Source of the DNA: an uncultured Chloroflexia bacterium
GTDB taxonomy: Bacteria; Chloroflexota; Limnocylindria; Limnocylindrales; CSP1-4
Direction of reading: 5' to 3'
NCBI GenBank assembly: GCA_963715295.1
Contig: CAVQRP010000007.1
Span: 37,330-101,329 of the forward strand
Length of the DNA stretch: 64,000 bases
Of the stretch, positions 1-64,000 are shown piece after piece (positions within the stretch are counted from its first letter, which is position 1; the number at the start of each line of letters is the position of its first letter). The notes under the pieces were generated by a model, which was given only the letters and a program-made list of their open reading frames with translations, searched no databases and was not told where the DNA came from. A program made the translations under genes and the position numbers.

Positions 1-720
1 GAGAACCTGTGGCTCTTCGGCCGCCTCTACCAGCTGCCTTCGGTGGAAGCGAAGCGCCGCGCCAGCGACCTGCTGGAGCAGTTCGACCTTGTCGATGCCG
101 CTGACCGCACCATCAAGACCTACTCGGGCGGCATGCGCCGCCGCCTGGACCTCGCCAGCGCCATCATCGGCCGGCCGCGCCTGTTCATCCTGGATGAGCC
201 GACCACGGGCCTCGATCCGCGCAGCCGCCTGGGCATGTGGGAGGTCATCCGCGGCCTGGTCAAGGAAGGCACCACGCTCTTGCTCACGACCCAGTATCTC
301 GAGGAGGCGGACGAGCTGGCCGACACCATCGCCGTCGTGGACCACGGCAAGATCATCGCCGAGGGCACGGCCAGAGAGCTCAAGCGACAGATCGGCGGCG
401 AACGCATCGAGGTCCATCTCCATCGCACTGAGGACATCCCCTTCGTGGAGGCGGTGCTGGCGCGACACGGTGAGGGTGACATCACCGTCGAGGAGGCCAC
501 GCGTCACGTCAGCATCGCCGCCGGAGGTGGAGCCGAGCGCCTCTTCGGTGTCTTCCGCGAGCTGGACGAGGCCAAGATCGCCGTCGATGACATCGGCCTG
601 CGACGTCCTACGCTCGACGACGTCTTCCTCACGCTCACCGGCCACGTCGCCGAGGAGGCCAGCGACGAGGATACGGCGCACGTCATCCATGCCGAGGACA
701 TCGAGGAAGTAGCCAGATGA
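1..720 (+). CDS. ABC transporter ATP-binding protein (DrrA-like), 5' end truncated by window edge
   Basis: Open frame from base 1. Signature LSGGMRRRL, Walker B LFILDEPTTGLD, and a C-terminal DrrA-like domain. Followed by an ABC-2 permease. Confidence 0.85.
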   Translation, partial: ENLWLFGRLYQLPSVEAKRRASDLLEQFDLVDAADRTIKTYSGGMRRRLDLASAIIGRPRLFILDEPTTGLDPRSRLGMWEVIRGLVKEGTTLLLTTQYLEEADELADTIAVVDHGKIIAEGTARELKRQIGGERIEVHLHRTEDIPFVEAVLARHGEGDITVEEATRHVSIAAGGGAERLFGVFRELDEAKIAVDDIGLRRPTLDDVFLTLTGHVAEEASDEDTAHVIHAEDIEEVAR

Positions 721-778
721 GCTCGAGCGCACGCACCGCCGGGGGCGGATCCGCCAAGCCTGGGACGACGGGCTCATC

Positions 779-1537
779 GTGACGTGGCGCTACCTCAAGC
801 GCATCCCGCGTATCCCGGAGCTGGCCATCTTCGCCATCCTCCAGTCGATCATGTTCGTGCTGCTGTTCACGTTCGTGTTCGGCGGCGCCATCCCCTTGCC
901 TGGTGGGGCCATCTATGCCGAGTACCTGATGCCCGGCATCTTCGTGCAGTCGCTCACGTTCGCATCGGCGACCACTGCCATCGGCATGACCGAGGACCTC
1001 AACAAGGGCATCATCGACCGCTTCCGCTCCTTGCCCATGGCCCGCTCAGCCGTCCTCTTCGGCCGCTCGGTGTCGGACGTCGTCTACAACGGCGGCATCC
1101 TCCTGGTGCTGATGATCAGCGGACTGTTCGTGGGCTGGTCGGTCAACAACGGCATCCCAGCGTTTCTCCTGGGCGTCGCGCTCGCGCTGGCGTACGCCTT
1201 CGTGATGTCGTGGGTGGGCGTTTGGTTGGGACTGCGGCTGCCCAGCGTCGAGGTGGCCCAGCAGGTCTCCTTCATCGTGATCCTGCCGCTGACGTTCATC
1301 TCCAACGTCTTCGTGCCCATCGGGACGCTGCCCGACTGGCTGCAGCCTGTCGCCGCCTGGAACCCCGTCAGCACGCTGACCTCTTCGCTGCGCGAGCTGT
1401 GGGGCAACCCCAATCCCTTCCCTGCCAGCGGCTTGCCGGGAGAGATGCCCATCCTCGTCACGTTGGCCTGGTTCGTCGTGCTGCTGGCGGTCTTCGCTCC
1501 ACTGGGCGTGCGCCGCTACCGCTCCATCAGCCGCTAG
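779..1537 (+). CDS. ABC-2 family transporter permease (DrrB-like)
   Basis: 252 aa with six predicted TM helices and a GTG start. Lies immediately downstream of the ATPase. Confidence 0.85.
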   Translation: MTWRYLKRIPRIPELAIFAILQSIMFVLLFTFVFGGAIPLPGGAIYAEYLMPGIFVQSLTFASATTAIGMTEDLNKGIIDRFRSLPMARSAVLFGRSVSDVVYNGGILLVLMISGLFVGWSVNNGIPAFLLGVALALAYAFVMSWVGVWLGLRLPSVEVAQQVSFIVILPLTFISNVFVPIGTLPDWLQPVAAWNPVSTLTSSLRELWGNPNPFPASGLPGEMPILVTLAWFVVLLAVFAPLGVRRYRSISR

Positions 1538-2435
1538 CCGGGCGACCGGCGAGCGCCGGGGCTGGAGCGCTCACCGCGCGGGCGCTGAGGCCCAGGGCGA
1601 TGCCGACCCCCACGGTGACCGATCCGCCGATGACCACCGGCGTGAGCGTGGTCAGGCCGGGGATGATGCCGGTCAGCGCCGCGGCGATGGGCATGACACC
1701 CGCGAACAGGCCGGCGACGGCCGCGCCCAGGATGCCGACGGCGCCGTACCAGAGCGAGAAGGCGATGGCTGTCTGGACGACCGCCAGGTAGGCCAGGGCC
1801 ATGATGGCGCCGTCATGCATCGGCGGCAGCGACGCGGGACCATCGATGACGACGGCCAGCAGCGCCAGCATCAGGGCCGCGATCCAGCAAGTGTGGATGG
1901 AGACACCGACGGCGCCCAGCCGGCCCAGCACCGGCACCGCCAGCAGCGTGAACGCAGCCTCGCACAGGAGCGCCACCGTCGCCCAGCCGAAGCCCTCGAG
2001 CGTCGAGCGGCCACCACCCTGGACCAGGGCGGCACCGATGACCACGAGGAGGGCGCCGGTGACCAACGTGCGCGGGGGTCGGCGACGCAAGCGGATGGCA
2101 TCAGCCCCCAGGAGCACCAGCGGCACGGCACCGATGAGGATCGCCACGGCCGCGGGCTCCGAGTGCTCCACGGAGCGGATGACCGCGATGTTGAAGAGCA
2201 CCAGGCCGGTCGCAGCCACGCCGGCCAGCCACAGCCAATCACGTCCGTGCGGCCGTGGCAGCGGACGGCGGAGGAACAGCACAGCCGCGACGAGGATGGC
2301 TGCAGCCACGCCGTAGCGCACAGCCTGGGTGGCGAAGACGGGATAGTCGACCAGCTCGGCCGAGACGGTGACGCCGGCTCCGACAGCGAACATCGCGGCG
2401 AAGGCACCGAAGATACCGAAGCCGCGCGCATGCAT
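1527..2435 (-). CDS. EamA/DMT family transporter
   Basis: The ATG at 2435 (MHARGFGIFG...) starts a ~300-aa protein with about 10 TM helices. The longer ORF extension beyond it is antisense to padR. Divergent from the PadR gene. Confidence 0.75.
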   Translation of the reverse strand: MHARGFGIFGAFAAMFAVGAGVTVSAELVDYPVFATQAVRYGVAAAILVAAVLFLRRPLPRPHGRDWLWLAGVAATGLVLFNIAVIRSVEHSEPAAVAILIGAVPLVLLGADAIRLRRRPPRTLVTGALLVVIGAALVQGGGRSTLEGFGWATVALLCEAAFTLLAVPVLGRLGAVGVSIHTCWIAALMLALLAVVIDGPASLPPMHDGAIMALAYLAVVQTAIAFSLWYGAVGILGAAVAGLFAGVMPIAAALTGIIPGLTTLTPVVIGGSVTVGVGIALGLSARAVSAPAPALAGRPASG

Positions 2436-2489
2436 CCCACGACGGTAGCGCCTGTCGCCCTTGATGGGGCCGCCCTGTTGACAGCATGT

Positions 2490-2506
2490 ATATGCTATTA
2501 GCATAT
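2490..2506. promoter_or_regulatory. Perfect 8-1-8 inverted repeat ATATGCTA-T-TAGCATAT (candidate PadR operator), overlapping the padR start codon
   Basis: Perfect palindrome in an unusually AT-rich 45-bp island. TTGACA sits at 2478-2483. It lies between the divergent padR and DMT transporter genes. Confidence 0.4.
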
Positions 2507-2942
2507 GGAGGCTATCGACAGTGCTGCGCGGACGAGCGACAGGACCACCCCGACGGGTTTGGGCTGGAGCACGCGAGGACATCATCACGGCGCGCATCAC
2601 GGTGCACGACGAGGTCGCTGGATCGAGCCGTTCGTGTTGCTGCTGGTGGCTGAGGGACCCACGTACGGCTACAAGATCATCGGTGAGCTCAATGAGCTCG
2701 ACGTGGCGCCGGAGGGCATCGATGTCGGCATGGTCTATCGCACGCTCAGGAGCATGGATGCCGAGGGCCTCGTGGCGACGGAATGGGGCCCGCAGAGCGA
2801 CCAGCCCCGGCGGGAGTACCGCATCACCGACGAGGGGGCGTGCGCCCTCGCGGACTGGCTGGACGTCATGAGTGAACGAAAGCGCCTGATCGAGCACTTC
2901 CTCGATCGCGGCAAGGACATCACAAGACGACAGGGGGAATGA
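2505..2942 (+). CDS. PadR family transcriptional regulator
   Basis: Winged HTH: WIEPFVLLLVAEGPTYGYKI...VYRTLRSMDAEGLV...REYRITDEG. His-rich N-terminal extension. Confidence 0.85.
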   Translation: MEAIDSAARTSDRTTPTGLGWSTRGHHHGAHHGARRGRWIEPFVLLLVAEGPTYGYKIIGELNELDVAPEGIDVGMVYRTLRSMDAEGLVATEWGPQSDQPRREYRITDEGACALADWLDVMSERKRLIEHFLDRGKDITRRQGE

Positions 2943-2943
2943 C

Positions 2944-3276
2944 ATGAGCTGCTATCACCGCTACTACCCGCACGGCTGCGAGCCGCTACCTGCGCCACTC
3001 GAGTGGTACGACGCCTACGGCTATCGCCCGCGGCGGTACCGCGACGATCCCATCGAGATCCGCGGCGAAGACCTCGAGGACGAGGACGAGTGGCCGCGGC
3101 GCCGGCGTGGATCAGGTCGTGGACGCCGGGGCATGACCGGTGACCCGTCCGGCCAGGAGGAGGTGACTGCAGCGTCCCTGCAGGCACAGGCGGCGGCGCT
3201 ACGGGAGCAGCTCACCAGGATCGAGGAGGATCTGAAGAAGCTTGCCGCGGCGCCGGCTGTCGAAACGGCACCCTGA
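2944..3276 (+). CDS. Small PadR-associated protein, DUF5320-like (Gly/Arg-rich, C-terminal coiled coil)
   Basis: Start overlaps the padR stop (ATGA). Cys/His/Tyr-rich N-terminus, RRRRGSGRGRRG motif and a coiled-coil LREQLTRIEEDLKKL tail. Confidence 0.5.
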   Translation: MSCYHRYYPHGCEPLPAPLEWYDAYGYRPRRYRDDPIEIRGEDLEDEDEWPRRRRGSGRGRRGMTGDPSGQEEVTAASLQAQAAALREQLTRIEEDLKKLAAAPAVETAP

Positions 3277-3296
3277 GCGACCACGACCACCCCGCG

Positions 3297-3328
3297 GAAG
3301 ACCCCCGGAGCATCCCCCGGGGGTCTTC
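3297..3328 (+). terminator. Intrinsic terminator hairpin (12-bp GC stem) between convergent genes
   Basis: GAAGACCCCCGG-agcatccc-CCGGGGGTCTTC followed by TCCTGTGTC. Confidence 0.55.
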
Positions 3329-3416
3329 TCCTGTGTCAGCCGGAGGGGCGAAGCGGCGAGGCGCCAGGTTGGCGGAGCTGGGTCCCGAAGGCGCGGCAGC
3401 GACCTGCGAACGCTGA

Positions 3417-4718
3417 CTACGAGCGGGCGGGAGCGGCCGAGTGGGTGCCGCCGCTGCCGTGGCGCAAACGCTGCCAGGCAAACCAGCCGGGGCCAGCCGT
3501 GACCCACAGCAGCGCCAACATGACGATGGCTGACGTGATGCACCACATGCAGGTAGCCCCGATGACGAAGGGCTCCAGGAAGGTCAGGTAGGCCGAGAAG
3601 AGCGTGCCCCCGAAGGCACCTGCTGCCATCAGCACCAGCGCCCAGTCGGCGGCGCTGCCTTTGGCCACGCGCGACACGACCCAGAGTCCGCCGATGAGGA
3701 CATAGCCGAAGACACCGAGCACCCCGATGGGGATGCCGAACAACTGCGCGTACTCGCTCTGCTGGACCGCATTGCAGTCACCCACCGGCCCGCAGACTGC
3801 GCGACTGCCGCTGCTCTCGATGGTGGCGAGGTAGGCCGCTACGCCCATCCCGATGACGACCAACAGCATGACCAGCCAGGACGGGAACGCAGGTAGCGAT
3901 GCGCGCGATGCGAGGACGGGTGCAGCGATGAGCGTCGCCAGGAGAACCAGCAGCACCAGGATTGAGATGCCGTTGCCGACCGGATCACGGCCGATGCGAT
4001 CGAGCGGCGAATCGTCGCTGGCGACGGGCAGAACGGTCGCGTCGCTCTCGTCGTCGCCGCTACCGGGCTCGGCGGCGGCCACGCTGCCGTCCAGCAGGAA
4101 CGGGGCGAGAGCGACATCGAGACCCGGCGCGGGTGGCCACGCGACGCCCTCCCCCGCCAGGCCGGCCTCGACGATGCCGGGCAGGTTGTCAGGGATCTCG
4201 CCCGAGCCGAGGTACCACTCATCTGCGATGTGCAGCAGCGGCACGCCGGGGGCCTCATCGAACCCCAGCGCCTCCGAATCCGCGATGTACATGGCCTGGC
4301 CATCAGGGTGGCTGATGTCGACCATCAACAGCTGGATACGTCCGTTGCTGATCAGGTAGAAGGCCGGTTCTTCGGGCAGCAAGGACTCGTCGAAGTTGAC
4401 GACCCACTCGCCGCCGTTGGCAGCGAAGATGCCCGGCAGCACCTCGGTGATGACGCGGTGGCAGTGGCCGCAGGTGGGCGAGAAGTAGAAGACGCCCTGC
4501 ACGACCGGGCCGCCATCGGCAGGGATGGCGGTGGGCAGCGGCGAGGATGTCACGGCCGGCGCCGTTCCCGCCGGCACCGACCCCGCAGGCACCGCTGCGA
4601 GCGAGGCAGCTGGCTCCGCCGATGGCACGGTCGATGCCTCGTCCTGGGCCAGGGCGGGCGCCGCCAGCAGCGCGAACAGGGCAAGCACGGTCAGCAGGAG
4701 AGTCGTGGTTCGTCGCAT
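3417..4718 (-). CDS. Thioredoxin-like/VKOR fusion protein (disulfide bond formation)
   Basis: Signal peptide; Trx motif SPTCGHCH; C-terminal five-TM VKOR domain with CGPVGDC and CMWC cysteine pairs. Confidence 0.85.
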   Translation of the reverse strand: MRRTTTLLLTVLALFALLAAPALAQDEASTVPSAEPAASLAAVPAGSVPAGTAPAVTSSPLPTAIPADGGPVVQGVFYFSPTCGHCHRVITEVLPGIFAANGGEWVVNFDESLLPEEPAFYLISNGRIQLLMVDISHPDGQAMYIADSEALGFDEAPGVPLLHIADEWYLGSGEIPDNLPGIVEAGLAGEGVAWPPAPGLDVALAPFLLDGSVAAAEPGSGDDESDATVLPVASDDSPLDRIGRDPVGNGISILVLLVLLATLIAAPVLASRASLPAFPSWLVMLLVVIGMGVAAYLATIESSGSRAVCGPVGDCNAVQQSEYAQLFGIPIGVLGVFGYVLIGGLWVVSRVAKGSAADWALVLMAAGAFGGTLFSAYLTFLEPFVIGATCMWCITSAIVMLALLWVTAGPGWFAWQRLRHGSGGTHSAAPARS

Positions 4719-5003
4719 CGTGCCCTAGAGAGTACGTCCCACATCCCCGCTCGGCGATGAGCCACCTGTCGCGATTCCGGACGCCAGCCGGACCTATACG
4801 GCACCTCGCGCCCGGGCACGCAGGGTACCGCCACGAGCAGCGTCGTGATGCAGCAGCAACTTCCGGCGCGACTCGCGGTCGTCGATCGCTCGCGTGTATC
4901 CACTCGCCCACCCGCACGCGGCCAGACGCGCGACAAATGGAAGAAGGCGCGACAAATGGAAAACCCCGGGGGCGGGACCCGGGGTCTTCACGTCAGGAGT
5001 CGT

Positions 5004-5078
5004 TGGTTGCGAGGGACGGATTCGAACCGCCGACCTTCGGGTTATGAGCCCGATGAGCTACCACTGCTCCACCTCGCC
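5004..5078 (-). tRNA. tRNA-Met (CAU), initiator-like
   Basis: 75-nt cloverleaf with anticodon loop CUCAUAA. Three G:C pairs close the anticodon stem, there is a 1:72 G-A mismatch, and CCA is encoded. About 85% identical to E. coli tRNA-fMet. Confidence 0.85.
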
Positions 5079-5293
5079 GAAGCACTATAGCAAAGACCGC
5101 AAGACTTGGCCACTGTCTGTCCGCCACGCCGGGCGGATCGGGAGGGTGCCCGGGCTCGAGCCATGCTTACGCGGCCCTTACACCGTCATCGGCTGTGACA
5201 TACCAGGGAAGGCCATCGTCATCCTCGCCGGACCACTCGGACGGCTGGCGCCCCTCCAGGCGCGCCGACCCCAGACACGAGGTCAACCATACG

Positions 5294-5911
5294 ATGAAGA
5301 ACAACAGGATCCGCCTCGCCGCCATCAGCGGCGCCACACTCGCCCTCGCCGTCGCCGGCACTGCCGGCGTGGCGGCCCACGGCCCGCGCGACGACGACCG
5401 CGGCTTCGGACCCGGCATGGGCGGCCGGATCGAGCGCGGCATGGCCGACATGGGCTTCATGGGTGGCCCGATGCGCGGCCAGATGGGGGCCGCGTTCAAC
5501 GACTTCGAGCGCCGCGAGGTCACGCTCCAGACTGCCACTGGCACCACTGTCCAGCGCGTGGAGAATGGCGTGGTCGACGTCGCGACCGACTCCAGCCTGG
5601 AGTTCTCATTGGGCAGCGGCGAGGTCGTCAGCGTCACGCTTGCCGATGACACCGAGATCGTGGCCTTCAGCGAAGAGACGGTGGAGCGCGGCGGCTGGAG
5701 CCGCCAGCGCATGGTCCCGACCGAGGTTGCGGCCGCCGACATCGCGGCGGGTGCGCAGGTCGTCGTCTGGTCCGCGTCCGAGGACGGCAGCGACTTCGTC
5801 GCCGAGCGCATCGTGATCCAGCCGATGACCGACACCGCGACCGATGATGCCGCACCCGCCGAGGAGCAGGCCACCGACGATTCCGGAGCGACATCGACCA
5901 CCGACGCCTAG
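5294..5911 (+). CDS. Secreted hypothetical protein
   Basis: Signal peptide MKNNRIRLAAISGATLALAVAGTAGVAA and an acidic C-terminus. High GC3. Confidence 0.6.
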   Translation: MKNNRIRLAAISGATLALAVAGTAGVAAHGPRDDDRGFGPGMGGRIERGMADMGFMGGPMRGQMGAAFNDFERREVTLQTATGTTVQRVENGVVDVATDSSLEFSLGSGEVVSVTLADDTEIVAFSEETVERGGWSRQRMVPTEVAAADIAAGAQVVVWSASEDGSDFVAERIVIQPMTDTATDDAAPAEEQATDDSGATSTTDA

Positions 5912-5935
5912 CCGAACACCCCTCCCCCTCACCAC

Positions 5936-5965
5936 GCGACCGCCGGGCCCCTTCCCGGCGGTCGC
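5936..5965. terminator. Bidirectional terminator hairpin (12-bp perfect GC stem)
   Basis: GCGACCGCCGGG-cccctt-CCCGGCGGTCGC between the convergent gene ends 5911 and 5970. Confidence 0.5.
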
Positions 5966-5969
5966 GCCC

Positions 5970-7949
5970 TCATGTCTGGCGCGACCGGGTGAGACCCTTC
6001 ACCTCCAATGGTGCGAAGCCATCGGCCAGCTCGAAGCCGAAGACCTGCGCGTAGAACGACAGCTCGGCTCCCAGCGCGCGTTGCTGGTTGGCCGCCTGGC
6101 GGAAGCCGTGGCCCTCGCCCTCGAAGAGGATGTAGGCGTGCGGCAGACCGTTCTTCTCCAGCGCCGCCACGATGCCCTCGGCCTGGGACGGCGGCACGAT
6201 CCTGTCGTCGGCGCCCTGCATCACCAGGACCGGGCAGGAGATCCGGTCGGCATGGTTGTTGGGGGAACGCTGACGATAGCGTTCTGCCTCCTCCGGGTAC
6301 GGTCCCAGGAGATAGCGGTCGTACTGCGACTCGAATTTGTGGGTCACCGCGGCGAATCCCTCCAGGTCACCCAGGCCATAGAACGACGTCCCGGCGGCGA
6401 AGACGTCCTTGAAGCACAACGTCGCCAGGGTGGTATAGCCGCCGGCGCTGCCGCCGCGGATGGCCATGCGCTTCTCGTCGGCCAGGCCACGCTCGGCCAG
6501 CCATGTGGCGACCGCGGAGCAGTCGTCTACGTCGACGATGCCCCAGTTCTCACGCAGCTGATCACGGAAGGCACGGCCGTAGCCGGTGGAGCCCCCGTAG
6601 TCGACGTCGACCACCGCGAAGCCACGGCTCGTGAAGGCCTGCTTCTCGAGGCTTAGCGACGTCCGGGCCTTGCTGGTGGGACCGCCGTGCGACATCACGA
6701 CCAGGGGTGGTCGCTCCCCGTCGGGCGCTGCCACGTCGCGGTTGGCCGGCGGGTAGTACCAGGCATAGGCGGTGCGATCACCCGACGTCGGGAACTCGAT
6801 GAGCTGCGGCGACGACAGGTAGGCAGCATCGACCTCGAGCTGACTGGCCTCGCGCAGGCGCGCCTCCTCGCCACTCCCAAGGTCGATGCGAACCAGCGCG
6901 GTGTGCCGCGTGGGGCTGCCGGCGATGGCAGTCAGCACCCCGTCACGCACGCGCAGGTAGGCCAGACCGGACTCGGCGAACTCGATCGCCCGTGGCGCCT
7001 GGCCGTCCGAAAGTGACACCAGGCTGGCGCCACCCGGGCCCGCTGGCGAAGGCGAGGATGCTGCCATCGCGGTCGATGTCGTAGTCGGACAGGCCGAAGA
7101 CCCACTGCGGACCGCCGATCTCCGCCTCCATCGGCGCCAGCGGCGGTGGCCTCCGAGGCGCCCTCACGCCAGCGATACAGGTTCCACCAGTCGCTGCGGT
7201 CGGAGACTGAAGAGCAGCGAGCCATCCGGAGCCCACGCGGCTGCAGGATCGACTCTTCAGCGCCGCCGGCGACGTGCGAGCGGCAGCGGCCAATGAGCCG
7301 TCGGCTGCGATCGTGGCGACCCATAGGTCCGTGCCATCCCAGGGCATGCGCGGGAAGTCCCACGTCAGCCAGGCCAGACGTGGAGCCGTCGGCGCTCAGG
7401 ACGGGGTCGGAGTAGAAGTCGTGGCCGCCGGCGAGCTCCACCAGCCCACGGCCGTCAACGGAGACCGCGACGAGCAGGTTGCGCGCCTTGAGTGGCCGAT
7501 CCGTGCTGGTCCTCGACCACCGCGATGACGCGCTCCGCGGGCGGCGTCGATGACCATGTCGGCGAAGCGCAGTGCCGGGTCGGTGACCAGCTCCTCGATG
7601 GCGGCGTCCGGCACTGCGCTTGAGCAGGAGCCGGTTGTCCTCGAACTCGGAGAAGACGATCACGCCATCGCGCACGGTGTAGGCGCCACCGCCGTACTCG
7701 TGGACGCGGGTGCGCACGTTGAGTCCGGGCGCCATGTCGGTGAACGTGCCGTCGGGCGTACGCCGCAGCAGCACGACGCGGCCGGACTCCTCGGGTCGCG
7801 ACTCGAGAAGGTAGATGTCGGCGCCATCGGGCCGTGGCTCGGACAGACCGCGCGCGGAGCCGACGGCCATGTCGACGCTGATCGGAGACGGCCAGGAGCC
7901 GTAGGGAAGTGTCTGCGAATGGCTCCATCGGGCGATGGTACGGCGCCAA
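5970..7949 (-). pseudogene. S9 family peptidase (acylaminoacyl-peptidase / prolyl oligopeptidase), interrupted by several frameshifts
   Basis: The C-terminal hydrolase domain is intact (5970..7067, GGSAGGY, catalytic Ser/Asp/His region). The N-terminal beta-propeller (LPYGSWPSPIS...) is spread over three frames. The N-terminal boundary is approximate. Confidence 0.7.
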
Positions 7950-7969
7950 GGCGCGATACTTGTGGCCGC

Positions 7970-8488
7970 ATGACCGACGTCGTCATCGCACCGGAGCCCG
8001 CGGACAGCCCCGACGTGCGCTGGTGCTTCGGCCAGTACTACGCCGAGCTGGGTCGACGCTTCGGCTACGCCGTCGAGGAGGCCCTGCCGCTGGGGCTCGA
8101 CGAGCTGACGCCGCCGCACGGGCTCGTGCTCATCGCCCGCGAGGCCGGGACGCAGGCCGTCGGCTGCGGCGCCGTGAAGCTCCAGCTGCAGACATCGCCG
8201 AGATCAAGCGCATGTGGGTCGCGCCACGGGTGCGCGGACGCGGTCTCGGCGGCCAGCTGCTGGAGGCCCTCGAGGCCAGCGGTCTGTCAGGCCGGCAAGT
8301 CCGTGGCACGCTTCGAGACGAACGAGGGGCTGGAAGTCGCACTGGCCATGTATCGCGCCCGCGGTTACCGCGACATCGAGCCCTTCAACGACGAGCCCTT
8401 CGCCACCCACTGGCTGGAGAAGGACCTGCTGGCGCGACCGCGCCAGCCTGATGCCAGCCGCGGGTCGAGTTGCCCGGGCAGCCGATGA
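7970..8488 (+). pseudogene. GNAT family N-acetyltransferase, two frameshifts
   Basis: MTDVVIAPEPADSPDVRWCF... in frame A, motif A IKRMWVAPRVRGRGLGGQLLEAL in frame B, then back to A (FETNEGLEVALAMYRARGY). Confidence 0.65.
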
Positions 8489-9633
8489 AGCGCCTGGCCC
8501 GACTGACGCTCTTCGCCGTCGCCGTCCTGGCGGTCCTGCTGGGGGGTGCGTGGGTCCTGCGTGAGCCGCTGCTGGGCCTGGCCGGCATCAGCTTCGACAG
8601 CGGCACACCGGGAGAGACCGTGCTCAGGCTGCGCGACGGTTTCGAGGCGGACGTGTATGCGTCGGGCCTGGACCGGCCCCGCTTCATGGCCGTGGGGCCC
8701 GATGGCACCCTCTTCGTGGCGGAACAGGGCGAGGATCGCGTGCTGGCGCTGCCTGATGGCGATGGCAACGGCGCGGCCGACGAGACGATCGTGGTGGGCA
8801 CCGGATACGACCAGGCACACTCGCTGGCCTTCACCGACGACGGCTCGCTGCTGGTGGCCGGCAGCGGCACGCTCTTCCGGGTGACGCTTGACGAGAAGCT
8901 GCACGAGGTCGGGCGGGAACCGCTCCTGACCTATCCGCGTGGCGGCCAACACTCGACACGCACGATCGTGGTGGCGCCAGATGGCTCGCTGCTGGTGAGC
9001 GTGGGCTCCAGCTGCAACGTCTGTTGGGAGCAGGACGAGGAGCGTGCCGCCATCATCAGCGCACCCGCCGAGGGCGGGACCACGCGCGTGCTCATGCGGG
9101 GCCTGCGCAACGCGGTCGGCGTCGCCGTCGATCCCGCCACCGGCGAGCTCTGGGCCACCAACCACGGTCGGGACCTGATGGGCGACGACCTGCCGCCAGA
9201 GACTGTCTATCGCGTGGTCACCGGCGCCGATGCCGGCTGGCCACGCTGCCACGCCGCGATCATCGTCGACCCCGACTTCGGGACTGAGCCTGATCCGTCG
9301 ACCGGTCTCAGCGGCTGCGAGGGCGTGGCAGAGCCCGCGCTCACCTACCAGGCGCATGCCGCGCCGCTGGGGATCGACTTCTGGCGCGATCACGCCGTCA
9401 TCGCCTTCCATGGTTCGTGGAACCGTTCGGAGAAGGTGGGCTACGAGGTGGTGTGGGTGCCCTGGGACGACGGACCTACCGGCCCGCCGGAGGTGCTGGT
9501 GGGCGGTTTCCTCGACCGCGACAGCGGCGATGCCAGCGGACGCCCGGCTGGCATCATCGTCGGTGCAGATGGTGCGCTCTACATCTCCGACGACAAGGGC
9601 GGCTTCATCTACCGCGTCGACGCCCGGACCTGA
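8485..9633 (+). CDS. PQQ-dependent sugar dehydrogenase (soluble glucose/sorbosone dehydrogenase family beta-propeller)
   Basis: Signal/TM anchor, then GSDH-like motifs (GLDRPRFMAVGPDGTLFVAEQ, GLRNAVGVAVDPATGELWATNHGRD, LYISDD). Confidence 0.8.
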   Translation: MKRLARLTLFAVAVLAVLLGGAWVLREPLLGLAGISFDSGTPGETVLRLRDGFEADVYASGLDRPRFMAVGPDGTLFVAEQGEDRVLALPDGDGNGAADETIVVGTGYDQAHSLAFTDDGSLLVAGSGTLFRVTLDEKLHEVGREPLLTYPRGGQHSTRTIVVAPDGSLLVSVGSSCNVCWEQDEERAAIISAPAEGGTTRVLMRGLRNAVGVAVDPATGELWATNHGRDLMGDDLPPETVYRVVTGADAGWPRCHAAIIVDPDFGTEPDPSTGLSGCEGVAEPALTYQAHAAPLGIDFWRDHAVIAFHGSWNRSEKVGYEVVWVPWDDGPTGPPEVLVGGFLDRDSGDASGRPAGIIVGADGALYISDDKGGFIYRVDART

Positions 9634-9648
9634 CCGACGGTGCGGGTC

Positions 9649-10453
9649 TCACTCGGCGTCGAGCGGGGCCTCGTAGTCGAAGTCGGAGCGTCCGCGGCGC
9701 CAGTAGCCGGTGACCTTGACGGTGTCCGCCGTCAGGCCCGGCTTGTCCAGCAGCACCCGCCGCAGCTCGCGCATCGCCAGCGCCTCGCCGGCGGCCCAGG
9801 CCCAGGTGTCGTTGGCGTAGAGCTCAAGGGCCTGCACGGCTGGGACGAGCTGGTCGGCCTCGGGGTAGCCGCCCTCGGTCAGCCAGCGAACGGAGATGGG
9901 CTGGGCGCATCGCAGCTCGATGAGGTCGTCTTCGCTACCGGCAGCGATCACGACCTGCGCGGTCGCCCCTTCGGGCAGCACGGAGAGCCAGCGCGCGATC
10001 GCCGGCACCGCCGTGAGATCACCGGCGAGCAGGTAGTTGGGATAGCCGTCGGGCATGACCTTGGAGACTGAGCGGGCCGACGACACCGACGCGGTCCCCG
10101 GGCCGGGCGCTGGCGGCCCAGCCGGAAACGGGACCGCCTCCGTGGAGCAGGAAGCGGATATCCAGCTCCCCCGACACAGGGTCGAAGCGCCGCACCGTGT
10201 ACTCGCGCATGGGCGGTCGAGGCTCAGCCCAACGCAGGCGGCCGTCGACGACCTGCGGCAGGACGAGCTTCCCGCTGGTACCCGGGGGGATGATGCCGAC
10301 GTGGTCGGTCGGACTGGGCGTCTCGAAGCCTGCCAGGTCATCGCCGCCCAGCGTCACGAGCTGGTAGCGCGGCGCCGGCCGGGCGGTGCGCACCACCTCC
10401 AGCACGCGGACGTGCGCTGGGTGCTTGATCAGCTGGATGGAACGTGACGACAT
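9649..10453 (-). pseudogene. Siderophore-interacting protein (FAD-binding, ViuB/SIP family), one frameshift
   Basis: The N-terminal FAD-binding_9 half is in one frame (10019..10453) and the C-terminal NAD-binding half in another (9649..10120). Confidence 0.65.
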
Positions 10454-10527
10454 GAGCCCCTCCTCGTTCGGAAGCATAGCCACCACGGTGTAGGCTCGGG
10501 CTCCATCCAGCCTTTGAGGAGCGCACA

Positions 10528-10854
10528 GTGGCGACCGTCCGACCGACCATCCAGGACCTGCGCGAGCCCGTCGAGGTTCCGGCCGACGGCATCCTCAGCC
10601 GCGCCATCCACAACGACGACGATGCACGCGTCGTGCTGTTCTCCTTCGCCGCGGGCCAACAGCTCTCCGACCACACCGCGGCCGTTCCGGTCACGCTGGA
10701 GATCGTCGATGGCGAGGCCGACATCACGCTCGACGCCGAGTCGGTCGAGGGTCGGCCGGGGACCTGGATCCACCTGCCTGCAGACACGCCACACAGCGTC
10801 GTGGCCCGCACGCCCGTGACCATGCTGCTGACGTTGCTCAAGCGTGGACGCTGA
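10528..10854 (+). CDS. Cupin domain protein
   Basis: 108 aa with cupin_2 barrel motifs (LFSFAAGQQLSDHTA...GTWIHLPADTPH). GTG start. Confidence 0.7.
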   Translation: MATVRPTIQDLREPVEVPADGILSRAIHNDDDARVVLFSFAAGQQLSDHTAAVPVTLEIVDGEADITLDAESVEGRPGTWIHLPADTPHSVVARTPVTMLLTLLKRGR

Positions 10855-11347
10855 CGACATCCGGCGACTCCGCCGGGCGGTCCAGGTCGCCGGCCACGCT
10901 CGCGAAACGGGAAATCACCCCTTCGGTGCCGTGCTGGTCGGGGCCACCGGCGAGGTCCTGGCCGAGGCCGGCAATACGGTCGTGACCGAGCGCGACGTCA
11001 CCGGCCACGCCGAACTGAACCTGGTGCGGCTGGCGTCGCGCGCGTACCCCGACGATGTGCTCGCTGGTTGCACCCTCTACAGCAGCGCGGAGCCCTGCGC
11101 CATGTGCGCCGGCGCTATCTACTGGAGCGGTATCGGACGCGTGGTCTATGCCCTTGCTGAACACGACCTGCGCCGCATCACGGGAGCGGATGCGGAGAAC
11201 CCCACCATGAGCATGCCCGTCCGTGCGGTACTGGCGGCGGGACAACGCCCCATCGAGGTGGCTGGCCCGGCCCACCTGCCGGAGGCGACCGCCGTCCACG
11301 ACGGCTTCTGGGATCCCGAGCGCGAGGCCCGGAGCGGGGGGCGCTAG
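10844..11347 (+). CDS. Nucleoside deaminase (CMP/dCMP-type zinc deaminase; TadA/guanine-deaminase-like)
   Basis: HAELNLV ... SAEPCAMCAGAI zinc-binding motifs. GTG start overlaps the cupin gene end. Confidence 0.8.
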   Translation: MDADDIRRLRRAVQVAGHARETGNHPFGAVLVGATGEVLAEAGNTVVTERDVTGHAELNLVRLASRAYPDDVLAGCTLYSSAEPCAMCAGAIYWSGIGRVVYALAEHDLRRITGADAENPTMSMPVRAVLAAGQRPIEVAGPAHLPEATAVHDGFWDPEREARSGGR

Positions 11348-12585
11348 CCGTCGAAGGATGCGTTCGACAACGCTTCCACCAGCTGCCGGTCGGTTTCATC
11401 GATGACGCGGTCGGCGTTGAGGTCGAAGCCTACGGCCGATGCGGGCGATGCCGGCGCCAGACTACCTGAGGCGATCCGCTCGCTGATCGCCGCGGCGTCA
11501 TCGCCGTCTACGTCTCGGTCCCCGTCGATGTCGCCCAGGAGCGGCCCGGTCCATGGCTCATTGCGGACATACAGATAGGGCACGTGAAGCTCGCGTGGGG
11601 TGACGCTGTCGTATCGGACCACCACGCCGGTCGCGTTCAGGTTTCCGCCCAGGTCAACGAACGAGTCAACGCGAAGCAGCGCGCTGGGCCCGTAGGTACC
11701 CAGGAAGCTGAGGCCGGAGCCCGGTAGTGGACCGGCGCTGGTGATGGGCGAAACGACGCAGTCGTCATCAGTCGTCCCCGGCTCCGCGTCCGCTCCATAG
11801 CCGTCCCCGTTGGCTGCCGGGCAACGCCAGCCGGTGAGCACCACGTGCTGCCTCAGGCGCAGTACCTGCACATCCGGGAAGACCGACGAGTCGCCACCAT
11901 GGCGACGGCGCCAGTCGCGGGTGGCATCTCGCGGGCGTGGGCGAACCTCGACCGAGGTCGCGTGGTTCGCCGCGATGACCGTACCGTCCGGGTCCTTGCC
12001 CCAGAGCCCCTTGACACGGATCTCCATGCCGCCGATCTTCGGCTTCGCGGTCACCCGGACCCGATCTCCGCGCGGGGGCGAGATGAGATCGCGGTACTGC
12101 TCGGAATTGACCACCCAGCGCGGGTTCCACGCCGGGCGGCAGACCCCGCCGGAGCAGATCGACGCCGTCGCGGTGAGCGTCTGGCCGGGTAGCGCCAGCA
12201 CGGACTCGAAATCGACCACCGTCTCCGGTTGGTGAGGGAACCCGATGCGTGGCGGCGGCGGCGATACGGCAACCGACGGCGATACGGGAGTAGCCGATGC
12301 GGTCGACGTGACCGCAGCGGGGGCGACAGGCTCAGCCGGATCGCCGCTGCCAACCGAAGGCAGGAAGGTAGCGATAGCGACGAGGGCGAAAGCCAGGACA
12401 GCCAGGCTTGCAGCAACGAAGATCCCGGGCCTCGGCCATGACCCGCGCGTCGTCGGCCGATGTGGCGCCACAGGCGTACGCTTGATACTCGCGGCAACAT
12501 CGGCGTAGATGCCAACCGGGTCGGGCACGCCCGCAGCTGTCTGCTGCAGCCAGGCACGAACGATCGGTGTGACATCCTGGCTCAT
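11344..12585 (-). CDS. Putative anti-sigma factor / membrane protein with C-terminal dockerin-like repeats
   Basis: Start overlaps the ECF sigma stop (ATGA). Single TM; Pro-rich linker; C-terminal DIDGDRDVDGDDAAAIS...DLNADRVIDETD calcium-binding dockerin-type repeats. Confidence 0.6.
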   Translation of the reverse strand: MSQDVTPIVRAWLQQTAAGVPDPVGIYADVAASIKRTPVAPHRPTTRGSWPRPGIFVAASLAVLAFALVAIATFLPSVGSGDPAEPVAPAAVTSTASATPVSPSVAVSPPPPRIGFPHQPETVVDFESVLALPGQTLTATASICSGGVCRPAWNPRWVVNSEQYRDLISPPRGDRVRVTAKPKIGGMEIRVKGLWGKDPDGTVIAANHATSVEVRPRPRDATRDWRRRHGGDSSVFPDVQVLRLRQHVVLTGWRCPAANGDGYGADAEPGTTDDDCVVSPITSAGPLPGSGLSFLGTYGPSALLRVDSFVDLGGNLNATGVVVRYDSVTPRELHVPYLYVRNEPWTGPLLGDIDGDRDVDGDDAAAISERIASGSLAPASPASAVGFDLNADRVIDETDRQLVEALSNASFDG

Positions 12586-13142
12586 CCGCTCACCTCCGGT
12601 GCGGCGGAGCGGCGAAGGGGCCGCTCGGCTCTGATGGCAAGACGCAGCTTCTGCATGGCCCGGCCGAGCCTCGAATGGACCGTACCCTCGCGGATCCCAA
12701 GGGTACGGGCGACCTCCGGGATCGACAGCCCAGCGTAGTGGTGAAGCACCACGACAGCGCGCTGGTCGACCGACAGGCGCCGGAAGGCGCGTTCCAGCTC
12801 ATCACGGTCATGTACCGGCCCAAGGGCGTCTGCGGCCACGTCTTCGTGCTCACCGAACAGCTGTGGCAGCGTTCTTCTCGACCGGCGCGCCTCGGCATAG
12901 CAGGCGTGAACGACGATGCGGTACGCCCAGGCCTCGAACCGGGCCGGATCTCGCAGCGTCCGCAGCTGGCGCCAGATCTCGATGAGGGCCTGCTGCGTGG
13001 CGTCCTGCGCCAAGCCTCGATCGCGGAGGATGGAGAAGGCGACACGATTGAGACGCCCGCCCACGGCTACCGTCAGTCGGGCGAATGCATCCTCGTCCCC
13101 TCGCTGTGCCCGGATGACCAACTCTGGATCCATGCTCTCCAC
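12582..13142 (-). CDS. RNA polymerase sigma-70 factor, ECF subfamily
   Basis: Sigma-70 regions 2 and 4 (IEIWRQL..., SVDQRAVVVLHHYAGLSIPEVARTLGIREGTVHSRL). Confidence 0.85.
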   Translation of the reverse strand: MESMDPELVIRAQRGDEDAFARLTVAVGGRLNRVAFSILRDRGLAQDATQQALIEIWRQLRTLRDPARFEAWAYRIVVHACYAEARRSRRTLPQLFGEHEDVAADALGPVHDRDELERAFRRLSVDQRAVVVLHHYAGLSIPEVARTLGIREGTVHSRLGRAMQKLRLAIRAERPLRRSAAPEVSG

Positions 13143-13220
13143 ACATCGGACGCCCGTGGGTCGGGCACCTTCAATGGTACGAGGGCGTTCAGCCCCCGAA
13201 CCTGTCCCGCGATTCGCGAT

Positions 13221-14447
13221 CTAGAGCGCGGCGTAGTCGACAGGCGGCTCGATCCGCGGCAGATCGGCCGCCATGGCCTCCACGTACTTCTGGGCCGCAC
13301 CGGTGTTGAAGAGGACGACCTGCTCAGCCGGGCCGACCTCGCCACTCCCGACCAGCCGCTCGAGCACGTCAAGACAGGCGGCGGCCTCGGGGCAGAGCGC
13401 GATGCCTTCCAGGCGATCGGCAAGCCGCATCCAGCCCACGATCCGGTCCTCCCTGGCCGCCAGCGCCGCACCGCCTGATTCGCGGACCGCGTCGAGGATC
13501 ATGAAGTCCCCGACCGCCGCCGGCACCCGGATGCCGCTGGCCACGGTGTAGGCGTCGACGGCGGGGTCGGCAAACCGCTTGCCGGCGCTCCAGGCGTCGG
13601 CGATGGGCGCACAACCGTCCGACTGGCAGGCATAGAAGCGGGGCTTGCCCGGTGCATCCAGCCAGCCCAGCGCGTCGAGCTCGCGGAAGGCCTTCCACAT
13701 GCCGATGAGCCCGGTGCCGCCGCCGGTCGGATAGAGGATGACGTCGGGCAGATGCCAGTCGAGCTGGTCCGCCAGCTCCAGGCCCATCGTCTTCTTGCCC
13801 TCGATGCGATAGGGCTCCTTGAGCGTGCTCATGTCGAACCAGCGCATAGCCTGCACGCCATCGCGGACGATGGCGCCACAGTCGTTGATGAGGCCATCCA
13901 CGAGATAGGTGTGTGCGCCGTAGAGCGCGGCCTCGTAACGGTTGACCAGGGGTGTGTCGGACGGCATGAAGACCCAGGCTTCCATGCCGGCCCGCGCGGC
14001 GTAGGCGGAGAGTGCACCCCCGGCGTTGCCCGCGGTGGGGGCCGCGACCCGGTCGATGCCCAGCTCGTGGGCCATGGAGACGGCCATGGCCATGCCACGC
14101 GCCTTGAAGGAGCCGGTCGGCAGACGCGATTCGTCCTTGATGCGCAGGTTGGCGAGGCCCAGCTGGGCGCCGAGGCGAGGGGCATCCAGCAGCGGCGTCA
14201 TGGTCTCGTCGAGCGAGATGCGATGGGCCTGGTCGGCCAGTGGCAGGAGCTCGGCGTAGCGCCACATGTCGGCCGGGCGCTCGCGCAGGGCATCGCGGTC
14301 GACCGAGGCGCGAATGGCATCGAGGTCATAACGCACCCACAGCGGGCGACCGGCATGCGTCGTCTGTACCACCCCCGCGGGCAGCTGCGTGCCGTCGATG
14401 GCGGACTCGAGGTGGCTGACGAAGCAGCGCGAGTCGTTGGTCAGCAT
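13221..14447 (-). CDS. thrC: Threonine synthase (PLP fold-type II)
   Basis: PTGSFKARGMA PLP-lysine motif, MWRYAELLP N-terminal motif, and a Gly-rich loop TGGGTGLIG. The ATG at 14447 is preferred over the longer ORF. Confidence 0.8.
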   Translation of the reverse strand: MLTNDSRCFVSHLESAIDGTQLPAGVVQTTHAGRPLWVRYDLDAIRASVDRDALRERPADMWRYAELLPLADQAHRISLDETMTPLLDAPRLGAQLGLANLRIKDESRLPTGSFKARGMAMAVSMAHELGIDRVAAPTAGNAGGALSAYAARAGMEAWVFMPSDTPLVNRYEAALYGAHTYLVDGLINDCGAIVRDGVQAMRWFDMSTLKEPYRIEGKKTMGLELADQLDWHLPDVILYPTGGGTGLIGMWKAFRELDALGWLDAPGKPRFYACQSDGCAPIADAWSAGKRFADPAVDAYTVASGIRVPAAVGDFMILDAVRESGGAALAAREDRIVGWMRLADRLEGIALCPEAAACLDVLERLVGSGEVGPAEQVVLFNTGAAQKYVEAMAADLPRIEPPVDYAAL

Positions 14448-14617
14448 CTCACCCAGTATCGCCCCCAGCCCGCCTGACCGACCGGCGCCCTCGCGGCAGC
14501 ATGGAGTCTGAATGTCCCGTCGCAGCGTGGCCGGCGGCCCTCGCGGCGGGCAGCGGTATGGCCTCACGCTTGCGGTCCACCCCTGGGCTGCAAGGAATGC
14601 GTCGGAACGTGAGACAG

Positions 14618-15835
14618 ATGGCCATGTCACTGCGCCGCCATCCAGTCCTGGCCGCGCTGCAGCTCGTGGTCGGGGTGGATCTCGTGGTCCTGGCCATCAC
14701 CTCCGACGTCAGCACCGCGGCGCGGCTCGTGGGTGCTGCGGTCGCCATCGCCCTGACCGCCGTCCTCGTCGCGCTCGTGGCCAACGAACGGCCGGTACGC
14801 CGGGGCTCGGCGGCCCTCGTCGGCGGCCTCATCGGCTTCAGCCTCGGTGCCGGCATCGGACCGGTGTGGCTGACCACGACGGGTCTATCGATCGTGGCTA
14901 TCGCCTCGACGGCGGCACTCGTGGCAGGGCTGGCGCTCCTTGTCGCGGCCGGATGGATCCTTATCCGGGCGACCCCACGCTGGTGGCGCCTGGCCGCGCT
15001 GCCGGTCGCCTTCGTGCTGCTCCAGTTCGTGGTCATCCCGCTCGCCGGTGCTGCCTATGGCACGCACCCACCGCAGACACCGGTGGAAGAGCCCAAGCCC
15101 CCGGCCGCCAGCCTGGTCACCTTCGACACTGCCGACGGAGTCGCCTTGGGGGCCTGGTTCACGCCGGGCGACAACGGCGCCACCATCATCCTGCTCCCCG
15201 GGTCAGGCGGGGCGAAGGGGTCGACGGTCGAACACGCGGCCCGCCTCAACGAGCACGGCTACGCGACGCTGGCGCTGGATTCCCGCGGGACAGGCGACAG
15301 TGGCGGGATCGGCAACGCCTGGGGCTGGCACGGCGTGACCGACGTGGCCGCTGCGCTCTCGTGGCTCCACGCCCGGCCGGAGGTCGATCCCCAGCGCATC
15401 GGCGTCCTCGGCCTCTCGATGGGCGGCGAGGTAGCCATCACCGCGGCCGCCACCGACGAGCGTCTGCAGGCCGTGGTGGCCGAGGGCGTGAGCGCACGTG
15501 TCCCCGCCGACATGGGCTATCTGCCGAACGACGTGACCGGCATCATCCAACGCTGGGATGGCGAGCTGATGTGGGCGCTGGCGGGTGTCATGACATCGGC
15601 GTCTCCCCCCATCCCCCTGAGCGAGGCCGTGGCCCTCGCGACTCGCGTTCCGGTGCTGCTCATCGTTGGCAGTGCCGCGGATGAGGCAGCGGCCGCTCCC
15701 CGGTTCGAGCGCGCCGCTCCCGCGCTGGAGACCTGGAAGCTCGCAGATACACCGCACATCCAGTCGCTGGCCCTCCACCCCGACGAGTGGGATGAGCGGG
15801 TCGTCGGCTTCCTGGACGAAGCCCTGGGCACCTGA
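14618..15835 (+). CDS. Membrane-anchored alpha/beta hydrolase
   Basis: About 5 N-terminal TM helices, then an alpha/beta hydrolase fold with GLSMGG nucleophile elbow. Confidence 0.7.
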   Translation: MAMSLRRHPVLAALQLVVGVDLVVLAITSDVSTAARLVGAAVAIALTAVLVALVANERPVRRGSAALVGGLIGFSLGAGIGPVWLTTTGLSIVAIASTAALVAGLALLVAAGWILIRATPRWWRLAALPVAFVLLQFVVIPLAGAAYGTHPPQTPVEEPKPPAASLVTFDTADGVALGAWFTPGDNGATIILLPGSGGAKGSTVEHAARLNEHGYATLALDSRGTGDSGGIGNAWGWHGVTDVAAALSWLHARPEVDPQRIGVLGLSMGGEVAITAAATDERLQAVVAEGVSARVPADMGYLPNDVTGIIQRWDGELMWALAGVMTSASPPIPLSEAVALATRVPVLLIVGSAADEAAAAPRFERAAPALETWKLADTPHIQSLALHPDEWDERVVGFLDEALGT

Positions 15836-15874
15836 AACCGGGGCCTCGCGGCGAGGCAGGGCGCGTGGACCGGC

Positions 15875-16885
15875 TCAGCCGGGACCCGCTGCCAGCGGGT
15901 CGCCGCTCGAGCGGCGGATGACGAGCTCGGTCGGCAGCACGACCTCTCGTGTCTCACCGTTGGGGTCGGCGGTTCGCTCCAGCAGGAGGGCCACGGCACG
16001 GCGGCCGATCTCGACCGCCGGTTGCGCCGCCACCGTCAGGAACGGGAAGGTGACCATCGCCTGTGGCAGGTCGTCGAAGCCCACCACCGCCACATCATCG
16101 GGCACGCGCAGCCCCAGCTCTTCGAGAGCGTGCAGGACGCCGATGGCGATGAAGTTATTGGCTGCGAAGATCGCTGTCGGGCGCGGCTCGGCCTCCATCA
16201 GCGCCAGTGTCATCTCGTGCCCGCTGTCGATGGTGAACGCCCCCTGTCGCACCTGCGGGGCCGGCAGCCTGGCCTCCGCGAGCGCACGGCTGAACCCGAC
16301 CAGGCGGTCCGTCGCAGTCGGGACCGAGGAGGGACCGGTGAGCGCCGCCATGCGACGGTGACCCAGCGCGGCAAGCAGGCGCCCCAGGCCCAGGGCACCG
16401 GCCTCCGAGTCGGCCCGCACCACGTCCACACCGGCCGTTTCCGGTCGACGGTCGACGACGACGAGCGGCACCCCTTGTTCGCGGCACAACGCGGCAGCGT
16501 CGGCGCAGCTGCCTGCCGGGATGAGGAGCAGGCCGTCGATCTGGCGCTGAAGCAGTGTGCGCACGAGCCGGCGTTCTTCGTCTTCGCGCTGGTCGGTGTT
16601 GGCCAGCAGCAGCGAGATGCCCGCCTCGCGCGCAGCCGTCTCCACCCCCTGGGCCAACAGCGTGAAGAAGGGGTTGGTCATATCCGGCATCAGCAGCGCG
16701 ATGGTGTCGGTGCGCCTGGCACGGAGGTTCCGCGCCACGGTATTGGGCACGTAGCCCGTGACGGCCAACGCCTCCACGACACGGGCCCGCGTGGCGGCGC
16801 TGACGGGTCCGGAGTCGTTCACCACCCGCGACACCGTCATGGGTGAGACCCCGGCACGTTTGGCGACGTCGAGCAGCGTGGGCAC
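15875..16885 (-). CDS. LacI family transcriptional regulator
   Basis: N-terminal HTH MPTLLDVAKRAGVSPMTVSRVVN plus a periplasmic-binding-fold effector domain. Last gene of the sugar-nucleotide operon. Confidence 0.9.
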   Translation of the reverse strand: MPTLLDVAKRAGVSPMTVSRVVNDSGPVSAATRARVVEALAVTGYVPNTVARNLRARRTDTIALLMPDMTNPFFTLLAQGVETAAREAGISLLLANTDQREDEERRLVRTLLQRQIDGLLLIPAGSCADAAALCREQGVPLVVVDRRPETAGVDVVRADSEAGALGLGRLLAALGHRRMAALTGPSSVPTATDRLVGFSRALAEARLPAPQVRQGAFTIDSGHEMTLALMEAEPRPTAIFAANNFIAIGVLHALEELGLRVPDDVAVVGFDDLPQAMVTFPFLTVAAQPAVEIGRRAVALLLERTADPNGETREVVLPTELVIRRSSGDPLAAGPG

Positions 16886-16912
16886 GGCCGTTACCGTCGC
16901 AGATCGGGCACG

Positions 16913-17731
16913 TCAGAACCCGCGCAGGTCGGTGCTGGAGCGGGCCGGCAGGCCCGCGTGTGGGATGCGCCGGAGGACCACGTACTCGATGCCATGGTCG
17001 ACGCAGAACTCGCGCTTCTCAGGCTTGTCGCCATCCTCGTTGACGACGTAGTAGCGGGGTCGGATGTGGTCGATCTCGGGTTCCGCGTCCATCCAACCGG
17101 AACCGGACGATACGAGGCAGGTATGCACCGCGCGCATCGACCCGATCATGTAACGGCGCTCTTCTTCGCGCTGCAGGGGGTGGCCCTCCCCTTTGAGCAG
17201 CGCCACGTTGTGATCGCTTCCGACCACCGCGTACAGCGCTCCGTAGGCGGCAGCATCCATGAAGAAGCGGACGTGGCCCGAGTGCAGCCAGTCGAAGCAG
17301 CCGGTGACGACGACGCGCGGCTCACCAGCCGGCGGCGGAGGCGGGTCCCAGATCGGGAACCCCGCACGCTCGGCCGGACCGACGGTCTGGCAGGGCAGGC
17401 CTGCGGCCACGGCGGCGTCACGGACAGCCGTCTCCGCATCCTCTTCACGCACCACGAGCGTGGTGTGTTCAGCCGCCAGGGTGGCGAGATCTGCGGCCAC
17501 GGGCCGCTCGACGATGGCCGCGCCGGTCACCCAGCGGATCGATCGGGCCAGGAACAGGCGCTCGGCGGCTGGGAACGTGGGCCTCGATCCGGTGAGCTCG
17601 GCGACCAGGTCGTCGGACGGGACCCGGACCTGCAGCGGCCCGTGACGGGACGCCGCCTGCAGGAAGCGCACATCGTCGGATCGAAGATCGTCGAGCGTGG
17701 CCTCCACGACGGCCGTGGGCCGGGTGGTCAT
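16913..17731 (-). CDS. Cytidylyl/adenylyltransferase-like nucleotidyltransferase (RfaE-domain-II/TagD-like) with N-terminal extension
   Basis: HxGH motif VVTGCFDWLHSGHVRFF and VGSDHNV...KGE. Overlaps the GHMP kinase stop. Confidence 0.65.
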   Translation of the reverse strand: MTTRPTAVVEATLDDLRSDDVRFLQAASRHGPLQVRVPSDDLVAELTGSRPTFPAAERLFLARSIRWVTGAAIVERPVAADLATLAAEHTTLVVREEDAETAVRDAAVAAGLPCQTVGPAERAGFPIWDPPPPPAGEPRVVVTGCFDWLHSGHVRFFMDAAAYGALYAVVGSDHNVALLKGEGHPLQREEERRYMIGSMRAVHTCLVSSGSGWMDAEPEIDHIRPRYYVVNEDGDKPEKREFCVDHGIEYVVLRRIPHAGLPARSSTDLRGF

Positions 17732-18530
17732 ACGCGAATGGAGATGGAGGTCGAGCCGGGCGGCGGGTCCTCGGACACGACGATGACGTAGCCGCCGCCA
17801 CAGCCGGAGAACATCGCGCCACGGTAGGCGGCGGCGTAGCCTGCCAAGAGGCCCCGCAGGTCCACGCTGATGGCGGGATGCTCATAGACCTGGGGCAGGA
17901 TGGCGCCCCAGGCACGCGAGCACTCGTTGAGCGACGTACCGAGCGCATCAACGTCCATCGCCACGATGGCCTCGTAGCAGTCGCGCCCACTGGCACCCAG
18001 TCGCGCGATCCAGGCGGGGTCGAGATGCTTCACACCCAGTGGGTCGTAGCCGGCGGGTCGCCCTCCGACGGGCAGCAGGTGGATGACGCGTTCGAGCCAC
18101 TCGACGACGGCAGGGTCGGAGGTGGACTCCACGTGTGACGGAAACCAGCCGCCCTCCACGCCGGCGTCGTAGTCGAGCCGGTTGACGCCGGGATAGATCA
18201 TCCCGCACATGTCCTGCGAACCGGACGGGTCGGTCCGACCCTCGTTCTCGGCACGGTAGAGCTCGCGCACGAGGTCGGCCGGCGGCCGATCGGGCAGTGT
18301 GTCCCCCCACAGCCTCATGGCCACCTTGCGCGTGCCGGTGGCCATGCCGCAGCGGTCCATGAAGCGGCACGGTCGGGCAGCAGCGAACCACCACCATCGA
18401 GCCCGGCGGCTCCGGGTTGTGCCGGGACACGAACGGCTGGTCGATCCAGCCGCCGCCAGCTGCAGGCGGTACGGGAGCCGCCGATCGTGTCCTGTAGTGG
18501 CGAGCGCGCCGTGCCGGCTCCGCCGGTCAT
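17728..18530 (-). pseudogene. GHMP family sugar kinase, frameshifted
   Basis: C-terminal GHMP domain GAMFSGCGGGYVIVVS is in frame. The N-terminus (MTGGAGTARSPLQDTIGG...) is in another frame, with the frameshift near 18370. Confidence 0.6.
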
Positions 18531-18535
18531 CGGAT

Positions 18536-19595
18536 CTAGCCCTCGACGACGCGCTTGCCGGCCTTGCGATCGGCATACTGCTGCTCGATCCAGGCGTAGG
18601 TCTCGGCCAGGCCCTCGCGGAGCGGCGTGCTGGGCTCCCAGCCCAGGACCTGCTGGATGAAGGTGTTGTCGCTGTTGCGGCCGGCCACACCCTGGGGCGC
18701 GTCGAGGTCGTACTCGCGCTCGAGCTTCACGCCGGCGATCTCCTCGACGATCGCTGACCAGGTCGTTGATCGAGACCAGCTCGCTCGAGCCCAGGTTGAT
18801 GGGCGTGGCGATCAGGTCGTCGCAGTGCATGATCATGTCGATGCCCTTGACGCAGTCGTCGATGTACATGAAGCTGCGGGTCTGGTCGCCGTCGCCCCAG
18901 ATGTCGATGCGCATGTCGCCGGTGTCCTTGGCCTCGATCACCTTGCGGCAGATGGCGGCCGGCGCCTTCTCGCGGCCGCCGTCCCAGGTGCCGATGCGGA
19001 CCGTAGACGTTGTGGAAGCGGGCGATGGCGGTCTTCAGCCGCGCTCGGCCCAGTACTCCTGGCAGAACATCTCGCGACATCAGCTTCTCCCAGCCGTAGC
19101 CGCGCTCGGCCATGGCCGGGTAGGCATCGGATTCCTTGAGCGCGCGGACGTCGGGGTCCTTCTGCAGGTCGGTGTTGTAGGCGCAGGCCGACGAGGAGAA
19201 GAAGTAGCGCTGGGCGCCGGCCCGGTAGGCGGCCTCGATCATGTGGGTGTTGATGAGGATGCTGCGCAGGCACTCGACGCGGAAGTGCTCGATGAAGCCC
19301 ATGCCGCCCATGTCGGCCGCCAGGTTGTAGACCTCCACCGCGCCCTCGCACGGCCTCGATGGCAGTTGGCCTCCTCGCTCAGGTCCAGGCAGAGGCTCTC
19401 CACGCCGGGCACGCGCTGATACCACTCGGGCAGCGGCTTCTTGTCGATGGCGCGGATGTTGGTGAAGCCCTGCTCGTGGAAGTAGCGCGTCAGCGCCCCG
19501 GCGATGAAGCCGCCCGCGCCGGCGATGACGATCAGGTCGTCCTTGTTGAGGCCCCGCTTGACGTCGCTACCGGGGATGGTGTCGGTGAACTCCAT
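18536..19595 (-). pseudogene. GDP-mannose 3,5-epimerase (GME, extended SDR), at least 3 frameshifts
   Basis: Near-colinear match to plant GME motifs: IAGAGGFIAGAL, NLAADMGGMGFI, FFSSSACAYN, LKESDAYPA..YGWEKL, RFHNVYGP, IWGDGDQTRSFMYIDDCVKG, INLGSSELVSINDL, GVAGRNSDN..LGW. Spread over four ORF frames. Confidence 0.7.
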
Positions 19596-19715
19596 GGCGT
19601 GCGATGTACCTCTCTCTGTGCGGGACCGACCGGTCCGGGCTGTGGCTTGGAGGTTGGCTGGTGCGCTCGTGTGGGCGAAGCGCACGTAGGCGTGGGGTGG
19701 CATTCGATCAGGTCA

Positions 19716-19733
19716 GGTGGTAACGCTACCACT
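19716..19733. promoter_or_regulatory. LacI/GalR-type operator palindrome GGTGGTAACGCTACCACT (16/18 symmetric, central CG)
   Basis: Fits the TGnnAnCGnTnnCA operator consensus. An extra half-site GTTATCACC sits at 19749-19757. About 120 bp upstream of the GME operon start. Confidence 0.45.
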
Positions 19734-19976
19734 CTGGTCGCTGTTAAGGTTATCACCGCCTGTCAAGGGCTGCCGAGGCCACCCGTCGTCGACCCACTGG
19801 ACCGCGAGGCAGACTCCTGTCACAGCGGACCTCGCGGTGGCGGGGCAGGCAGACTGGGGACATGCTCAGGCCCGTCAGTGTCCGTTACGTACGTGACAGT
19901 CGAACGCCACGTCGACGCTGCGGTCCATCGTCGTTTGGCCCTGCCAACCGCAATACCATCGAAGAGGAGCCGGCTG

Positions 19977-20456
19977 ATGGCTGATGCGCTCGTGGAACTG
20001 CTCGAAACACTGGCCCTGCCCTACGAGATCATCCCCTGTGATCCCGCGCTGGCCGATACAGCCGCCTTCTGCGAGAGCTACGGCTACGAGCTCGCCGACT
20101 CGGCCAACACCATCATCGTGGCCGGCAAGTCGGAACCTCCGGTCTACGCCGCCTGCGTGGTCCTGGCCACGACTCGACTCGATGTCAACCGGGCCGTCCG
20201 GGCGCGACTGGGGACCCGACGAGCCTCGTTCGCGGGCGGCGAGGAGACGAAACGGATCACGGGCATGGAGATCGGAGGCGTCACGCCCTTCGGCCTGCCC
20301 GCTGATCTGCCCCTGTGGATCGATGCCCAGGTGATGGACCGCAGCCAGATCATCCTTGGCGGCGGAAGCCGGGAGCGCAAGGTGCTGGGCCCACCGCAGA
20401 TGCTGACGGCACTTGGCGGGGTCGTGGTGAAAGGTCTGGCCAGGGACGCGGAGTGA
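19977..20456 (+). CDS. YbaK/ProX-type aminoacyl-tRNA deacylase domain protein
   Basis: 159 aa YbaK fold (GMEIGGVTPFG). Good SD GAGGAG 8 nt upstream of the ATG. Confidence 0.8.
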   Translation: MADALVELLETLALPYEIIPCDPALADTAAFCESYGYELADSANTIIVAGKSEPPVYAACVVLATTRLDVNRAVRARLGTRRASFAGGEETKRITGMEIGGVTPFGLPADLPLWIDAQVMDRSQIILGGGSRERKVLGPPQMLTALGGVVVKGLARDAE

Positions 20457-20550
20457 CAGACGGGTCGCAGCGGCGTCCAGGCGCACGAGCAGGACCAAGT
20501 ACCATCGGACGACGGTCCGGAAATCGCGGGCACACATCCAAGAGGCAGCG

Positions 20551-20772
20551 GTGAGCAAGAAACAGAAGCACCATACCGAGAGCAGCAAGTCCCACAACGC
20601 GCGACGGGAGCACGACCGCAAGGCGCGCGCTCACAACGACAACGTCTACGCCAGCAGTGGTGGCGTTGGTGGTGGCCGATCGAAGGCGGTCCGCTGGGTC
20701 CTGCTGGGCATCGCCGTCGTGATCGTGGCCTCTCTGACCCTGATGTTCATGGCCGGCTGGATCGAATGGTGA
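20551..20772 (+). CDS. Small basic protein with C-terminal TM helix
   Basis: 73 aa, GTG start, Lys/His-rich N-terminus and a hydrophobic C-terminal helix. Coding potential is moderate. Confidence 0.4.
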   Translation: MSKKQKHHTESSKSHNARREHDRKARAHNDNVYASSGGVGGGRSKAVRWVLLGIAVVIVASLTLMFMAGWIEW

Positions 20773-20841
20773 CTCGGAGCTGCCACCAGGCAGCGGTGTA
20801 GCGACGACTTCAGCCGTCAGCCCCCGGGCAGGCGGAGGCCC

Positions 20842-21577
20842 TCAGCCCAGACCGACGTTGGGCGGCAGGCTGAGCATGAACAGCAGTCCCCCCGCGAAGA
20901 GGACGAGCGCGCCCAGGATCATCGCGACCCGTACGCGCCGCCCCCGGAACTTGGTCCCCACCCCGGCGAAGAAGAGGACCGACGCCATGATGACCGCGAC
21001 GAGGACGAAGTTGTCCCCGGTCTGGTTGGCATCGCCGGCCTTGGCGGTCGCAGCATCGGCATCCAGGTTCAGCTGGCGTGCCTCAGCGCGGGCGACGCCG
21101 GCCGAGGCGTCATATTCGGCCAGGTCAAAGGGGGTTCCCGGCGGGATCTCGCCAGCTGGGGCTGATGCCAGCCAGGAGTCGAAGGCGGGCCTGAACTCGG
21201 GCCTGAGGCGATCCTCGAGCACGACCATGCCGCGGGTGTTGCTTTCGGCCGCCATGATCAGCCAGGTCGCCAGGAACTCCGAATCGACCTCCACGCCCTC
21301 GGCGTAGACCGTGGTGGCCTCCGCCGCCTCGGTGCGCAGCGCCAGCGCCTGATTGGCGGCCTTGGCCTGCTCGCCGCTCCAGCGGGTGGACTGGTATGCG
21401 GACCACGCGGCGATGATCGTGGCGAGGGCCAGGATGGTCGCTGCGAGCAGCTCTACCCAGTCGGTCTTGTCGAAGCGCGTGGCCAGCTCGTCGAGCCGGC
21501 CCTCGACGCGGCTGACCAGCGTCGCCGGGTCGTCGTCGGTGACAACGGGCTGAGGAGCGGGACTATCGTTGGTCATG
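20842..21577 (-). CDS. Hypothetical membrane protein (DUF4337-like topology)
   Basis: N-terminal TM, long Ala-rich coiled segment and a C-terminal double TM. High GC3. Confidence 0.55.
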
Positions 21578-21866
21578 TTGAGGGGCCTGTCGCGCGATGG
21601 GGTCGATCGCTGCAGCGTAGCTTGAGCGGATGGCATCCTGTTCGCCGCCTGGAGCACTGCGTCACGCATGTCGCTGCCGGCCCACTCCCGATGGCTATCA
21701 CACGCGGAGCGACGGACTGACGCGGAAAGACATGCCGCTTGGCCGAGCGCAACCTCGTCAAGGCCCAGCGCGGGTGTCTCCCGTCCCGAACGCCGATCGC
21801 CTTGCGCGACGGGTTAGGCTGGGCGTGTGGGCTCCGCCGTGGGAGCCCAGACAGGAGATGCGGCCC

Positions 21867-22262
21867 ATGCGCTTCGGTGAACTTCGGGGCCTGACGAGCC
21901 TGCCCATCCATCGGCTCCGAGACCAGTTCCGATACGAGGATGTGCTCACCGTCCTGCCGGTGCGAGACGCAGCCACCTCCAGCGAGTCACTCTTCGTCGC
22001 CACTCGCGCGGTGCTTGCCATCCTGACCACGGTGCGCGTGCCGCGTGGGCATTGGATGACCCGCTGGGCGCCATGGGGCTCGGTCCAGATCGTGGATCAG
22101 TCCGGCCCGCCGGGACCGGACGATGATGTGTACCGTCTCAGGGTGCTCGTGGGCGGCCAGATGTTCCACGCTCAGCTGACCGGTGAGACTGGACGCCTTG
22201 CGCTACGGGACTTCGTGATCGCGGTCCGCTCGTCGCGCTCGACGAACGTCGCGCCGCGGTGA
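21867..22262 (+). CDS. Conserved hypothetical protein, paralog A (~131 aa)
   Basis: SD GGAG 9 nt upstream. About 45% identical to the ORF at 23050..23457 (LRGLTSLPI, WMTRWAPW, GE.GR.ALRDFV). Confidence 0.6.
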   Translation: MRFGELRGLTSLPIHRLRDQFRYEDVLTVLPVRDAATSSESLFVATRAVLAILTTVRVPRGHWMTRWAPWGSVQIVDQSGPPGPDDDVYRLRVLVGGQMFHAQLTGETGRLALRDFVIAVRSSRSTNVAPR

Positions 22263-22337
22263 CCCCCCGATGATCCGTCCGATGCTCCTTCGAGCCGCCC
22301 ACTATGCTCAAGGGCGACTTCTATCAAAGGTGGCGAT

Positions 22338-22616
22338 ATGCGGATGACGGACTTTCGAGCAGGCTGGGCCGTGCTGGGCAATGACGGTCGTCAGGTAGGG
22401 ACCGTCAAGAGCGTGGGGCAGAACTACATCCTGACGTCACGGCACGGCTTCTCCGCCGACCTGTACGTCCCCGTTTCGTCGATCGCCAACGTGGAGAACG
22501 AGACCATCCACCTGAACATCACGCAGCGCGACACTGAGCAGATGGGATGGGAGCAGGCTCCGAGAGACGACGAGCTCGAGGCCGGTCCGGAGAGCGACCT
22601 GCACCGGCACGTCTGA
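22338..22616 (+). CDS. DUF2171 (PRC-barrel-like) domain protein
   Basis: 92 aa; pattern GW.V.G.DG..VGTV..V.......S......LYVP.S.I..V....IHLN. SD GGTGG. Confidence 0.75.
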   Translation: MRMTDFRAGWAVLGNDGRQVGTVKSVGQNYILTSRHGFSADLYVPVSSIANVENETIHLNITQRDTEQMGWEQAPRDDELEAGPESDLHRHV

Positions 22617-23049
22617 ACCATCAGGCTGACCCATACGCGTGTAGACACTGACTACGCCGCCTCGCATCAGGTGAGATCCCCACCCGCGGGGTCGGGCTTC
22701 GACCCGGCGAGGGTGCATCCGGTCACCACCATCGAGCTCCAGGCCTCGACATCGATGCGTCTCCGGCTCATGGTCATCGCTGCCGGGAGGGTCGACGACG
22801 ACGCTCACCAAGGGAGACCGGCACTCCCGGCGCCATCTCCTCCCGTCCGGACCGACGACCGCTGTCGCACGATCGATGTGCCGGCGCTGGGTTCTCTTCG
22901 ATGCCACCTCCGTCCGAACGCGGCACGAGCCGACCGCCACCAGGGATGAGTCAGGATCGACGCCGACGCATCGTGGCAACTCCTCTTGGCCCCGTGGCGT
23001 ATCGTGATGTCGCCAGCGTCGCCGTGGCGCCGGCAACGGAGGTGTCGTC

Positions 23050-23457
23050 TTGCAGTTCATGCAGCTCCGAGGCCTTACCAGCCTGCCCATCGATCGGATC
23101 GTCAACCAGTTCAGGAACGAGGACGTGCGTGCGGTCCTGCCGGCCCTTGTCAGGGCCCGCACCGCCGACGTGCTGCTCGTGGCCACCACCCCGGCGCTCG
23201 CCATCGTCATCGCCGACCCACGCGGCCGCGAGGGGCCCTGGATGACCCGGTGGGCCCCGTGGGACACCGTCCGCTTGAGCGATGGGGCCGATCCCTGGAC
23301 CGAGCAGCTCGACGACGAGTACCAGCTGTTCGTCGATGTCGGGCGGGTGCGGTTCGAGTCACGGCTGATCGGCGAGAAGGGCCGCAAGGCCCTGCGGGAC
23401 TTCGTGGTCGCAGCCACGGCCCGACCCGCTCGCGAGACGGCGACACTCCTCGAGTGA
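23050..23457 (+). CDS. Conserved hypothetical protein, paralog B (~135 aa)
   Basis: Paralog of 21867..22262. SD GGAGG 9 nt upstream. TTG or ATG start. Confidence 0.6.
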   Translation: MQFMQLRGLTSLPIDRIVNQFRNEDVRAVLPALVRARTADVLLVATTPALAIVIADPRGREGPWMTRWAPWDTVRLSDGADPWTEQLDDEYQLFVDVGRVRFESRLIGEKGRKALRDFVVAATARPARETATLLE

Positions 23458-23613
23458 GACGGTGCGTCAGCCGCGCTTCGCCTCTGACTCCGTGAACGCC
23501 TGTCAGCGCGCCATGGCCGTCGGCGCGTCGTGGAGGTCGAGCTTGACGGACAGCACGCGCTCTGGATCAGCCCAAACAGGGCCGGACGAACGCGACGCTT
23601 GGCCCGACGGTGC

Positions 23614-24423
23614 CTAGGCCTCGACCAGTTCCGGCTCTTGCTCCAGCGCGCCAGCATCGTCGGTCGACGACGCCTCGGCGCGCTCCTTGACGCCGAGCAT
23701 GTGTTTGCGGGTCATGGCGAAGACGCCGAGCCCCATCATCGGCATGCTCAGCCTCTGCGGCAGACCGGCATCGGCCGTCCAGATGCGGAATCGCTCGATG
23801 AGGCGGGTCTTGCCACCGCTCGCGGGTTCCAGGATGAACGCCCAGGTCCCACGGAACTCCGGCATCGTCATGTCGCCCATGACGCCGGCCACCCGCAGGC
23901 CAGCGGGAGTGTCCGCATCGATGTCGGCGAGCGCTTCGCCGCCCTTCTCCGGGACGGCTGCGTCCATCTGGCTCTGGACCAGTTCGGTGTCCAGGTAGAG
24001 GACGAGGGTCTTCTCAGGCTCCACGACCTTGGCCACGAAGCCGCCACCTGGGTGGGTGGGCACGATATCGCCTTCCACGAGGTCTTGGAACTCCTCGAGG
24101 ACGGTATCGGCGCTGCTGCCTTTCACGTCGAGCTTGTCGTAGCTATACCAGCCGCCGCGCCCATAGCCCATCTGGACGAGCCAGGGCCAGACCTTGGACG
24201 GAGCCGCGTCGAGGACGAGGCTACGGGTCTCCACGATGCCGGGATCCTCGATGAGCTCGTCGCCGGGCAGCGACTTCGCGACATCCGTGGGCACCACACC
24301 CCAGGACTTCTGCTGCTCACGGAGCTGCACGTAGAGGGCTACGGCAAGGCCGGCCAGGAAGGAGAACGCGACGACCTTGAGCCTCATGATGAGCTTGAAC
24401 CCGAACTTGATGGGCCAAAGCAT
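23614..24423 (-). CDS. Hypothetical membrane-anchored protein (SRPBCC-like)
   Basis: 269 aa with an N-terminal TM and high GC3. No specific motif recognised. Confidence 0.55.
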   Translation of the reverse strand: MLWPIKFGFKLIMRLKVVAFSFLAGLAVALYVQLREQQKSWGVVPTDVAKSLPGDELIEDPGIVETRSLVLDAAPSKVWPWLVQMGYGRGGWYSYDKLDVKGSSADTVLEEFQDLVEGDIVPTHPGGGFVAKVVEPEKTLVLYLDTELVQSQMDAAVPEKGGEALADIDADTPAGLRVAGVMGDMTMPEFRGTWAFILEPASGGKTRLIERFRIWTADAGLPQRLSMPMMGLGVFAMTRKHMLGVKERAEASSTDDAGALEQEPELVEA

Positions 24424-24866
24424 GCGGTGATCTCCTCAGCACGGGACAGGATGCGTGACGAGCGTACGCCTCGGAACGAGACCAGTCAGGTGCTGTTCGG
24501 GGCCCACCGTTAGGGCCGGAAGGTGTCACTTCGTCGCCACTGGGCAGGGTCAGCGGACTGGATCGTGCGGAGTCCGTTGCCGGAGGCCTTTCAGGCCCGG
24601 CCGCGGTCGCGCCACGCGGCGTCCGTCGCGAAACACCGGCATCACTCGGGGGTCATCAGATGTCGCTTTCTGCGTCTCGCGATCGACGGTCTCGATCACG
24701 GCGCTATCCCACCAGGCGAGCAGGACCCGTCAGAGGTCCACGCGTCCCACCTCGAAGAGACCGCTCGGCTCTTCGGACGGTGGCAACGGTGTCGGCAGCA
24801 TCAGGTGGCGCGGTCATCGGCCTCCCGACGTGAGACGCCGGGCCGTGCCACGCCTGGGGAGGGTTC

Positions 24867-25706
24867 ATGATCGCGAATGCCGCTCGGACCTGGCTCCTGC
24901 TCTCGATCGGCGCCGCCGCGCTCGCGATGCTGGGCAGCGCGGTGGCGCTGGCGGACCAGCAGGTCTACGACCAGCTGACGACGGCCTTCCTCTCGCAGGC
25001 CCTCGCCCAGGACCTCGTCAACCTCTTCGTCGTCTCGCCGGCGATCATGGTCCTTGCCGCCCTCGCGCTGCGCCGATCGGTCCGTGCGTATCCGCTGTGG
25101 CTGGGCACGCTGCTCTTCACGGTTTACAACTACGTCATCTACGCGGTCGCGATCCCCTTCGGCTCCCTCTTCCTGCTCTGGGTCGCGGTGCTCGGCGCGG
25201 CGCTCTTCGGGCTACTTGGGGGAGCCGCGGCCATCGACCGTGCCGAGGTCCTGGCGCACTATCGCGACCTGCGGACTCCCCGCATCGTCGGGTGGGCCCT
25301 CATCGTGATCGCACTGCTGTTCGGGGCGCTGTGGCTCTCGGAGGACGTGCCCGCGCTGCTGGCTGGGACGCCACCTGCCAGCCTCGCCGAACAGGGGGTC
25401 ATCACGAACCCAGTCCACGTCCTGGACCTGGCCTTCTTCCTGCCCGCTACGCTCCTGGTCGGCGCCGCCTGGCTGCGTGGCAGCGCACGGGCGGGCACGT
25501 TCGCTCCGGCGTTCCTGGTCTTCCTGCTCCTCACAGGCCTTCCGATCATCGTGACGCCGGCGGTGCAAGCGGTGCGTGGCGACGACGCAGCCTGGGGCGT
25601 CATCGTCCCCATCGGGATCATCACGGCTATCGTCGTGGTGCTCCTCGGCTGGCTGATCTCATCGATGGTTCCAGAGGCGACCACGGAGGGCGCCCGTCAG
25701 GATTGA
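24867..25706 (+). CDS. Integral membrane protein (about 8 TM)
   Basis: 279 aa, strongly hydrophobic, SD GGGGAGGG upstream. Confidence 0.6.
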   Translation: MIANAARTWLLLSIGAAALAMLGSAVALADQQVYDQLTTAFLSQALAQDLVNLFVVSPAIMVLAALALRRSVRAYPLWLGTLLFTVYNYVIYAVAIPFGSLFLLWVAVLGAALFGLLGGAAAIDRAEVLAHYRDLRTPRIVGWALIVIALLFGALWLSEDVPALLAGTPPASLAEQGVITNPVHVLDLAFFLPATLLVGAAWLRGSARAGTFAPAFLVFLLLTGLPIIVTPAVQAVRGDDAAWGVIVPIGIITAIVVVLLGWLISSMVPEATTEGARQD

Positions 25707-25969
25707 CGTGGACGTTCCTCGTATGCGTGAAACCTGACGGCCTTCACGGTCCGCCTCTGTCGCGCCAGCATGCGCCCTGTTCGATGCGGTGGCGGCAGCC
25801 TCAGCCCGGGCGCGACAACGCAGGCTCCGATGATTACCGCGGCAAGATCCAGCCATCCATCCGACAGCACCGCGGTCATGCCATCCCTCTGACGTGGCTG
25901 TCAGCGGTCGGCCAAAGGCCGCACCGTGCGAGCTAGAACCTCGCATCCACGCACGAATACCGGGAACTG

Positions 25970-26045
25970 TGGTGAGCCGGCTGGGATTCGAACCCAGGAC
26001 ACGAGGATTAAAAGTCCCCTGCTCTGACCGCTGAGCTACCGGCCC
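25970..26045 (-). tRNA. tRNA-Lys (UUU)
   Basis: 76-nt cloverleaf with anticodon loop CUUUUAA, T-loop TTCGAAT and encoded CCA. Confidence 0.9.
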
Positions 26046-26102
26046 GTCTTTCGGACTCAAGCAGAACAGTAGCGCCGTCGGGGAACCGCCGCGGCGCCAC
26101 CC

Positions 26103-26791
26103 TCAGGAGCAGGCGTCGATCCAGTCGATGTCGAGGGCGAAGTCGCCGTCGATCCCATCGGCGATGATGATGCCGAACTCGCGAGCTGTAGCGGGATCGA
26201 ACGGCGGCGCGTCGACGAGTAGTCCGAACACCGAGGGCACGAGCTGGTCGTACTCCACGGTGGCGATCGCCCAGCCGTCGCTGTCGACAGGACCGATGTC
26301 GAGATCGGCCCGGTGCGACACCAGTCGTCCACGAAACTCGGCAGCATCCTCGAGGGTCAGGCCGTAGGTACGTCCGTCAGGGCGCACGCGCATCTCGATA
26401 CGGCTGGTGTCGACCAGTTCGTCGCCCTCCAGGCGCAGCCTGCCACTCGTGAATCCGCCCCCAGCAGTCACGACGCTACCCTCGAACCGCAGCCGCGACT
26501 CATCGATGAACCCACCGCCGTCGGAGCGGCCACCCATGACGCCGTCGTTCACGACGAACCACGTACCGGTGTCGTCGGCGGTGAAGTCCGTGAGGCGCCG
26601 GCATTCGGCGCTGTCGGTCGCGGCGGGCTGGGTCGACCCCGGGCCGGCTGTCTCCGCTGGTCCGGCCGTGGGGGATGGTGGTGCGGTCGACGGCTCGGCG
26701 CTGGCACCGACGGAGGCGGAGCCGGGGTCAAAGTGAGGGCGGCCAGTGCCACCATCACGACTACACCGCGGGCGAGACGGTTCATCCGCAT
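26103..26791 (-). CDS. CIA30-domain (complex I intermediate-associated protein 30-like) secreted/lipoprotein; N-terminal signal and Pro-rich linker in a different frame
   Basis: The CIA30 domain MNDGVMGGRSDGGGF... is intact (26103..26552). A signal peptide MRMNRLARGVVVMVALAALT plus P-rich linker lies in another frame (26549..26791), implying one frameshift. Confidence 0.55.
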
Positions 26792-26910
26792 AGGGAAACG
26801 GTCATAAGCGAGCGTTCGGACATGGAAACCTCGGACTGATCGATCGGTCAGCCAACGATACCGCTGACGCCTGCTGCGGTGCGAGAAGGCGCGCCCTGCC
26901 CACATACGAG

Positions 26911-26975
26911 GCTGCAGCGCTCAGCCGGAACGGCTCAAAGAGTGCCCTGTCCTGACCGCCGAGCTAGCGGCCCAG
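26911..26975 (-). other. Degenerate tRNA-like remnant (resembles the 5' half of tRNA-Lys)
   Basis: GGGCCGCTAGCTCGGCGGTCAGGACAGGGCACTCTTTGAGCC is about 78% identical to the first 45 nt of the tRNA-Lys at 25970..26045. No T-arm or acceptor 3' strand. Confidence 0.4.
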
Positions 26976-27043
26976 TGATGTCGGCCAGGTCCATGGCTGC
27001 AAAGGGCCGACGACCGGCTCCAGCGGCGGCACCGGCCCCGATC

Positions 27044-28477
27044 CTACTCGGTGGCCGCCGCGGCCTCGGGGGTGATGACGTACGTGCCGACCTCCTGGCT
27101 CATCGGGTCAAGGGCCACGACCCAGGCGCTGCCGTCAGGCGCGAAGTCGAGGTCCGAGATGCAGCTGCCGGCGAGGAACGGCTGCCACGTCTCACCGTCG
27201 AAGCGGGCCACGCCATCACAGGTGCGTCTCCCAGTCCCGGTTGACGGGTCTGTCCCGCTGGCCGCGACGATGGTGGCATTGACCCAGGCGCTGCCGTCGG
27301 GCGCGGCCCTGAGCATGTCGGTGGGGGAGTTCCACTCCCCCCTCTGGCCGCCCCACGTGCCGACCCCGTCGGCTGCCGTGAACGTCGTCCAGCCCTGCTC
27401 GTCGAGTCGGGTGAGGCTCTGGTGCTGCACGAACGGGTCGCCGGCCGTCCACACCGTGCCACCGTCGGGTGTCAAGCCGACCGGATGAGTGAGCGGCGTG
27501 GGATCCCCGGGGTAGTCAGCGGGGGCGGGAAGGACCTGCCACTCCGTGCCGTCGAAGCGCAGGAACGAGACGGACCCGTCCTTGTCCGCCAGGGCCGTGA
27601 GCCAGACGATGCCGTCGTCCGTCACCACGGGTCCGGCCACCCCATGGTTTCCGCCGTCGAAGACATCAGGCCAACTGGTGCACCCGGCCGAGGTCTCGTC
27701 GGTCCAGCAGAGCTCGTGCGACTTGAGCCAGACCCTGCCATCAGCCTGCACCGCGATGGCGTCGAAGTCGCCCTCGACCCGGTGCTCGGCAGGCTCCCAC
27801 GCGCCATCCTCGAAGACTCTGGGAGCGCCGTTCGCGAGGGCCCAGAGCCGACCATCCAGACCGGCGTCGATCTGGCCATCCCAGAACGACACGGGAACGG
27901 GGTCGACGTCCCACGCACGCTCCTGTCCGACTCTATAGAGCCGCAGGCACCTCGACTCGGGGGCGGGCGCGACGCACGCTGCGGTGCGCCAGACGTTGCC
28001 GGCATCGCCCACGATGACGGCTCGCAGCCCGGGGTAGAGATAGTCCGCCCTTGCTGCGCCGAAAGTGAATCGCCTCATCGGGTCCGTCGATGTCGTCAGG
28101 TCGCGGTATCCGTCGTTGATGACCCGGAGGACGCCGGGCTCGACCTCCTCGGTGACCATCGTGGAGAGGAACGCCTTGGTCGTCACCGGGGAGGGTGGCT
28201 CGGTCACCGCCGCCGGGGCCATCTGGTCGCCCCGCTGTGTCGTGAGGATGCCAGCGAGAAGGAAGCCGCCGAACAGCGCCACGATGACGCTGGCGGCGAT
28301 GAACTTGACTGCGGAGAACACGGTGAACCCCCCTGTGTCGAAGTGAGGCAGCCAGGAACGCTGCTGCGGGGTGTCGAGGTCCGGGATCGCCAGCACCTCG
28401 TCGAGGAGTGCCGGCGGCTCGGGGATGCGGCTGCGCGCCTCATAGGTCGCCCGGAGCGCAGTGTCGAGGTCGTTCAT
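27044..28477 (-). CDS. Anti-sigma factor with extracytoplasmic beta-propeller-like domain
   Basis: Start overlaps the ECF sigma stop. Short cytoplasmic N-terminus, one TM, then Trp/Asp/Gly-rich repeats (DGxxW, DGSAWV) over roughly 380 aa. Confidence 0.65.
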   Translation of the reverse strand: MNDLDTALRATYEARSRIPEPPALLDEVLAIPDLDTPQQRSWLPHFDTGGFTVFSAVKFIAASVIVALFGGFLLAGILTTQRGDQMAPAAVTEPPSPVTTKAFLSTMVTEEVEPGVLRVINDGYRDLTTSTDPMRRFTFGAARADYLYPGLRAVIVGDAGNVWRTAACVAPAPESRCLRLYRVGQERAWDVDPVPVSFWDGQIDAGLDGRLWALANGAPRVFEDGAWEPAEHRVEGDFDAIAVQADGRVWLKSHELCWTDETSAGCTSWPDVFDGGNHGVAGPVVTDDGIVWLTALADKDGSVSFLRFDGTEWQVLPAPADYPGDPTPLTHPVGLTPDGGTVWTAGDPFVQHQSLTRLDEQGWTTFTAADGVGTWGGQRGEWNSPTDMLRAAPDGSAWVNATIVAASGTDPSTGTGRRTCDGVARFDGETWQPFLAGSCISDLDFAPDGSAWVVALDPMSQEVGTYVITPEAAAATE

Positions 28478-29043
28478 CGTCGTGTTCCCCGTGTGTCCGC
28501 CTCGTCCAGCACGGAGCGGAGGCGACGCTGAGCGTTGTGAAGACGCGACATGACGGTGCCGGAAGGGACTCCCAGCAGGGTCGCGATGTCATCGACCTTC
28601 AAGTCGCGGTAGTAGCGGAGCGCGAGGACGACCTGGTCGTCGGCCTTCAGTCGGGCCAGACCTGCCTCGATGCGCAACCGCTCAGGTATCGGTGCGATCA
28701 GGTCCGCTGCGGGTATCGACTCGGCGAGCGCGCCATCGTCGGTGATCAGCCTGGAGCCACGGCGGAGGCGATCACGACAGGTGTTGACGACGATACGTCC
28801 GAACCAGGACTCGAACCGCTGCTGGTCACGCAGCGTGCCCCATTTCCGCCATGCAGTGACGAATGCATCGTGGACGGCATCCCTGGCCTCGCTGGGGTCA
28901 CCCAGGATGGCGCTGGCGAGCCGGTAGCTGTCCGAGAGCTGGCGTGTGGCGAGCCGCCTGAAGGCGACCGCCTTCTCGTCGGCTCGCACGCCCTGCGCCC
29001 GATGGCCAGCGACTTGATCGTCCAGAGCCTGCCTCGTCGTCAT
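28474..29043 (-). CDS. RNA polymerase sigma-70 factor, ECF subfamily
   Basis: Regions 2 and 4 (FVTAWRKW, LALRYYRDLKVDDIATLLGVPSGTVMSRLH). Confidence 0.85.
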   Translation of the reverse strand: MTTRQALDDQVAGHRAQGVRADEKAVAFRRLATRQLSDSYRLASAILGDPSEARDAVHDAFVTAWRKWGTLRDQQRFESWFGRIVVNTCRDRLRRGSRLITDDGALAESIPAADLIAPIPERLRIEAGLARLKADDQVVLALRYYRDLKVDDIATLLGVPSGTVMSRLHNAQRRLRSVLDEADTRGTRR

Positions 29044-29269
29044 GGTGACCGGGTGCGTCGGCACCCGTCGTTCGGCTTCCACAATGACATGACGATCGGC
29101 GAACCGAAAACATTCATCCGCAGCTGGAGGAGATGAAACGCGAATACGGTGACGCCCCGGTCTCGATCGTCGCTATCCCAACGCGTGGCGCGCCCTGGGA
29201 GCCAAACCGCTCGAAGACCCATTGCGACCAAGCGCCTTGTCGAACCCCGTTGACCGGGGAAGTGGGGGC

Positions 29270-30809
29270 ATGGAAGATAGCCACATGGACGAAAGGCTGG
29301 GCGGCCGGTCGACGATCTGGACCCGTCGCCGCTCGCGCCTCGTGGTGGGCGCGTTGATCTTCGCGCTGGCGCCATCGACCGCACTCCCCTTCCTGGTGCC
29401 CGACCTCGCCGCCGTCGCTCGCGCGGACGAGACGTCCGGTCTCTGCGCCGCCAAGCTCGGGCCCTTGCGCCTGGAAGAGGACGCCATGGGCGGTGAGGAC
29501 GGCCCCGGAGGTTGGTCGTGGGTGCGCTGCAGGTATGACGATCCGAGGAAGGGCATCGCCGACTACGCCTCGATCCACGTCACGTGGGTCGAGCCGGGCA
29601 ATCCGAAGCTCGAGTCCGAAATCCACGTGGCGGTACTACTGCCAGACGGGTGACAATCGTGCAGCTGGCCGGCACGACCCTGACGGGTGGGACAAGGTCG
29701 ACTACTCGCTCGTAGGCGAGCGGCACATCGTGGCCTACTGGAGGGCCACCGAGGAGAAGGCCCGCAAACCTGCCAAGAAGCTGGCCGGGCGATTGCATGC
29801 CGCGTTCAAGGACCGTGCCGCCCCGTGTCCGGAGCGTCTGGAGCCGGGGGCGCCGCGGGCGGGCCAGACGGTGACGATCGTGCTGGTGGGCGACCGCGTC
29901 GACGCGCTCAGCGCCGGCGGTGGCGTGGGTGCCGTCATCGACCTCGAGCCCGATGAACGCAATAACCTCGTCGTCTGGGGCAACGGCGAGGTCATCACCG
30001 ACGAATACGTCGGCGCGCGCGGGGTCGTGACCGAGATCGGCCCAGTGGCGACGGGACGGGATGGCGAACGGGCCGTGCTGGTAACGGTCGAGGTCTGGCC
30101 GGATGGCTCGGACGCTGTGCCGGAGCCCGAGGCGACCGCTGTGCCGGAGCCCGAGGCGACCGCTGTGCCGGAGCCCGAGGCGACCGCTGTGCCGGAGCCC
30201 GAGGCGACCGCTGTGCCGGAGCCCGAGGCGACCGCCTGTGCCGGAGCCCGAGGCGACCGCCGTGCCGGAGCCCGAGGCGACCGCCGTGCCGGAGCCCGAG
30301 GCGACCGCCGTGCCGGAGCCCGAAGCGACCGCCGTGCCGGAGCCCGAGCGACCGCCGTGCCGGTGGACGTCGACGGAGTCATCCGCGACATCACCTCACA
30401 GGTGGAGGCTGCCGGGCGTGCCGGAAGTGGGACCGTCGAGGTGAGTGCCGAGGTCATCGCGGGGTTGGCGCGCCTGGTCCCGGACACCGTCACGTGGGTC
30501 CAGCTGCGCGAAGGCAACGCCGAGATCGGCCTCCGGGGTGCCAAGTGGCCGAGCGTCATCCTCGCCCCGCGCATCGACCCGACGACAGGCCAGGTGTCGG
30601 TCGCGGTCGTCGTCGAGGTGAACCTGCCCGTCGTAGGGTCGACGGAGCTGAACGTCAGGCCTCTGCTCGACACGGCCGAGCCGGAGATGTCGAAGCTTCT
30701 GCGTGACGCCGAGGAGGTGATCAACTCGATGGCAGCGGATGTCGGGCTACGGGTCTCCGAGATCAGCATCACGGCCGAGGGCGTGCGAGCGATAGCGTCT
30801 ACCGACTGA
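29270..30809 (+). pseudogene. Repeat-containing membrane-anchored protein with (AVPEPEAT)n array; three frameshifts in this assembly
   Basis: N-terminal TM (LVVGALIFALAPSTALPFLVP). Frame switches at ~29650, and a compensating +1/-1 pair lies inside the tandem repeat. The C-terminal ~150-aa domain has no recognised motif. Confidence 0.55.
30114..30365 (+). repeat. Tandem 24-bp repeat x ~10.4 (GCYGTGCCGGAGCCCGAGGCGACC), encoding AVPEPEAT
   Basis: Ten head-to-tail units. Unit 6 carries +1 C and unit 10 carries -1 G; otherwise only C/T wobble differences. Confidence 0.9.
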
Positions 30810-30955
30810 GGTAGCCCCATGAGACTGGTGCGTCCGACATCGCCTTGATCGCGGGCGGCGCGACTGGCAGCTGACGAGCCCGCCACCGCCCGCTGACGCC
30901 CCGCCAGGGGGCGTAGGGTCTCCCCACGACAACCCCATGAGGTCAGAGTCCCACC

Positions 30956-32087
30956 ATGACGGTCGAGGTCACCAGCAAGCTGACGGGGGAATGGATGACG
31001 CCCCGCCGACGGTTCCTGTCGGCGTTGTTCCGAGGCCACGTCGATCGAGGTGCCGGCCTGCAGCCTGAGCTCTGTCGCGACGGTGGAGCTGATGGACCTC
31101 GTGCGACGCCCCCTTCCCGGAGGCGCACCTCGACCCAGAGATGATGGCGCGCCTCGCCGCCACCTCCCACGAGGTGCTGGGCATGGACACGATCATGCCG
31201 GTGTGGCACTCGCAGCTCGAATCGGACGCCCTGGGCGGCGCCACCGACTGGGCCGCGAAGGACAACTGGCCATCGCCCTCGAAGTTCATGATCAGCCGAG
31301 CCCGACCAGGTCAACGTGCCCGACGACTTCGTCGAGCAGCCCACGATCAGGACCGTCACGGGCGCGATGCGCATCCTCCGCCGCCGCTTCCCTGACGTCG
31401 CCATCGTGGGCAAGGTCTACGGACCCTGGTCGGTCGCCTACCAGATGGTCGGGATCGAACCGTTCCTCATGGATACGATCCTGGATCCTGACAAGGTGCG
31501 CCGCTACCTGGATGCGTTCCTGCCGGCCTGCATCGCAGTCCGCGCACGCCCAGTTCGAGGCCGGTGCTGACGCCGTGATGTGGGCCGACCACACCACCGG
31601 CGACCTGTGCAGCGCGGAGACCTACCGCGACTTCCTGCTCGAGATGCACCAACGGATCACCCAGGAGATCGGTGGGCCCGGCGTCTTCCACTGCTGCGGC
31701 AAGACCATCGACCGCGTGCATCTCTTCGCCAACGCCGGTTGGGACTGCTTCCACTTCGAGTCGCAGGTCGACGCGCGCGAGGCGCGGGCGGCCGCCGGGG
31801 AGCGGATGTCCCTGTTCGGCAACCTCAACAACCCAACGCTCCTGTACAAGGGCACGGCCGACGATGTCTACCAGGCCTGCTGGGATCTCATGGACGCGGG
31901 CGTCGACGGCCTGGCGCCGGAAGGATCCGTGCCACTGATGACGAGGAAGGAGCCACTGCAGGCTATCGCCAGAGCGGCCAGCGATTGGGCCGCCCAGCAT
32001 CGCCATGGTGGTCAGTTCGTGGTGAAAGCGGAGCAGCCTGCTGCCGAGGTCGCCGCCGGCGGGCGAAGGGCGGACGAGAAGACGTAG
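30956..32087 (+). pseudogene. Uroporphyrinogen decarboxylase (URO-D)/MtaA-like family protein, at least 3 frameshifts
   Basis: N-terminus MTVEVTSKLTGEWMTPRRRFLSALFRGHVDRGA, middle IRTVTGAMRILRRRFPDVAIVGKVYGPWSVAYQMVGIEPFLMD and C-terminus AGADAVMWADHTTGDL...FHCCGKT are each in different frames. Confidence 0.6.
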
Positions 32088-32153
32088 GGGTAACAGTCCC
32101 GCCGCCGCAGCGCGGGCTTGCTGGCCCGTGCCTCCGCCCGGGACACTCAGGGC

Positions 32154-33237
32154 CTAGCCGGCGTACCGTCCATGTTCGCGCACCGTCTCGTACAGAGCGA
32201 TGATGTTCTCGAGGGGCGTTTCGGGCAGGACGTAGTCGTGGCTGGGGGACGCGATGTAGCCACCACCCGGCATCATGATGTCGAGCACCTCGCGGGTCCT
32301 GGTCCTCACCAGGTCGGGCGTGCCCTGGATCAGGACGAACTGGGTGTCGATGCAGCCGTTCAGACGATCTTGTCGCCGAACGCAGCCTTGAGCTCGGACG
32401 GGTCCATGCCCCTGGCCGATGGCTGGAGGGCCTGCAGACCATCCAGCCCGATCTCGATCATGGCCGGGATGAGGGGCACGAAGCCGCCGCAGCAGTGCAT
32501 CATCACCTTCAGCCCGTAGTCATGGCCGAGGTCGACCAGCCGCTTCAGGTGCGGCAGGTAGAACCGCCGGAACATGGCTTCGCCCATCAGCGGCCCGTTC
32601 ATGCCGCCGAAGTCGTTGCCGATGAAGAAGATGTCCATGAGGTCGGCGGCGGCGTCGAAGATGCGCTGGCTGACGCCGAAGTAGTAGTCGACGATGTGCC
32701 CGAGCAGGGCATCGACCAGCTCCGGCTCCTCGTACGTCTTGACGATGAGGTTCTCCATGTCGAGCAGGTCGAAGGCGTCGTGCCAGAACGGCGACCAGTC
32801 GCCGCCGAGGATGGCGTACTCGCCCTGCCAGCGCTCGATCTCGGCCCTGATGCCGGACACGCTCATCCAGGCGGGATCGGGCCAGGCGTAGTCGTGGATC
32901 TCGCTCGAGCGTGGCGCCGGCCAAGGGGTGTTCACGGGGCATGCCGTAGCCGTAGCCGTGCCGCTCCACGCCGAACGGCGTCCGATACGTCGAGCCCGGG
33001 GCCAGGTCGGCATCCGGACCGAACTCCGGCGGGCCCGCATAGGTCGCGTACACACGTCGGAAGTCATCACCCAGGAAGACCGACAGCGCTTCGTCATCCT
33101 CCAGTCCCAGGTGATCGATCAACGAGCTGCCGGGTCTCAGGGGCAGCGCCCAGCCATGCCGGCACACGATCCGGTTCCTCGAAGGCGAACGCAGCCAGCA
33201 CGCGTTCCCTGGAAGTCATCGGCCGAGCGTGCGACAT
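32154..33237 (-). pseudogene. Second URO-D/MtaA-like family protein, at least 3 frameshifts
   Basis: AAGGAGG SD plus MSHARPMTSRERVLAAFAFEEPDRVPAW N-terminus. Middle AILGGDWSPFWHDAFDLLDMENLIVK...MHCCGGFVP and C-terminus IMMPGGGYIASPSHDYVLPETPLENIIALYETVREHG are in shifted frames. Confidence 0.6.
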
Positions 33238-33301
33238 TGCGCCTCCTTGCTTCAGAGCATCATCGCCCCGACCTCACGACGTCAGGCCGAGCGGCACCTC
33301 A

Positions 33302-33541
33302 TCACGCAGCCACACGCGAGGCTCCAGCATGCCCGAAGACCTGGGTCACGAACGGCGAGGTCATGGCCCTGACCAGGGCACTGTAGCCCAGGTGGAACCG
33401 GAGCTGGGCTCCCACGAGCGGCGATGTCGACCCGCAATCCAGGACGAGGTGGTCGCTGCTGGCGCCGATGATCGCGGTCCCTGGTGGCGCGACCAGACTG
33501 CTGCAGTCGGTGTCCTGCTCTCCGATCGCGAGGATCGCCTG
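33302..33541 (-). CDS. Small ORF resembling the C-terminal beta-domain of alanine-racemase-fold proteins (possible gene remnant)
   Basis: 79 aa with high GC3 (~85%). SSDHLVLDCG...GAQLRFHLGYSALVRAMTSPFV resembles the racemase C-terminal region. No N-terminal TIM-barrel part is present. Confidence 0.3.
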   Translation of the reverse strand, partial: QAILAIGEQDTDCSSLVAPPGTAIIGASSDHLVLDCGSTSPLVGAQLRFHLGYSALVRAMTSPFVTQVFGHAGASRVAA

Positions 33542-33777
33542 CATCCTCTCTCCGTTGCGCTCGGGTCGCGCAGCCGTGACGAGGGACAGGGCGCGCTCAG
33601 CCACCCGGCCATCCCCGGTCCGAGCAGGCGGGCCTGCTAGGCACGTACTCGGCGGCGATGTAGCATGCATAGGCCAAACAGACGCTGGACAAGCGCGTGA
33701 CACGCGCGAAAAGCATCCAGCCGCGCAGGCAAGCATCCCCGCGCGTCCAGCGAAGGCACTCGTAGAGGAGGTCCAGA

Positions 33778-35073
33778 TGTCAACACCGATCATCCGTGGG
33801 GCGGCCGTGCTCGCTTCGACGGTGGCACTGGTGGCGCTCATGGCGCTACCCGTTGCCACGGCAGCACAGGACGAGAACGCCAAGGTTCGCGTCCTGCATG
33901 GCTCCGGCGATGCCCCGGCCGTCGATGTCTACGCCGGCAAGAACCGCGTCGTGGAAGGCCTCGAGTTCGCCTCCATCACGCCGTACCTGGAGGTTCCCGG
34001 CGGCGAGTACCGCATCCGGGTCGTGCCGGCCGGCGCATCGCTGGAGGAAGGCCCCGTCGTCATCGACGCCAAGCTCGCCTTCGACGGTGGGACCGCGACC
34101 ACCGTGGCCGCCACCGGCAGCCTGGCCGAGGGCATCATCCCGCAGGTCCTGCTCGATGACCCCAGCCCCAGCGTGGAGAACGCTCAGGCTCGCGTCGTCC
34201 ACTTCGCCTACGACGCCCCGGCAGTAGACATCGTGCCCGTCGACGGCGACCCCCTTGTCACCGACCTGGCCTACCCGGACAACTCAGGGTATGCCGACGT
34301 GCCCCCGGGCAGCTACACGCTGGAGGTCCGCGCCGCCGGCAGCCCCGACGCGGTGGTCACGCTACCGCCCCATCGACGTCGCGGCCGGCACCAGTTCGAG
34401 CGCCTTCGCGGTGGGCAGCCTGGAGGCTGGAACCTTCACCGTCGTCCCGGCGCTCGACGCGTCGATCCCGACCACGGCCACGCTGCGGGTGCTGCACGCG
34501 TCGCCCGACGCACCGCCGGTCGACGTCGTCCTCAACGGCGTGCGTGTCTTCGGCAACCTGCCGTTCGGCCAGAGCTCCATCGTACTCACGGTCCCGGTCG
34601 GTGAGAACCAGCTCCAGATCATCCCCTCCGGTGGCTTGCTCGAGGACAGCCCCGTGGTCATCGATGCCACGCTGCCCTTCGAGGGCGGCACGCAGACGAC
34701 CGTCATCGCCAGCAACAGCCTGGAGAACATCGAGGCCACCGTCGTAGCCGACGACCTCGAGACCAAGGCCAAGCGGGCCCAGATCCGGGTGGGCCACCTC
34801 AGCGCCGATGCTCCCAACGTGGACATCGCCCCCGACGGCTCCAAGTCCAAGGACGCCCTGCTCAAGGGCGTCGCCTACGGCACGGTGTCGGACTACCTGA
34901 CCGTCAAGGGCGGCGAGTACGACCTCGATGTTCGGGAACCGGGCACCAGGAACGTCATCGCCGACCTGGCCGCCCTCCAGCTCGAGAAGGGCACGAACTA
35001 CAGCGCCTACGCCATCGGCTCCCCAGCCGACGGCAGCTTCCAGGTCGTGCTGCTGGTGGACGCCACCTCCTAG
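33778..35073 (+). pseudogene. Secreted DUF4397 domain protein (three internal ~105-aa repeats), one frameshift
   Basis: Signal peptide, then three repeats of VRVLHASPDAPAVDVY...GEY...V..AG. Frameshift near 34370. SD GAGGAGG. Confidence 0.7.
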
Positions 35074-35302
35074 CCAGCCACCCTCGAACGCGCCACAGGA
35101 CCCCGGTCGATGGCCGGGGTCCTTGTTTGCCTGGTGCCGGCGTCCAACCGTTGGTCACCGCCCGGTTGGCCGAAACGTCCTAGTGACCCCACACGACCAC
35201 ACGCCCGATGATGCATCAGGCCCGAAGTTCATCCGGGACCGCACTCATCGAACGCCCGTAGCCTGCCTGTCGGGCCACGTACCGGCAACGGAGACAACCG
35301 TC

Positions 35303-36325
35303 GTGATCGATTCCCTCACGGTCCCTCCCGGCACCGCCCACCTGGGCAAGACCGCCGCCGCCCTTGACCTGGGCAGCGCGCGCATCCTGGTAGCCGATCG
35401 CGACGTGATGAGCCATCGCGTGATCGCGTCGATGCTGGAACAAGCGGGCTACGACACCGTCATCCAGTCGGACGGCGCTGCCGTCCTGAACGCCCTCGAG
35501 GCACACGCCATCGATGTGGTGCTGCTCGACATCGGCATCGCCGATGCCGATGGTGGCGACCTGATGCAACGCATCCACCGGGATCGACGCTACGTCGACC
35601 TGCCCATCGTCGTACTCAGCAGCCCCAGCCATCACGATGCCGCGATGGCTTCGCTGGGACGCGGCGCGGACGACGTCATCAGCAAGCCCATCGACCCCCA
35701 CTTCCTGCTGGCACGCATCAAGGCCGCGCTGCGTACTCGGCGAGCCCTCCTGGGCATGGAGGCGGCGCACCAGGTCATCAGCACGCTGGCCAACGAGATG
35801 AACGCGCGCGACACCGACATCCAGCGCCACACCGAGCGCATCGGGAAGTACGCGTCGGAGCTGGGACACCGGCTCGGCCTGTCAGCGGCCGATCTCCACG
35901 CTGTCGCCTACAGCATCCTGCTGCATGATCTGGGTCGCATCGGCATCTCCGAGTCCATCCTGCTCAAGCAGGGACCCCTGACCAACGACGAGCGTGATGC
36001 GGTACGTCGCCACACCGAGATCGGTGAGCGCATCGCCGCGCCACTGCACGGCGCCGACCGCTTCGGGCCCATCATCCGCCACCATCACGAGCGCTGGGAC
36101 GGCATGGGCTACCCGGATGGGCTCGTGGGCGAGCAGATCCCCACCGGCGCACGCATCATCGCCGTCGTCGACGCCTTCGACGCCATGACACAGTACCGAC
36201 CCTACCGCGATGCGCTCTCGATCTCAGAGGCCATCGAGGAGCTGCGCCGTGAGCGCGGTCGCCAGTTCGACGGTCAGCTGGTCGATGAGTTCGTGCGCGT
36301 GATCGAATGGGACGGCTTGGCCTGA
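35303..36325 (+). CDS. Response regulator with HD-GYP phosphodiesterase output domain
   Basis: REC domain (ILVADRD..., D-box) plus HD-GYP motifs HDLGRIGI and HHERWDGMGYP. GTG start with SD GGAGA. Confidence 0.85.
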   Translation: MIDSLTVPPGTAHLGKTAAALDLGSARILVADRDVMSHRVIASMLEQAGYDTVIQSDGAAVLNALEAHAIDVVLLDIGIADADGGDLMQRIHRDRRYVDLPIVVLSSPSHHDAAMASLGRGADDVISKPIDPHFLLARIKAALRTRRALLGMEAAHQVISTLANEMNARDTDIQRHTERIGKYASELGHRLGLSAADLHAVAYSILLHDLGRIGISESILLKQGPLTNDERDAVRRHTEIGERIAAPLHGADRFGPIIRHHHERWDGMGYPDGLVGEQIPTGARIIAVVDAFDAMTQYRPYRDALSISEAIEELRRERGRQFDGQLVDEFVRVIEWDGLA

Positions 36326-36526
36326 TCCGACCCAGCCCCCGGGCCTGAGCGACGCCCCTCGGTCCTCACCTGGTCCCGCGCCAGCGGTGGCCTGGTCCCG
36401 CGCCGGAAGCATGCTATCCTTGTGCTTGGCGCACCCTGCGCCGTTAGCACGCGCGGCAACACTGACTCCCTCTCATCGGCCACGGCGAGATAGTTTCGCT
36501 GGGTCGCTCGAGAAGGAGTCTTTTCA

Positions 36527-36856
36527 ATGGATACGATGACCGACAAGGCGCTGACCTGCGCCGACTGCAACAGTGAGTTCATGTTCACCGCGAGTGAGCA
36601 GGACTTCTACGCTGAGCGACAGTTCAGCGAACCCCGCCGCTGTCCCTCCTGCCGGGCCTCGCGCAAGCTGGCCCGCGGTGGCTCAGGCGATCCCGACCGC
36701 GCCGGGGGCTACTCCGGCGGTGGTGGCTCTCGCGAGATGTTCAGCACCACCTGCTCCAGCTGCGGCCGAGAAGCCCGCGTCCCGTTCCAGCCGACCGGGT
36801 CCAAGCCCGTCTACTGCAGCGATTGCTTCACGTCCCAGCGCCAAAGCTACCGATAA
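36527..36856 (+). CDS. Tandem zinc-ribbon protein (zf-trcl-like, 2 x CxxC...CxxC)
   Basis: CADCNSEFMFTASEQDFYAERQFSEPRRCPSCR and CSSCGREARVPFQPTGSKPVYCSDCF. SD AAGGAG. Confidence 0.75.
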   Translation: MDTMTDKALTCADCNSEFMFTASEQDFYAERQFSEPRRCPSCRASRKLARGGSGDPDRAGGYSGGGGSREMFSTTCSSCGREARVPFQPTGSKPVYCSDCFTSQRQSYR

Positions 36857-36869
36857 GGAGCCGGCGGCC

Positions 36870-37169
36870 ATGTTCTCGCTTACCTCGAACGCCACGACCG
36901 AGCTCAAGGCCGCCCGTATCGCGTCAGGCATCCCGGACACCTGGGGCATCCGCTTCTTCGCGCCCATCGCGGGGAAAGCGGGTGTCACCTTCGCGTTCGT
37001 CGACTCACCCCAGCCGAACGACATCGTGGGTGGCTCGGTCCAGCTCAGAACGTACGTCGCCACCGACGTCAACGAGCGCATCGGTGACGCCACGGTCGAC
37101 TTCAAGACGATCGACGGTCGTCCCAACATGACGATCCGGCCCTACCTCGCGGGTCGCGCCCGCAAGTAG
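36870..37169 (+). CDS. HesB/IscA-like domain protein lacking the C-terminal Cys pair
   Basis: 99 aa, SD AGGAG. HesB-like pattern (LTSNATTELK..., GIRFFAP, TFAFVD, VDFKTIDG), but no CGCG-type ligands. Confidence 0.5.
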   Translation: MFSLTSNATTELKAARIASGIPDTWGIRFFAPIAGKAGVTFAFVDSPQPNDIVGGSVQLRTYVATDVNERIGDATVDFKTIDGRPNMTIRPYLAGRARK

Positions 37170-37227
37170 CTTCGCGCGTCGCCGGAACGCGACCGCCGCG
37201 ACCGCGCGACTGTGGCATCGTGTCCGC

Positions 37228-38313
37228 ATGGACGAGCTGCTAGCGCTGCCCCTTCGACTGCCACCCAACCGCGTGTACCGCTTCTACCGTGGCGGCGCAC
37301 TCATCGACCGCTTCCGTGGCGCGCCCGCGCCCAGGGACGACGTCTTCCCCGAGGACTGGGTCGGCTCGACCACGGCAGCCATCAATCCGCCTGAGCACAC
37401 CTACGCCGGCGAAGGTCTCAGCAGCGTCGACGTCGGCGGGCGCTCCGTGCTGATCTCTGAGCTGCTCCGCGAGCGCCCCGAGGAGGTGGCCGGAGCCGCC
37501 ATCGTCGAGCGCTACGGCCCCACCACGGCCCTGCTGGTCAAGCTCCTGGACGCCGGTTCGCGACTGCCCGTCCACGTCCATCCTACGCGTGACCTGGCGC
37601 GCCAGATCTTCGACTCGCAGTTCGGCAAGGCGGAAGCCTGGGCCATCGTCGCCACGCGCCACATCGAGGGCCAGCTGTCACCACGCGTCTGGCTCGGCTT
37701 CCGCGAGGACGTCTCGCGCGAGCAGCTGCTGGCCTGGATCGAGCAGCAGGACACCGACGCCATCCGGGGCGCCATGAACGAGGTGGAGGTGAAGCCCGGC
37801 GACGCGGTCTTCGTGCGGCCCGGCCTGCTCCACGCCACCGGCGCCGGTGTCTTCCTCGTCGAGGCCCAGGAGCCGACCGACTTCTCCATCGTGGCCGAGT
37901 ACAAGGGCTACCCCATCGCGCCCGACGAGGCCCACATGTTCCAGGGCTGGGAGACGATGATCGACATCATCGACCGCGGCATCGTCGATGCCGCCGAGCT
38001 GGATCGGCTCATGCCGACACCGCGACGTGTGGCCGGCAACGACACCGAAGGCTGGTCCGAAGACGATGTCTGGGGCGCGCAGAGCGACCCCTACTTCAAG
38101 GCCTTCAGGCTCGTCGTCGATGGCGCTGTGGCGTGGCCGCATGCGGGCGTCTACTCGGTCGTCATCGTGACCGAGGGCGCGGGCGTGGCCGAGACCGCAC
38201 ACGGGAGCCTGGAACTCCGAGCCGGTGACACGTTCGCGATGCTGGCGGCCACGGTACCGACCACCATCAGCGGCAACCTGCAGCTGCTGGTGACCACACC
38301 CTCCTTCGCCTAG
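37228..38313 (+). CDS. Mannose-6-phosphate isomerase, type I (cupin)
   Basis: PMI-I motifs: LVKLLDAGSRLPVHVHP, AEAWAIV, VFVRPGLLHATGAGVFLVEAQEPTD. Confidence 0.8.
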   Translation: MDELLALPLRLPPNRVYRFYRGGALIDRFRGAPAPRDDVFPEDWVGSTTAAINPPEHTYAGEGLSSVDVGGRSVLISELLRERPEEVAGAAIVERYGPTTALLVKLLDAGSRLPVHVHPTRDLARQIFDSQFGKAEAWAIVATRHIEGQLSPRVWLGFREDVSREQLLAWIEQQDTDAIRGAMNEVEVKPGDAVFVRPGLLHATGAGVFLVEAQEPTDFSIVAEYKGYPIAPDEAHMFQGWETMIDIIDRGIVDAAELDRLMPTPRRVAGNDTEGWSEDDVWGAQSDPYFKAFRLVVDGAVAWPHAGVYSVVIVTEGAGVAETAHGSLELRAGDTFAMLAATVPTTISGNLQLLVTTPSFA

Positions 38314-38424
38314 TTCCCGACGCCGCCGGTACCTGCCGGTAGTACGGCCGGCGTGGGTGAGGTGCGGTGGTTCCATGACCAAAGGGTTAGTACGACGGTC
38401 GCCTTCGGCCCGCTACAGTCACCA

Positions 38425-38989
38425 CATGGCTGAGCGGACGCTGTACGAAGTGCTGATGCTGCATCCGACCGCGACGATCGAGGTGATCAACGCGGTCTAT
38501 CGCGCACTGGCCAAGCAGCACCATCCTGACTACGCGGGGCCCGAGGGCGCCACCATGATGGCGCAGATCAATGAGGCCTACGCCATCCTCAGCAACCCGG
38601 AGAAACGCACCCGCTACGACGAGATCATCGGCAAGTCGAAGGATGGCCAGCTGGTGGGTCATGCGCGCCAGTCGATGCCCGGCGCCACCAACCTCAAGTA
38701 CGAGGGTGGTTCCTGGGCCGTGCGTCCCAAGACCGAGCCCACGCCGGCGTCAGCCTCATATGGCGAAGCCGGTCCCCCTCCGGCCTATCCACCGGCCTCC
38801 GGGAGCGTGCTCTCCTTCGGTCGCTACCGCGGGTGGGCGCTGGCGCAGGTGGCCGCCTACGACCGCAACTATGTCGAATGGCTGAGCCGCACCATGGCCG
38901 GCCGCACGTACACACACGAGCTCAAGCGGGTCTTGAGCCAGGTCAGCCAGCAGCCGCAGCAGTACCAGTCCTCGGCCTCGAGTCGCTAG
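38425..38989 (+). CDS. J-domain (DnaJ-like) protein
   Basis: YEVLMLHPTATIEVINAVYRALAKQHHPDY J-domain with HPD. C-terminal domain unknown. Confidence 0.7.
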
Positions 38990-39015
38990 GACCGCGGCGC
39001 GAGCTGCGCCAGGCG

Positions 39016-40564
39016 CTACGAGGCGGTCGCCTCGCTCCGGCGGTAGACGACCCCTTCGCCATCCTCGAACCGCAGCTCCCAGCCCGGGTCGGCCTCGATG
39101 AAGGGCCGCAACTGCTCGTCGGCCGCACTGATAGCGACAAGCGTCACCTCCCAGCGGTCGAGGATGTCGGTCCAGTCGGCCCGGCCCCCGATGACGTGCA
39201 GGTAGTCGCCCCAGATCTGGGCATCGAACAGCTCGATGCGCGTGTCCACCATGACCGGCACACCTGGTACCGCCAGCTCGAACCACGAGCCCCACTTCTG
39301 CTCGGCGAAGAGGCGGTCAGCCGGCGTGGCCTCAGCCAGGAGCGTCTCGGTCACACCGCGAGGCGCGTAGCGCACCACGTCCTCTGGCCCGTAGAGTGGA
39401 TGCATGGGCTTCCAGAAGGGCAGCACCGCCACGGCCAGCACGCCCGCCAGCAGGGCGATGGCCGTGTAGCCGACGCCACGCGGCCGATCGAGCCTCGCCT
39501 CGCCCAGGCGGTGACCACGCACGACCAGACCGTCCACGAGGATGGCCACGATGGGTGCCGCGCCGATGGCCCACCAGATCGAGTTGCGCACAGCCATCAG
39601 GCCGAGCAAGGCCAGCCCGGCCAGCCACAGCAGCTGCAGCCACGAGATGACGCGGCCGCGGATAGAGCAGCAACCCCAGCACGAGCGCCACCGAGACGAA
39701 GAAGAAGATCCCGGTGGGCGTCTGCAGCGTGGGCGCCTGCCACTCGGTGACGAGCTTGGCGATGAGCGGGTTGCTGGAGAGCTCCACGACGTAGGCCCAC
39801 ATGTCCAGGCCCCAGGGATGGACGAGCGTGGCCAGCACGCTCAGCACGCCCACGCTCAGGGTGATCGCGGCGAGGCGCGACCGAGCGACCAGATCCTCGA
39901 GGAAGGCCAAGCCGATGGCGGCCCAGCCGATGAAGAAGGAGCCGTGGGTGTTGCCCCAGGCGATCATGAGCAGCGGCAGGAGCCACAGCAGCAGCGGGTG
40001 CTTGCGCCGCCAGGCGAGGATCGCCATGAGCGCCGCGAAACAGAGCACGCCGAAGGTCTGCGACCGTAGCGCCAGGTTGGTGGCCGCCACCACGAAGCTG
40101 CCCAGCGTCACCAGCGAGGCGATGACCTGGCTGGTGCCGCTCGCTCGGCAGGCGGCGTAGACGAGCCCGAAGGTGAGCCCGATGAGCGCAGCGCGCAACA
40201 GGAGCAGCCCGGCCCAGCCACTGGCGTCGAAGACAGCAGCGAAGATGATGCTGGCGCCCCACTGCTGGTTGACCCAGGGCTCGCCCAGGACGGTGAAGGT
40301 GAACGGATCGCTCTCGACGATGCCGCCGGCTTCGAACATCAGCCGGCCGGCCTGGACCTGGTAGGCGATGTCGCCGGTGATGACGGGCGCGAGCATGGAG
40401 GCGACGGCGGGCAGACAGATCGCCAACAGCAGGAATAGCTGCCCGCGGCTGATGGCCCAACGCGACGATGGGGCCGGCGGAGAGGAGTCGGCGGGGTCGG
40501 TGGGGACCGGTCGCCGGGCGCGGGCAGACGTGTCCGGCATCTCGTGCTGAGCCATCGACGGCAC
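39016..40564 (-). pseudogene. Polytopic membrane protein (GT-C-type glycosyltransferase-like), one frameshift
   Basis: About 11 TM in 39650..40564 and a C-terminal soluble domain in 39016..39609 in a shifted frame. WGNTHGSFFIGW motif. Confidence 0.55.
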
Positions 40565-40657
40565 CGTACGACGTGACCAACCCTACCGGACCGGACCCGA
40601 AGGTACCGCCACGACCCTGACGAGCAGGGCCGCTGGGCATCGCCGGCCTCGCGGTCG

Positions 40658-40993
40658 CTAGCCGGCCGGGCGGAAGATCAGGCGCAAGACGAAGAGCGTG
40701 AACCAGGCGGCGACGCCCCAGAAGAGCATCGCCACCAGCACCACCGGCTCGAACTCCTCGGGCCCGCTGATGCTGCTGTCACCTACTTGCGCGAGGTCCT
40801 GCGCCAGGCCAGTGATCTCGAACCGCTCCGCGATGGCCTCGACCGGCAACAGCCACACATCGGTGATGTCCAGCAGCGTGGGCACGTACTCGAGGAGGCC
40901 CTCCGGCACCTCCACGAACGGCAGCACCAGTCGCATCACGAGTGTGATCTGGACGAAGGCGAAGAAGAGGCCGGCGAGGCGGATGACGAGCAC
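40658..40993 (-). CDS. YggT family membrane protein
   Basis: 111 aa with a two-TM YGGT topology. Confidence 0.65.
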   Translation of the reverse strand: MLVIRLAGLFFAFVQITLVMRLVLPFVEVPEGLLEYVPTLLDITDVWLLPVEAIAERFEITGLAQDLAQVGDSSISGPEEFEPVVLVAMLFWGVAAWFTLFVLRLIFRPAG

Positions 40994-41054
40994 GCGCCCA
41001 GTCTACGCACCGGGCTGGCCGGCGTTCGCGGCGCGGCCATCGTAGAGTCGACCG

Positions 41055-41579
41055 ATGCCGAGCTCCACCTCCACCATCGTGCTCGTGGGCATGATGGGCA
41101 GCGGCAAGACGTCGGTGGGACGGGCGCTCGCGGAACGCAGCGGCTGGCACTACCTGGACAATGACGAGCTGGTCCGCTCGGTCAGCGGGCGTGCCCCCGA
41201 GGTGATCGACGCGAACGAGGGTGCGGACGCGCTGCATCAAGCCGAAGCTGCTGCCCTGCGGCACGCTCTGGCGATGCCGCCACCGCTCATCGTCGGAGCC
41301 GCCGCCTGGGTCGTGATGGACCCCGCGTCGGCGGCGCTGCTGCGCGCGGCGCCGGCGGTGGTCTACCTGCGCGCGCGGCCGGAGACGCTGCGGGCACGCA
41401 TCGGGACCGGAGCGGGTCGGCGTGACGATGCCACCGACCTCGCCTGGCTACGCGCCCGTCACGGCGAGCGTGATGCCGCGTACCGGGCGCTTGCGGACCT
41501 GACCGTCGATACCGATGCCCTGGGGGCTGCGGCCGTCGCCGGGCGCATCCTGGAGGCATTGGAGCTCGGCAGCGGCTAG
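41055..41579 (+). CDS. aroK: Shikimate kinase
   Basis: P-loop VLVGMMGSGKTSVGRALA and an NMP-kinase fold, 174 aa. Confidence 0.85.
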   Translation: MPSSTSTIVLVGMMGSGKTSVGRALAERSGWHYLDNDELVRSVSGRAPEVIDANEGADALHQAEAAALRHALAMPPPLIVGAAAWVVMDPASAALLRAAPAVVYLRARPETLRARIGTGAGRRDDATDLAWLRARHGERDAAYRALADLTVDTDALGAAAVAGRILEALELGSG

Positions 41580-42776
41580 CCCGGCGGCGGGTCGGCGGCG
41601 CTCAGGCGCTCGCCCTGGCCGCTCGTCAGGAAGTCGGCCATCCGGTCCAGCGCCGTGGAAAGGTTGGCTTCCGAGTTCGCGTACGACACGCGTAGATGCC
41701 CGCTGGCGACGCGCCCGAAGGCAGTGCCAGCCAGGACGCAGACGCCGGCTTCGTCGAGCAATCGGGCAGCCAGCGTGGCGCCATCCATGCCTGTGCCGCT
41801 GACGTCGGGGAATGCGTAGAAGGCGCCGTGCGGCATCGGCGCGGTCACGCCGGGGAGCGCGTCGAGGCCCTCCACCATGAGCGCCCGCCGCGTGCGGAAC
41901 TCGGCCGCCATGGCATCGACCGGATCTTGTGGCCCGCTCAGCGCCTCGACACCAGCCAGCTGTGCGTAGGTGGCGGTGCAGGAGACGGTGTTGATGAGCA
42001 GGCGCTCGAAAGCCGCTACCAACGGAGCCGGCACGATGCCCCAGCCCAGGCGCCAGCCGGTCATGGCGTAGGCCTTGGAGAGGCCATCGAGAACGATGGT
42101 GCGCTCCGCCATGCCGTCGATGGCAAGGATGGAGTGGTGGTCGCTCTCATAGACGAGCCGCGAGTAGATCTCATCGCTCAGCACGACCAGGTCGTTGGCG
42201 ATGGCGACTGCGGCGATGCCCTCCAGGTCGTGCCGGGTGAGCACGGAGCCGGTGGGGTTCTGGGGGCTGTTGATGACCAGCAGTCGCGTGCGAGGCGTCA
42301 CCAGCGCGCGCAGCTCGTCGAGGTCAAGCCGGAAATCGTTGCACATCCGGAGCGGGATCGGGACCGGGGTGGCACCCAGGAAACGGGTCATCGACTCATA
42401 GATGGGGAACCCCGGATCGGGCACGATGACCTCGTCGCCGGGACCTGCGAGCGCCATCAGCGCGAACGCCACGACGGGCTTGGCGCCCGGCGTGACCACG
42501 ACACGATCAGGGCTGACCTCCACACCTCGTCGCCGGCTGAAGTCGGCGGCGATGGCTTCACGGAAGTCGGGCACGCCCAGTGGTGGCGCATAGTGCGTGT
42601 GGCCATCGGCCATGGCGCGGTGGGCGACCTCGACCACGTTGGGCGGCGTGCGGAAGTCGGGCTCCCCGATGTGCAGGCTGATGATGTCGCGGCCGGCAGC
42701 TGCCAGGACGCGAGCGCGGGCCCCCGCCTCGAACGCCGACTCGGTGCCGATGTCCTGCATGCGCCCGGCCAATCTC
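41576..42776 (-). CDS. Pyridoxal-phosphate-dependent aminotransferase (class I, aspartate aminotransferase-like)
   Basis: GEPDF, NSPQNPTG, SKAYAMTGWRLG (PLP lysine). Start MRLAGRMQDI at 42776. Confidence 0.85.
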
Positions 42777-42868
42777 ATGGCGCCGACTCTAGCGCCCGTG
42801 CGAGGTCGTGTCCGGCGCACACCGGCGCGTTCGCACGCCGTAGCCGTCGTGCATGCGAGAATCGGGAC

Positions 42869-43255
42869 GTGACCAGCTATTACGATCTCGCTGCCGCCAA
42901 CGGGCGGCTGGAAGACCTGCGCTCGATGCTGTCGGATCTGCGCGATGATCGCGATGCCATCGCCTCGGCCCAGCTGCGCATCGGGCAGTTGGTGGTCGAG
43001 GACGATCGCGCTGCTGTCGAACGCGAGCAGGAGCAGATGGCCCAGACCGTGCGACGGATGGAGCGGACGGTACGCCAGCTCGATGCCTGGGGCGTCGCCC
43101 TGCGGGACATCGCTACCGGCCTGGTCGACTTCCCTGCCCTCGCCTCCGGCCGGCCCATCTGGCTGTGCTGGCGACTGGGCGAGGATGACATCGCCTTCTG
43201 GCATGAGCTTGACGCCGGTATCGCCGGCCGCAAACCCCTGATCGAGTTGGAGTAG
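42869..43255 (+). CDS. DUF2203 family protein
   Basis: 128 aa, GTG start. Conserved C-terminal RPIWLCWRLGEDDIAFWHELDAGIAGRKPL. Only the 3' part of the long ORF 41696..43255 is used. Confidence 0.6.
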   Translation: MTSYYDLAAANGRLEDLRSMLSDLRDDRDAIASAQLRIGQLVVEDDRAAVEREQEQMAQTVRRMERTVRQLDAWGVALRDIATGLVDFPALASGRPIWLCWRLGEDDIAFWHELDAGIAGRKPLIELE

Positions 43256-43257
43256 CA

Positions 43258-43635
43258 ATGTCCTTCCTTCGCAGCCTGATGGGCGGCGGTGTCCCCGCCG
43301 TGACCGTGCAGCAAGCCGCCGAGATGCAAGGCACCGATGGCGTCGGCGCCCTGATCATCGACGTGCGCGAGCCCAACGAATACACGCAGATCCGCGCCAA
43401 GGGTGCCGTGCTGCTGCCGCTGGGCCGCCTCAACAGCTTCGTCAAGGAGCTGCCTCGCGACCGCGAGCTGCTGATGATGTGCCGTACCGGTGGCCGCAGC
43501 CAGAACGCGACCCAGTTCCTGCAGGCGCAGGGGTTCGAGAACGTGACCAACGTCAGCGGCGGCATCGTGGCCTGGCACGCCGCCGGCTTGCCCACCACCT
43601 CGGGCGATCCAGAGCCGGGCGAAGGCGCCTTCTAG
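43258..43635 (+). CDS. Rhodanese-like sulfurtransferase domain protein
   Basis: Active-site loop CRTGGRS. Start lies 2 nt after the DUF2203 stop. Confidence 0.85.
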   Translation: MSFLRSLMGGGVPAVTVQQAAEMQGTDGVGALIIDVREPNEYTQIRAKGAVLLPLGRLNSFVKELPRDRELLMMCRTGGRSQNATQFLQAQGFENVTNVSGGIVAWHAAGLPTTSGDPEPGEGAF

Positions 43636-43917
43636 GAGCGACCCACCGCCGTCGAGCCGGGCCGACTCCTGGAGCGGGGCGGCATCCTGCTTCGGCGTGG
43701 CCTCAGCGGGCGCGAGCCTCAGCTGCGCACGCTGATGGCCGATGACACCGCTGACCCAGCCTTCGCGATCTACCGTCGCGAACCGTAGAGGCAGCGGGAT
43801 GGTGCCACCGGCCAGCCCGTGGGCGAGGACGCAGGGGCTGTCGCCCGGCGCTGCGAAGAGGAGGAAAGGAGCCTGCAGGTCCGCTGAGCGACGGTCCGGG
43901 GCTCAGCGGGCGGATAG

Positions 43918-45411
43918 CTACGAGCGGTAGCGCTCCTCCGGTGGCATGGGCAGCCGGCCACGTGAGAGCTTCGACAGCACGCGCTTGCTCGACTCGGGCC
44001 GCGAGAGCGCGATGCCGATGATGATCAGGATGACGAAGTTGGTCATACCCACGCCCATGGCGTTGAGGTAGCCCAGCTGCTGGCCGACCTCACCCTGGAT
44101 CGCCAGTGCCGGGATGGTGGCGCCGGCGATCCCCAGCTGGAAGAAGGGCGGGCGCGGGGAGATGGCTGCGCGCAGCGACCCATCGGTGGGTCCATCGGGT
44201 GTCTCTCCGCCGAACACGAAGGCCTGTGACCCCACACCGGCGATCGGCGCGTCGGCGGTCGCGACCGGCAGGTCGGTCTGCTCGAGGCTCTGCCAGCCGT
44301 CGTAGTTGCCGGTGGTCGTGTCGGGCACGGCCCACAGGACCGACGTCTGCGGCAGACCCTCGGCATCGAAGCCACCGATGACATAGATGGCACCGTTGGC
44401 GTTGAAGACGCTAGCGTCGGTGAGCGCCTGCGGCAGAGCCTGGTCCGCGGGGGCGACGCCCCAACCGACCAGCTGCCCGGCTTCGTCGGTGGCCGGCTCG
44501 CCGTCGACCAGCTCCAGGCGGAAGACGGTGTCGGTGGCGCCATCGGGGCCCTCGCCGCCGACCACGTACATGAAGTCAGCGATGGACGAGGCCACCATGC
44601 CCGCGCGCGGCTCCGGCAGGGCCAGGCCTTCCAGCGGCGCCCATGGCTGCAGGGTGTCACCGGCTCCTTCGACCCAGGCGATGTAGGCGCCGTCGGTGGG
44701 CTCGCCGTTGACGTCCCGGCCACCCACCAGCACGAAGCCGCCGGTACCGAGGATGACCCCGGCGCCACTCAACGGCTGCGGCAAGGTCAGCTCTTCGGTG
44801 CGGTTCTCGCCGTCGGCAAGCACCCAGCCGGTGAGCACGCCTTCTTCGATGACGCCCTCGTAGACGGTGTCGGTCGGGGCACCGGCGCCATCGAGGCCGC
44901 CGATGAGGTAAGGGACGCCGGAGAACGTGGCCAGGGCGGCGTCCGTGCGCGGCGCCGGTAGTGCCGGTCCGCTGGTCCAGCCGGTCAGGTTCCCCTCCTC
45001 GGTCACATTCGTGACAAGGACTTCGTCGCTGGCGCTGCCATCCACGTCGCCGCCGATGACGTACACGGCGGTACCCGACTGGTACACCGCCGAGCCAGCG
45101 CGCGCTGAGGGCATCGCCAGCTGCGCCGGCGATGTCTGCCACGGCAGGGTGGCACCAGCAGGTGCGGGACAAGGCAGGTTTTCATTGTCGGCCGGGCACA
45201 GGTTGACGATCGAGGCGAAGTTGTAGCCCACCGAGATGGTGGTGCTGGTGGTGAAGTAGTAGGCCCAGTTGGGAACCACGCCGAGCATGAAGATGATGAT
45301 CAGGAACCAGAAGGCCGCCTTCAGCCCGGCCCAGGTCCAGCCATCGGCGTCGAACAACCCGAAGGCGGCGCGGCGGCGGGTGGCGCCCTGCGGGAGTGCT
45401 TGCTGTGCCAC
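43918..45411 (-). CDS. Kelch-repeat beta-propeller membrane protein (last gene of cytochrome bc operon)
   Basis: N-terminal TM, about 6 Kelch-like blades (YVIGG, YLIGG, FVLVGG, YVVGG, YVIGG, FVFGG) and a C-terminal TM. Confidence 0.7.
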   Translation of the reverse strand: MAQQALPQGATRRRAAFGLFDADGWTWAGLKAAFWFLIIIFMLGVVPNWAYYFTTSTTISVGYNFASIVNLCPADNENLPCPAPAGATLPWQTSPAQLAMPSARAGSAVYQSGTAVYVIGGDVDGSASDEVLVTNVTEEGNLTGWTSGPALPAPRTDAALATFSGVPYLIGGLDGAGAPTDTVYEGVIEEGVLTGWVLADGENRTEELTLPQPLSGAGVILGTGGFVLVGGRDVNGEPTDGAYIAWVEGAGDTLQPWAPLEGLALPEPRAGMVASSIADFMYVVGGEGPDGATDTVFRLELVDGEPATDEAGQLVGWGVAPADQALPQALTDASVFNANGAIYVIGGFDAEGLPQTSVLWAVPDTTTGNYDGWQSLEQTDLPVATADAPIAGVGSQAFVFGGETPDGPTDGSLRAAISPRPPFFQLGIAGATIPALAIQGEVGQQLGYLNAMGVGMTNFVILIIIGIALSRPESSKRVLSKLSRGRLPMPPEERYRS

Positions 45412-45426
45412 GTTCCTCTCCTGCCC

Positions 45427-46620
45427 CTAGCCCTGGATCACGATGTTGCCGTGCATGGTCGTGTAGTGACCCGGCACCGTGCAGGCGAACTGCAGGTTGG
45501 CGCCATCCTCCGGCACCGTCCAGGTGATGGTCTGCTCACCGCTCTGCCAGGTCGGGATGCCGTCGTCCGTCTCGGCATTGGGTGTGCTTAGTGCGTCCGC
45601 TGCTCCGATCCAGAAGTTGTGGTCGAAGCCAGCCACGTTGTCGACGACGAACTCGATGGTCTCGCCGGGCACCACGTCGATCTGTGGGACGACGGCGCCC
45701 GACTCATCGGTGAACTGCAGGTTGGACGTGGCCTGGAGGCGGATCACACGCGGCGCATCGGTGGACCCGCCATCGATGGCCACCGGCGTGGCAGCGGGGT
45801 CGACCGGTGGTGGCGTAGCGGCCGTGGCATCACCGCCGCCGCTGACACCACCGGGGTTCTTCCAGCAGTCAGGCACGGGCGTGTCCTCGGGGCCGGGCTG
45901 CCAGTTCGGATCACGCCAGCCAGCGACCTGCTCCGGCGGCGGGGCCTCTGCCGCCGCTTCGCCATGCGACGCCGGCGCGTGTTCGAAGATGATGTCGTTG
46001 CTCGCATTCAGCCAGACGATGAGCTCCTCGACCTGGCGATAGTTGAGCGGGCCGTTGGGCTGCAGCCAGGGCGCCATCAGGCTGTTGGGGTCGCCACACA
46101 CGTAGCGGCCGCCGACGGTGAGCACGTTCTCGAGGTAGCCGGGGTTGAGGTGACCCGTCCCGGAATCGCCCGCAGGCGTGAGCACGTTGTACAGCTTGGC
46201 CTGGTCGTTGAGTCGCGGGCCGATCCCACCCTGGCCTTCAGCGCCGTGGCAGGTGGCGCAGTTGGCGATGTAGAGCTCGTAGCCGCGCGCGACATCGGTG
46301 ACGTACTGGGCGTCGGCCTCCGCCGCCAGGCGGCCCTCGGTGCCGAGGGCCGGCACGCCGCTTTCGTAGAACCAGTAGACCGGGATGAAGAGCGCCACGA
46401 CCAGGATGGCCAGGAAGACCACGTTGCGAGCGTTGGCGCTTTGGCGAACGATCTGCGCGGAGCGCTCCTCGGTCAGCTCGACGCTGTGCGCGCGTGGCCC
46501 GGCGGAGAAGCGCTCGACGTCGCGGCTCTCACCCTCGACCGGGACCAGGGGCGATTCCGGCCGTCCGACCTCGTCAGACCCCCGGGGCGCGAGCTCCTTG
46601 CCGCCCTTGTCCTCGCTCAT
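45427..46620 (-). CDS. Membrane-anchored cytochrome c - cupredoxin (type-1 copper) fusion protein
   Basis: TM helix, CATCHG haem c motif, then a plastocyanin-like site HNFW ... CTVPGHYTTMHG (His, Cys, His, Met ligands). Confidence 0.8.
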   Translation of the reverse strand: MSEDKGGKELAPRGSDEVGRPESPLVPVEGESRDVERFSAGPRAHSVELTEERSAQIVRQSANARNVVFLAILVVALFIPVYWFYESGVPALGTEGRLAAEADAQYVTDVARGYELYIANCATCHGAEGQGGIGPRLNDQAKLYNVLTPAGDSGTGHLNPGYLENVLTVGGRYVCGDPNSLMAPWLQPNGPLNYRQVEELIVWLNASNDIIFEHAPASHGEAAAEAPPPEQVAGWRDPNWQPGPEDTPVPDCWKNPGGVSGGGDATAATPPPVDPAATPVAIDGGSTDAPRVIRLQATSNLQFTDESGAVVPQIDVVPGETIEFVVDNVAGFDHNFWIGAADALSTPNAETDDGIPTWQSGEQTITWTVPEDGANLQFACTVPGHYTTMHGNIVIQG

Positions 46621-47285
46621 ATGCAGCCCGTCGGCGACTTGGCCGGGATGAGACCAGGCTGGCCCAGCGCCACCGGCAGCGAGCCGAGCGAGATCGTGCT
46701 GGTATCGACGACGAGCTGACCATCCTGCACGCTATGCGGGAAGCGATCGAGACCGCGCGGCGCAGGGCCCAGCTCCTTGACCTTGGTGCCCAAGCGGTCG
46801 TAGCGCGAACCGTGGCAGGGGCATTCGAACCAGTAGTTCGACTCGCAGAAGTTGGGCTTGCAGCCCAGGTGTGGGCACTTCTGGTACATCGTCCACACGT
46901 TGGTGACGTCGCCCTTGCCGTCAGACGACTCACCGTTCAGGAAGCCCAGGTTGGGGTCCTGGAGGACGACGAAGGTGCGTGCGGCGGGGAAGTACGAGGG
47001 CGCACCGTCCTTGAGCGTGAGACCCGCGACCTCCGGGTTATCGGAGACGGTCTGGAAGTCGCCCAGGTTGATCTGGCCACCGAAGCCGCGGGCAAGGTTG
47101 GGCCAGAGGAAGCCCAGGGTGCCGGCACCGACCTCGAGCAGCCATAGCGCGACCGCCGCACCGATGGAGCGACGGATAAGCTGCCGACGCGTCAAGCCAC
47201 CGGTCCTGCCGCTGCGCATCTCACGCAGGACGGGCTCGGTCAGTGCTCCGGGCTCTTGCGAACGAGTCAGCTTCCAGTTGCCCAT
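46617..47285 (-). CDS. Rieske [2Fe-2S] subunit of cytochrome bc/b6f-type complex
   Basis: Tat motif RRQLIRRS plus CPHLGC...CPCHGS cluster boxes. Confidence 0.9.
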   Translation of the reverse strand: MGNWKLTRSQEPGALTEPVLREMRSGRTGGLTRRQLIRRSIGAAVALWLLEVGAGTLGFLWPNLARGFGGQINLGDFQTVSDNPEVAGLTLKDGAPSYFPAARTFVVLQDPNLGFLNGESSDGKGDVTNVWTMYQKCPHLGCKPNFCESNYWFECPCHGSRYDRLGTKVKELGPAPRGLDRFPHSVQDGQLVVDTSTISLGSLPVALGQPGLIPAKSPTGCI

Positions 47286-47292
47286 CGTGCCC

Positions 47293-47934
47293 CTACAGTG
47301 CGAAGAAGAAGCCCTCCCACGGCATCGTCCAGGCGTAGCCCGGGCCGCGGAAGAAGGCGCCCAAGAAGGTGATGGTCAGGCCAGCACCCATGATGATGGT
47401 GAAGAGCATCACGCTGGTCTTGCGGTCGGACGGACGAGGCGAGCCGCCGTCGCCCCGGGGGCCGCGATCGATGAACGGGATCAGTGCCGCACCCACGAGG
47501 ATGACCGTCGGGGCCAGTACGCCGGCGACGGTGGGGTGGAAGTAGGCCAGCAGCTCCTGCAGGCCCACGAAGTACCAGGGTGCCTTGGCCACGGCGGGAG
47601 TGACGTTGCCGTTGGCCAGCTCCTCCAGCGGCGCGTTGATGAAGATGCCCATGAGGATCAGGAAGATGCTCATCATGGCCGCGGCGAAGAACTCGATCGA
47701 GAGCAGGTGCGGCCACGTCATGACCGTATCGTCCGGTTCCTTCTGGACGCGGACGACGGCGTCCTGTTTGACCAGGGCCAGCAGCCGGTAGGGCTTGGCG
47801 GCCATGGGCACGCGCTGCTTGTCGATCTCCGTCGTGCGCCGCTCCGGCGGCGACGCAGGCAGCGTGCTCCGTCGCTCCGGCGTTGACGTCGGGGCTGAGG
47901 CGGGGACCTGGGGGTGCTTGGTCTCTTCGCTCAT
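47293..47934 (-). CDS. Cytochrome b C-terminal-domain subunit (subunit IV / PetD-like)
   Basis: Three TM helices and a PEWY-like region (APWYFVGLQELL). Confidence 0.8.
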   Translation of the reverse strand: MSEETKHPQVPASAPTSTPERRSTLPASPPERRTTEIDKQRVPMAAKPYRLLALVKQDAVVRVQKEPDDTVMTWPHLLSIEFFAAAMMSIFLILMGIFINAPLEELANGNVTPAVAKAPWYFVGLQELLAYFHPTVAGVLAPTVILVGAALIPFIDRGPRGDGGSPRPSDRKTSVMLFTIIMGAGLTITFLGAFFRGPGYAWTMPWEGFFFAL

Positions 47935-47949
47935 GGGTGCTCGTTCGGT

Positions 47950-48678
47950 CTACAGCGGACCGCTGATACCTCCGTCCTTGCGAATGCGCCAGAAGTGCAC
48001 GGCCAGGAACAGGGCCGCCACCAGCGGCATGAGGATCACGTGCAGGACGTAGAAGCGTAGGAGGGTGTTCTGACCCACCTCGATGCCACCCAGCAGCAGC
48101 AGCTGGCTGGGCGTGTTGAACAGCGGCGCGAAGGTGGCCATGTTGGTGCCGATGGTGATGGCCCAGAAGGCGATCTGGTCCCACGGCAGCAGGTAGCCGG
48201 TGAAGGAGAGGAAGACGGTCAGCAACAGCAGCACCACGCCGACCACCCAGTTGAACTCACGCGGTGGCTTGTAGGCGCCGTGGTAGAAGACACGCATCAT
48301 GTGCAGGAAGACGAAGAACACCATCAGGTGGGCGGCCCATCGGTGGATGTTGCGAGCCAGCAACCCGAAGGGAACCTCTGCCTGGATGCGCAGGATGTCC
48401 GAGTAGGCCTGGGTGGCCGAGGGCACATAGAAGAACATCAGGTAGACGCCCGTCACGGTCAGCACCAGGAAGAAGAAGAAGGAGAGCCCGCCCAGGCAGA
48501 AGGTATAGGCGAACTTGACCGCGTGCTGCCGCACTCGCACCGGGTGCAGGTGCAGGAACACGTTGTTCATCACGGCCATGGCGCGCGATCGCTCGTCGTT
48601 GGGGTAGGGCTGTCGGAAGATCGACCGGAACGCCGCGCTACGGCGGATCGACTGATCGACGCGCTCGAGGAAGCTCAA
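47950..48678 (-). CDS. Cytochrome b6-like subunit (N-terminal four-helix haem b domain, PetB/QcrB-like)
   Basis: Haem-ligand His pairs in helices B and D (HLHP...H and [16 protein letters not shown]). TTG start overlaps the upstream stop. Confidence 0.9.
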
Positions 48679-50546
48679 CGCCGTGTCACCGTCATCGAGG
48701 AATGACCCCCTGCCTCTGCCTGGTTACCGACACCAGCCAAGCCCAGCTGGGTGTCCCGGTACGACTCCTTGTAGAGCCTACCGTCCTCACTGATCTCCTG
48801 CATCTCGAAGCGTTCCATGGTGATGGCATCGTAGGGGCAACGCTTCACGCAAAGCGCACAGCGGATGCAACGTTCCTCGTCGAGGACCATGGCCGCGCCC
48901 TGGGTCCAGCCGTAGCCGTCGACCAGCTCGGGCAGCGCTCCCTCGGATCTCATCTGGTTCACGTCGATCATGTGGATGACGCCTTCGGGGCACACGTCCG
49001 CACAGGCGCCGCAAAGCACGCAGCGGAAACCATCGAACCAGATGTTGTAGTTGCACATCAGGCAGCGCGTGGACTCGGTGACGGCCTGGTCGGTGGTGTA
49101 GCCCAGCTCGGAGATGGTGCTGAAGTTCACCTTGGGGTCAGCCGAAGGCAGGCGCGCGTCCACTGGCAGGACGGGGATGTGCTGACGCGGCAGGACGTCA
49201 TACAGCTCGGGCATGTCGTGGCGCCAGGAGCTGACGATGCGCACGTTGGCGTCCACCGCCACCGTCGAGCGACCCGACAGGTAGCGGTCGATGGCATAGG
49301 CGCACTTCTTGCCGTGGCCGGCCGATTCGATGAGCGTCGTGGGGCCGGTCACGAAGTCGCCGCAGGCGAAGACGCCGCGCACGTTGGTGGCGTAGGTGCC
49401 GGGATCGACACGCATGCGGCCACGATTGATCTGGAAGCTGGCATCGACGGGCAGGAACGTGTTGTCGGCGGCCTGGCTGACCGCGGGGATGACGGTCTGC
49501 GCCGGCACCACGTACTCGGAACCCTCGATGGGCACCGGGCGGCGGCGACCGCTGGCGTCAGGCTCGCCCAGCTTGTTGCGCACGAACCGGACGCCGCTGA
49601 TGTTGCCGTTCTCATCCCCGATGATCTCCACCGGACTGACGAGGAACTCCATGCTCACACCTTCGCGCTCGGTCTCGCCCAGCTCCTCCTCGTCCACGAC
49701 CAGCTCGGAGCGCGTGCGGCGGTAGGCGATGGTGACGTTCCTGGCGCCGTGCCGCAGGCTCGTACGCGAGCAGTCCATGGCCGTGTAGCCGCCGCCGATG
49801 ATGACGACGTCGGTGCCGACCGCGACCTCCTCACCGAGGTTGGCGCGCTTCATGAAGTCGACGCCGTACTGGATGCCGTTGAGATCGTTGCCGGGGACGT
49901 CGAGTGGCACCGCGTTCATGGCGCCGGCGCAGATGGCCACCGCGTCGTACTGCGCCTGCAGCTCCTCGAAGGTGATGTCGCGTCCCACGCGGACGTTGAA
50001 GCGGAACTCCACCCCCAGGCGCTCGACGAGCCGGAAGTCCATCTCGATGGCTTCGCGCGGAAGACGGAACGCCGGCACGCCCACCAGCAGCGTGCCGCCG
50101 GCCATGGGCAGCTCGTCGAAGACGGTGACCTGGTGGCCGGCCACGGCCAGCTCGCGCGCGACCGCCAGGCCGGCGGGCCCGGCACCCACGACCGCCACGC
50201 TGGTGTCGCGGGGGGTGATGAGCGGCATCTCGTCGGGGATGCCCGACTGGGCGTGCCATTCGACGAGGAAGCGCTTCATCGCGCGGATGGCCAGGGGCCG
50301 ATCGATGTCGCCACGCCGGCAGGCGCGTTCGCACGGTGCCGAGCACACGTAGGCGCACATGGCGGCGACCGGGTTGGGTTCACGCGAGAGGATGTAGCCC
50401 TCCTCGAAGCGACCCTCCGCCGCGAGGTTCAGGTAGCCGCGACAGTTGGTGCCCACCGGACACGCTTCCTGGCACTCGATGTTGCACTGCAGCCAGGACG
50501 CGTCCACAGGCTGGACGAGGAACTCCTGGCCGGTGTCGATGACCAC
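48675..50546 (-). CDS. GltD-like NAD(P)H-dependent FeS flavoprotein with extra C-terminal 2x[4Fe-4S] ferredoxin domain
   Basis: N-terminal Cys clusters, FAD and NAD(P) Rossmann motifs ([26 protein letters not shown]), and C-terminal CLMCNYN...[12 protein letters not shown] and [12 protein letters not shown]. Confidence 0.8.
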
Positions 50547-50760
50547 GCTGGATCGAACCCCCTCACGACGGGTGTTGGGACTGACTGGTCGGCCTCATGG
50601 CCCGAGTGCGAGCGAATTTACCATCCGAGGGCCGAGCCGTGCGTGATCGATGAGCGCAGATATACGACTTTGGCCGCGGCCGTTCGCTTCCGGGCGCCGC
50701 CGCAGCCAGCGATCTCCAGCCGGGACCTTCTGCCTGTTGACCACGCCCCTGCTGCCCCGT

Positions 50761-51941
50761 ATGTTCCTGCTCATGAGCACACCTGCGGGGGTGTCCGAAG
50801 CGCATCCTGCCGACGGCTGTGCCGAGATGCGGGCCGAGGTCGGCCGGACCTGTCGCGAGGCGCACGAAGCCAGGGCCGCGCATGAGGCCGCCGCTGCCAA
50901 CACACACGAGCTGCGGCGGGAGCTCGTCGCCAGCCAGCACCGGCAAGCGGAGGCGGCTGTCGCGGCCGACCCCCAGTTCCGTAGCGCCGACAAGAAGGCC
51001 GCTCGTGACACCTACCAGCTGGCGCGATACGCGGCCCAGTCGGAAGACGAGATCCGCGAGGCCACGGCAGCCTGGGCCCAGGCCGTCGATCGCATCAACC
51101 GTGCCGGTCGACTGGCCCAGCGCGCGGCGGCGCAGGCCAAGGCTGCCGTCGCCAGCGTGGAATCATCGCTGCACGAGGCCGAGCAGGCGGAGCGAAGTGC
51201 GCGCATCACGGCCGAGCGGGCTGAAGGCGACTGCCTCGATGCTCGCGTTCGCCTGGCCGCGTGCGAGGAAGAAGCGGCCGCTCCGGCGGAGGCAGCCAGC
51301 GCGACCGTGTTCGAGCCGCACGCGGCTACCGGAGGCCACGCCATCGCCGTCAGCCCCACCGAGCGCATGTCACCCCTGGTCATCGAATTGATGGTCAGCG
51401 CCGACCGACGCGCGCTCGAGCTGGCGGCGAACGATGTCGCGGCACGCACCGGCTGCTCGCCGGCGGAGGCGCAGCTGCAGCTGCAGGAGCTGGTCGATGC
51501 CATCGTCTCGGCCGCGGCCGAGGAGGGCTTCCTCATCTTCGACAGCGACCATCGCTTCTGGGCCACGCTCACCTTCGAAGAGGCGCGCGATGTCATCGCC
51601 GCGCTGGCGCGGCTCGGCTTCAGCTTCGCCCCCAGCGAGGGCTGGTACGCGGGACGCGCGCCGGCGCCGGCGGACCTGTCGATGGCACTGGCCTACGCCG
51701 GACTGGACGCGCGCAACATGCGCGACCTGCCCGACAGCGAGGATCTGCGCCAGTTGCCCGGCTCCATCGGTGTCGATGGGCGAGCCTACCTCGCGGCCCG
51801 GGCACCATCCCTGGCCATGGACCAGCTGGTGAGCGCCCTGGGCGTCGCGCCGAGCCGCTCGAGCTGCTGTGGAACGAGTGGGGCCAGGTGCGTCCGGTGC
51901 TGTTGACCGACCGGCACGACCTCGGCAGCCTGCCCGGCTGA
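50761..51941 (+). CDS. Hypothetical Ala-rich coiled-coil protein (C-terminus probably frameshifted)
   Basis: About 390 aa with high GC3. The last ~40 aa likely continue in the frame of ORF 51261..51941. Confidence 0.45.
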
Positions 51942-51952
51942 GCTCGTCGAGA

Positions 51953-52698
51953 GGGTTCCGAGCCGCAGCTAGCGGAAGATCGACGACGGCGAAGTCTTCT
52001 CCAGCAGTGGCGCCGATGGCTGCGCCCGAGATGCGGGCGCGTTCACGCACCTCATCGGCCATGCGCTCGGGCTCGACCAGCTGGCTGGCATGGGCGGACA
52101 GTGCGCGCAGCTTGGCCGGCAGCGTCTCGCTGATGTCGACGACGACGTTGGGTTGGTCGCTCCAGAAGAGATACAAGCGGCCGACCCGGTGTGGCTGGAG
52201 CCCCTCCGCTATGACCAGGTGCGGAAAGGCCATGGGGTTGCGCGCGGCCGGGTAGACCGCGTCGATAGCGGCTGCACCGGCCGCACGATGGTCGACGTGG
52301 TTCACGCTGCCGTCCGGGTGGATCAGCACCCGCGGGTCAAGGGTGACGACGGCATCGGGAGCGAAGGTACGGATGATGCGCACGAGCTGCTCACGCAACG
52401 CCAGGTCGTTGGCGAGGGCACCATCGGGGCGATGCAAGAACGTCACCGCCTCGTAGCCGACGATGCCGGCAGCGGCACGCTGCTCTGCTTCGCGCATGGC
52501 GGCGACGGCCAGCGGGTCGGCTGACGCATCGTCGGCGCCGGCATCGCCGCTGGTACAACACACCAGCTGGGCCACACTACCCTCAGCGACCCAACGGGCC
52601 ACGCTGCCGGCGGCCGCGAAGTCAGCATCGTCAGGGTGCGCCACGATGACCAGCGGTCGCCGGGGCCGCTCGACATGGGCGCGAAGGTCGGCCGTCAT
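51953..52698 (-). CDS. PIG-L/LmbE family N-acetylglucosaminyl deacetylase
   Basis: PLVIVAHPDDADF and HVDHRAAG motifs. Start MTADLRAH. The 3' boundary is uncertain because the ORF runs on as antisense of the convergent gene. Confidence 0.65.
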
Positions 52699-52873
52699 CG
52701 AGCCCTGCGCGACGGGGCCGCGCAACCTGTCGTGGCGCCGCTGCGGAAACGAACACTAAAAAAGTGCTTGATTCCTGCGGCAGGCGCGCTATGCTCTCTC
52801 GATGGCGTCGCTCGTCTCCCCCCACGAGCGACGTCTTTTCCTGTCCCGGGGACTCCCGCGCCGACCCGCCGCA

Positions 52874-53365
52874 TCAGGCTGAGGCTGCCGAGCGGAGGGT
52901 CGCCAGGACCTCGGCGGCGTGGCCCTCCACCTTGACCCTGGGCCACACGTGCGCGACGCGGCCCTGGGGATCGATGAGGAACGTGCTGCGGCCGATGCCG
53001 AAGTACGTCTTGCCGTAGTTCTTCTTCTCGACCCAGACCCCGTACCGCTCTGCCACGGCATGATCAGGATCGGCCAGCAGGGGGAAGGTCAGCCCGTGCT
53101 CGGCCTTGAACCTGGCCTTGGAGTCGGCGTCGAGGACACTGACGGACCAGACCGTGGCCCCTGCGGCCTCGAAGTCGGATGTCAGGTCGCGGAACTCGCA
53201 GACCTCGGTGGTGCAGCCAGAGGTGAAGTCCTTGGGATAGAAGAACAGCACCACCCAGCGGCCGCGCTCGGCGGCCAGCTCGCGGACGGTGCCGGCGTCG
53301 TCGGTGAGCGAGAACGCCGGAGCAGGCTCGCCGACGGCGGGGAGGGTGGGAGCGTTATCGGTCAT
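52874..53365 (-). CDS. bcp: Peroxiredoxin Bcp (thiol peroxidase)
   Basis: FYPKDFTSGCTTE peroxidatic Cys motif, 163 aa. Confidence 0.85.
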   Translation of the reverse strand: MTDNAPTLPAVGEPAPAFSLTDDAGTVRELAAERGRWVVLFFYPKDFTSGCTTEVCEFRDLTSDFEAAGATVWSVSVLDADSKARFKAEHGLTFPLLADPDHAVAERYGVWVEKKNYGKTYFGIGRSTFLIDPQGRVAHVWPRVKVEGHAAEVLATLRSAASA

Positions 53366-53399
53366 GCACGGAAGGGTAGCGCTGTCGCGTCGCGGATGA

Positions 53400-54423
53400 C
53401 GTGGGCACTGCCCGGCTGCACGCTCAGTCCGGATCGGCTCCCCCGGCGCCGGGAGCTCGCCCTCGCGGGCTTCCACGTGGAGGCGGGGGGCATCGGGGAC
53501 GTCCACCACGAGCAGGACGTGATCGCCGCGGAAGCGTCGCGCGGATACGTGCCCCGCGATGGGACCGGCCGGATCGGCCACCAGGCCGGCGGGACGCAGC
53601 ACGACCAACACCTCTTCCCCGGTCCTGGTGGCGCGCGGGGCCGGATCGGCCACCTCGGCGGGCAGGTCACCCCAGGGCGTGTGCAGCACACGCTGGTCCA
53701 GCACACCCGACGTGATGTTGCGAAAGCCCAGGAAGCGGGCCGTCCACTCGTTGGGCGGTCGCGTCCAGAGCTCCTCGGGCGTGCCGTCGGCAAGGGTCCG
53801 CCCGGCTCGCAGCAGGACCACGCGGTCGGCCACCGACAGGGCCTCGTCCTGATCGTGGGTGACGTAGATGACCGTGAGGCCCAGCTCACGGAAGATCCTC
53901 GCAGCTCATCGGGCAGGCGCTCGCGCAGGGCCCGGTCGAGCGACCCCATGGGCTCGTCCAGCATCAACAGCCGCGGTCGCGGGGCCAGGGCGCGTGCCAG
54001 TGCCACCCGCTGCTGCTCGCCACCGGACAGCTGGGAGACCGGGCGCCGTTCAGCGCCGGACAGCCCCACCAGCTCGAGCAGCTCGGCTACCCGACGCCGG
54101 ACAGCCGCACCGCCCTCCCCTTGCATCCGTAGGCCGAAGGCGATGTTCTGGCCCACGTCCCGGTGCGGGAACAGGGCGTAGTCCTGGAACATCAGCCCGA
54201 CCCCACGCTCGTGTGGCGGCACTCCAGCCAGGTCGCGGCCGGCGAGCCGGATCGAGCCGCTGCGTGGCACCTCCAACCCGGCGACCACCCGTAGCAGCGT
54301 CGACTTGCCGCCGCCGCTGGGACCCAGCACGCACAGCAGCTCAGCGCTCGACACCGCCAGGCTGACGTCCTGCAGCACATCGACCTCGGCGTAACCGGCG
54401 CTCAGACCCTCGACCTCGAGCAT
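53400..54423 (-). pseudogene. ABC transporter ATP-binding protein (thiamine/Fe3+ importer type, TOBE C-domain), at least 2 frameshifts
   Basis: Walker A GPSGGGKST, LSGGEQQRVALARAL and LLMLDEP in frame 1. H-loop and TOBE regions are in frames 2/3. The 3' end is approximate. Confidence 0.7.
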
Positions 54424-54430
54424 GTGCCTC

Positions 54431-56128
54431 CTAGAACGGCTGTGGCCCGCTGCCGCGCAGGCGCTCGATGAGCAGGACCGCGGTCGCGGTGAGCAGCATC
54501 AGCACGACCGCCAGCGCCATGGCCGTGGCGAAGCTGGCGGCACCGGGCTGGCCCAGCAAACGGTAGATGGCCACAGGGATGGTGACGCTGTCGGGCCGCG
54601 CGATGAAGAGCGTGGCGCCGAACTCGCCCAGCGACACCGCGAAGGCGAAGCCGGCCCCGACCAGGGCGGCGCGGGCAAGGATGGGCCCATCGACCTCGCG
54701 CCAGGCTCGCGCCGGCGGCGCGCCCAGGACCGCCGCGGCCTCGCGCAGGCGGTCGTCGATGGAGCGGATGACGGGCACCACCGCGCGCAGCACGAAGGGC
54801 AAGGCGATGAGCGCGTGGGCGATGGGGATGAGCAGCACCGAGGTGCGCAGGTCCAGTGGCGGCGAGTCGAGCGAGACCAGGAAGCCGAAGCCGACGATGA
54901 CCGCCGACGTGCCCAGCGGCAGCATGATGAGAGCATCCAGCCCGCGCGCCAGCCAGCCGCGCCGGTAGCCCACCGCCGCCGCCGCGAGCAGGCCCAGCGT
55001 GCCGGCGATGAGCGTGGTGATGGCGGCGAAGGTGAGCGAATCGGCCACGGCCTGCAGCGGCGCAGCCGACAGGCGCAGGCGCGGATCGGCCTGCAGCAGG
55101 GCCGCGTATGCCCCGACGCCGTAGCCCCCGGGTCCGGCCAGCGAGCGCTCCAGCAGCATCAGCAGAGGCGTCAGCATGAAGACCAGCGTGGCGCCCAGGA
55201 TGAGCCAGACCACGTTGCGCTCGCGGCCGGGACGCGGCGGGCGAGCGGTCTCGGCCGAGGCGCGCAGACGCTGCTGGAACGCGAGGTGCTCCTGCGCGCG
55301 AGCGCTGCCGAGCAACAGCACGAAGACGCCCACCATCTGCAGGATGGTCAGCGCCGCTGCCGTGGGCAGGTCCAGCAGGATGGCCGTCTGGCGGTAGATC
55401 TCCACTTCCAGCGTGGTATCGCGCGGACCGCCCAGCAGCAGCACCACGCCGAAGGAGGTGACGGTGAACAGGAACACGATCGAGGCGGCCGAGATGACCG
55501 CCGGGCGCAGTAGCGGCCAGGTGACCTCGCGGAAGGCACGCCAACCGCTGGCACCCAGCATGCGCGCCGCCTCTTCCGTGCGTGGATCGACGTGCGCCCA
55601 TATGCCGCCGACGAGCCGGATGATGACCGAGACGTTGTAGAAGACATGCGCCACCAGGATGGCCCCGACCGATCCGTCGAGGCGCACCTGCGGGATGTCG
55701 GGCCCGAAGATGACCTCGGCCAGGGCGTTGACGGGGCTGCGGGGGCCCAGCAGCGCCAGGAAGGCGGAGCCGACCACGACCGTGGGCAGCACGAACGGCA
55801 CCACCGTCAATGCGCGCATGACACGCTTGCCGCGGAACTCGAAGCGAGCGAACACCCACGCCACCGGCAGCCCCAGCAGCAGCGTGAGCAGCGTGGAGAG
55901 GCTTGCCAGCGCCAGCGTGAAGATGACCGTGTCCAGCACGAACGGCTGCTGCCACGCCTCCACCAGGCCGCCGGGCGCGACGGCACCGTCGGGCGCGATG
56001 CCGAGCGCCAGGATGTTGGCCACCGGCCACAGGAAGAAGAGCCCCAGGAACGCCAGCGGCCCCAGCGCCAGCAGCAGGGCCCAGCGACGGCTCAGCGCAG
56101 GACGATGTCGGTCCACTCGCGGATCCAC
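54431..56128 (-). CDS. ABC transporter permease, fused two-domain (ThiP/FbpB type, ~12 TM)
   Basis: 565 aa with two MetI-like domains, each with an EAA-type loop. Confidence 0.85.
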   Translation of the reverse strand: MDPRVDRHRPALSRRWALLLALGPLAFLGLFFLWPVANILALGIAPDGAVAPGGLVEAWQQPFVLDTVIFTLALASLSTLLTLLLGLPVAWVFARFEFRGKRVMRALTVVPFVLPTVVVGSAFLALLGPRSPVNALAEVIFGPDIPQVRLDGSVGAILVAHVFYNVSVIIRLVGGIWAHVDPRTEEAARMLGASGWRAFREVTWPLLRPAVISAASIVFLFTVTSFGVVLLLGGPRDTTLEVEIYRQTAILLDLPTAAALTILQMVGVFVLLLGSARAQEHLAFQQRLRASAETARPPRPGRERNVVWLILGATLVFMLTPLLMLLERSLAGPGGYGVGAYAALLQADPRLRLSAAPLQAVADSLTFAAITTLIAGTLGLLAAAAVGYRRGWLARGLDALIMLPLGTSAVIVGFGFLVSLDSPPLDLRTSVLLIPIAHALIALPFVLRAVVPVIRSIDDRLREAAAVLGAPPARAWREVDGPILARAALVGAGFAFAVSLGEFGATLFIARPDSVTIPVAIYRLLGQPGAASFATAMALAVVLMLLTATAVLLIERLRGSGPQPF

Positions 56129-57141
56129 TCCTCGCGCCCGGCGTCGATGGCCGCAGGCTGGAGGCTCAAAGGCGCCGAGGGCACCAGCGCGTGCTGTTCG
56201 AAGACCTCCGGCAGGGCCACGTCGGACCGCGCCGGGTACACGTACATGGCCAGCGGCAGCTCGGCCTGCACCTCCGGCGACAGCAGGTAGTCGATCAGCG
56301 CAGCGGCCAGCTCCGGTTCTCTGGTGCCGCGCAGGATGCCGGCGAACTCGACCTGGCGAAAGCAGCCCGCGTCGATCGCCGCCGTCGGGGATTCGGTCGC
56401 ATCCGGGCCGGCCCCCAGGAATTCGGCGGCCGGACTGGAGGCATACGACACCACGATGGGCAGGTCGCCCTCGCCGGAGCCGCCGGAGAAGCGTGAGAAG
56501 TACGCCCCTTCCCAGTCGGCCGCAACCGCCACGTCGTTGGCACGCAGGTCGGCCCAGTACGCGGCCCAGCCGGTCTCGGGATCCTCGCCGAAGTGCGCCA
56601 CCGTCGCCAGCAGGAAGGCCAGGCCGGGTGACGAGGTCGCCGGATTCTCGACCACCAGCTGACCGGCCAGCGCCGGGTCGGCCAGGTCTTCCAGGCTCGT
56701 CGGAAGGGGCAGACCGTCCTCACCGAAGGCGGAACGATCGATGTTGAGACAGACATCGCCGAAGTCGATGGGCGTCACGCGGTGCTGCGGGTCCAGCTGC
56801 AGCTCGGGGGGCACGCTGGCCAGCGCCTCCGATCTATACGGCTCGAACAGGTCGGCCTCCAGGGCGCGTGAGAGGAAGGTGTTGTCGACGCCGTAAAGGA
56901 CGTCGGCCAGCGGCCGGTCGGCAGTGAGGATGGCCTGGTTGACGACGGCGCCGGCATCGCCCGCCGGCAGCAGCTTGACGTCAACGTCGTGTGCCGCCTC
57001 GAACGCCTCCATCACCCCGGGTGGCAGCAGGAACGAGTCGTGCGTCAGCAGCGTCAAGGTGCGCTCCTGTGCCGCCAGCGGTGAGGCGCTCAGCAGCACC
57101 AGCCCGGCGGCGAGCGTGGCGACGATGCGGGTGCGGATCAT
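56092..57141 (-). CDS. ABC transporter periplasmic substrate-binding protein (thiamine/Fe3+ family)
   Basis: Signal peptide and an SBP_bac_1 fold, 349 aa. Confidence 0.85.
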   Translation of the reverse strand: MIRTRIVATLAAGLVLLSASPLAAQERTLTLLTHDSFLLPPGVMEAFEAAHDVDVKLLPAGDAGAVVNQAILTADRPLADVLYGVDNTFLSRALEADLFEPYRSEALASVPPELQLDPQHRVTPIDFGDVCLNIDRSAFGEDGLPLPTSLEDLADPALAGQLVVENPATSSPGLAFLLATVAHFGEDPETGWAAYWADLRANDVAVAADWEGAYFSRFSGGSGEGDLPIVVSYASSPAAEFLGAGPDATESPTAAIDAGCFRQVEFAGILRGTREPELAAALIDYLLSPEVQAELPLAMYVYPARSDVALPEVFEQHALVPSAPLSLQPAAIDAGREEWIREWTDIVLR

Positions 57142-57836
57142 GCCTGGTCCTCCTGTCGCTCTGCGTTGCGGTCGGTGTGGACCAGCAAGAGTCGGCCACG
57201 TCGGCTGGACACCCGGGCGCTGCGCCCGAGCAGCTCATTGGAAAGGCCTCGCGATGGACCCAGGCTGAGGGTCTCGTCTCGGAGCGCGAAACGAAGCCCC
57301 TCGGTGCTGACGCCGGTCACGTTGCGGTCGAGCGCGAAGAGAGAGACGAAATCACCCGGCTGGCCCTCGATGCCTGCCTCGGCGGGGCCGTCGTGGCTGC
57401 CACTGCGCCAGATGCGCGAACCGTGCCCGGCGATGACCACCTCGACCCCGTCCAGGCGCGGATCGGCCAGCAGCAGCAGGTTGGCCAGACTGTGCTCGGG
57501 CCGCGTCTCGCCGAGGGCGCCCAGGATGGTGAGGCGATGGTGCCCAGCCTCGAGCGCCGTGAGCAGGCACAGCTCCATGTCGCTCTCGTCCTTGTCCGGC
57601 GACGCCACCCGCAACTCCACGCCCATCGATTCGAGCCGCGCACGGTCGGCGCTGCTCAACGAGTCGAAGTCGCCCACGACCACATCGGGAACGAGGCCGG
57701 CCTGGAGGACCCGCGCGGCGCCGCCATCGGCCGCGATCAGGCTGGGACTGGAACCGGCCCCGGCGACCAGCTCGGCGAGCAGCGCCTGGTCCACGTCACC
57801 GTCGGCGATGATCAACGCGTGAGTGGGCCTGGCCAT
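57138..57836 (-). CDS. Thiamine pyrophosphokinase
   Basis: ALIIADGD ... VVVGDFDS TPK catalytic motifs. First gene downstream of the TPP riboswitch. Confidence 0.8.
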   Translation of the reverse strand: MARPTHALIIADGDVDQALLAELVAGAGSSPSLIAADGGAARVLQAGLVPDVVVGDFDSLSSADRARLESMGVELRVASPDKDESDMELCLLTALEAGHHRLTILGALGETRPEHSLANLLLLADPRLDGVEVVIAGHGSRIWRSGSHDGPAEAGIEGQPGDFVSLFALDRNVTGVSTEGLRFALRDETLSLGPSRGLSNELLGRSARVSSRRGRLLLVHTDRNAERQEDQA

Positions 57837-57878
57837 GGACGTCGAAGCCTCCGTCTGGACGGGACGGAGGCTGCGTCA

Positions 57879-57966
57879 TCGACTCCCTTCGCCGGTACGA
57901 ACCGGATCAGGTTCCGAGGGTCTGCGGCTGTCCCGCACTCTCAGCGCCGCGAGGGCGCTCCCCTGT
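57879..57966 (-). promoter_or_regulatory. TPP (thiamine pyrophosphate) riboswitch, THI-box aptamer
   Basis: Minus-strand RNA: GGGGAGCGCCC...CUGAGA...ACCCUCGGAACCUGAUCCGGUUCGUACCGGCGAAGGGA. It is followed by the hairpin GCCUCCGUC-ccgucca-GACGGAGGC (57847..57871), which sequesters the SD GGAGG 11 nt before the AUG. Confidence 0.85.
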
Positions 57967-58037
57967 CCCATCTGTGGTTGTATCGAGGATGCTACACCAC
58001 GGGCCGAGCAGGCCCGATGTCATAGACTCCGGGTGCC

Positions 58038-58580
58038 ATGCCCGACCCCGCCCATCCAGCCCACCAACGCGTCATCGACGCGGCCCGCCAACGCGGTGTC
58101 GAGATCGAGATCGTCACGTTCGACGAGTCCACGCACACCGCCCAGGAAGCGGCCGCTGCCATCGGCGTGCAGCTGGGCCAGATCGTCAAGAGCCTGGTCT
58201 TCATGGCGCCCATCGATCCCGCTCGCGACGATGGCGAGCAGGAGCCGGTCATCGCCCTGGTGCGCGGCTCCGACCGAGTGGACATCGCCAAGCTGGCCAC
58301 CGTCAGCGCCCGACCGCGCATGCGCCGGGCCAACGCCGACGAGGCCAACGCGGCCACCGGCTTCGCCATCGGCGGCATCCCGCCCTTCGGTCACCGCCGG
58401 CGCATCGCCGTGGTGATGGATCCCGCCCTCGATGGCTACGAGGAGGTGTGGGCCGCGGCCGGCACCGCGACAGCCGTCTTCGCCATCGCGCCCGCCACGC
58501 TGGCGATGCTGTCCGATGCCCTCGTCGCACCCTGCGCCGAGGAACCGGCGGCGGCCGACCCAGGCGCGAGCCCGTCGTGA
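58038..58580 (+). CDS. YbaK/ProX-type aminoacyl-tRNA deacylase domain protein (second copy)
   Basis: YbaK fold (KSLVFMA, GFAIGGIPPFGH). Confidence 0.8.
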   Translation: MPDPAHPAHQRVIDAARQRGVEIEIVTFDESTHTAQEAAAAIGVQLGQIVKSLVFMAPIDPARDDGEQEPVIALVRGSDRVDIAKLATVSARPRMRRANADEANAATGFAIGGIPPFGHRRRIAVVMDPALDGYEEVWAAAGTATAVFAIAPATLAMLSDALVAPCAEEPAAADPGASPS

Positions 58581-59146
58581 GCGAGGTGCAGCGCGCCAAC
58601 ATCGGCTATCCCGGCGGCCTGGCGGCGCGCTATCGCTGGGGCAGCTCGGGATCGGCCGCAGACGTGTTCGCGCTTTCCGAGAGCGGCGGCGTGTTGACTG
58701 ATCATGCCGGTCTCGCCGGTGGCGATCCGGTCCGCATGTGTCGCGCCGAGCTGCGGGTGGAGGGTCCGCTGGGCACGTGGACGGCGCGCCTCGCCTCGCC
58801 CGTGTTCGACGAGCCCGGGGGGCTGCTGTGGGACACGGAGGCGCAGCTGGTCGTCAAGTACGGCTTCCGTGTCTACGGCCTGGCCAGCCGCACCGGCGAG
58901 CTGCGCTGGACGCACCTCTCCGGGACACCCATCGTGGCCGTCCTGGGCTCGCCGCGCCTGCCCCATGTCATCGTGCAGAGCGAGGTGGAGACCCTGGCCC
59001 TGGGTCCTGTGGGCGAGGTGCGCTGGCGCGTGGCCCACAGCGACGTCATCGCCGCTGCCGAGCTGGTGGCTGGAACGCTGACGGTGACCAGTTACGGAGG
59101 CGACGTCGTGGCCTTCGAACCGGGCACTGGACGAGCCCTGCGGTGA
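58577..59146 (+). CDS. Hypothetical protein
   Basis: 189 aa; GTG start overlaps the upstream stop (GTGA). High GC3 and no recognised domain. Only this 3' part of the long ORF 57974..59146 is coding-like. Confidence 0.5.
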   Translation: MSEVQRANIGYPGGLAARYRWGSSGSAADVFALSESGGVLTDHAGLAGGDPVRMCRAELRVEGPLGTWTARLASPVFDEPGGLLWDTEAQLVVKYGFRVYGLASRTGELRWTHLSGTPIVAVLGSPRLPHVIVQSEVETLALGPVGEVRWRVAHSDVIAAAELVAGTLTVTSYGGDVVAFEPGTGRALR

Positions 59147-59354
59147 GGCCTGTGGACGAACGGTGGAAAGGTCGGTGCGTACTGACACCACATACCCCCT
59201 GGGTACCGTTGACCAGCGGCTACGTCGGCGCCTACGGTCGGCCTCGACCCGAAGGGGCCCAGGAACCGACTAACGGCCAAGATGACATCACGGCCCACGT
59301 CGTGTGGCAGGTTCCTTCGGGTCGTTGCCTGTCTGCCGCATCCGCCCCGCGCGC

Positions 59355-60081
59355 ATGATCGGATCCCTCTTCCTGGTGGCCGGCCTGGTCGCCGCCGTGG
59401 TCGGCTGGCTCCTGTTGCGACGAAGCGGCTCCGGCTGGCGAGTCGGACGGCTCCTCTCCGCGGCGCCGCAGCGCAGCCTGGCGGAGGCGGCCGAGATCGC
59501 CGCACGTGGTGAGCCTGCCTACATCCGTCTGCATGGCCGCGTCGACAGCGACGAGGAGTTCCCCGGCGACGACGACAAGCCCATCGTCTTTCGGCGCCGA
59601 CGGCTGCAGGCGCGGAGCGGCCGCTCAGGCTGGCAGACGTTCGACGACGAGCGACTGGCGGTGCCGTTCGGGCTGGCTGCGCGAGGCGACCGCGTGGTCA
59701 TCGACAGCGACGCACTCGGCCGACGGCCTCGTGGTCGTGCCACGCGAGTCGGTGGGTGTCGCGGCCGACCTGACCGAGGACGCCGTCAGCGGGCCCCTGC
59801 CGGCGCTGGCGCCCGACACGCCGGTGCGTCTGCGCATCGAGCAGGTGTCGACGGTCGACCACGCCACCGCCGCGGGCGTGCCTGCCCTCTCGGCAGACGG
59901 CTCGGTCGTGCTGGGCCCGGGGCTCGGACGACCCCTGCTGCTGACCACGCTCGAGCTCGACGAGGCCATGCGCGTGCTGGCGTCCGAGCGGCGGCGAGAG
60001 CTGCTCCTGGCGTCGGGCCTGCTCGTGACTGCTCCGGGCCTGGTCGCGATCGGGCTCATCCTTCTCGTGCTGGTTCAGTGA
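59355..60081 (+). pseudogene. Membrane-anchored hypothetical protein, one frameshift (~59720)
   Basis: N-terminal TM MIGSLFLVAGLVAAVVGWLLL. The C-terminal half continues in the frame of ORF 59506..60081 and ends in a second TM. Confidence 0.5.
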
Positions 60082-60092
60082 GGACGCGCTCA

Positions 60093-60344
60093 CGGGTGCC
60101 GGTGGACGGCCTCCTCATCGCCCTTGCCGCGGTCATCCTGCTGGCCGCCCTGGCGATCGCCGTGGAGCCCACGGCACTGCCACCGACACTGCCGCCGGTG
60201 CTCGAAGGCGGTGACCTGCGCTCGGAAGGGGCCGGTCCCGGACTGGTCGGCAATCCGCTGCTGATCCTCGGCGCGGTCGTGGTGCTGGGCATTGGCACGG
60301 TCCTGGTCACGCTCGTCGTGGCCCGTCTGGCGCGCCGGGTCTAA
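60093..60344 (+). CDS. Small two-TM membrane protein
   Basis: GTG start; LIALAAVILLAALAIA and LLILGAVVVLGIGTVLVTLVVA helices. Confidence 0.4.
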   Translation, partial: RVPVDGLLIALAAVILLAALAIAVEPTALPPTLPPVLEGGDLRSEGAGPGLVGNPLLILGAVVVLGIGTVLVTLVVARLARRV

Positions 60345-60456
60345 GCCGACGGTGCCGCCTGGCACCACGGTCGGCCCTCCCGGTACGGAACTCCCATATG
60401 AGGAGTTGTGAGGTTCACACACCATCACAGCAGCGGACCTCCCGCCTTCGGTTGCG

Positions 60457-62389
60457 TTGACTTGCCAGCATGATGAATCACCCGCCGCCTCCACCTCGCT
60501 ACCCATCACCAAGGCCGCCCGCCTGCTTGGTGTGCACCCCAATACCCTGCGTGCGTGGGCCGATGAGGGGCGCGTGCGCTGCTTGCGCGTCAACAGCCGC
60601 GGCGATCGACGTTTCCTCGTCGACGACCTGCGGGCCTTCATGGCGGCCAGGGAGAACGCGCCCTCGCCCCAGGATCGATCGCGAAGCCCAGATCGAATCC
60701 ATCGCCAAGCTGGGCACTCGGCTCAACCATCTGAGCAGCGTGACCGAGATCGGTGCAGCCATCTGCCTGGAGCTGCGCCAGCTCATCGAATATCACAACG
60801 TGCGCGTCTACCGCGTCGAGGGCAAGGAGGTCGTGCCGGTCGCCTGGCGCGGTGAGCTCAGCGCCTACACCGGCGAGGACGGGGAGCAGCTGCGGCTGCG
60901 CGTGGGTGAGGGCATCACCGGCTGGGTCGCCGAGCACGGTGTGGCCCAGTACCTGCCTGATGCCGCGCGTGATGCCCGTGGCGCCCAGGTGCCCGGTACC
61001 GAGGCGGACCTGCCTGAGTCCATGCTGGTGGCGCCCATGACCTACGAGGACGAGACGATCGGCGTCATCGTCCTGTCCAAGCTGGGACTCGACCGGTTCG
61101 CGCCCGATGACCTGCGCTACCTGGGCATCTACGCCGCCATCGCCGCCCAGGCCATGGTCAACGCCGACATCAGTGAACGGCTGCAGGCGCAGGCGGGCGC
61201 GCTCGACCGGCAGCTGCGCAGCCAGGCCGAGCTGCTGCGCGTCACCGAACGGATCCTCACCAACCTGGATCCGGCCGCCGTGGTGGCAGAGATCGCCGAC
61301 AGCCTGGCGGGACTCATCCCGGTGGACACGCTCGGTATCTACGTGCACGAGCCGGCGCAGCGCAGACTGACCCCGCTGCTCGCGCGGGGCGTGGGAGCGA
61401 CAGAGTTCATGGCGCGACGCCTGCCCGACTCGGGTGCGGTGGTGTCGGAGGTGCTGGCCACGGGAGAGGCTCGCAGCGTCAGCCGCGGTGGTCGCGGCAG
61501 CCGCAGTGGCGTCAAGCCGGCGGCACTCATCCTGGCGCCCTTGCGCGGGCGGGAGCGAGCGCTCGGGATCCTGCACCTCAAGCGCCTCGGTGAAGGCGCC
61601 GTCTTCGATCCACGCGAGCTGGACCTGGTGCGTCTGTTCGCGGCTCACGTATCGATCGCGCTGCAGAACGCGCTCGTCCATCGGATGGTCGAGCTGCGCG
61701 CACAGACCGACGCACTGACCGGGCTGCGGAACCAGGGCACCTTCCGCGATGACCTGCTGCTGAGCGTGGCTCGCGGACAGCCCTTCGCACTGCTCATGCT
61801 CGACCTCGACGACTTCAAGTCCTACAACGACCGTCACGGGCACGAGGCCGGCAACGCCCTGCTGAAGGACATCGCCAGGGCCATCGGGGGAGCCTGCCGT
61901 GAGACCGACCGCGTCTACCGCTACGGCGGCGACGAGTTCTGCCTGATCCTGCCAAGGACGTCCGTGGACGCTGCCGTCGACGTGGCCGAGCGCGTCCGCG
62001 GCGCCATCCGCGAGGTGCCCGGCAGCGGCGGCTCTGAGGCTCGATTGCGCTGCTCGATCGGCGTCGCCGCCTATCCCGACGACGCCGTCGATCGCGAGGA
62101 GCTGCTGCTGGCGGCCGACCGCGCGCTCTACGCTGCCAAGCGTGCCGGCCGCGACCGGGTCGGCACCGCTGCAGATGGGCTGGCGTTGGCGGCCGAGTTC
62201 GTGCCCCCCCGCACACCGGTCGACGGTCCCGATCCCGAGGCGCTGGCAGCGGGAGCAGCACCTGCCGTGGCGCTGGCGGAGGCCACTCTAAATGCCAACG
62301 GGCCCATCAGCGATGCCGTCGGGCAGGTGGCGGCATCGGCGGTGGCGGAGGCATCCCTGGTGGCGGAGGTGTCGGGCGCACGATCGTGA
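60457..62389 (+). pseudogene. Diguanylate cyclase: MerR-type HTH + two GAF domains + GGDEF; one frameshift near 60670
   Basis: HTH ITKAARLLGVHPNTLRAWADEGRV in frame A. GAF, GAF and GGDEF (RYGGDEFCLIL, active GG(D/E)EF) in frame B (60470..62389). Confidence 0.7.
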
Positions 62390-63257
62390 TGATCGAGTCG
62401 AGCGTCACCCCGTAGCGCTCCACGGCCGAACCCTGGTGGACCGAGAGCGCGACCCGGCCATACGAATCGGCGGTGAGCAGCGGAGCGCCCTCGGGCACAT
62501 CACCGAAGGTACGCGCCCACGTGGCCGACACCTCGCGCATGGCCGAGCCCTCGCCCAGCTGCAGCAGGATGTGCTCGCCAAGGCGCAGATCCGGTAGCGC
62601 CGCCAGCAGGTCATCGGCCAGGGCCGAGAGCTTGACGTTGCCGAAGCTGTCGAGGTAGATGGCCTGCGCTCGCAGCCGCCCGGCACGGATGTCGGGACGC
62701 GGCCACTCCAGGTCCAGCAGCCGTCGAGGATCGACGGCCCGACCCAGCTCCTCGATGGGCACGCCGTCGGCCAGGTGCGCGGCGGCAGGGGCGAAGACGT
62801 CGCGTCCGTGGAAGGAGCTGGAGACGTCAGGCAGCGCGTAGCGCGCGTTCTCCAGCAGGTGCACGTGGGTGATGCCGCCGAGGCGGGCGGCGGCCGGCAT
62901 CAGCAGGCCGTTGTCGGGGCCGACGAGGTAGTCGCCGCGTAGCGTCTCGATGGCGATGCCCTCGCGCGCGGTGCCGACACCGGGATCGACCACCGCCACG
63001 TGAGCGCCGATGGGCAGGTAGGGCACCGCGCTCCAGAGCAGCAGCGCACCATCGCGGATGGCGAACTTGTCGACGTCGTGCGCAAGGTCCACCACGGTGG
63101 CCCGGGGACAGATGCCGGCCACGACCGCGCGCATGATGCCGGCCGAGGGGTCGCGCGTCCCGAAGTCGCTGAGCAGGCTCACGAAGGGCGGGCGCCGAGG
63201 CCCGTCGAGCATCGGCCGCGCCGGCGTGGTGACGGTGTGGGTGTAGGTGGGTGCCAT
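62307..63257 (-). CDS. SAM hydroxide adenosyltransferase (DUF62; fluorinase/chlorinase superfamily SAM hydrolase)
   Basis: FVSLLSDFGTRDPSAGIMRAV, VVDPGVG, GPDNG and SFHGRDVFAPAAAHL motifs. The Pro-rich tail overlaps the convergent GGDEF gene end. Confidence 0.8.
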   Translation of the reverse strand: MAPTYTHTVTTPARPMLDGPRRPPFVSLLSDFGTRDPSAGIMRAVVAGICPRATVVDLAHDVDKFAIRDGALLLWSAVPYLPIGAHVAVVDPGVGTAREGIAIETLRGDYLVGPDNGLLMPAAARLGGITHVHLLENARYALPDVSSSFHGRDVFAPAAAHLADGVPIEELGRAVDPRRLLDLEWPRPDIRAGRLRAQAIYLDSFGNVKLSALADDLLAALPDLRLGEHILLQLGEGSAMREVSATWARTFGDVPEGAPLLTADSYGRVALSVHQGSAVERYGVTLDSIITIVRPTPPPPGMPPPPPMPPPARRHR

Positions 63258-63313
63258 GGCTCCCGATGGTACGCGGGCGGCGAGAAGCACGGCGGCGGTA
63301 TGCTGCCGTGTGG

Positions 63314-63986
63314 ATGACCGAGCATGCCACCGACCGCCGCCTGATGCGCCTGCTGGCGGTGGTCCTGGTGGTCCTGTGGGCCGCCATCGCCATCGCCATC
63401 GCCACCGCCTATCGGCCGGGCGGACCGATCGACATCGTGGTCGCCCTGGCCTGCTTCGTGCCCGTGCTCGTCGCCGATGCCGGCGTCGTCTGGCCCGCCG
63501 GCGGCCTGTCCTCACGTCATCGCGCCGCGCTGGTGTGGGTCTGGATCGCGAGCCGTGCTCTTCGCCATCCCCGTCCTCTACGGCGTCGCCAGCACGCTCG
63601 CAGCAGATGGGCCGCAGAGCCTGGTGCCGTCGTTCGAGGAGGCCTACGCGGCGGTGCTGGCGCTGGCGCCGATGGCGTTCTTCAGCGTCGTCGGCCTGGT
63701 CCACCAGCGGCGCAGCGTCCAGCCGCTGGAGCGACGCGCGACGTGGGCGACGGCGGGCCTGGCCGTGCTCCTGACGGCAGTCGTCGGGCTCGCCTTCGTC
63801 TTCGTGGCCGTGGTCAACGACCAGACGCTGCGGCAGGCGGAGCCCAGCGGCTCGCGCTTCGGGCCCACCGACCCCGACCTGGAGCCACCCTTCTGCGACG
63901 AGCGCGTCGCCCTGGGCCCGGCTGCGGTCATCACCATGGAGGCGGAGTCGAGCCTCGACAACGAGCCGCGGGACGCGCCCTCCTGA
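63314..63986 (+). pseudogene. Hypothetical membrane protein (about 5 TM), one frameshift near 63555
   Basis: N-terminal MTEHATDRRLMRLLAVVLVVLWAAIAIAIA... is in the frame that stays open to the window end. The remainder is in the frame of ORF 63477..63986. Confidence 0.45.
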
Positions 63987-64000
63987 ACGGTCAGCGGAGC

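Follow-up and report, generated by a model that had tools for sequence, protein, structure and literature searches.

Is the leader in front of the thiamine pyrophosphokinase gene of this Chloroflexota contig a TPP riboswitch, at which level would such a switch act, and which of the genes behind it does it serve? The locus lies on the minus strand of a stretch of DNA of 64,000 nucleotides, here called the window. An initial annotation, read from the letters, proposed a TPP aptamer followed by a hairpin that hides the Shine-Dalgarno (SD) sequence of a thiamine pyrophosphokinase (TPK) gene, with a thiamine ABC importer encoded downstream. For comparison, one genome per species was scanned with a TPK alignment, which yielded 80 loci, nearly all from Chloroflexota MAGs. 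The leaders of 24 of these (hairpin-type, Limnocylindria-like) were aligned with that of the window using MAFFT, and counts over 25 leaders refer to this alignment.

Aptamer and operon

A search of the window against Rfam 15 (cmscan) gave a single riboswitch match, to the TPP family RF00059, at 57974..57867 on the minus strand. At 70.9 bits (E = 6.1e-12) it exceeds the gathering score of 54.3, and it spans model positions 1-105, full length and untruncated. The motifs from which the riboswitch had first been called (GGGGAGCGCCC, CUGAGA at 57944..57939, ACCC and GAACCUGAUCCGGUUCGUACCGGCGAAGGGA) were all found on the minus strand when 58200..57700 was inspected. The aptamer and the element upstream of it are as follows:

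57881..57967, minus strand: TPP aptamer core from P1 to P1 (RF00059 match), holding P2, P3, P3a, P4, P5, CUGAGA and ACCUGAUC...GCGAAGGGA
57989..57998, minus strand: putative (extended) -10 promoter, the conserved GGTGTAnnAT, invariant in 12 close relatives with diverging flanks

Helices P2, P3, P3a, P4 and P5 are canonical throughout in the covariance-model alignment, which upholds the annotated folding of P2-P5 around the conserved motifs. Across the 25 leaders these helices are 98-100% paired, with compensatory changes in P3 (GC to AU in 3 sequences) and in P5 (CG to UA in 8 sequences). The two conserved motifs of the ligand pocket, CUGAGA (J3/2) and ACCUGAUC...GCG.AGGGA (P4/P5 arm), align to the consensus and are invariant in all 25. 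P1 is short: it has three canonical pairs only, between GAC (57967..57965) and GUC (57883..57881), both invariant in the leader alignment, and the outer two pairs of the model are flagged as non-canonical by cmscan. That the element is a genuine TPP riboswitch we regard as close to certain.

The GGTGTAnnAT motif lies about 20 nt upstream of the aptamer and is probably a -10 or extended -10 promoter element. A scan for sigma-70 consensus promoters found no promoter, so that the assignment is drawn from the conservation of the motif, the sole hint at hand; transcription is predicted to start near 57982, about 13 nt before the aptamer. On the opposite strand (region 58017..58040), TAGACT (58023..58028, plus strand) is conserved in relatives and stands 9 nt before the ATG (58038) of a divergent YbaK-like tRNA-editing gene. 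Its position suggests that the mRNA of the YbaK-like gene may have a very short leader or none.

Five genes follow the leader on the minus strand:

57138..57836, minus strand: thiamine diphosphokinase (TPK/ThiN), 232 aa, AUG at 57836; TIGR01378, 132.7 bits (cutoff 76.4)
56092..57141, minus strand: thiamine-type ABC substrate-binding protein (SBP), 349 aa; TIGR01254, 235.3 bits (cutoff 93.4)
54431..56128, minus strand: fused two-domain ABC permease of ThiP-like architecture, up to 565 aa; two BPD_transp_1 domains
53357..54423, minus strand: ABC ATPase with a TOBE_2 C-terminus; ABC_tran at aa 17-159, frame switch at 53896
52874..53365, minus strand: Bcp-type peroxiredoxin (AhpC/TSA); PF00578, 128 bits; last gene on the strand before a hairpin

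TPK carries both its catalytic domain and its B1-binding domain (PF04263, 83.4 bits; PF04265, 38.3 bits). Its Met1 is invariant in 26 homologues, and homologues are named Chloroflexota or Candidatus Limnocylindrales. The SBP stays under the cutoff of the strict ThiB equivalog TIGR01276 (106 vs 317). The permease, annotated at first as a fused protein with 12 transmembrane segments, indeed has about 12 hydrophobic segments in its hydropathy profile along with its two transport domains; it aligns end to end with ThiP models at scores far under their cutoffs (e.g., 163.9 vs 679). The ATPase reaches 126-128 bits against ThiQ models with cutoffs of 245-298, and neither protein attains the ThiP or ThiQ equivalog level. 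The architecture of the cassette is thus ThiBPQ-like, and thiamine is its likely substrate, given the family to which the SBP belongs and the presence of a riboswitch and a TPK gene.

Profile matches bear out the annotated order of TPK, SBP, fused permease and ATPase, with the qualification that the ATPase frame is broken. Homology of the ATPase ends at aa 175, and TOBE_2 lies in another frame: a 1-nt frameshift at 53896 leaves Walker A to the D-loop in one frame and the H-loop and TOBE_2 in another. The intact ATPase of L004 maps accordingly, with aa 1-176 on 54423..53896 and aa 177-356 on 53896..53357 in a different frame. L001, the closest of the relatives (88% DNA identity over 5.6 kb), and other long-read-style MAGs have single-base indels scattered over several genes; because similar indels occur in these assemblies, an assembly error is likelier than a pseudogene. 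The broken frame could also be taken to mean that a decayed, non-functional riboswitch stands before a decaying operon. This reading we consider extremely improbable, since the aptamer, the hairpin described below and the genes for TPK, SBP and permease are undamaged and well conserved among many relatives, and the scattered indels point to the assemblies.

The genes are tightly packed. AGGAGG precedes the ATGA in which TPK and SBP overlap, and permease and ATPase meet in TAGGAGGCACATG; such junctions are consistent with one transcript and would allow translational coupling. The bcp gene may be co-transcribed with the operon. In the window, the C-terminal part of the ATPase runs into Bcp (Met at 53365) without a stop codon (53420..53300 and ORF 53833..52874, minus strand), as it does in L001. 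A conserved ATPase-Bcp fusion was considered and rejected: in L004 a stop codon intervenes and the frame is another, and L003-L009 likewise vary in frame. About 40 nt past the bcp stop codon there is a perfect 10-bp hairpin, CGTCGCTCGT ... ACGAGCGACG (52833..52806, minus strand), which has no U tract and may mark the end of the operon.

The Shine-Dalgarno hairpin and its proposed alternative helix

The region between aptamer and TPK holds a hairpin, an SD sequence within it, and strands that can pair in more than one way:

57873..57880, minus strand: linker; pairs with the spacer between SD and AUG in the window, lengthening the sequestering stem
57846..57872, minus strand: SD-sequestering hairpin, 10-bp stem AGCCUCCGUC / GACGGAGGCU with a 7-nt loop CCGUCCA (folding and RNAalifold)
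57848..57852, minus strand: Shine-Dalgarno GGAGG, part of the hairpin 3' arm; 11 nt lie between it and the AUG at 57836
57960..57969, minus strand: 5' strand of the proposed anti-sequestering helix, GGGACAGGGG; overlaps the P1 and P2 5' strands and pairs with 57870..57861
57861..57870, minus strand: 3' strand of the proposed anti-sequestering helix, CCUCCGUCCC; anti-SD plus the first bases of the hairpin loop

The initial annotation placed a perfect 9-bp hairpin straight after the aptamer, with GGAGG in its 3' arm. The hairpin itself holds: its core, GCCUCCGUC (57871..57863) with GACGGAGGC (57855..57847), has no mismatch and grows to 10 bp with one more A-U pair, its 5' arm is the anti-SD, and GGAGG lies 11 nt before the AUG, a rather long spacing. 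Its placement needs correction, as the P1 3' strand GUC and a 9-nt linker (GAUGACGCA) separate aptamer and hairpin. The hairpin folds at -18.7 kcal/mol (z -5.5), a value equalled by none of 200 shuffles.

The hairpin is conserved across the aligned leaders. Its stem is 95.5% paired in the 25 leaders, GGAGG is invariant in all of them, and the two outer pairs covary (GC 8, AU 6, CG 4 and GU 3 at one; AU 12, GC 6 and GU 3 at the other). Taken together, aptamer and hairpin have 98.3% of cells paired in the alignment, and an RNAalifold consensus of the 25 leaders independently gives both. In the window, pairing of the linker with the spacer lengthens the hairpin into an irregular stem of 16 pairs (57880..57838) at -25.3 kcal/mol (z -5.1). 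The linker-spacer columns are 68.5% paired in relatives vs 35-48% when the partners are slid.

The initial annotation had suggested folding the leader in search of an anti-sequester helix that excludes the hairpin, and such a helix was found. Pairing of its strands, GGGACAGGGG and CCUCCGUCCC, excludes both the aptamer and the SD hairpin: the first strand is made up of two G ahead of P1 and the 5' strands of P1 and P2, and the second takes up the anti-SD and the beginning of the loop. Over the 25 sequences the helix is 97.3% paired, vs 44-66% with the partner slid by 1-3 columns. Compensatory changes give CGGAC/GUCCG in L032 and CAGGAC/GUCCUG in L058; genuine compensatory events are scarce, with 3 cells at 2 pairs, and both strands are also conserved for other reasons, as parts of the aptamer core and of the anti-SD. 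The GG ahead of P1 and the CC of the loop are dispensable for aptamer and hairpin alike and yet are conserved, and it is at these positions that the compensatory changes fall. One extra pair of the helix holds in 16 of the 25 sequences; a three-pair extension (GAU/GUC), which forms in the window, was rejected as it is not conserved past this first pair.

For a transcript that ends ahead of the SD arm, the MFE fold is predicted to contain the anti-sequestering helix in 24 of the 25 sequences, with mean pair probabilities of 0.54-1.0, and the sole exception is a misaligned row. At equilibrium, the full leader without ligand has the SD paired throughout (P(unpaired) 0.0); the ON state would therefore have to be co-transcriptional, that is, kinetic. 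The unconstrained MFE fold (-72.1 kcal/mol) is a non-aptamer fold below both modelled states. It misses the aptamer junction and always keeps the SD hairpin; it was discarded as evidence on the switch, and constrained and truncated folds were used in its place. For a 166-nt construct, the aptamer with the hairpin comes to -64.3 kcal/mol and the anti-sequestering state to -62.0 kcal/mol, ligand energy excluded. In the alignment construct, likewise without ligand energy, the ON vs OFF difference is +0.8 kcal/mol for the window and -7 to +7 for the relatives. According to these models the two conformers would be nearly isoenergetic before ligand energy is added.

We lean towards the view that the anti-sequestering helix operates in the switch as proposed. 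The leader might instead be a thermodynamic post-transcriptional switch that reaches its ON state by other pairings or by breathing of the hairpin, the GGGAC/GUCCC match being a by-product of conserved purine-rich and pyrimidine-rich strands. The small number of compensatory events fits this, as does the outcome of forcing the SD to be single-stranded: the MFE fold then retains the full helix in 12 of the 25 sequences, a portion in 4 and nothing of it in 9. A full-length ensemble with no measurable SD accessibility, however, leaves little room for an ON state that is purely thermodynamic; the GG ahead of P1 and the loop CC have no role in aptamer or hairpin, yet they stay conserved and change in concert; and folds of truncated transcripts favour the helix. 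We judge a switch of this thermodynamic kind unlikely.

The same hairpin might be thought to act on transcription. Terminators without a U tract have been proposed for high-GC bacteria, and the hairpin could be mainly a TPP-dependent intrinsic terminator of that sort, with SD sequestration incidental. Its stem is GC-rich and very stable (-18.7 to -25.3 kcal/mol), a few relatives have U-rich tails (UUUUG in L003, UUUUGUCUU in L012), and U-tract terminators do follow the TPP aptamer upstream of TPK in other Chloroflexota (L035, L055 and L077, described below). Yet a terminator scan found no terminator-like site in the leader, where the hairpin is followed by UUCGACGUCC, a tail with no U tract. 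Moreover, in 25 of 25 leaders it is the SD that forms the 3' arm, close to the start codon and at a constant distance from it, which is the arrangement expected of translational control, and the analogous stem of E. coli thiB gave no termination in vitro (PMC10578472). Termination as the main role of the hairpin appears improbable to us.

The annotated reading, translational OFF control rather than termination, is the one best supported. It is favoured because the SD always lies in the 3' arm of a conserved, covarying hairpin, because no terminator-like site was found, because the mutually exclusive anti-sequestering helix is conserved, and because the characterised E. coli thiB riboswitch works likewise (PMC10578472). 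We thus consider it quite probable that the leader of this thiamine-salvage operon contains a TPP riboswitch acting as a translational OFF switch.

From these observations we infer how the switch would respond to its ligand. With TPP bound, the aptamer would be locked in P1-P5 and resist invasion, leaving the anti-SD strand CCUCCGUC free to pair with GACGGAGG and the linker free to pair with the spacer. A stem of 10-16 bp would then enclose GGAGG and the region up to -3 of the AUG, keeping the ribosome off TPK. At low TPP, the weak 3-bp P1 and the P2 5' strand (GGGACAGGGG) would be captured by CCUCCGUCCC once the latter is transcribed; this anti-sequestering helix would leave the emerging SD arm single-stranded, and translation could start. 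The downstream genes would follow through the overlapping or abutting stop and start signals (translational coupling), perhaps with a contribution from polarity.

Riboswitches and transporter cassettes in related loci

In 38 of the 80 loci TPK is directly preceded by a THI-box (regex, nhmmer and Rfam); the aptamers of L037 and L063 were found by nhmmer and Rfam, not by regex. Eleven loci without a THI-box gave no Rfam match at all. Gene content around TPK, determined by tblastn with the window proteins, could be evaluated in 77 of the 80 loci, the other three being cut by contig ends, and falls into three types:

27 loci: TPK with a thiBPQ-like ABC cassette (and bcp); riboswitch in all
10 loci: TPK with a ykoE/ykoD/ykoC-type ECF cassette (and bcp); riboswitch in all
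40 loci: TPK followed directly by bcp, or with neither cassette nor bcp; riboswitch in none

All 37 loci that have a transporter cassette thus carry a riboswitch, none of the 40 that lack one does, and no evaluable locus is discordant. The ECF type (L018, L023, L032, L037, L041, L049, L050, L058, L063 and L068) comprises a PF09819 protein, a double ABC_tran protein and CbiQ (e.g., L049:6675-9453), placed in the slot between TPK and bcp. In a neighbour-joining tree of TPK the three locus types form a handful of clades, so that the association over 77 loci reflects perhaps half a dozen independent transitions. The association supports the annotated idea that uptake and phosphorylation of thiamine are jointly under TPP feedback. 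As a practical conclusion, the purpose of the switch is to control import, and TPK comes under it as the leading gene.

In most of the loci without a riboswitch (L013, L020, L022 and about 37 more) bcp comes right after TPK, both on one strand, with TPK at about 6001-6600 and bcp about 85-120 nt downstream. Where a riboswitch is present, the transporter cassette sits between the two genes. No functional link between TPK and Bcp was found.

Expression platforms differ among the riboswitch-bearing loci, and two further kinds occur beside the hairpin type:

L021:2018-2168, L024:5897-6047, L025:5898-6047 and L042:5898-6047: compact leaders without a hairpin
L035:5751-5923, L055:5762-5916 and L077:5690-5840: terminator-type leaders of non-Limnocylindria Chloroflexota, with a GC-rich hairpin and a U tract after the aptamer

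In the four compact leaders a UUG start codon lies about 10 nt after the aptamer, and the only SD-like sequence, AAGGGAG, is the 3' end of the aptamer itself (P4/P1 3' side); in these, sequestration of the SD would be direct, by the aptamer. Among the terminator-type leaders, L077 has a weak aptamer (nhmmer 25.6 bits, under the Rfam gathering score), with GUAGGCA in place of GUAGGGA; judged by eye, it is probably a divergent TPP aptamer followed by a terminator. The window leader is of neither the compact nor the U-tract terminator type.

These patterns can be combined into a broader reading, which we offer tentatively, as a possibility short of an expectation. In Limnocylindria-like Chloroflexota, TPK and bcp would form a modular slot in which riboswitch and cassette are gained and lost in lock-step, the orthologous leader would carry at least three expression platforms, and the hairpin type would owe its ON state to kinetics alone, its full-length RNA being thermodynamically OFF whether or not ligand is there.

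Known TPP switches and the wider neighbourhood

Several elements of this system have counterparts elsewhere. The riboswitch of E. coli thiM is the classical case of a TPP switch that sequesters the SD, by way of anti-SD and anti-anti-SD elements (Winkler et al. 2002). The window leader resembles it in being an SD-sequestering TPP switch; it differs in that thiM regulates a thiazole kinase and biosynthesis genes, and the sequence of the expression platform is different. THI-element control of ykoEDC was reportedly described by Rodionov et al. in 2002. Like Bacillus ykoFEDC, ten of the related loci carry ykoE/ykoD/ykoC-type genes, here behind the riboswitch-TPK unit, whereas the cassette of the window is thiBPQ-like and Bacillus uses a transcription terminator.

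The closest parallel in mechanism is the E. coli thiB (tbpA) riboswitch upstream of thiBPQ, which has an RBS-sequestering stem and a transient antisequestering stem overlapping P1, and which controls translation, its stem not terminating transcription in vitro (PMC10578472). Both systems share a TPP aptamer, a linker, an RBS-sequestering stem and a nascent antisequestering stem that overlaps P1, and both precede a binding-protein-dependent thiamine ABC importer. In contrast to thiB, the first gene here is TPK rather than the binding protein. The aptamer-side strand also differs: here it is the P1/P2 5' strand, which pairs with the anti-SD and the loop, while in thiB the key strand is the linker after P1. 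Further differences are the 3-bp P1 and the host, a high-GC Chloroflexota MAG in which the switch is known from its sequence.

Joint control of transport and phosphorylation also has a precedent. Bacteroides TPP riboswitches control pnuT-tnr3 and OMthi-pnuT-tnr3, and act on translation in B. thetaiotaomicron (bioRxiv 10.1101/867226). There, as in the window, one TPP riboswitch stands over a thiamine transporter and a thiamine pyrophosphokinase; in Bacteroides, however, the transporters are PnuT and a TonB-dependent receptor and TPK comes last, whereas here an ABC importer is used, TPK comes first and the phylum is another. Within the Chloroflexi, a RegPrecise survey lists TPP-regulated thiamine transporters in thiamine-auxotrophic members (PMC3766115). 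A literature search on Limnocylindria and thiamine found nothing relevant.

Both the mechanism and the logic of controlling a transporter together with TPK are thus already known, and what is new lies in differences of detail and in the lineage. The window example leaves the knowledge of TPP riboswitches itself unchanged. It adds a well-supported case from uncultured, poorly studied Limnocylindria-like Chloroflexota of soil and freshwater, and supports the view that these bacteria rely on regulated scavenging of thiamine. The 25 leaders, together with the compact and terminator variants on orthologous operons, are possible natural test material for the evolution of expression platforms around a fixed aptamer.

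Two neighbouring genes are unrelated to thiamine: a GAF-GAF-GGDEF diguanylate cyclase is encoded at 60470..62389 (plus strand) and a PIG-L family deacetylase (BshB/MshB-like) at 51370..52725 (minus strand). The Rfam scan also identified two tRNA genes in the window, both on the minus strand, at 25973..26045 (68.5 bits) and 5007..5078 (64.3 bits).
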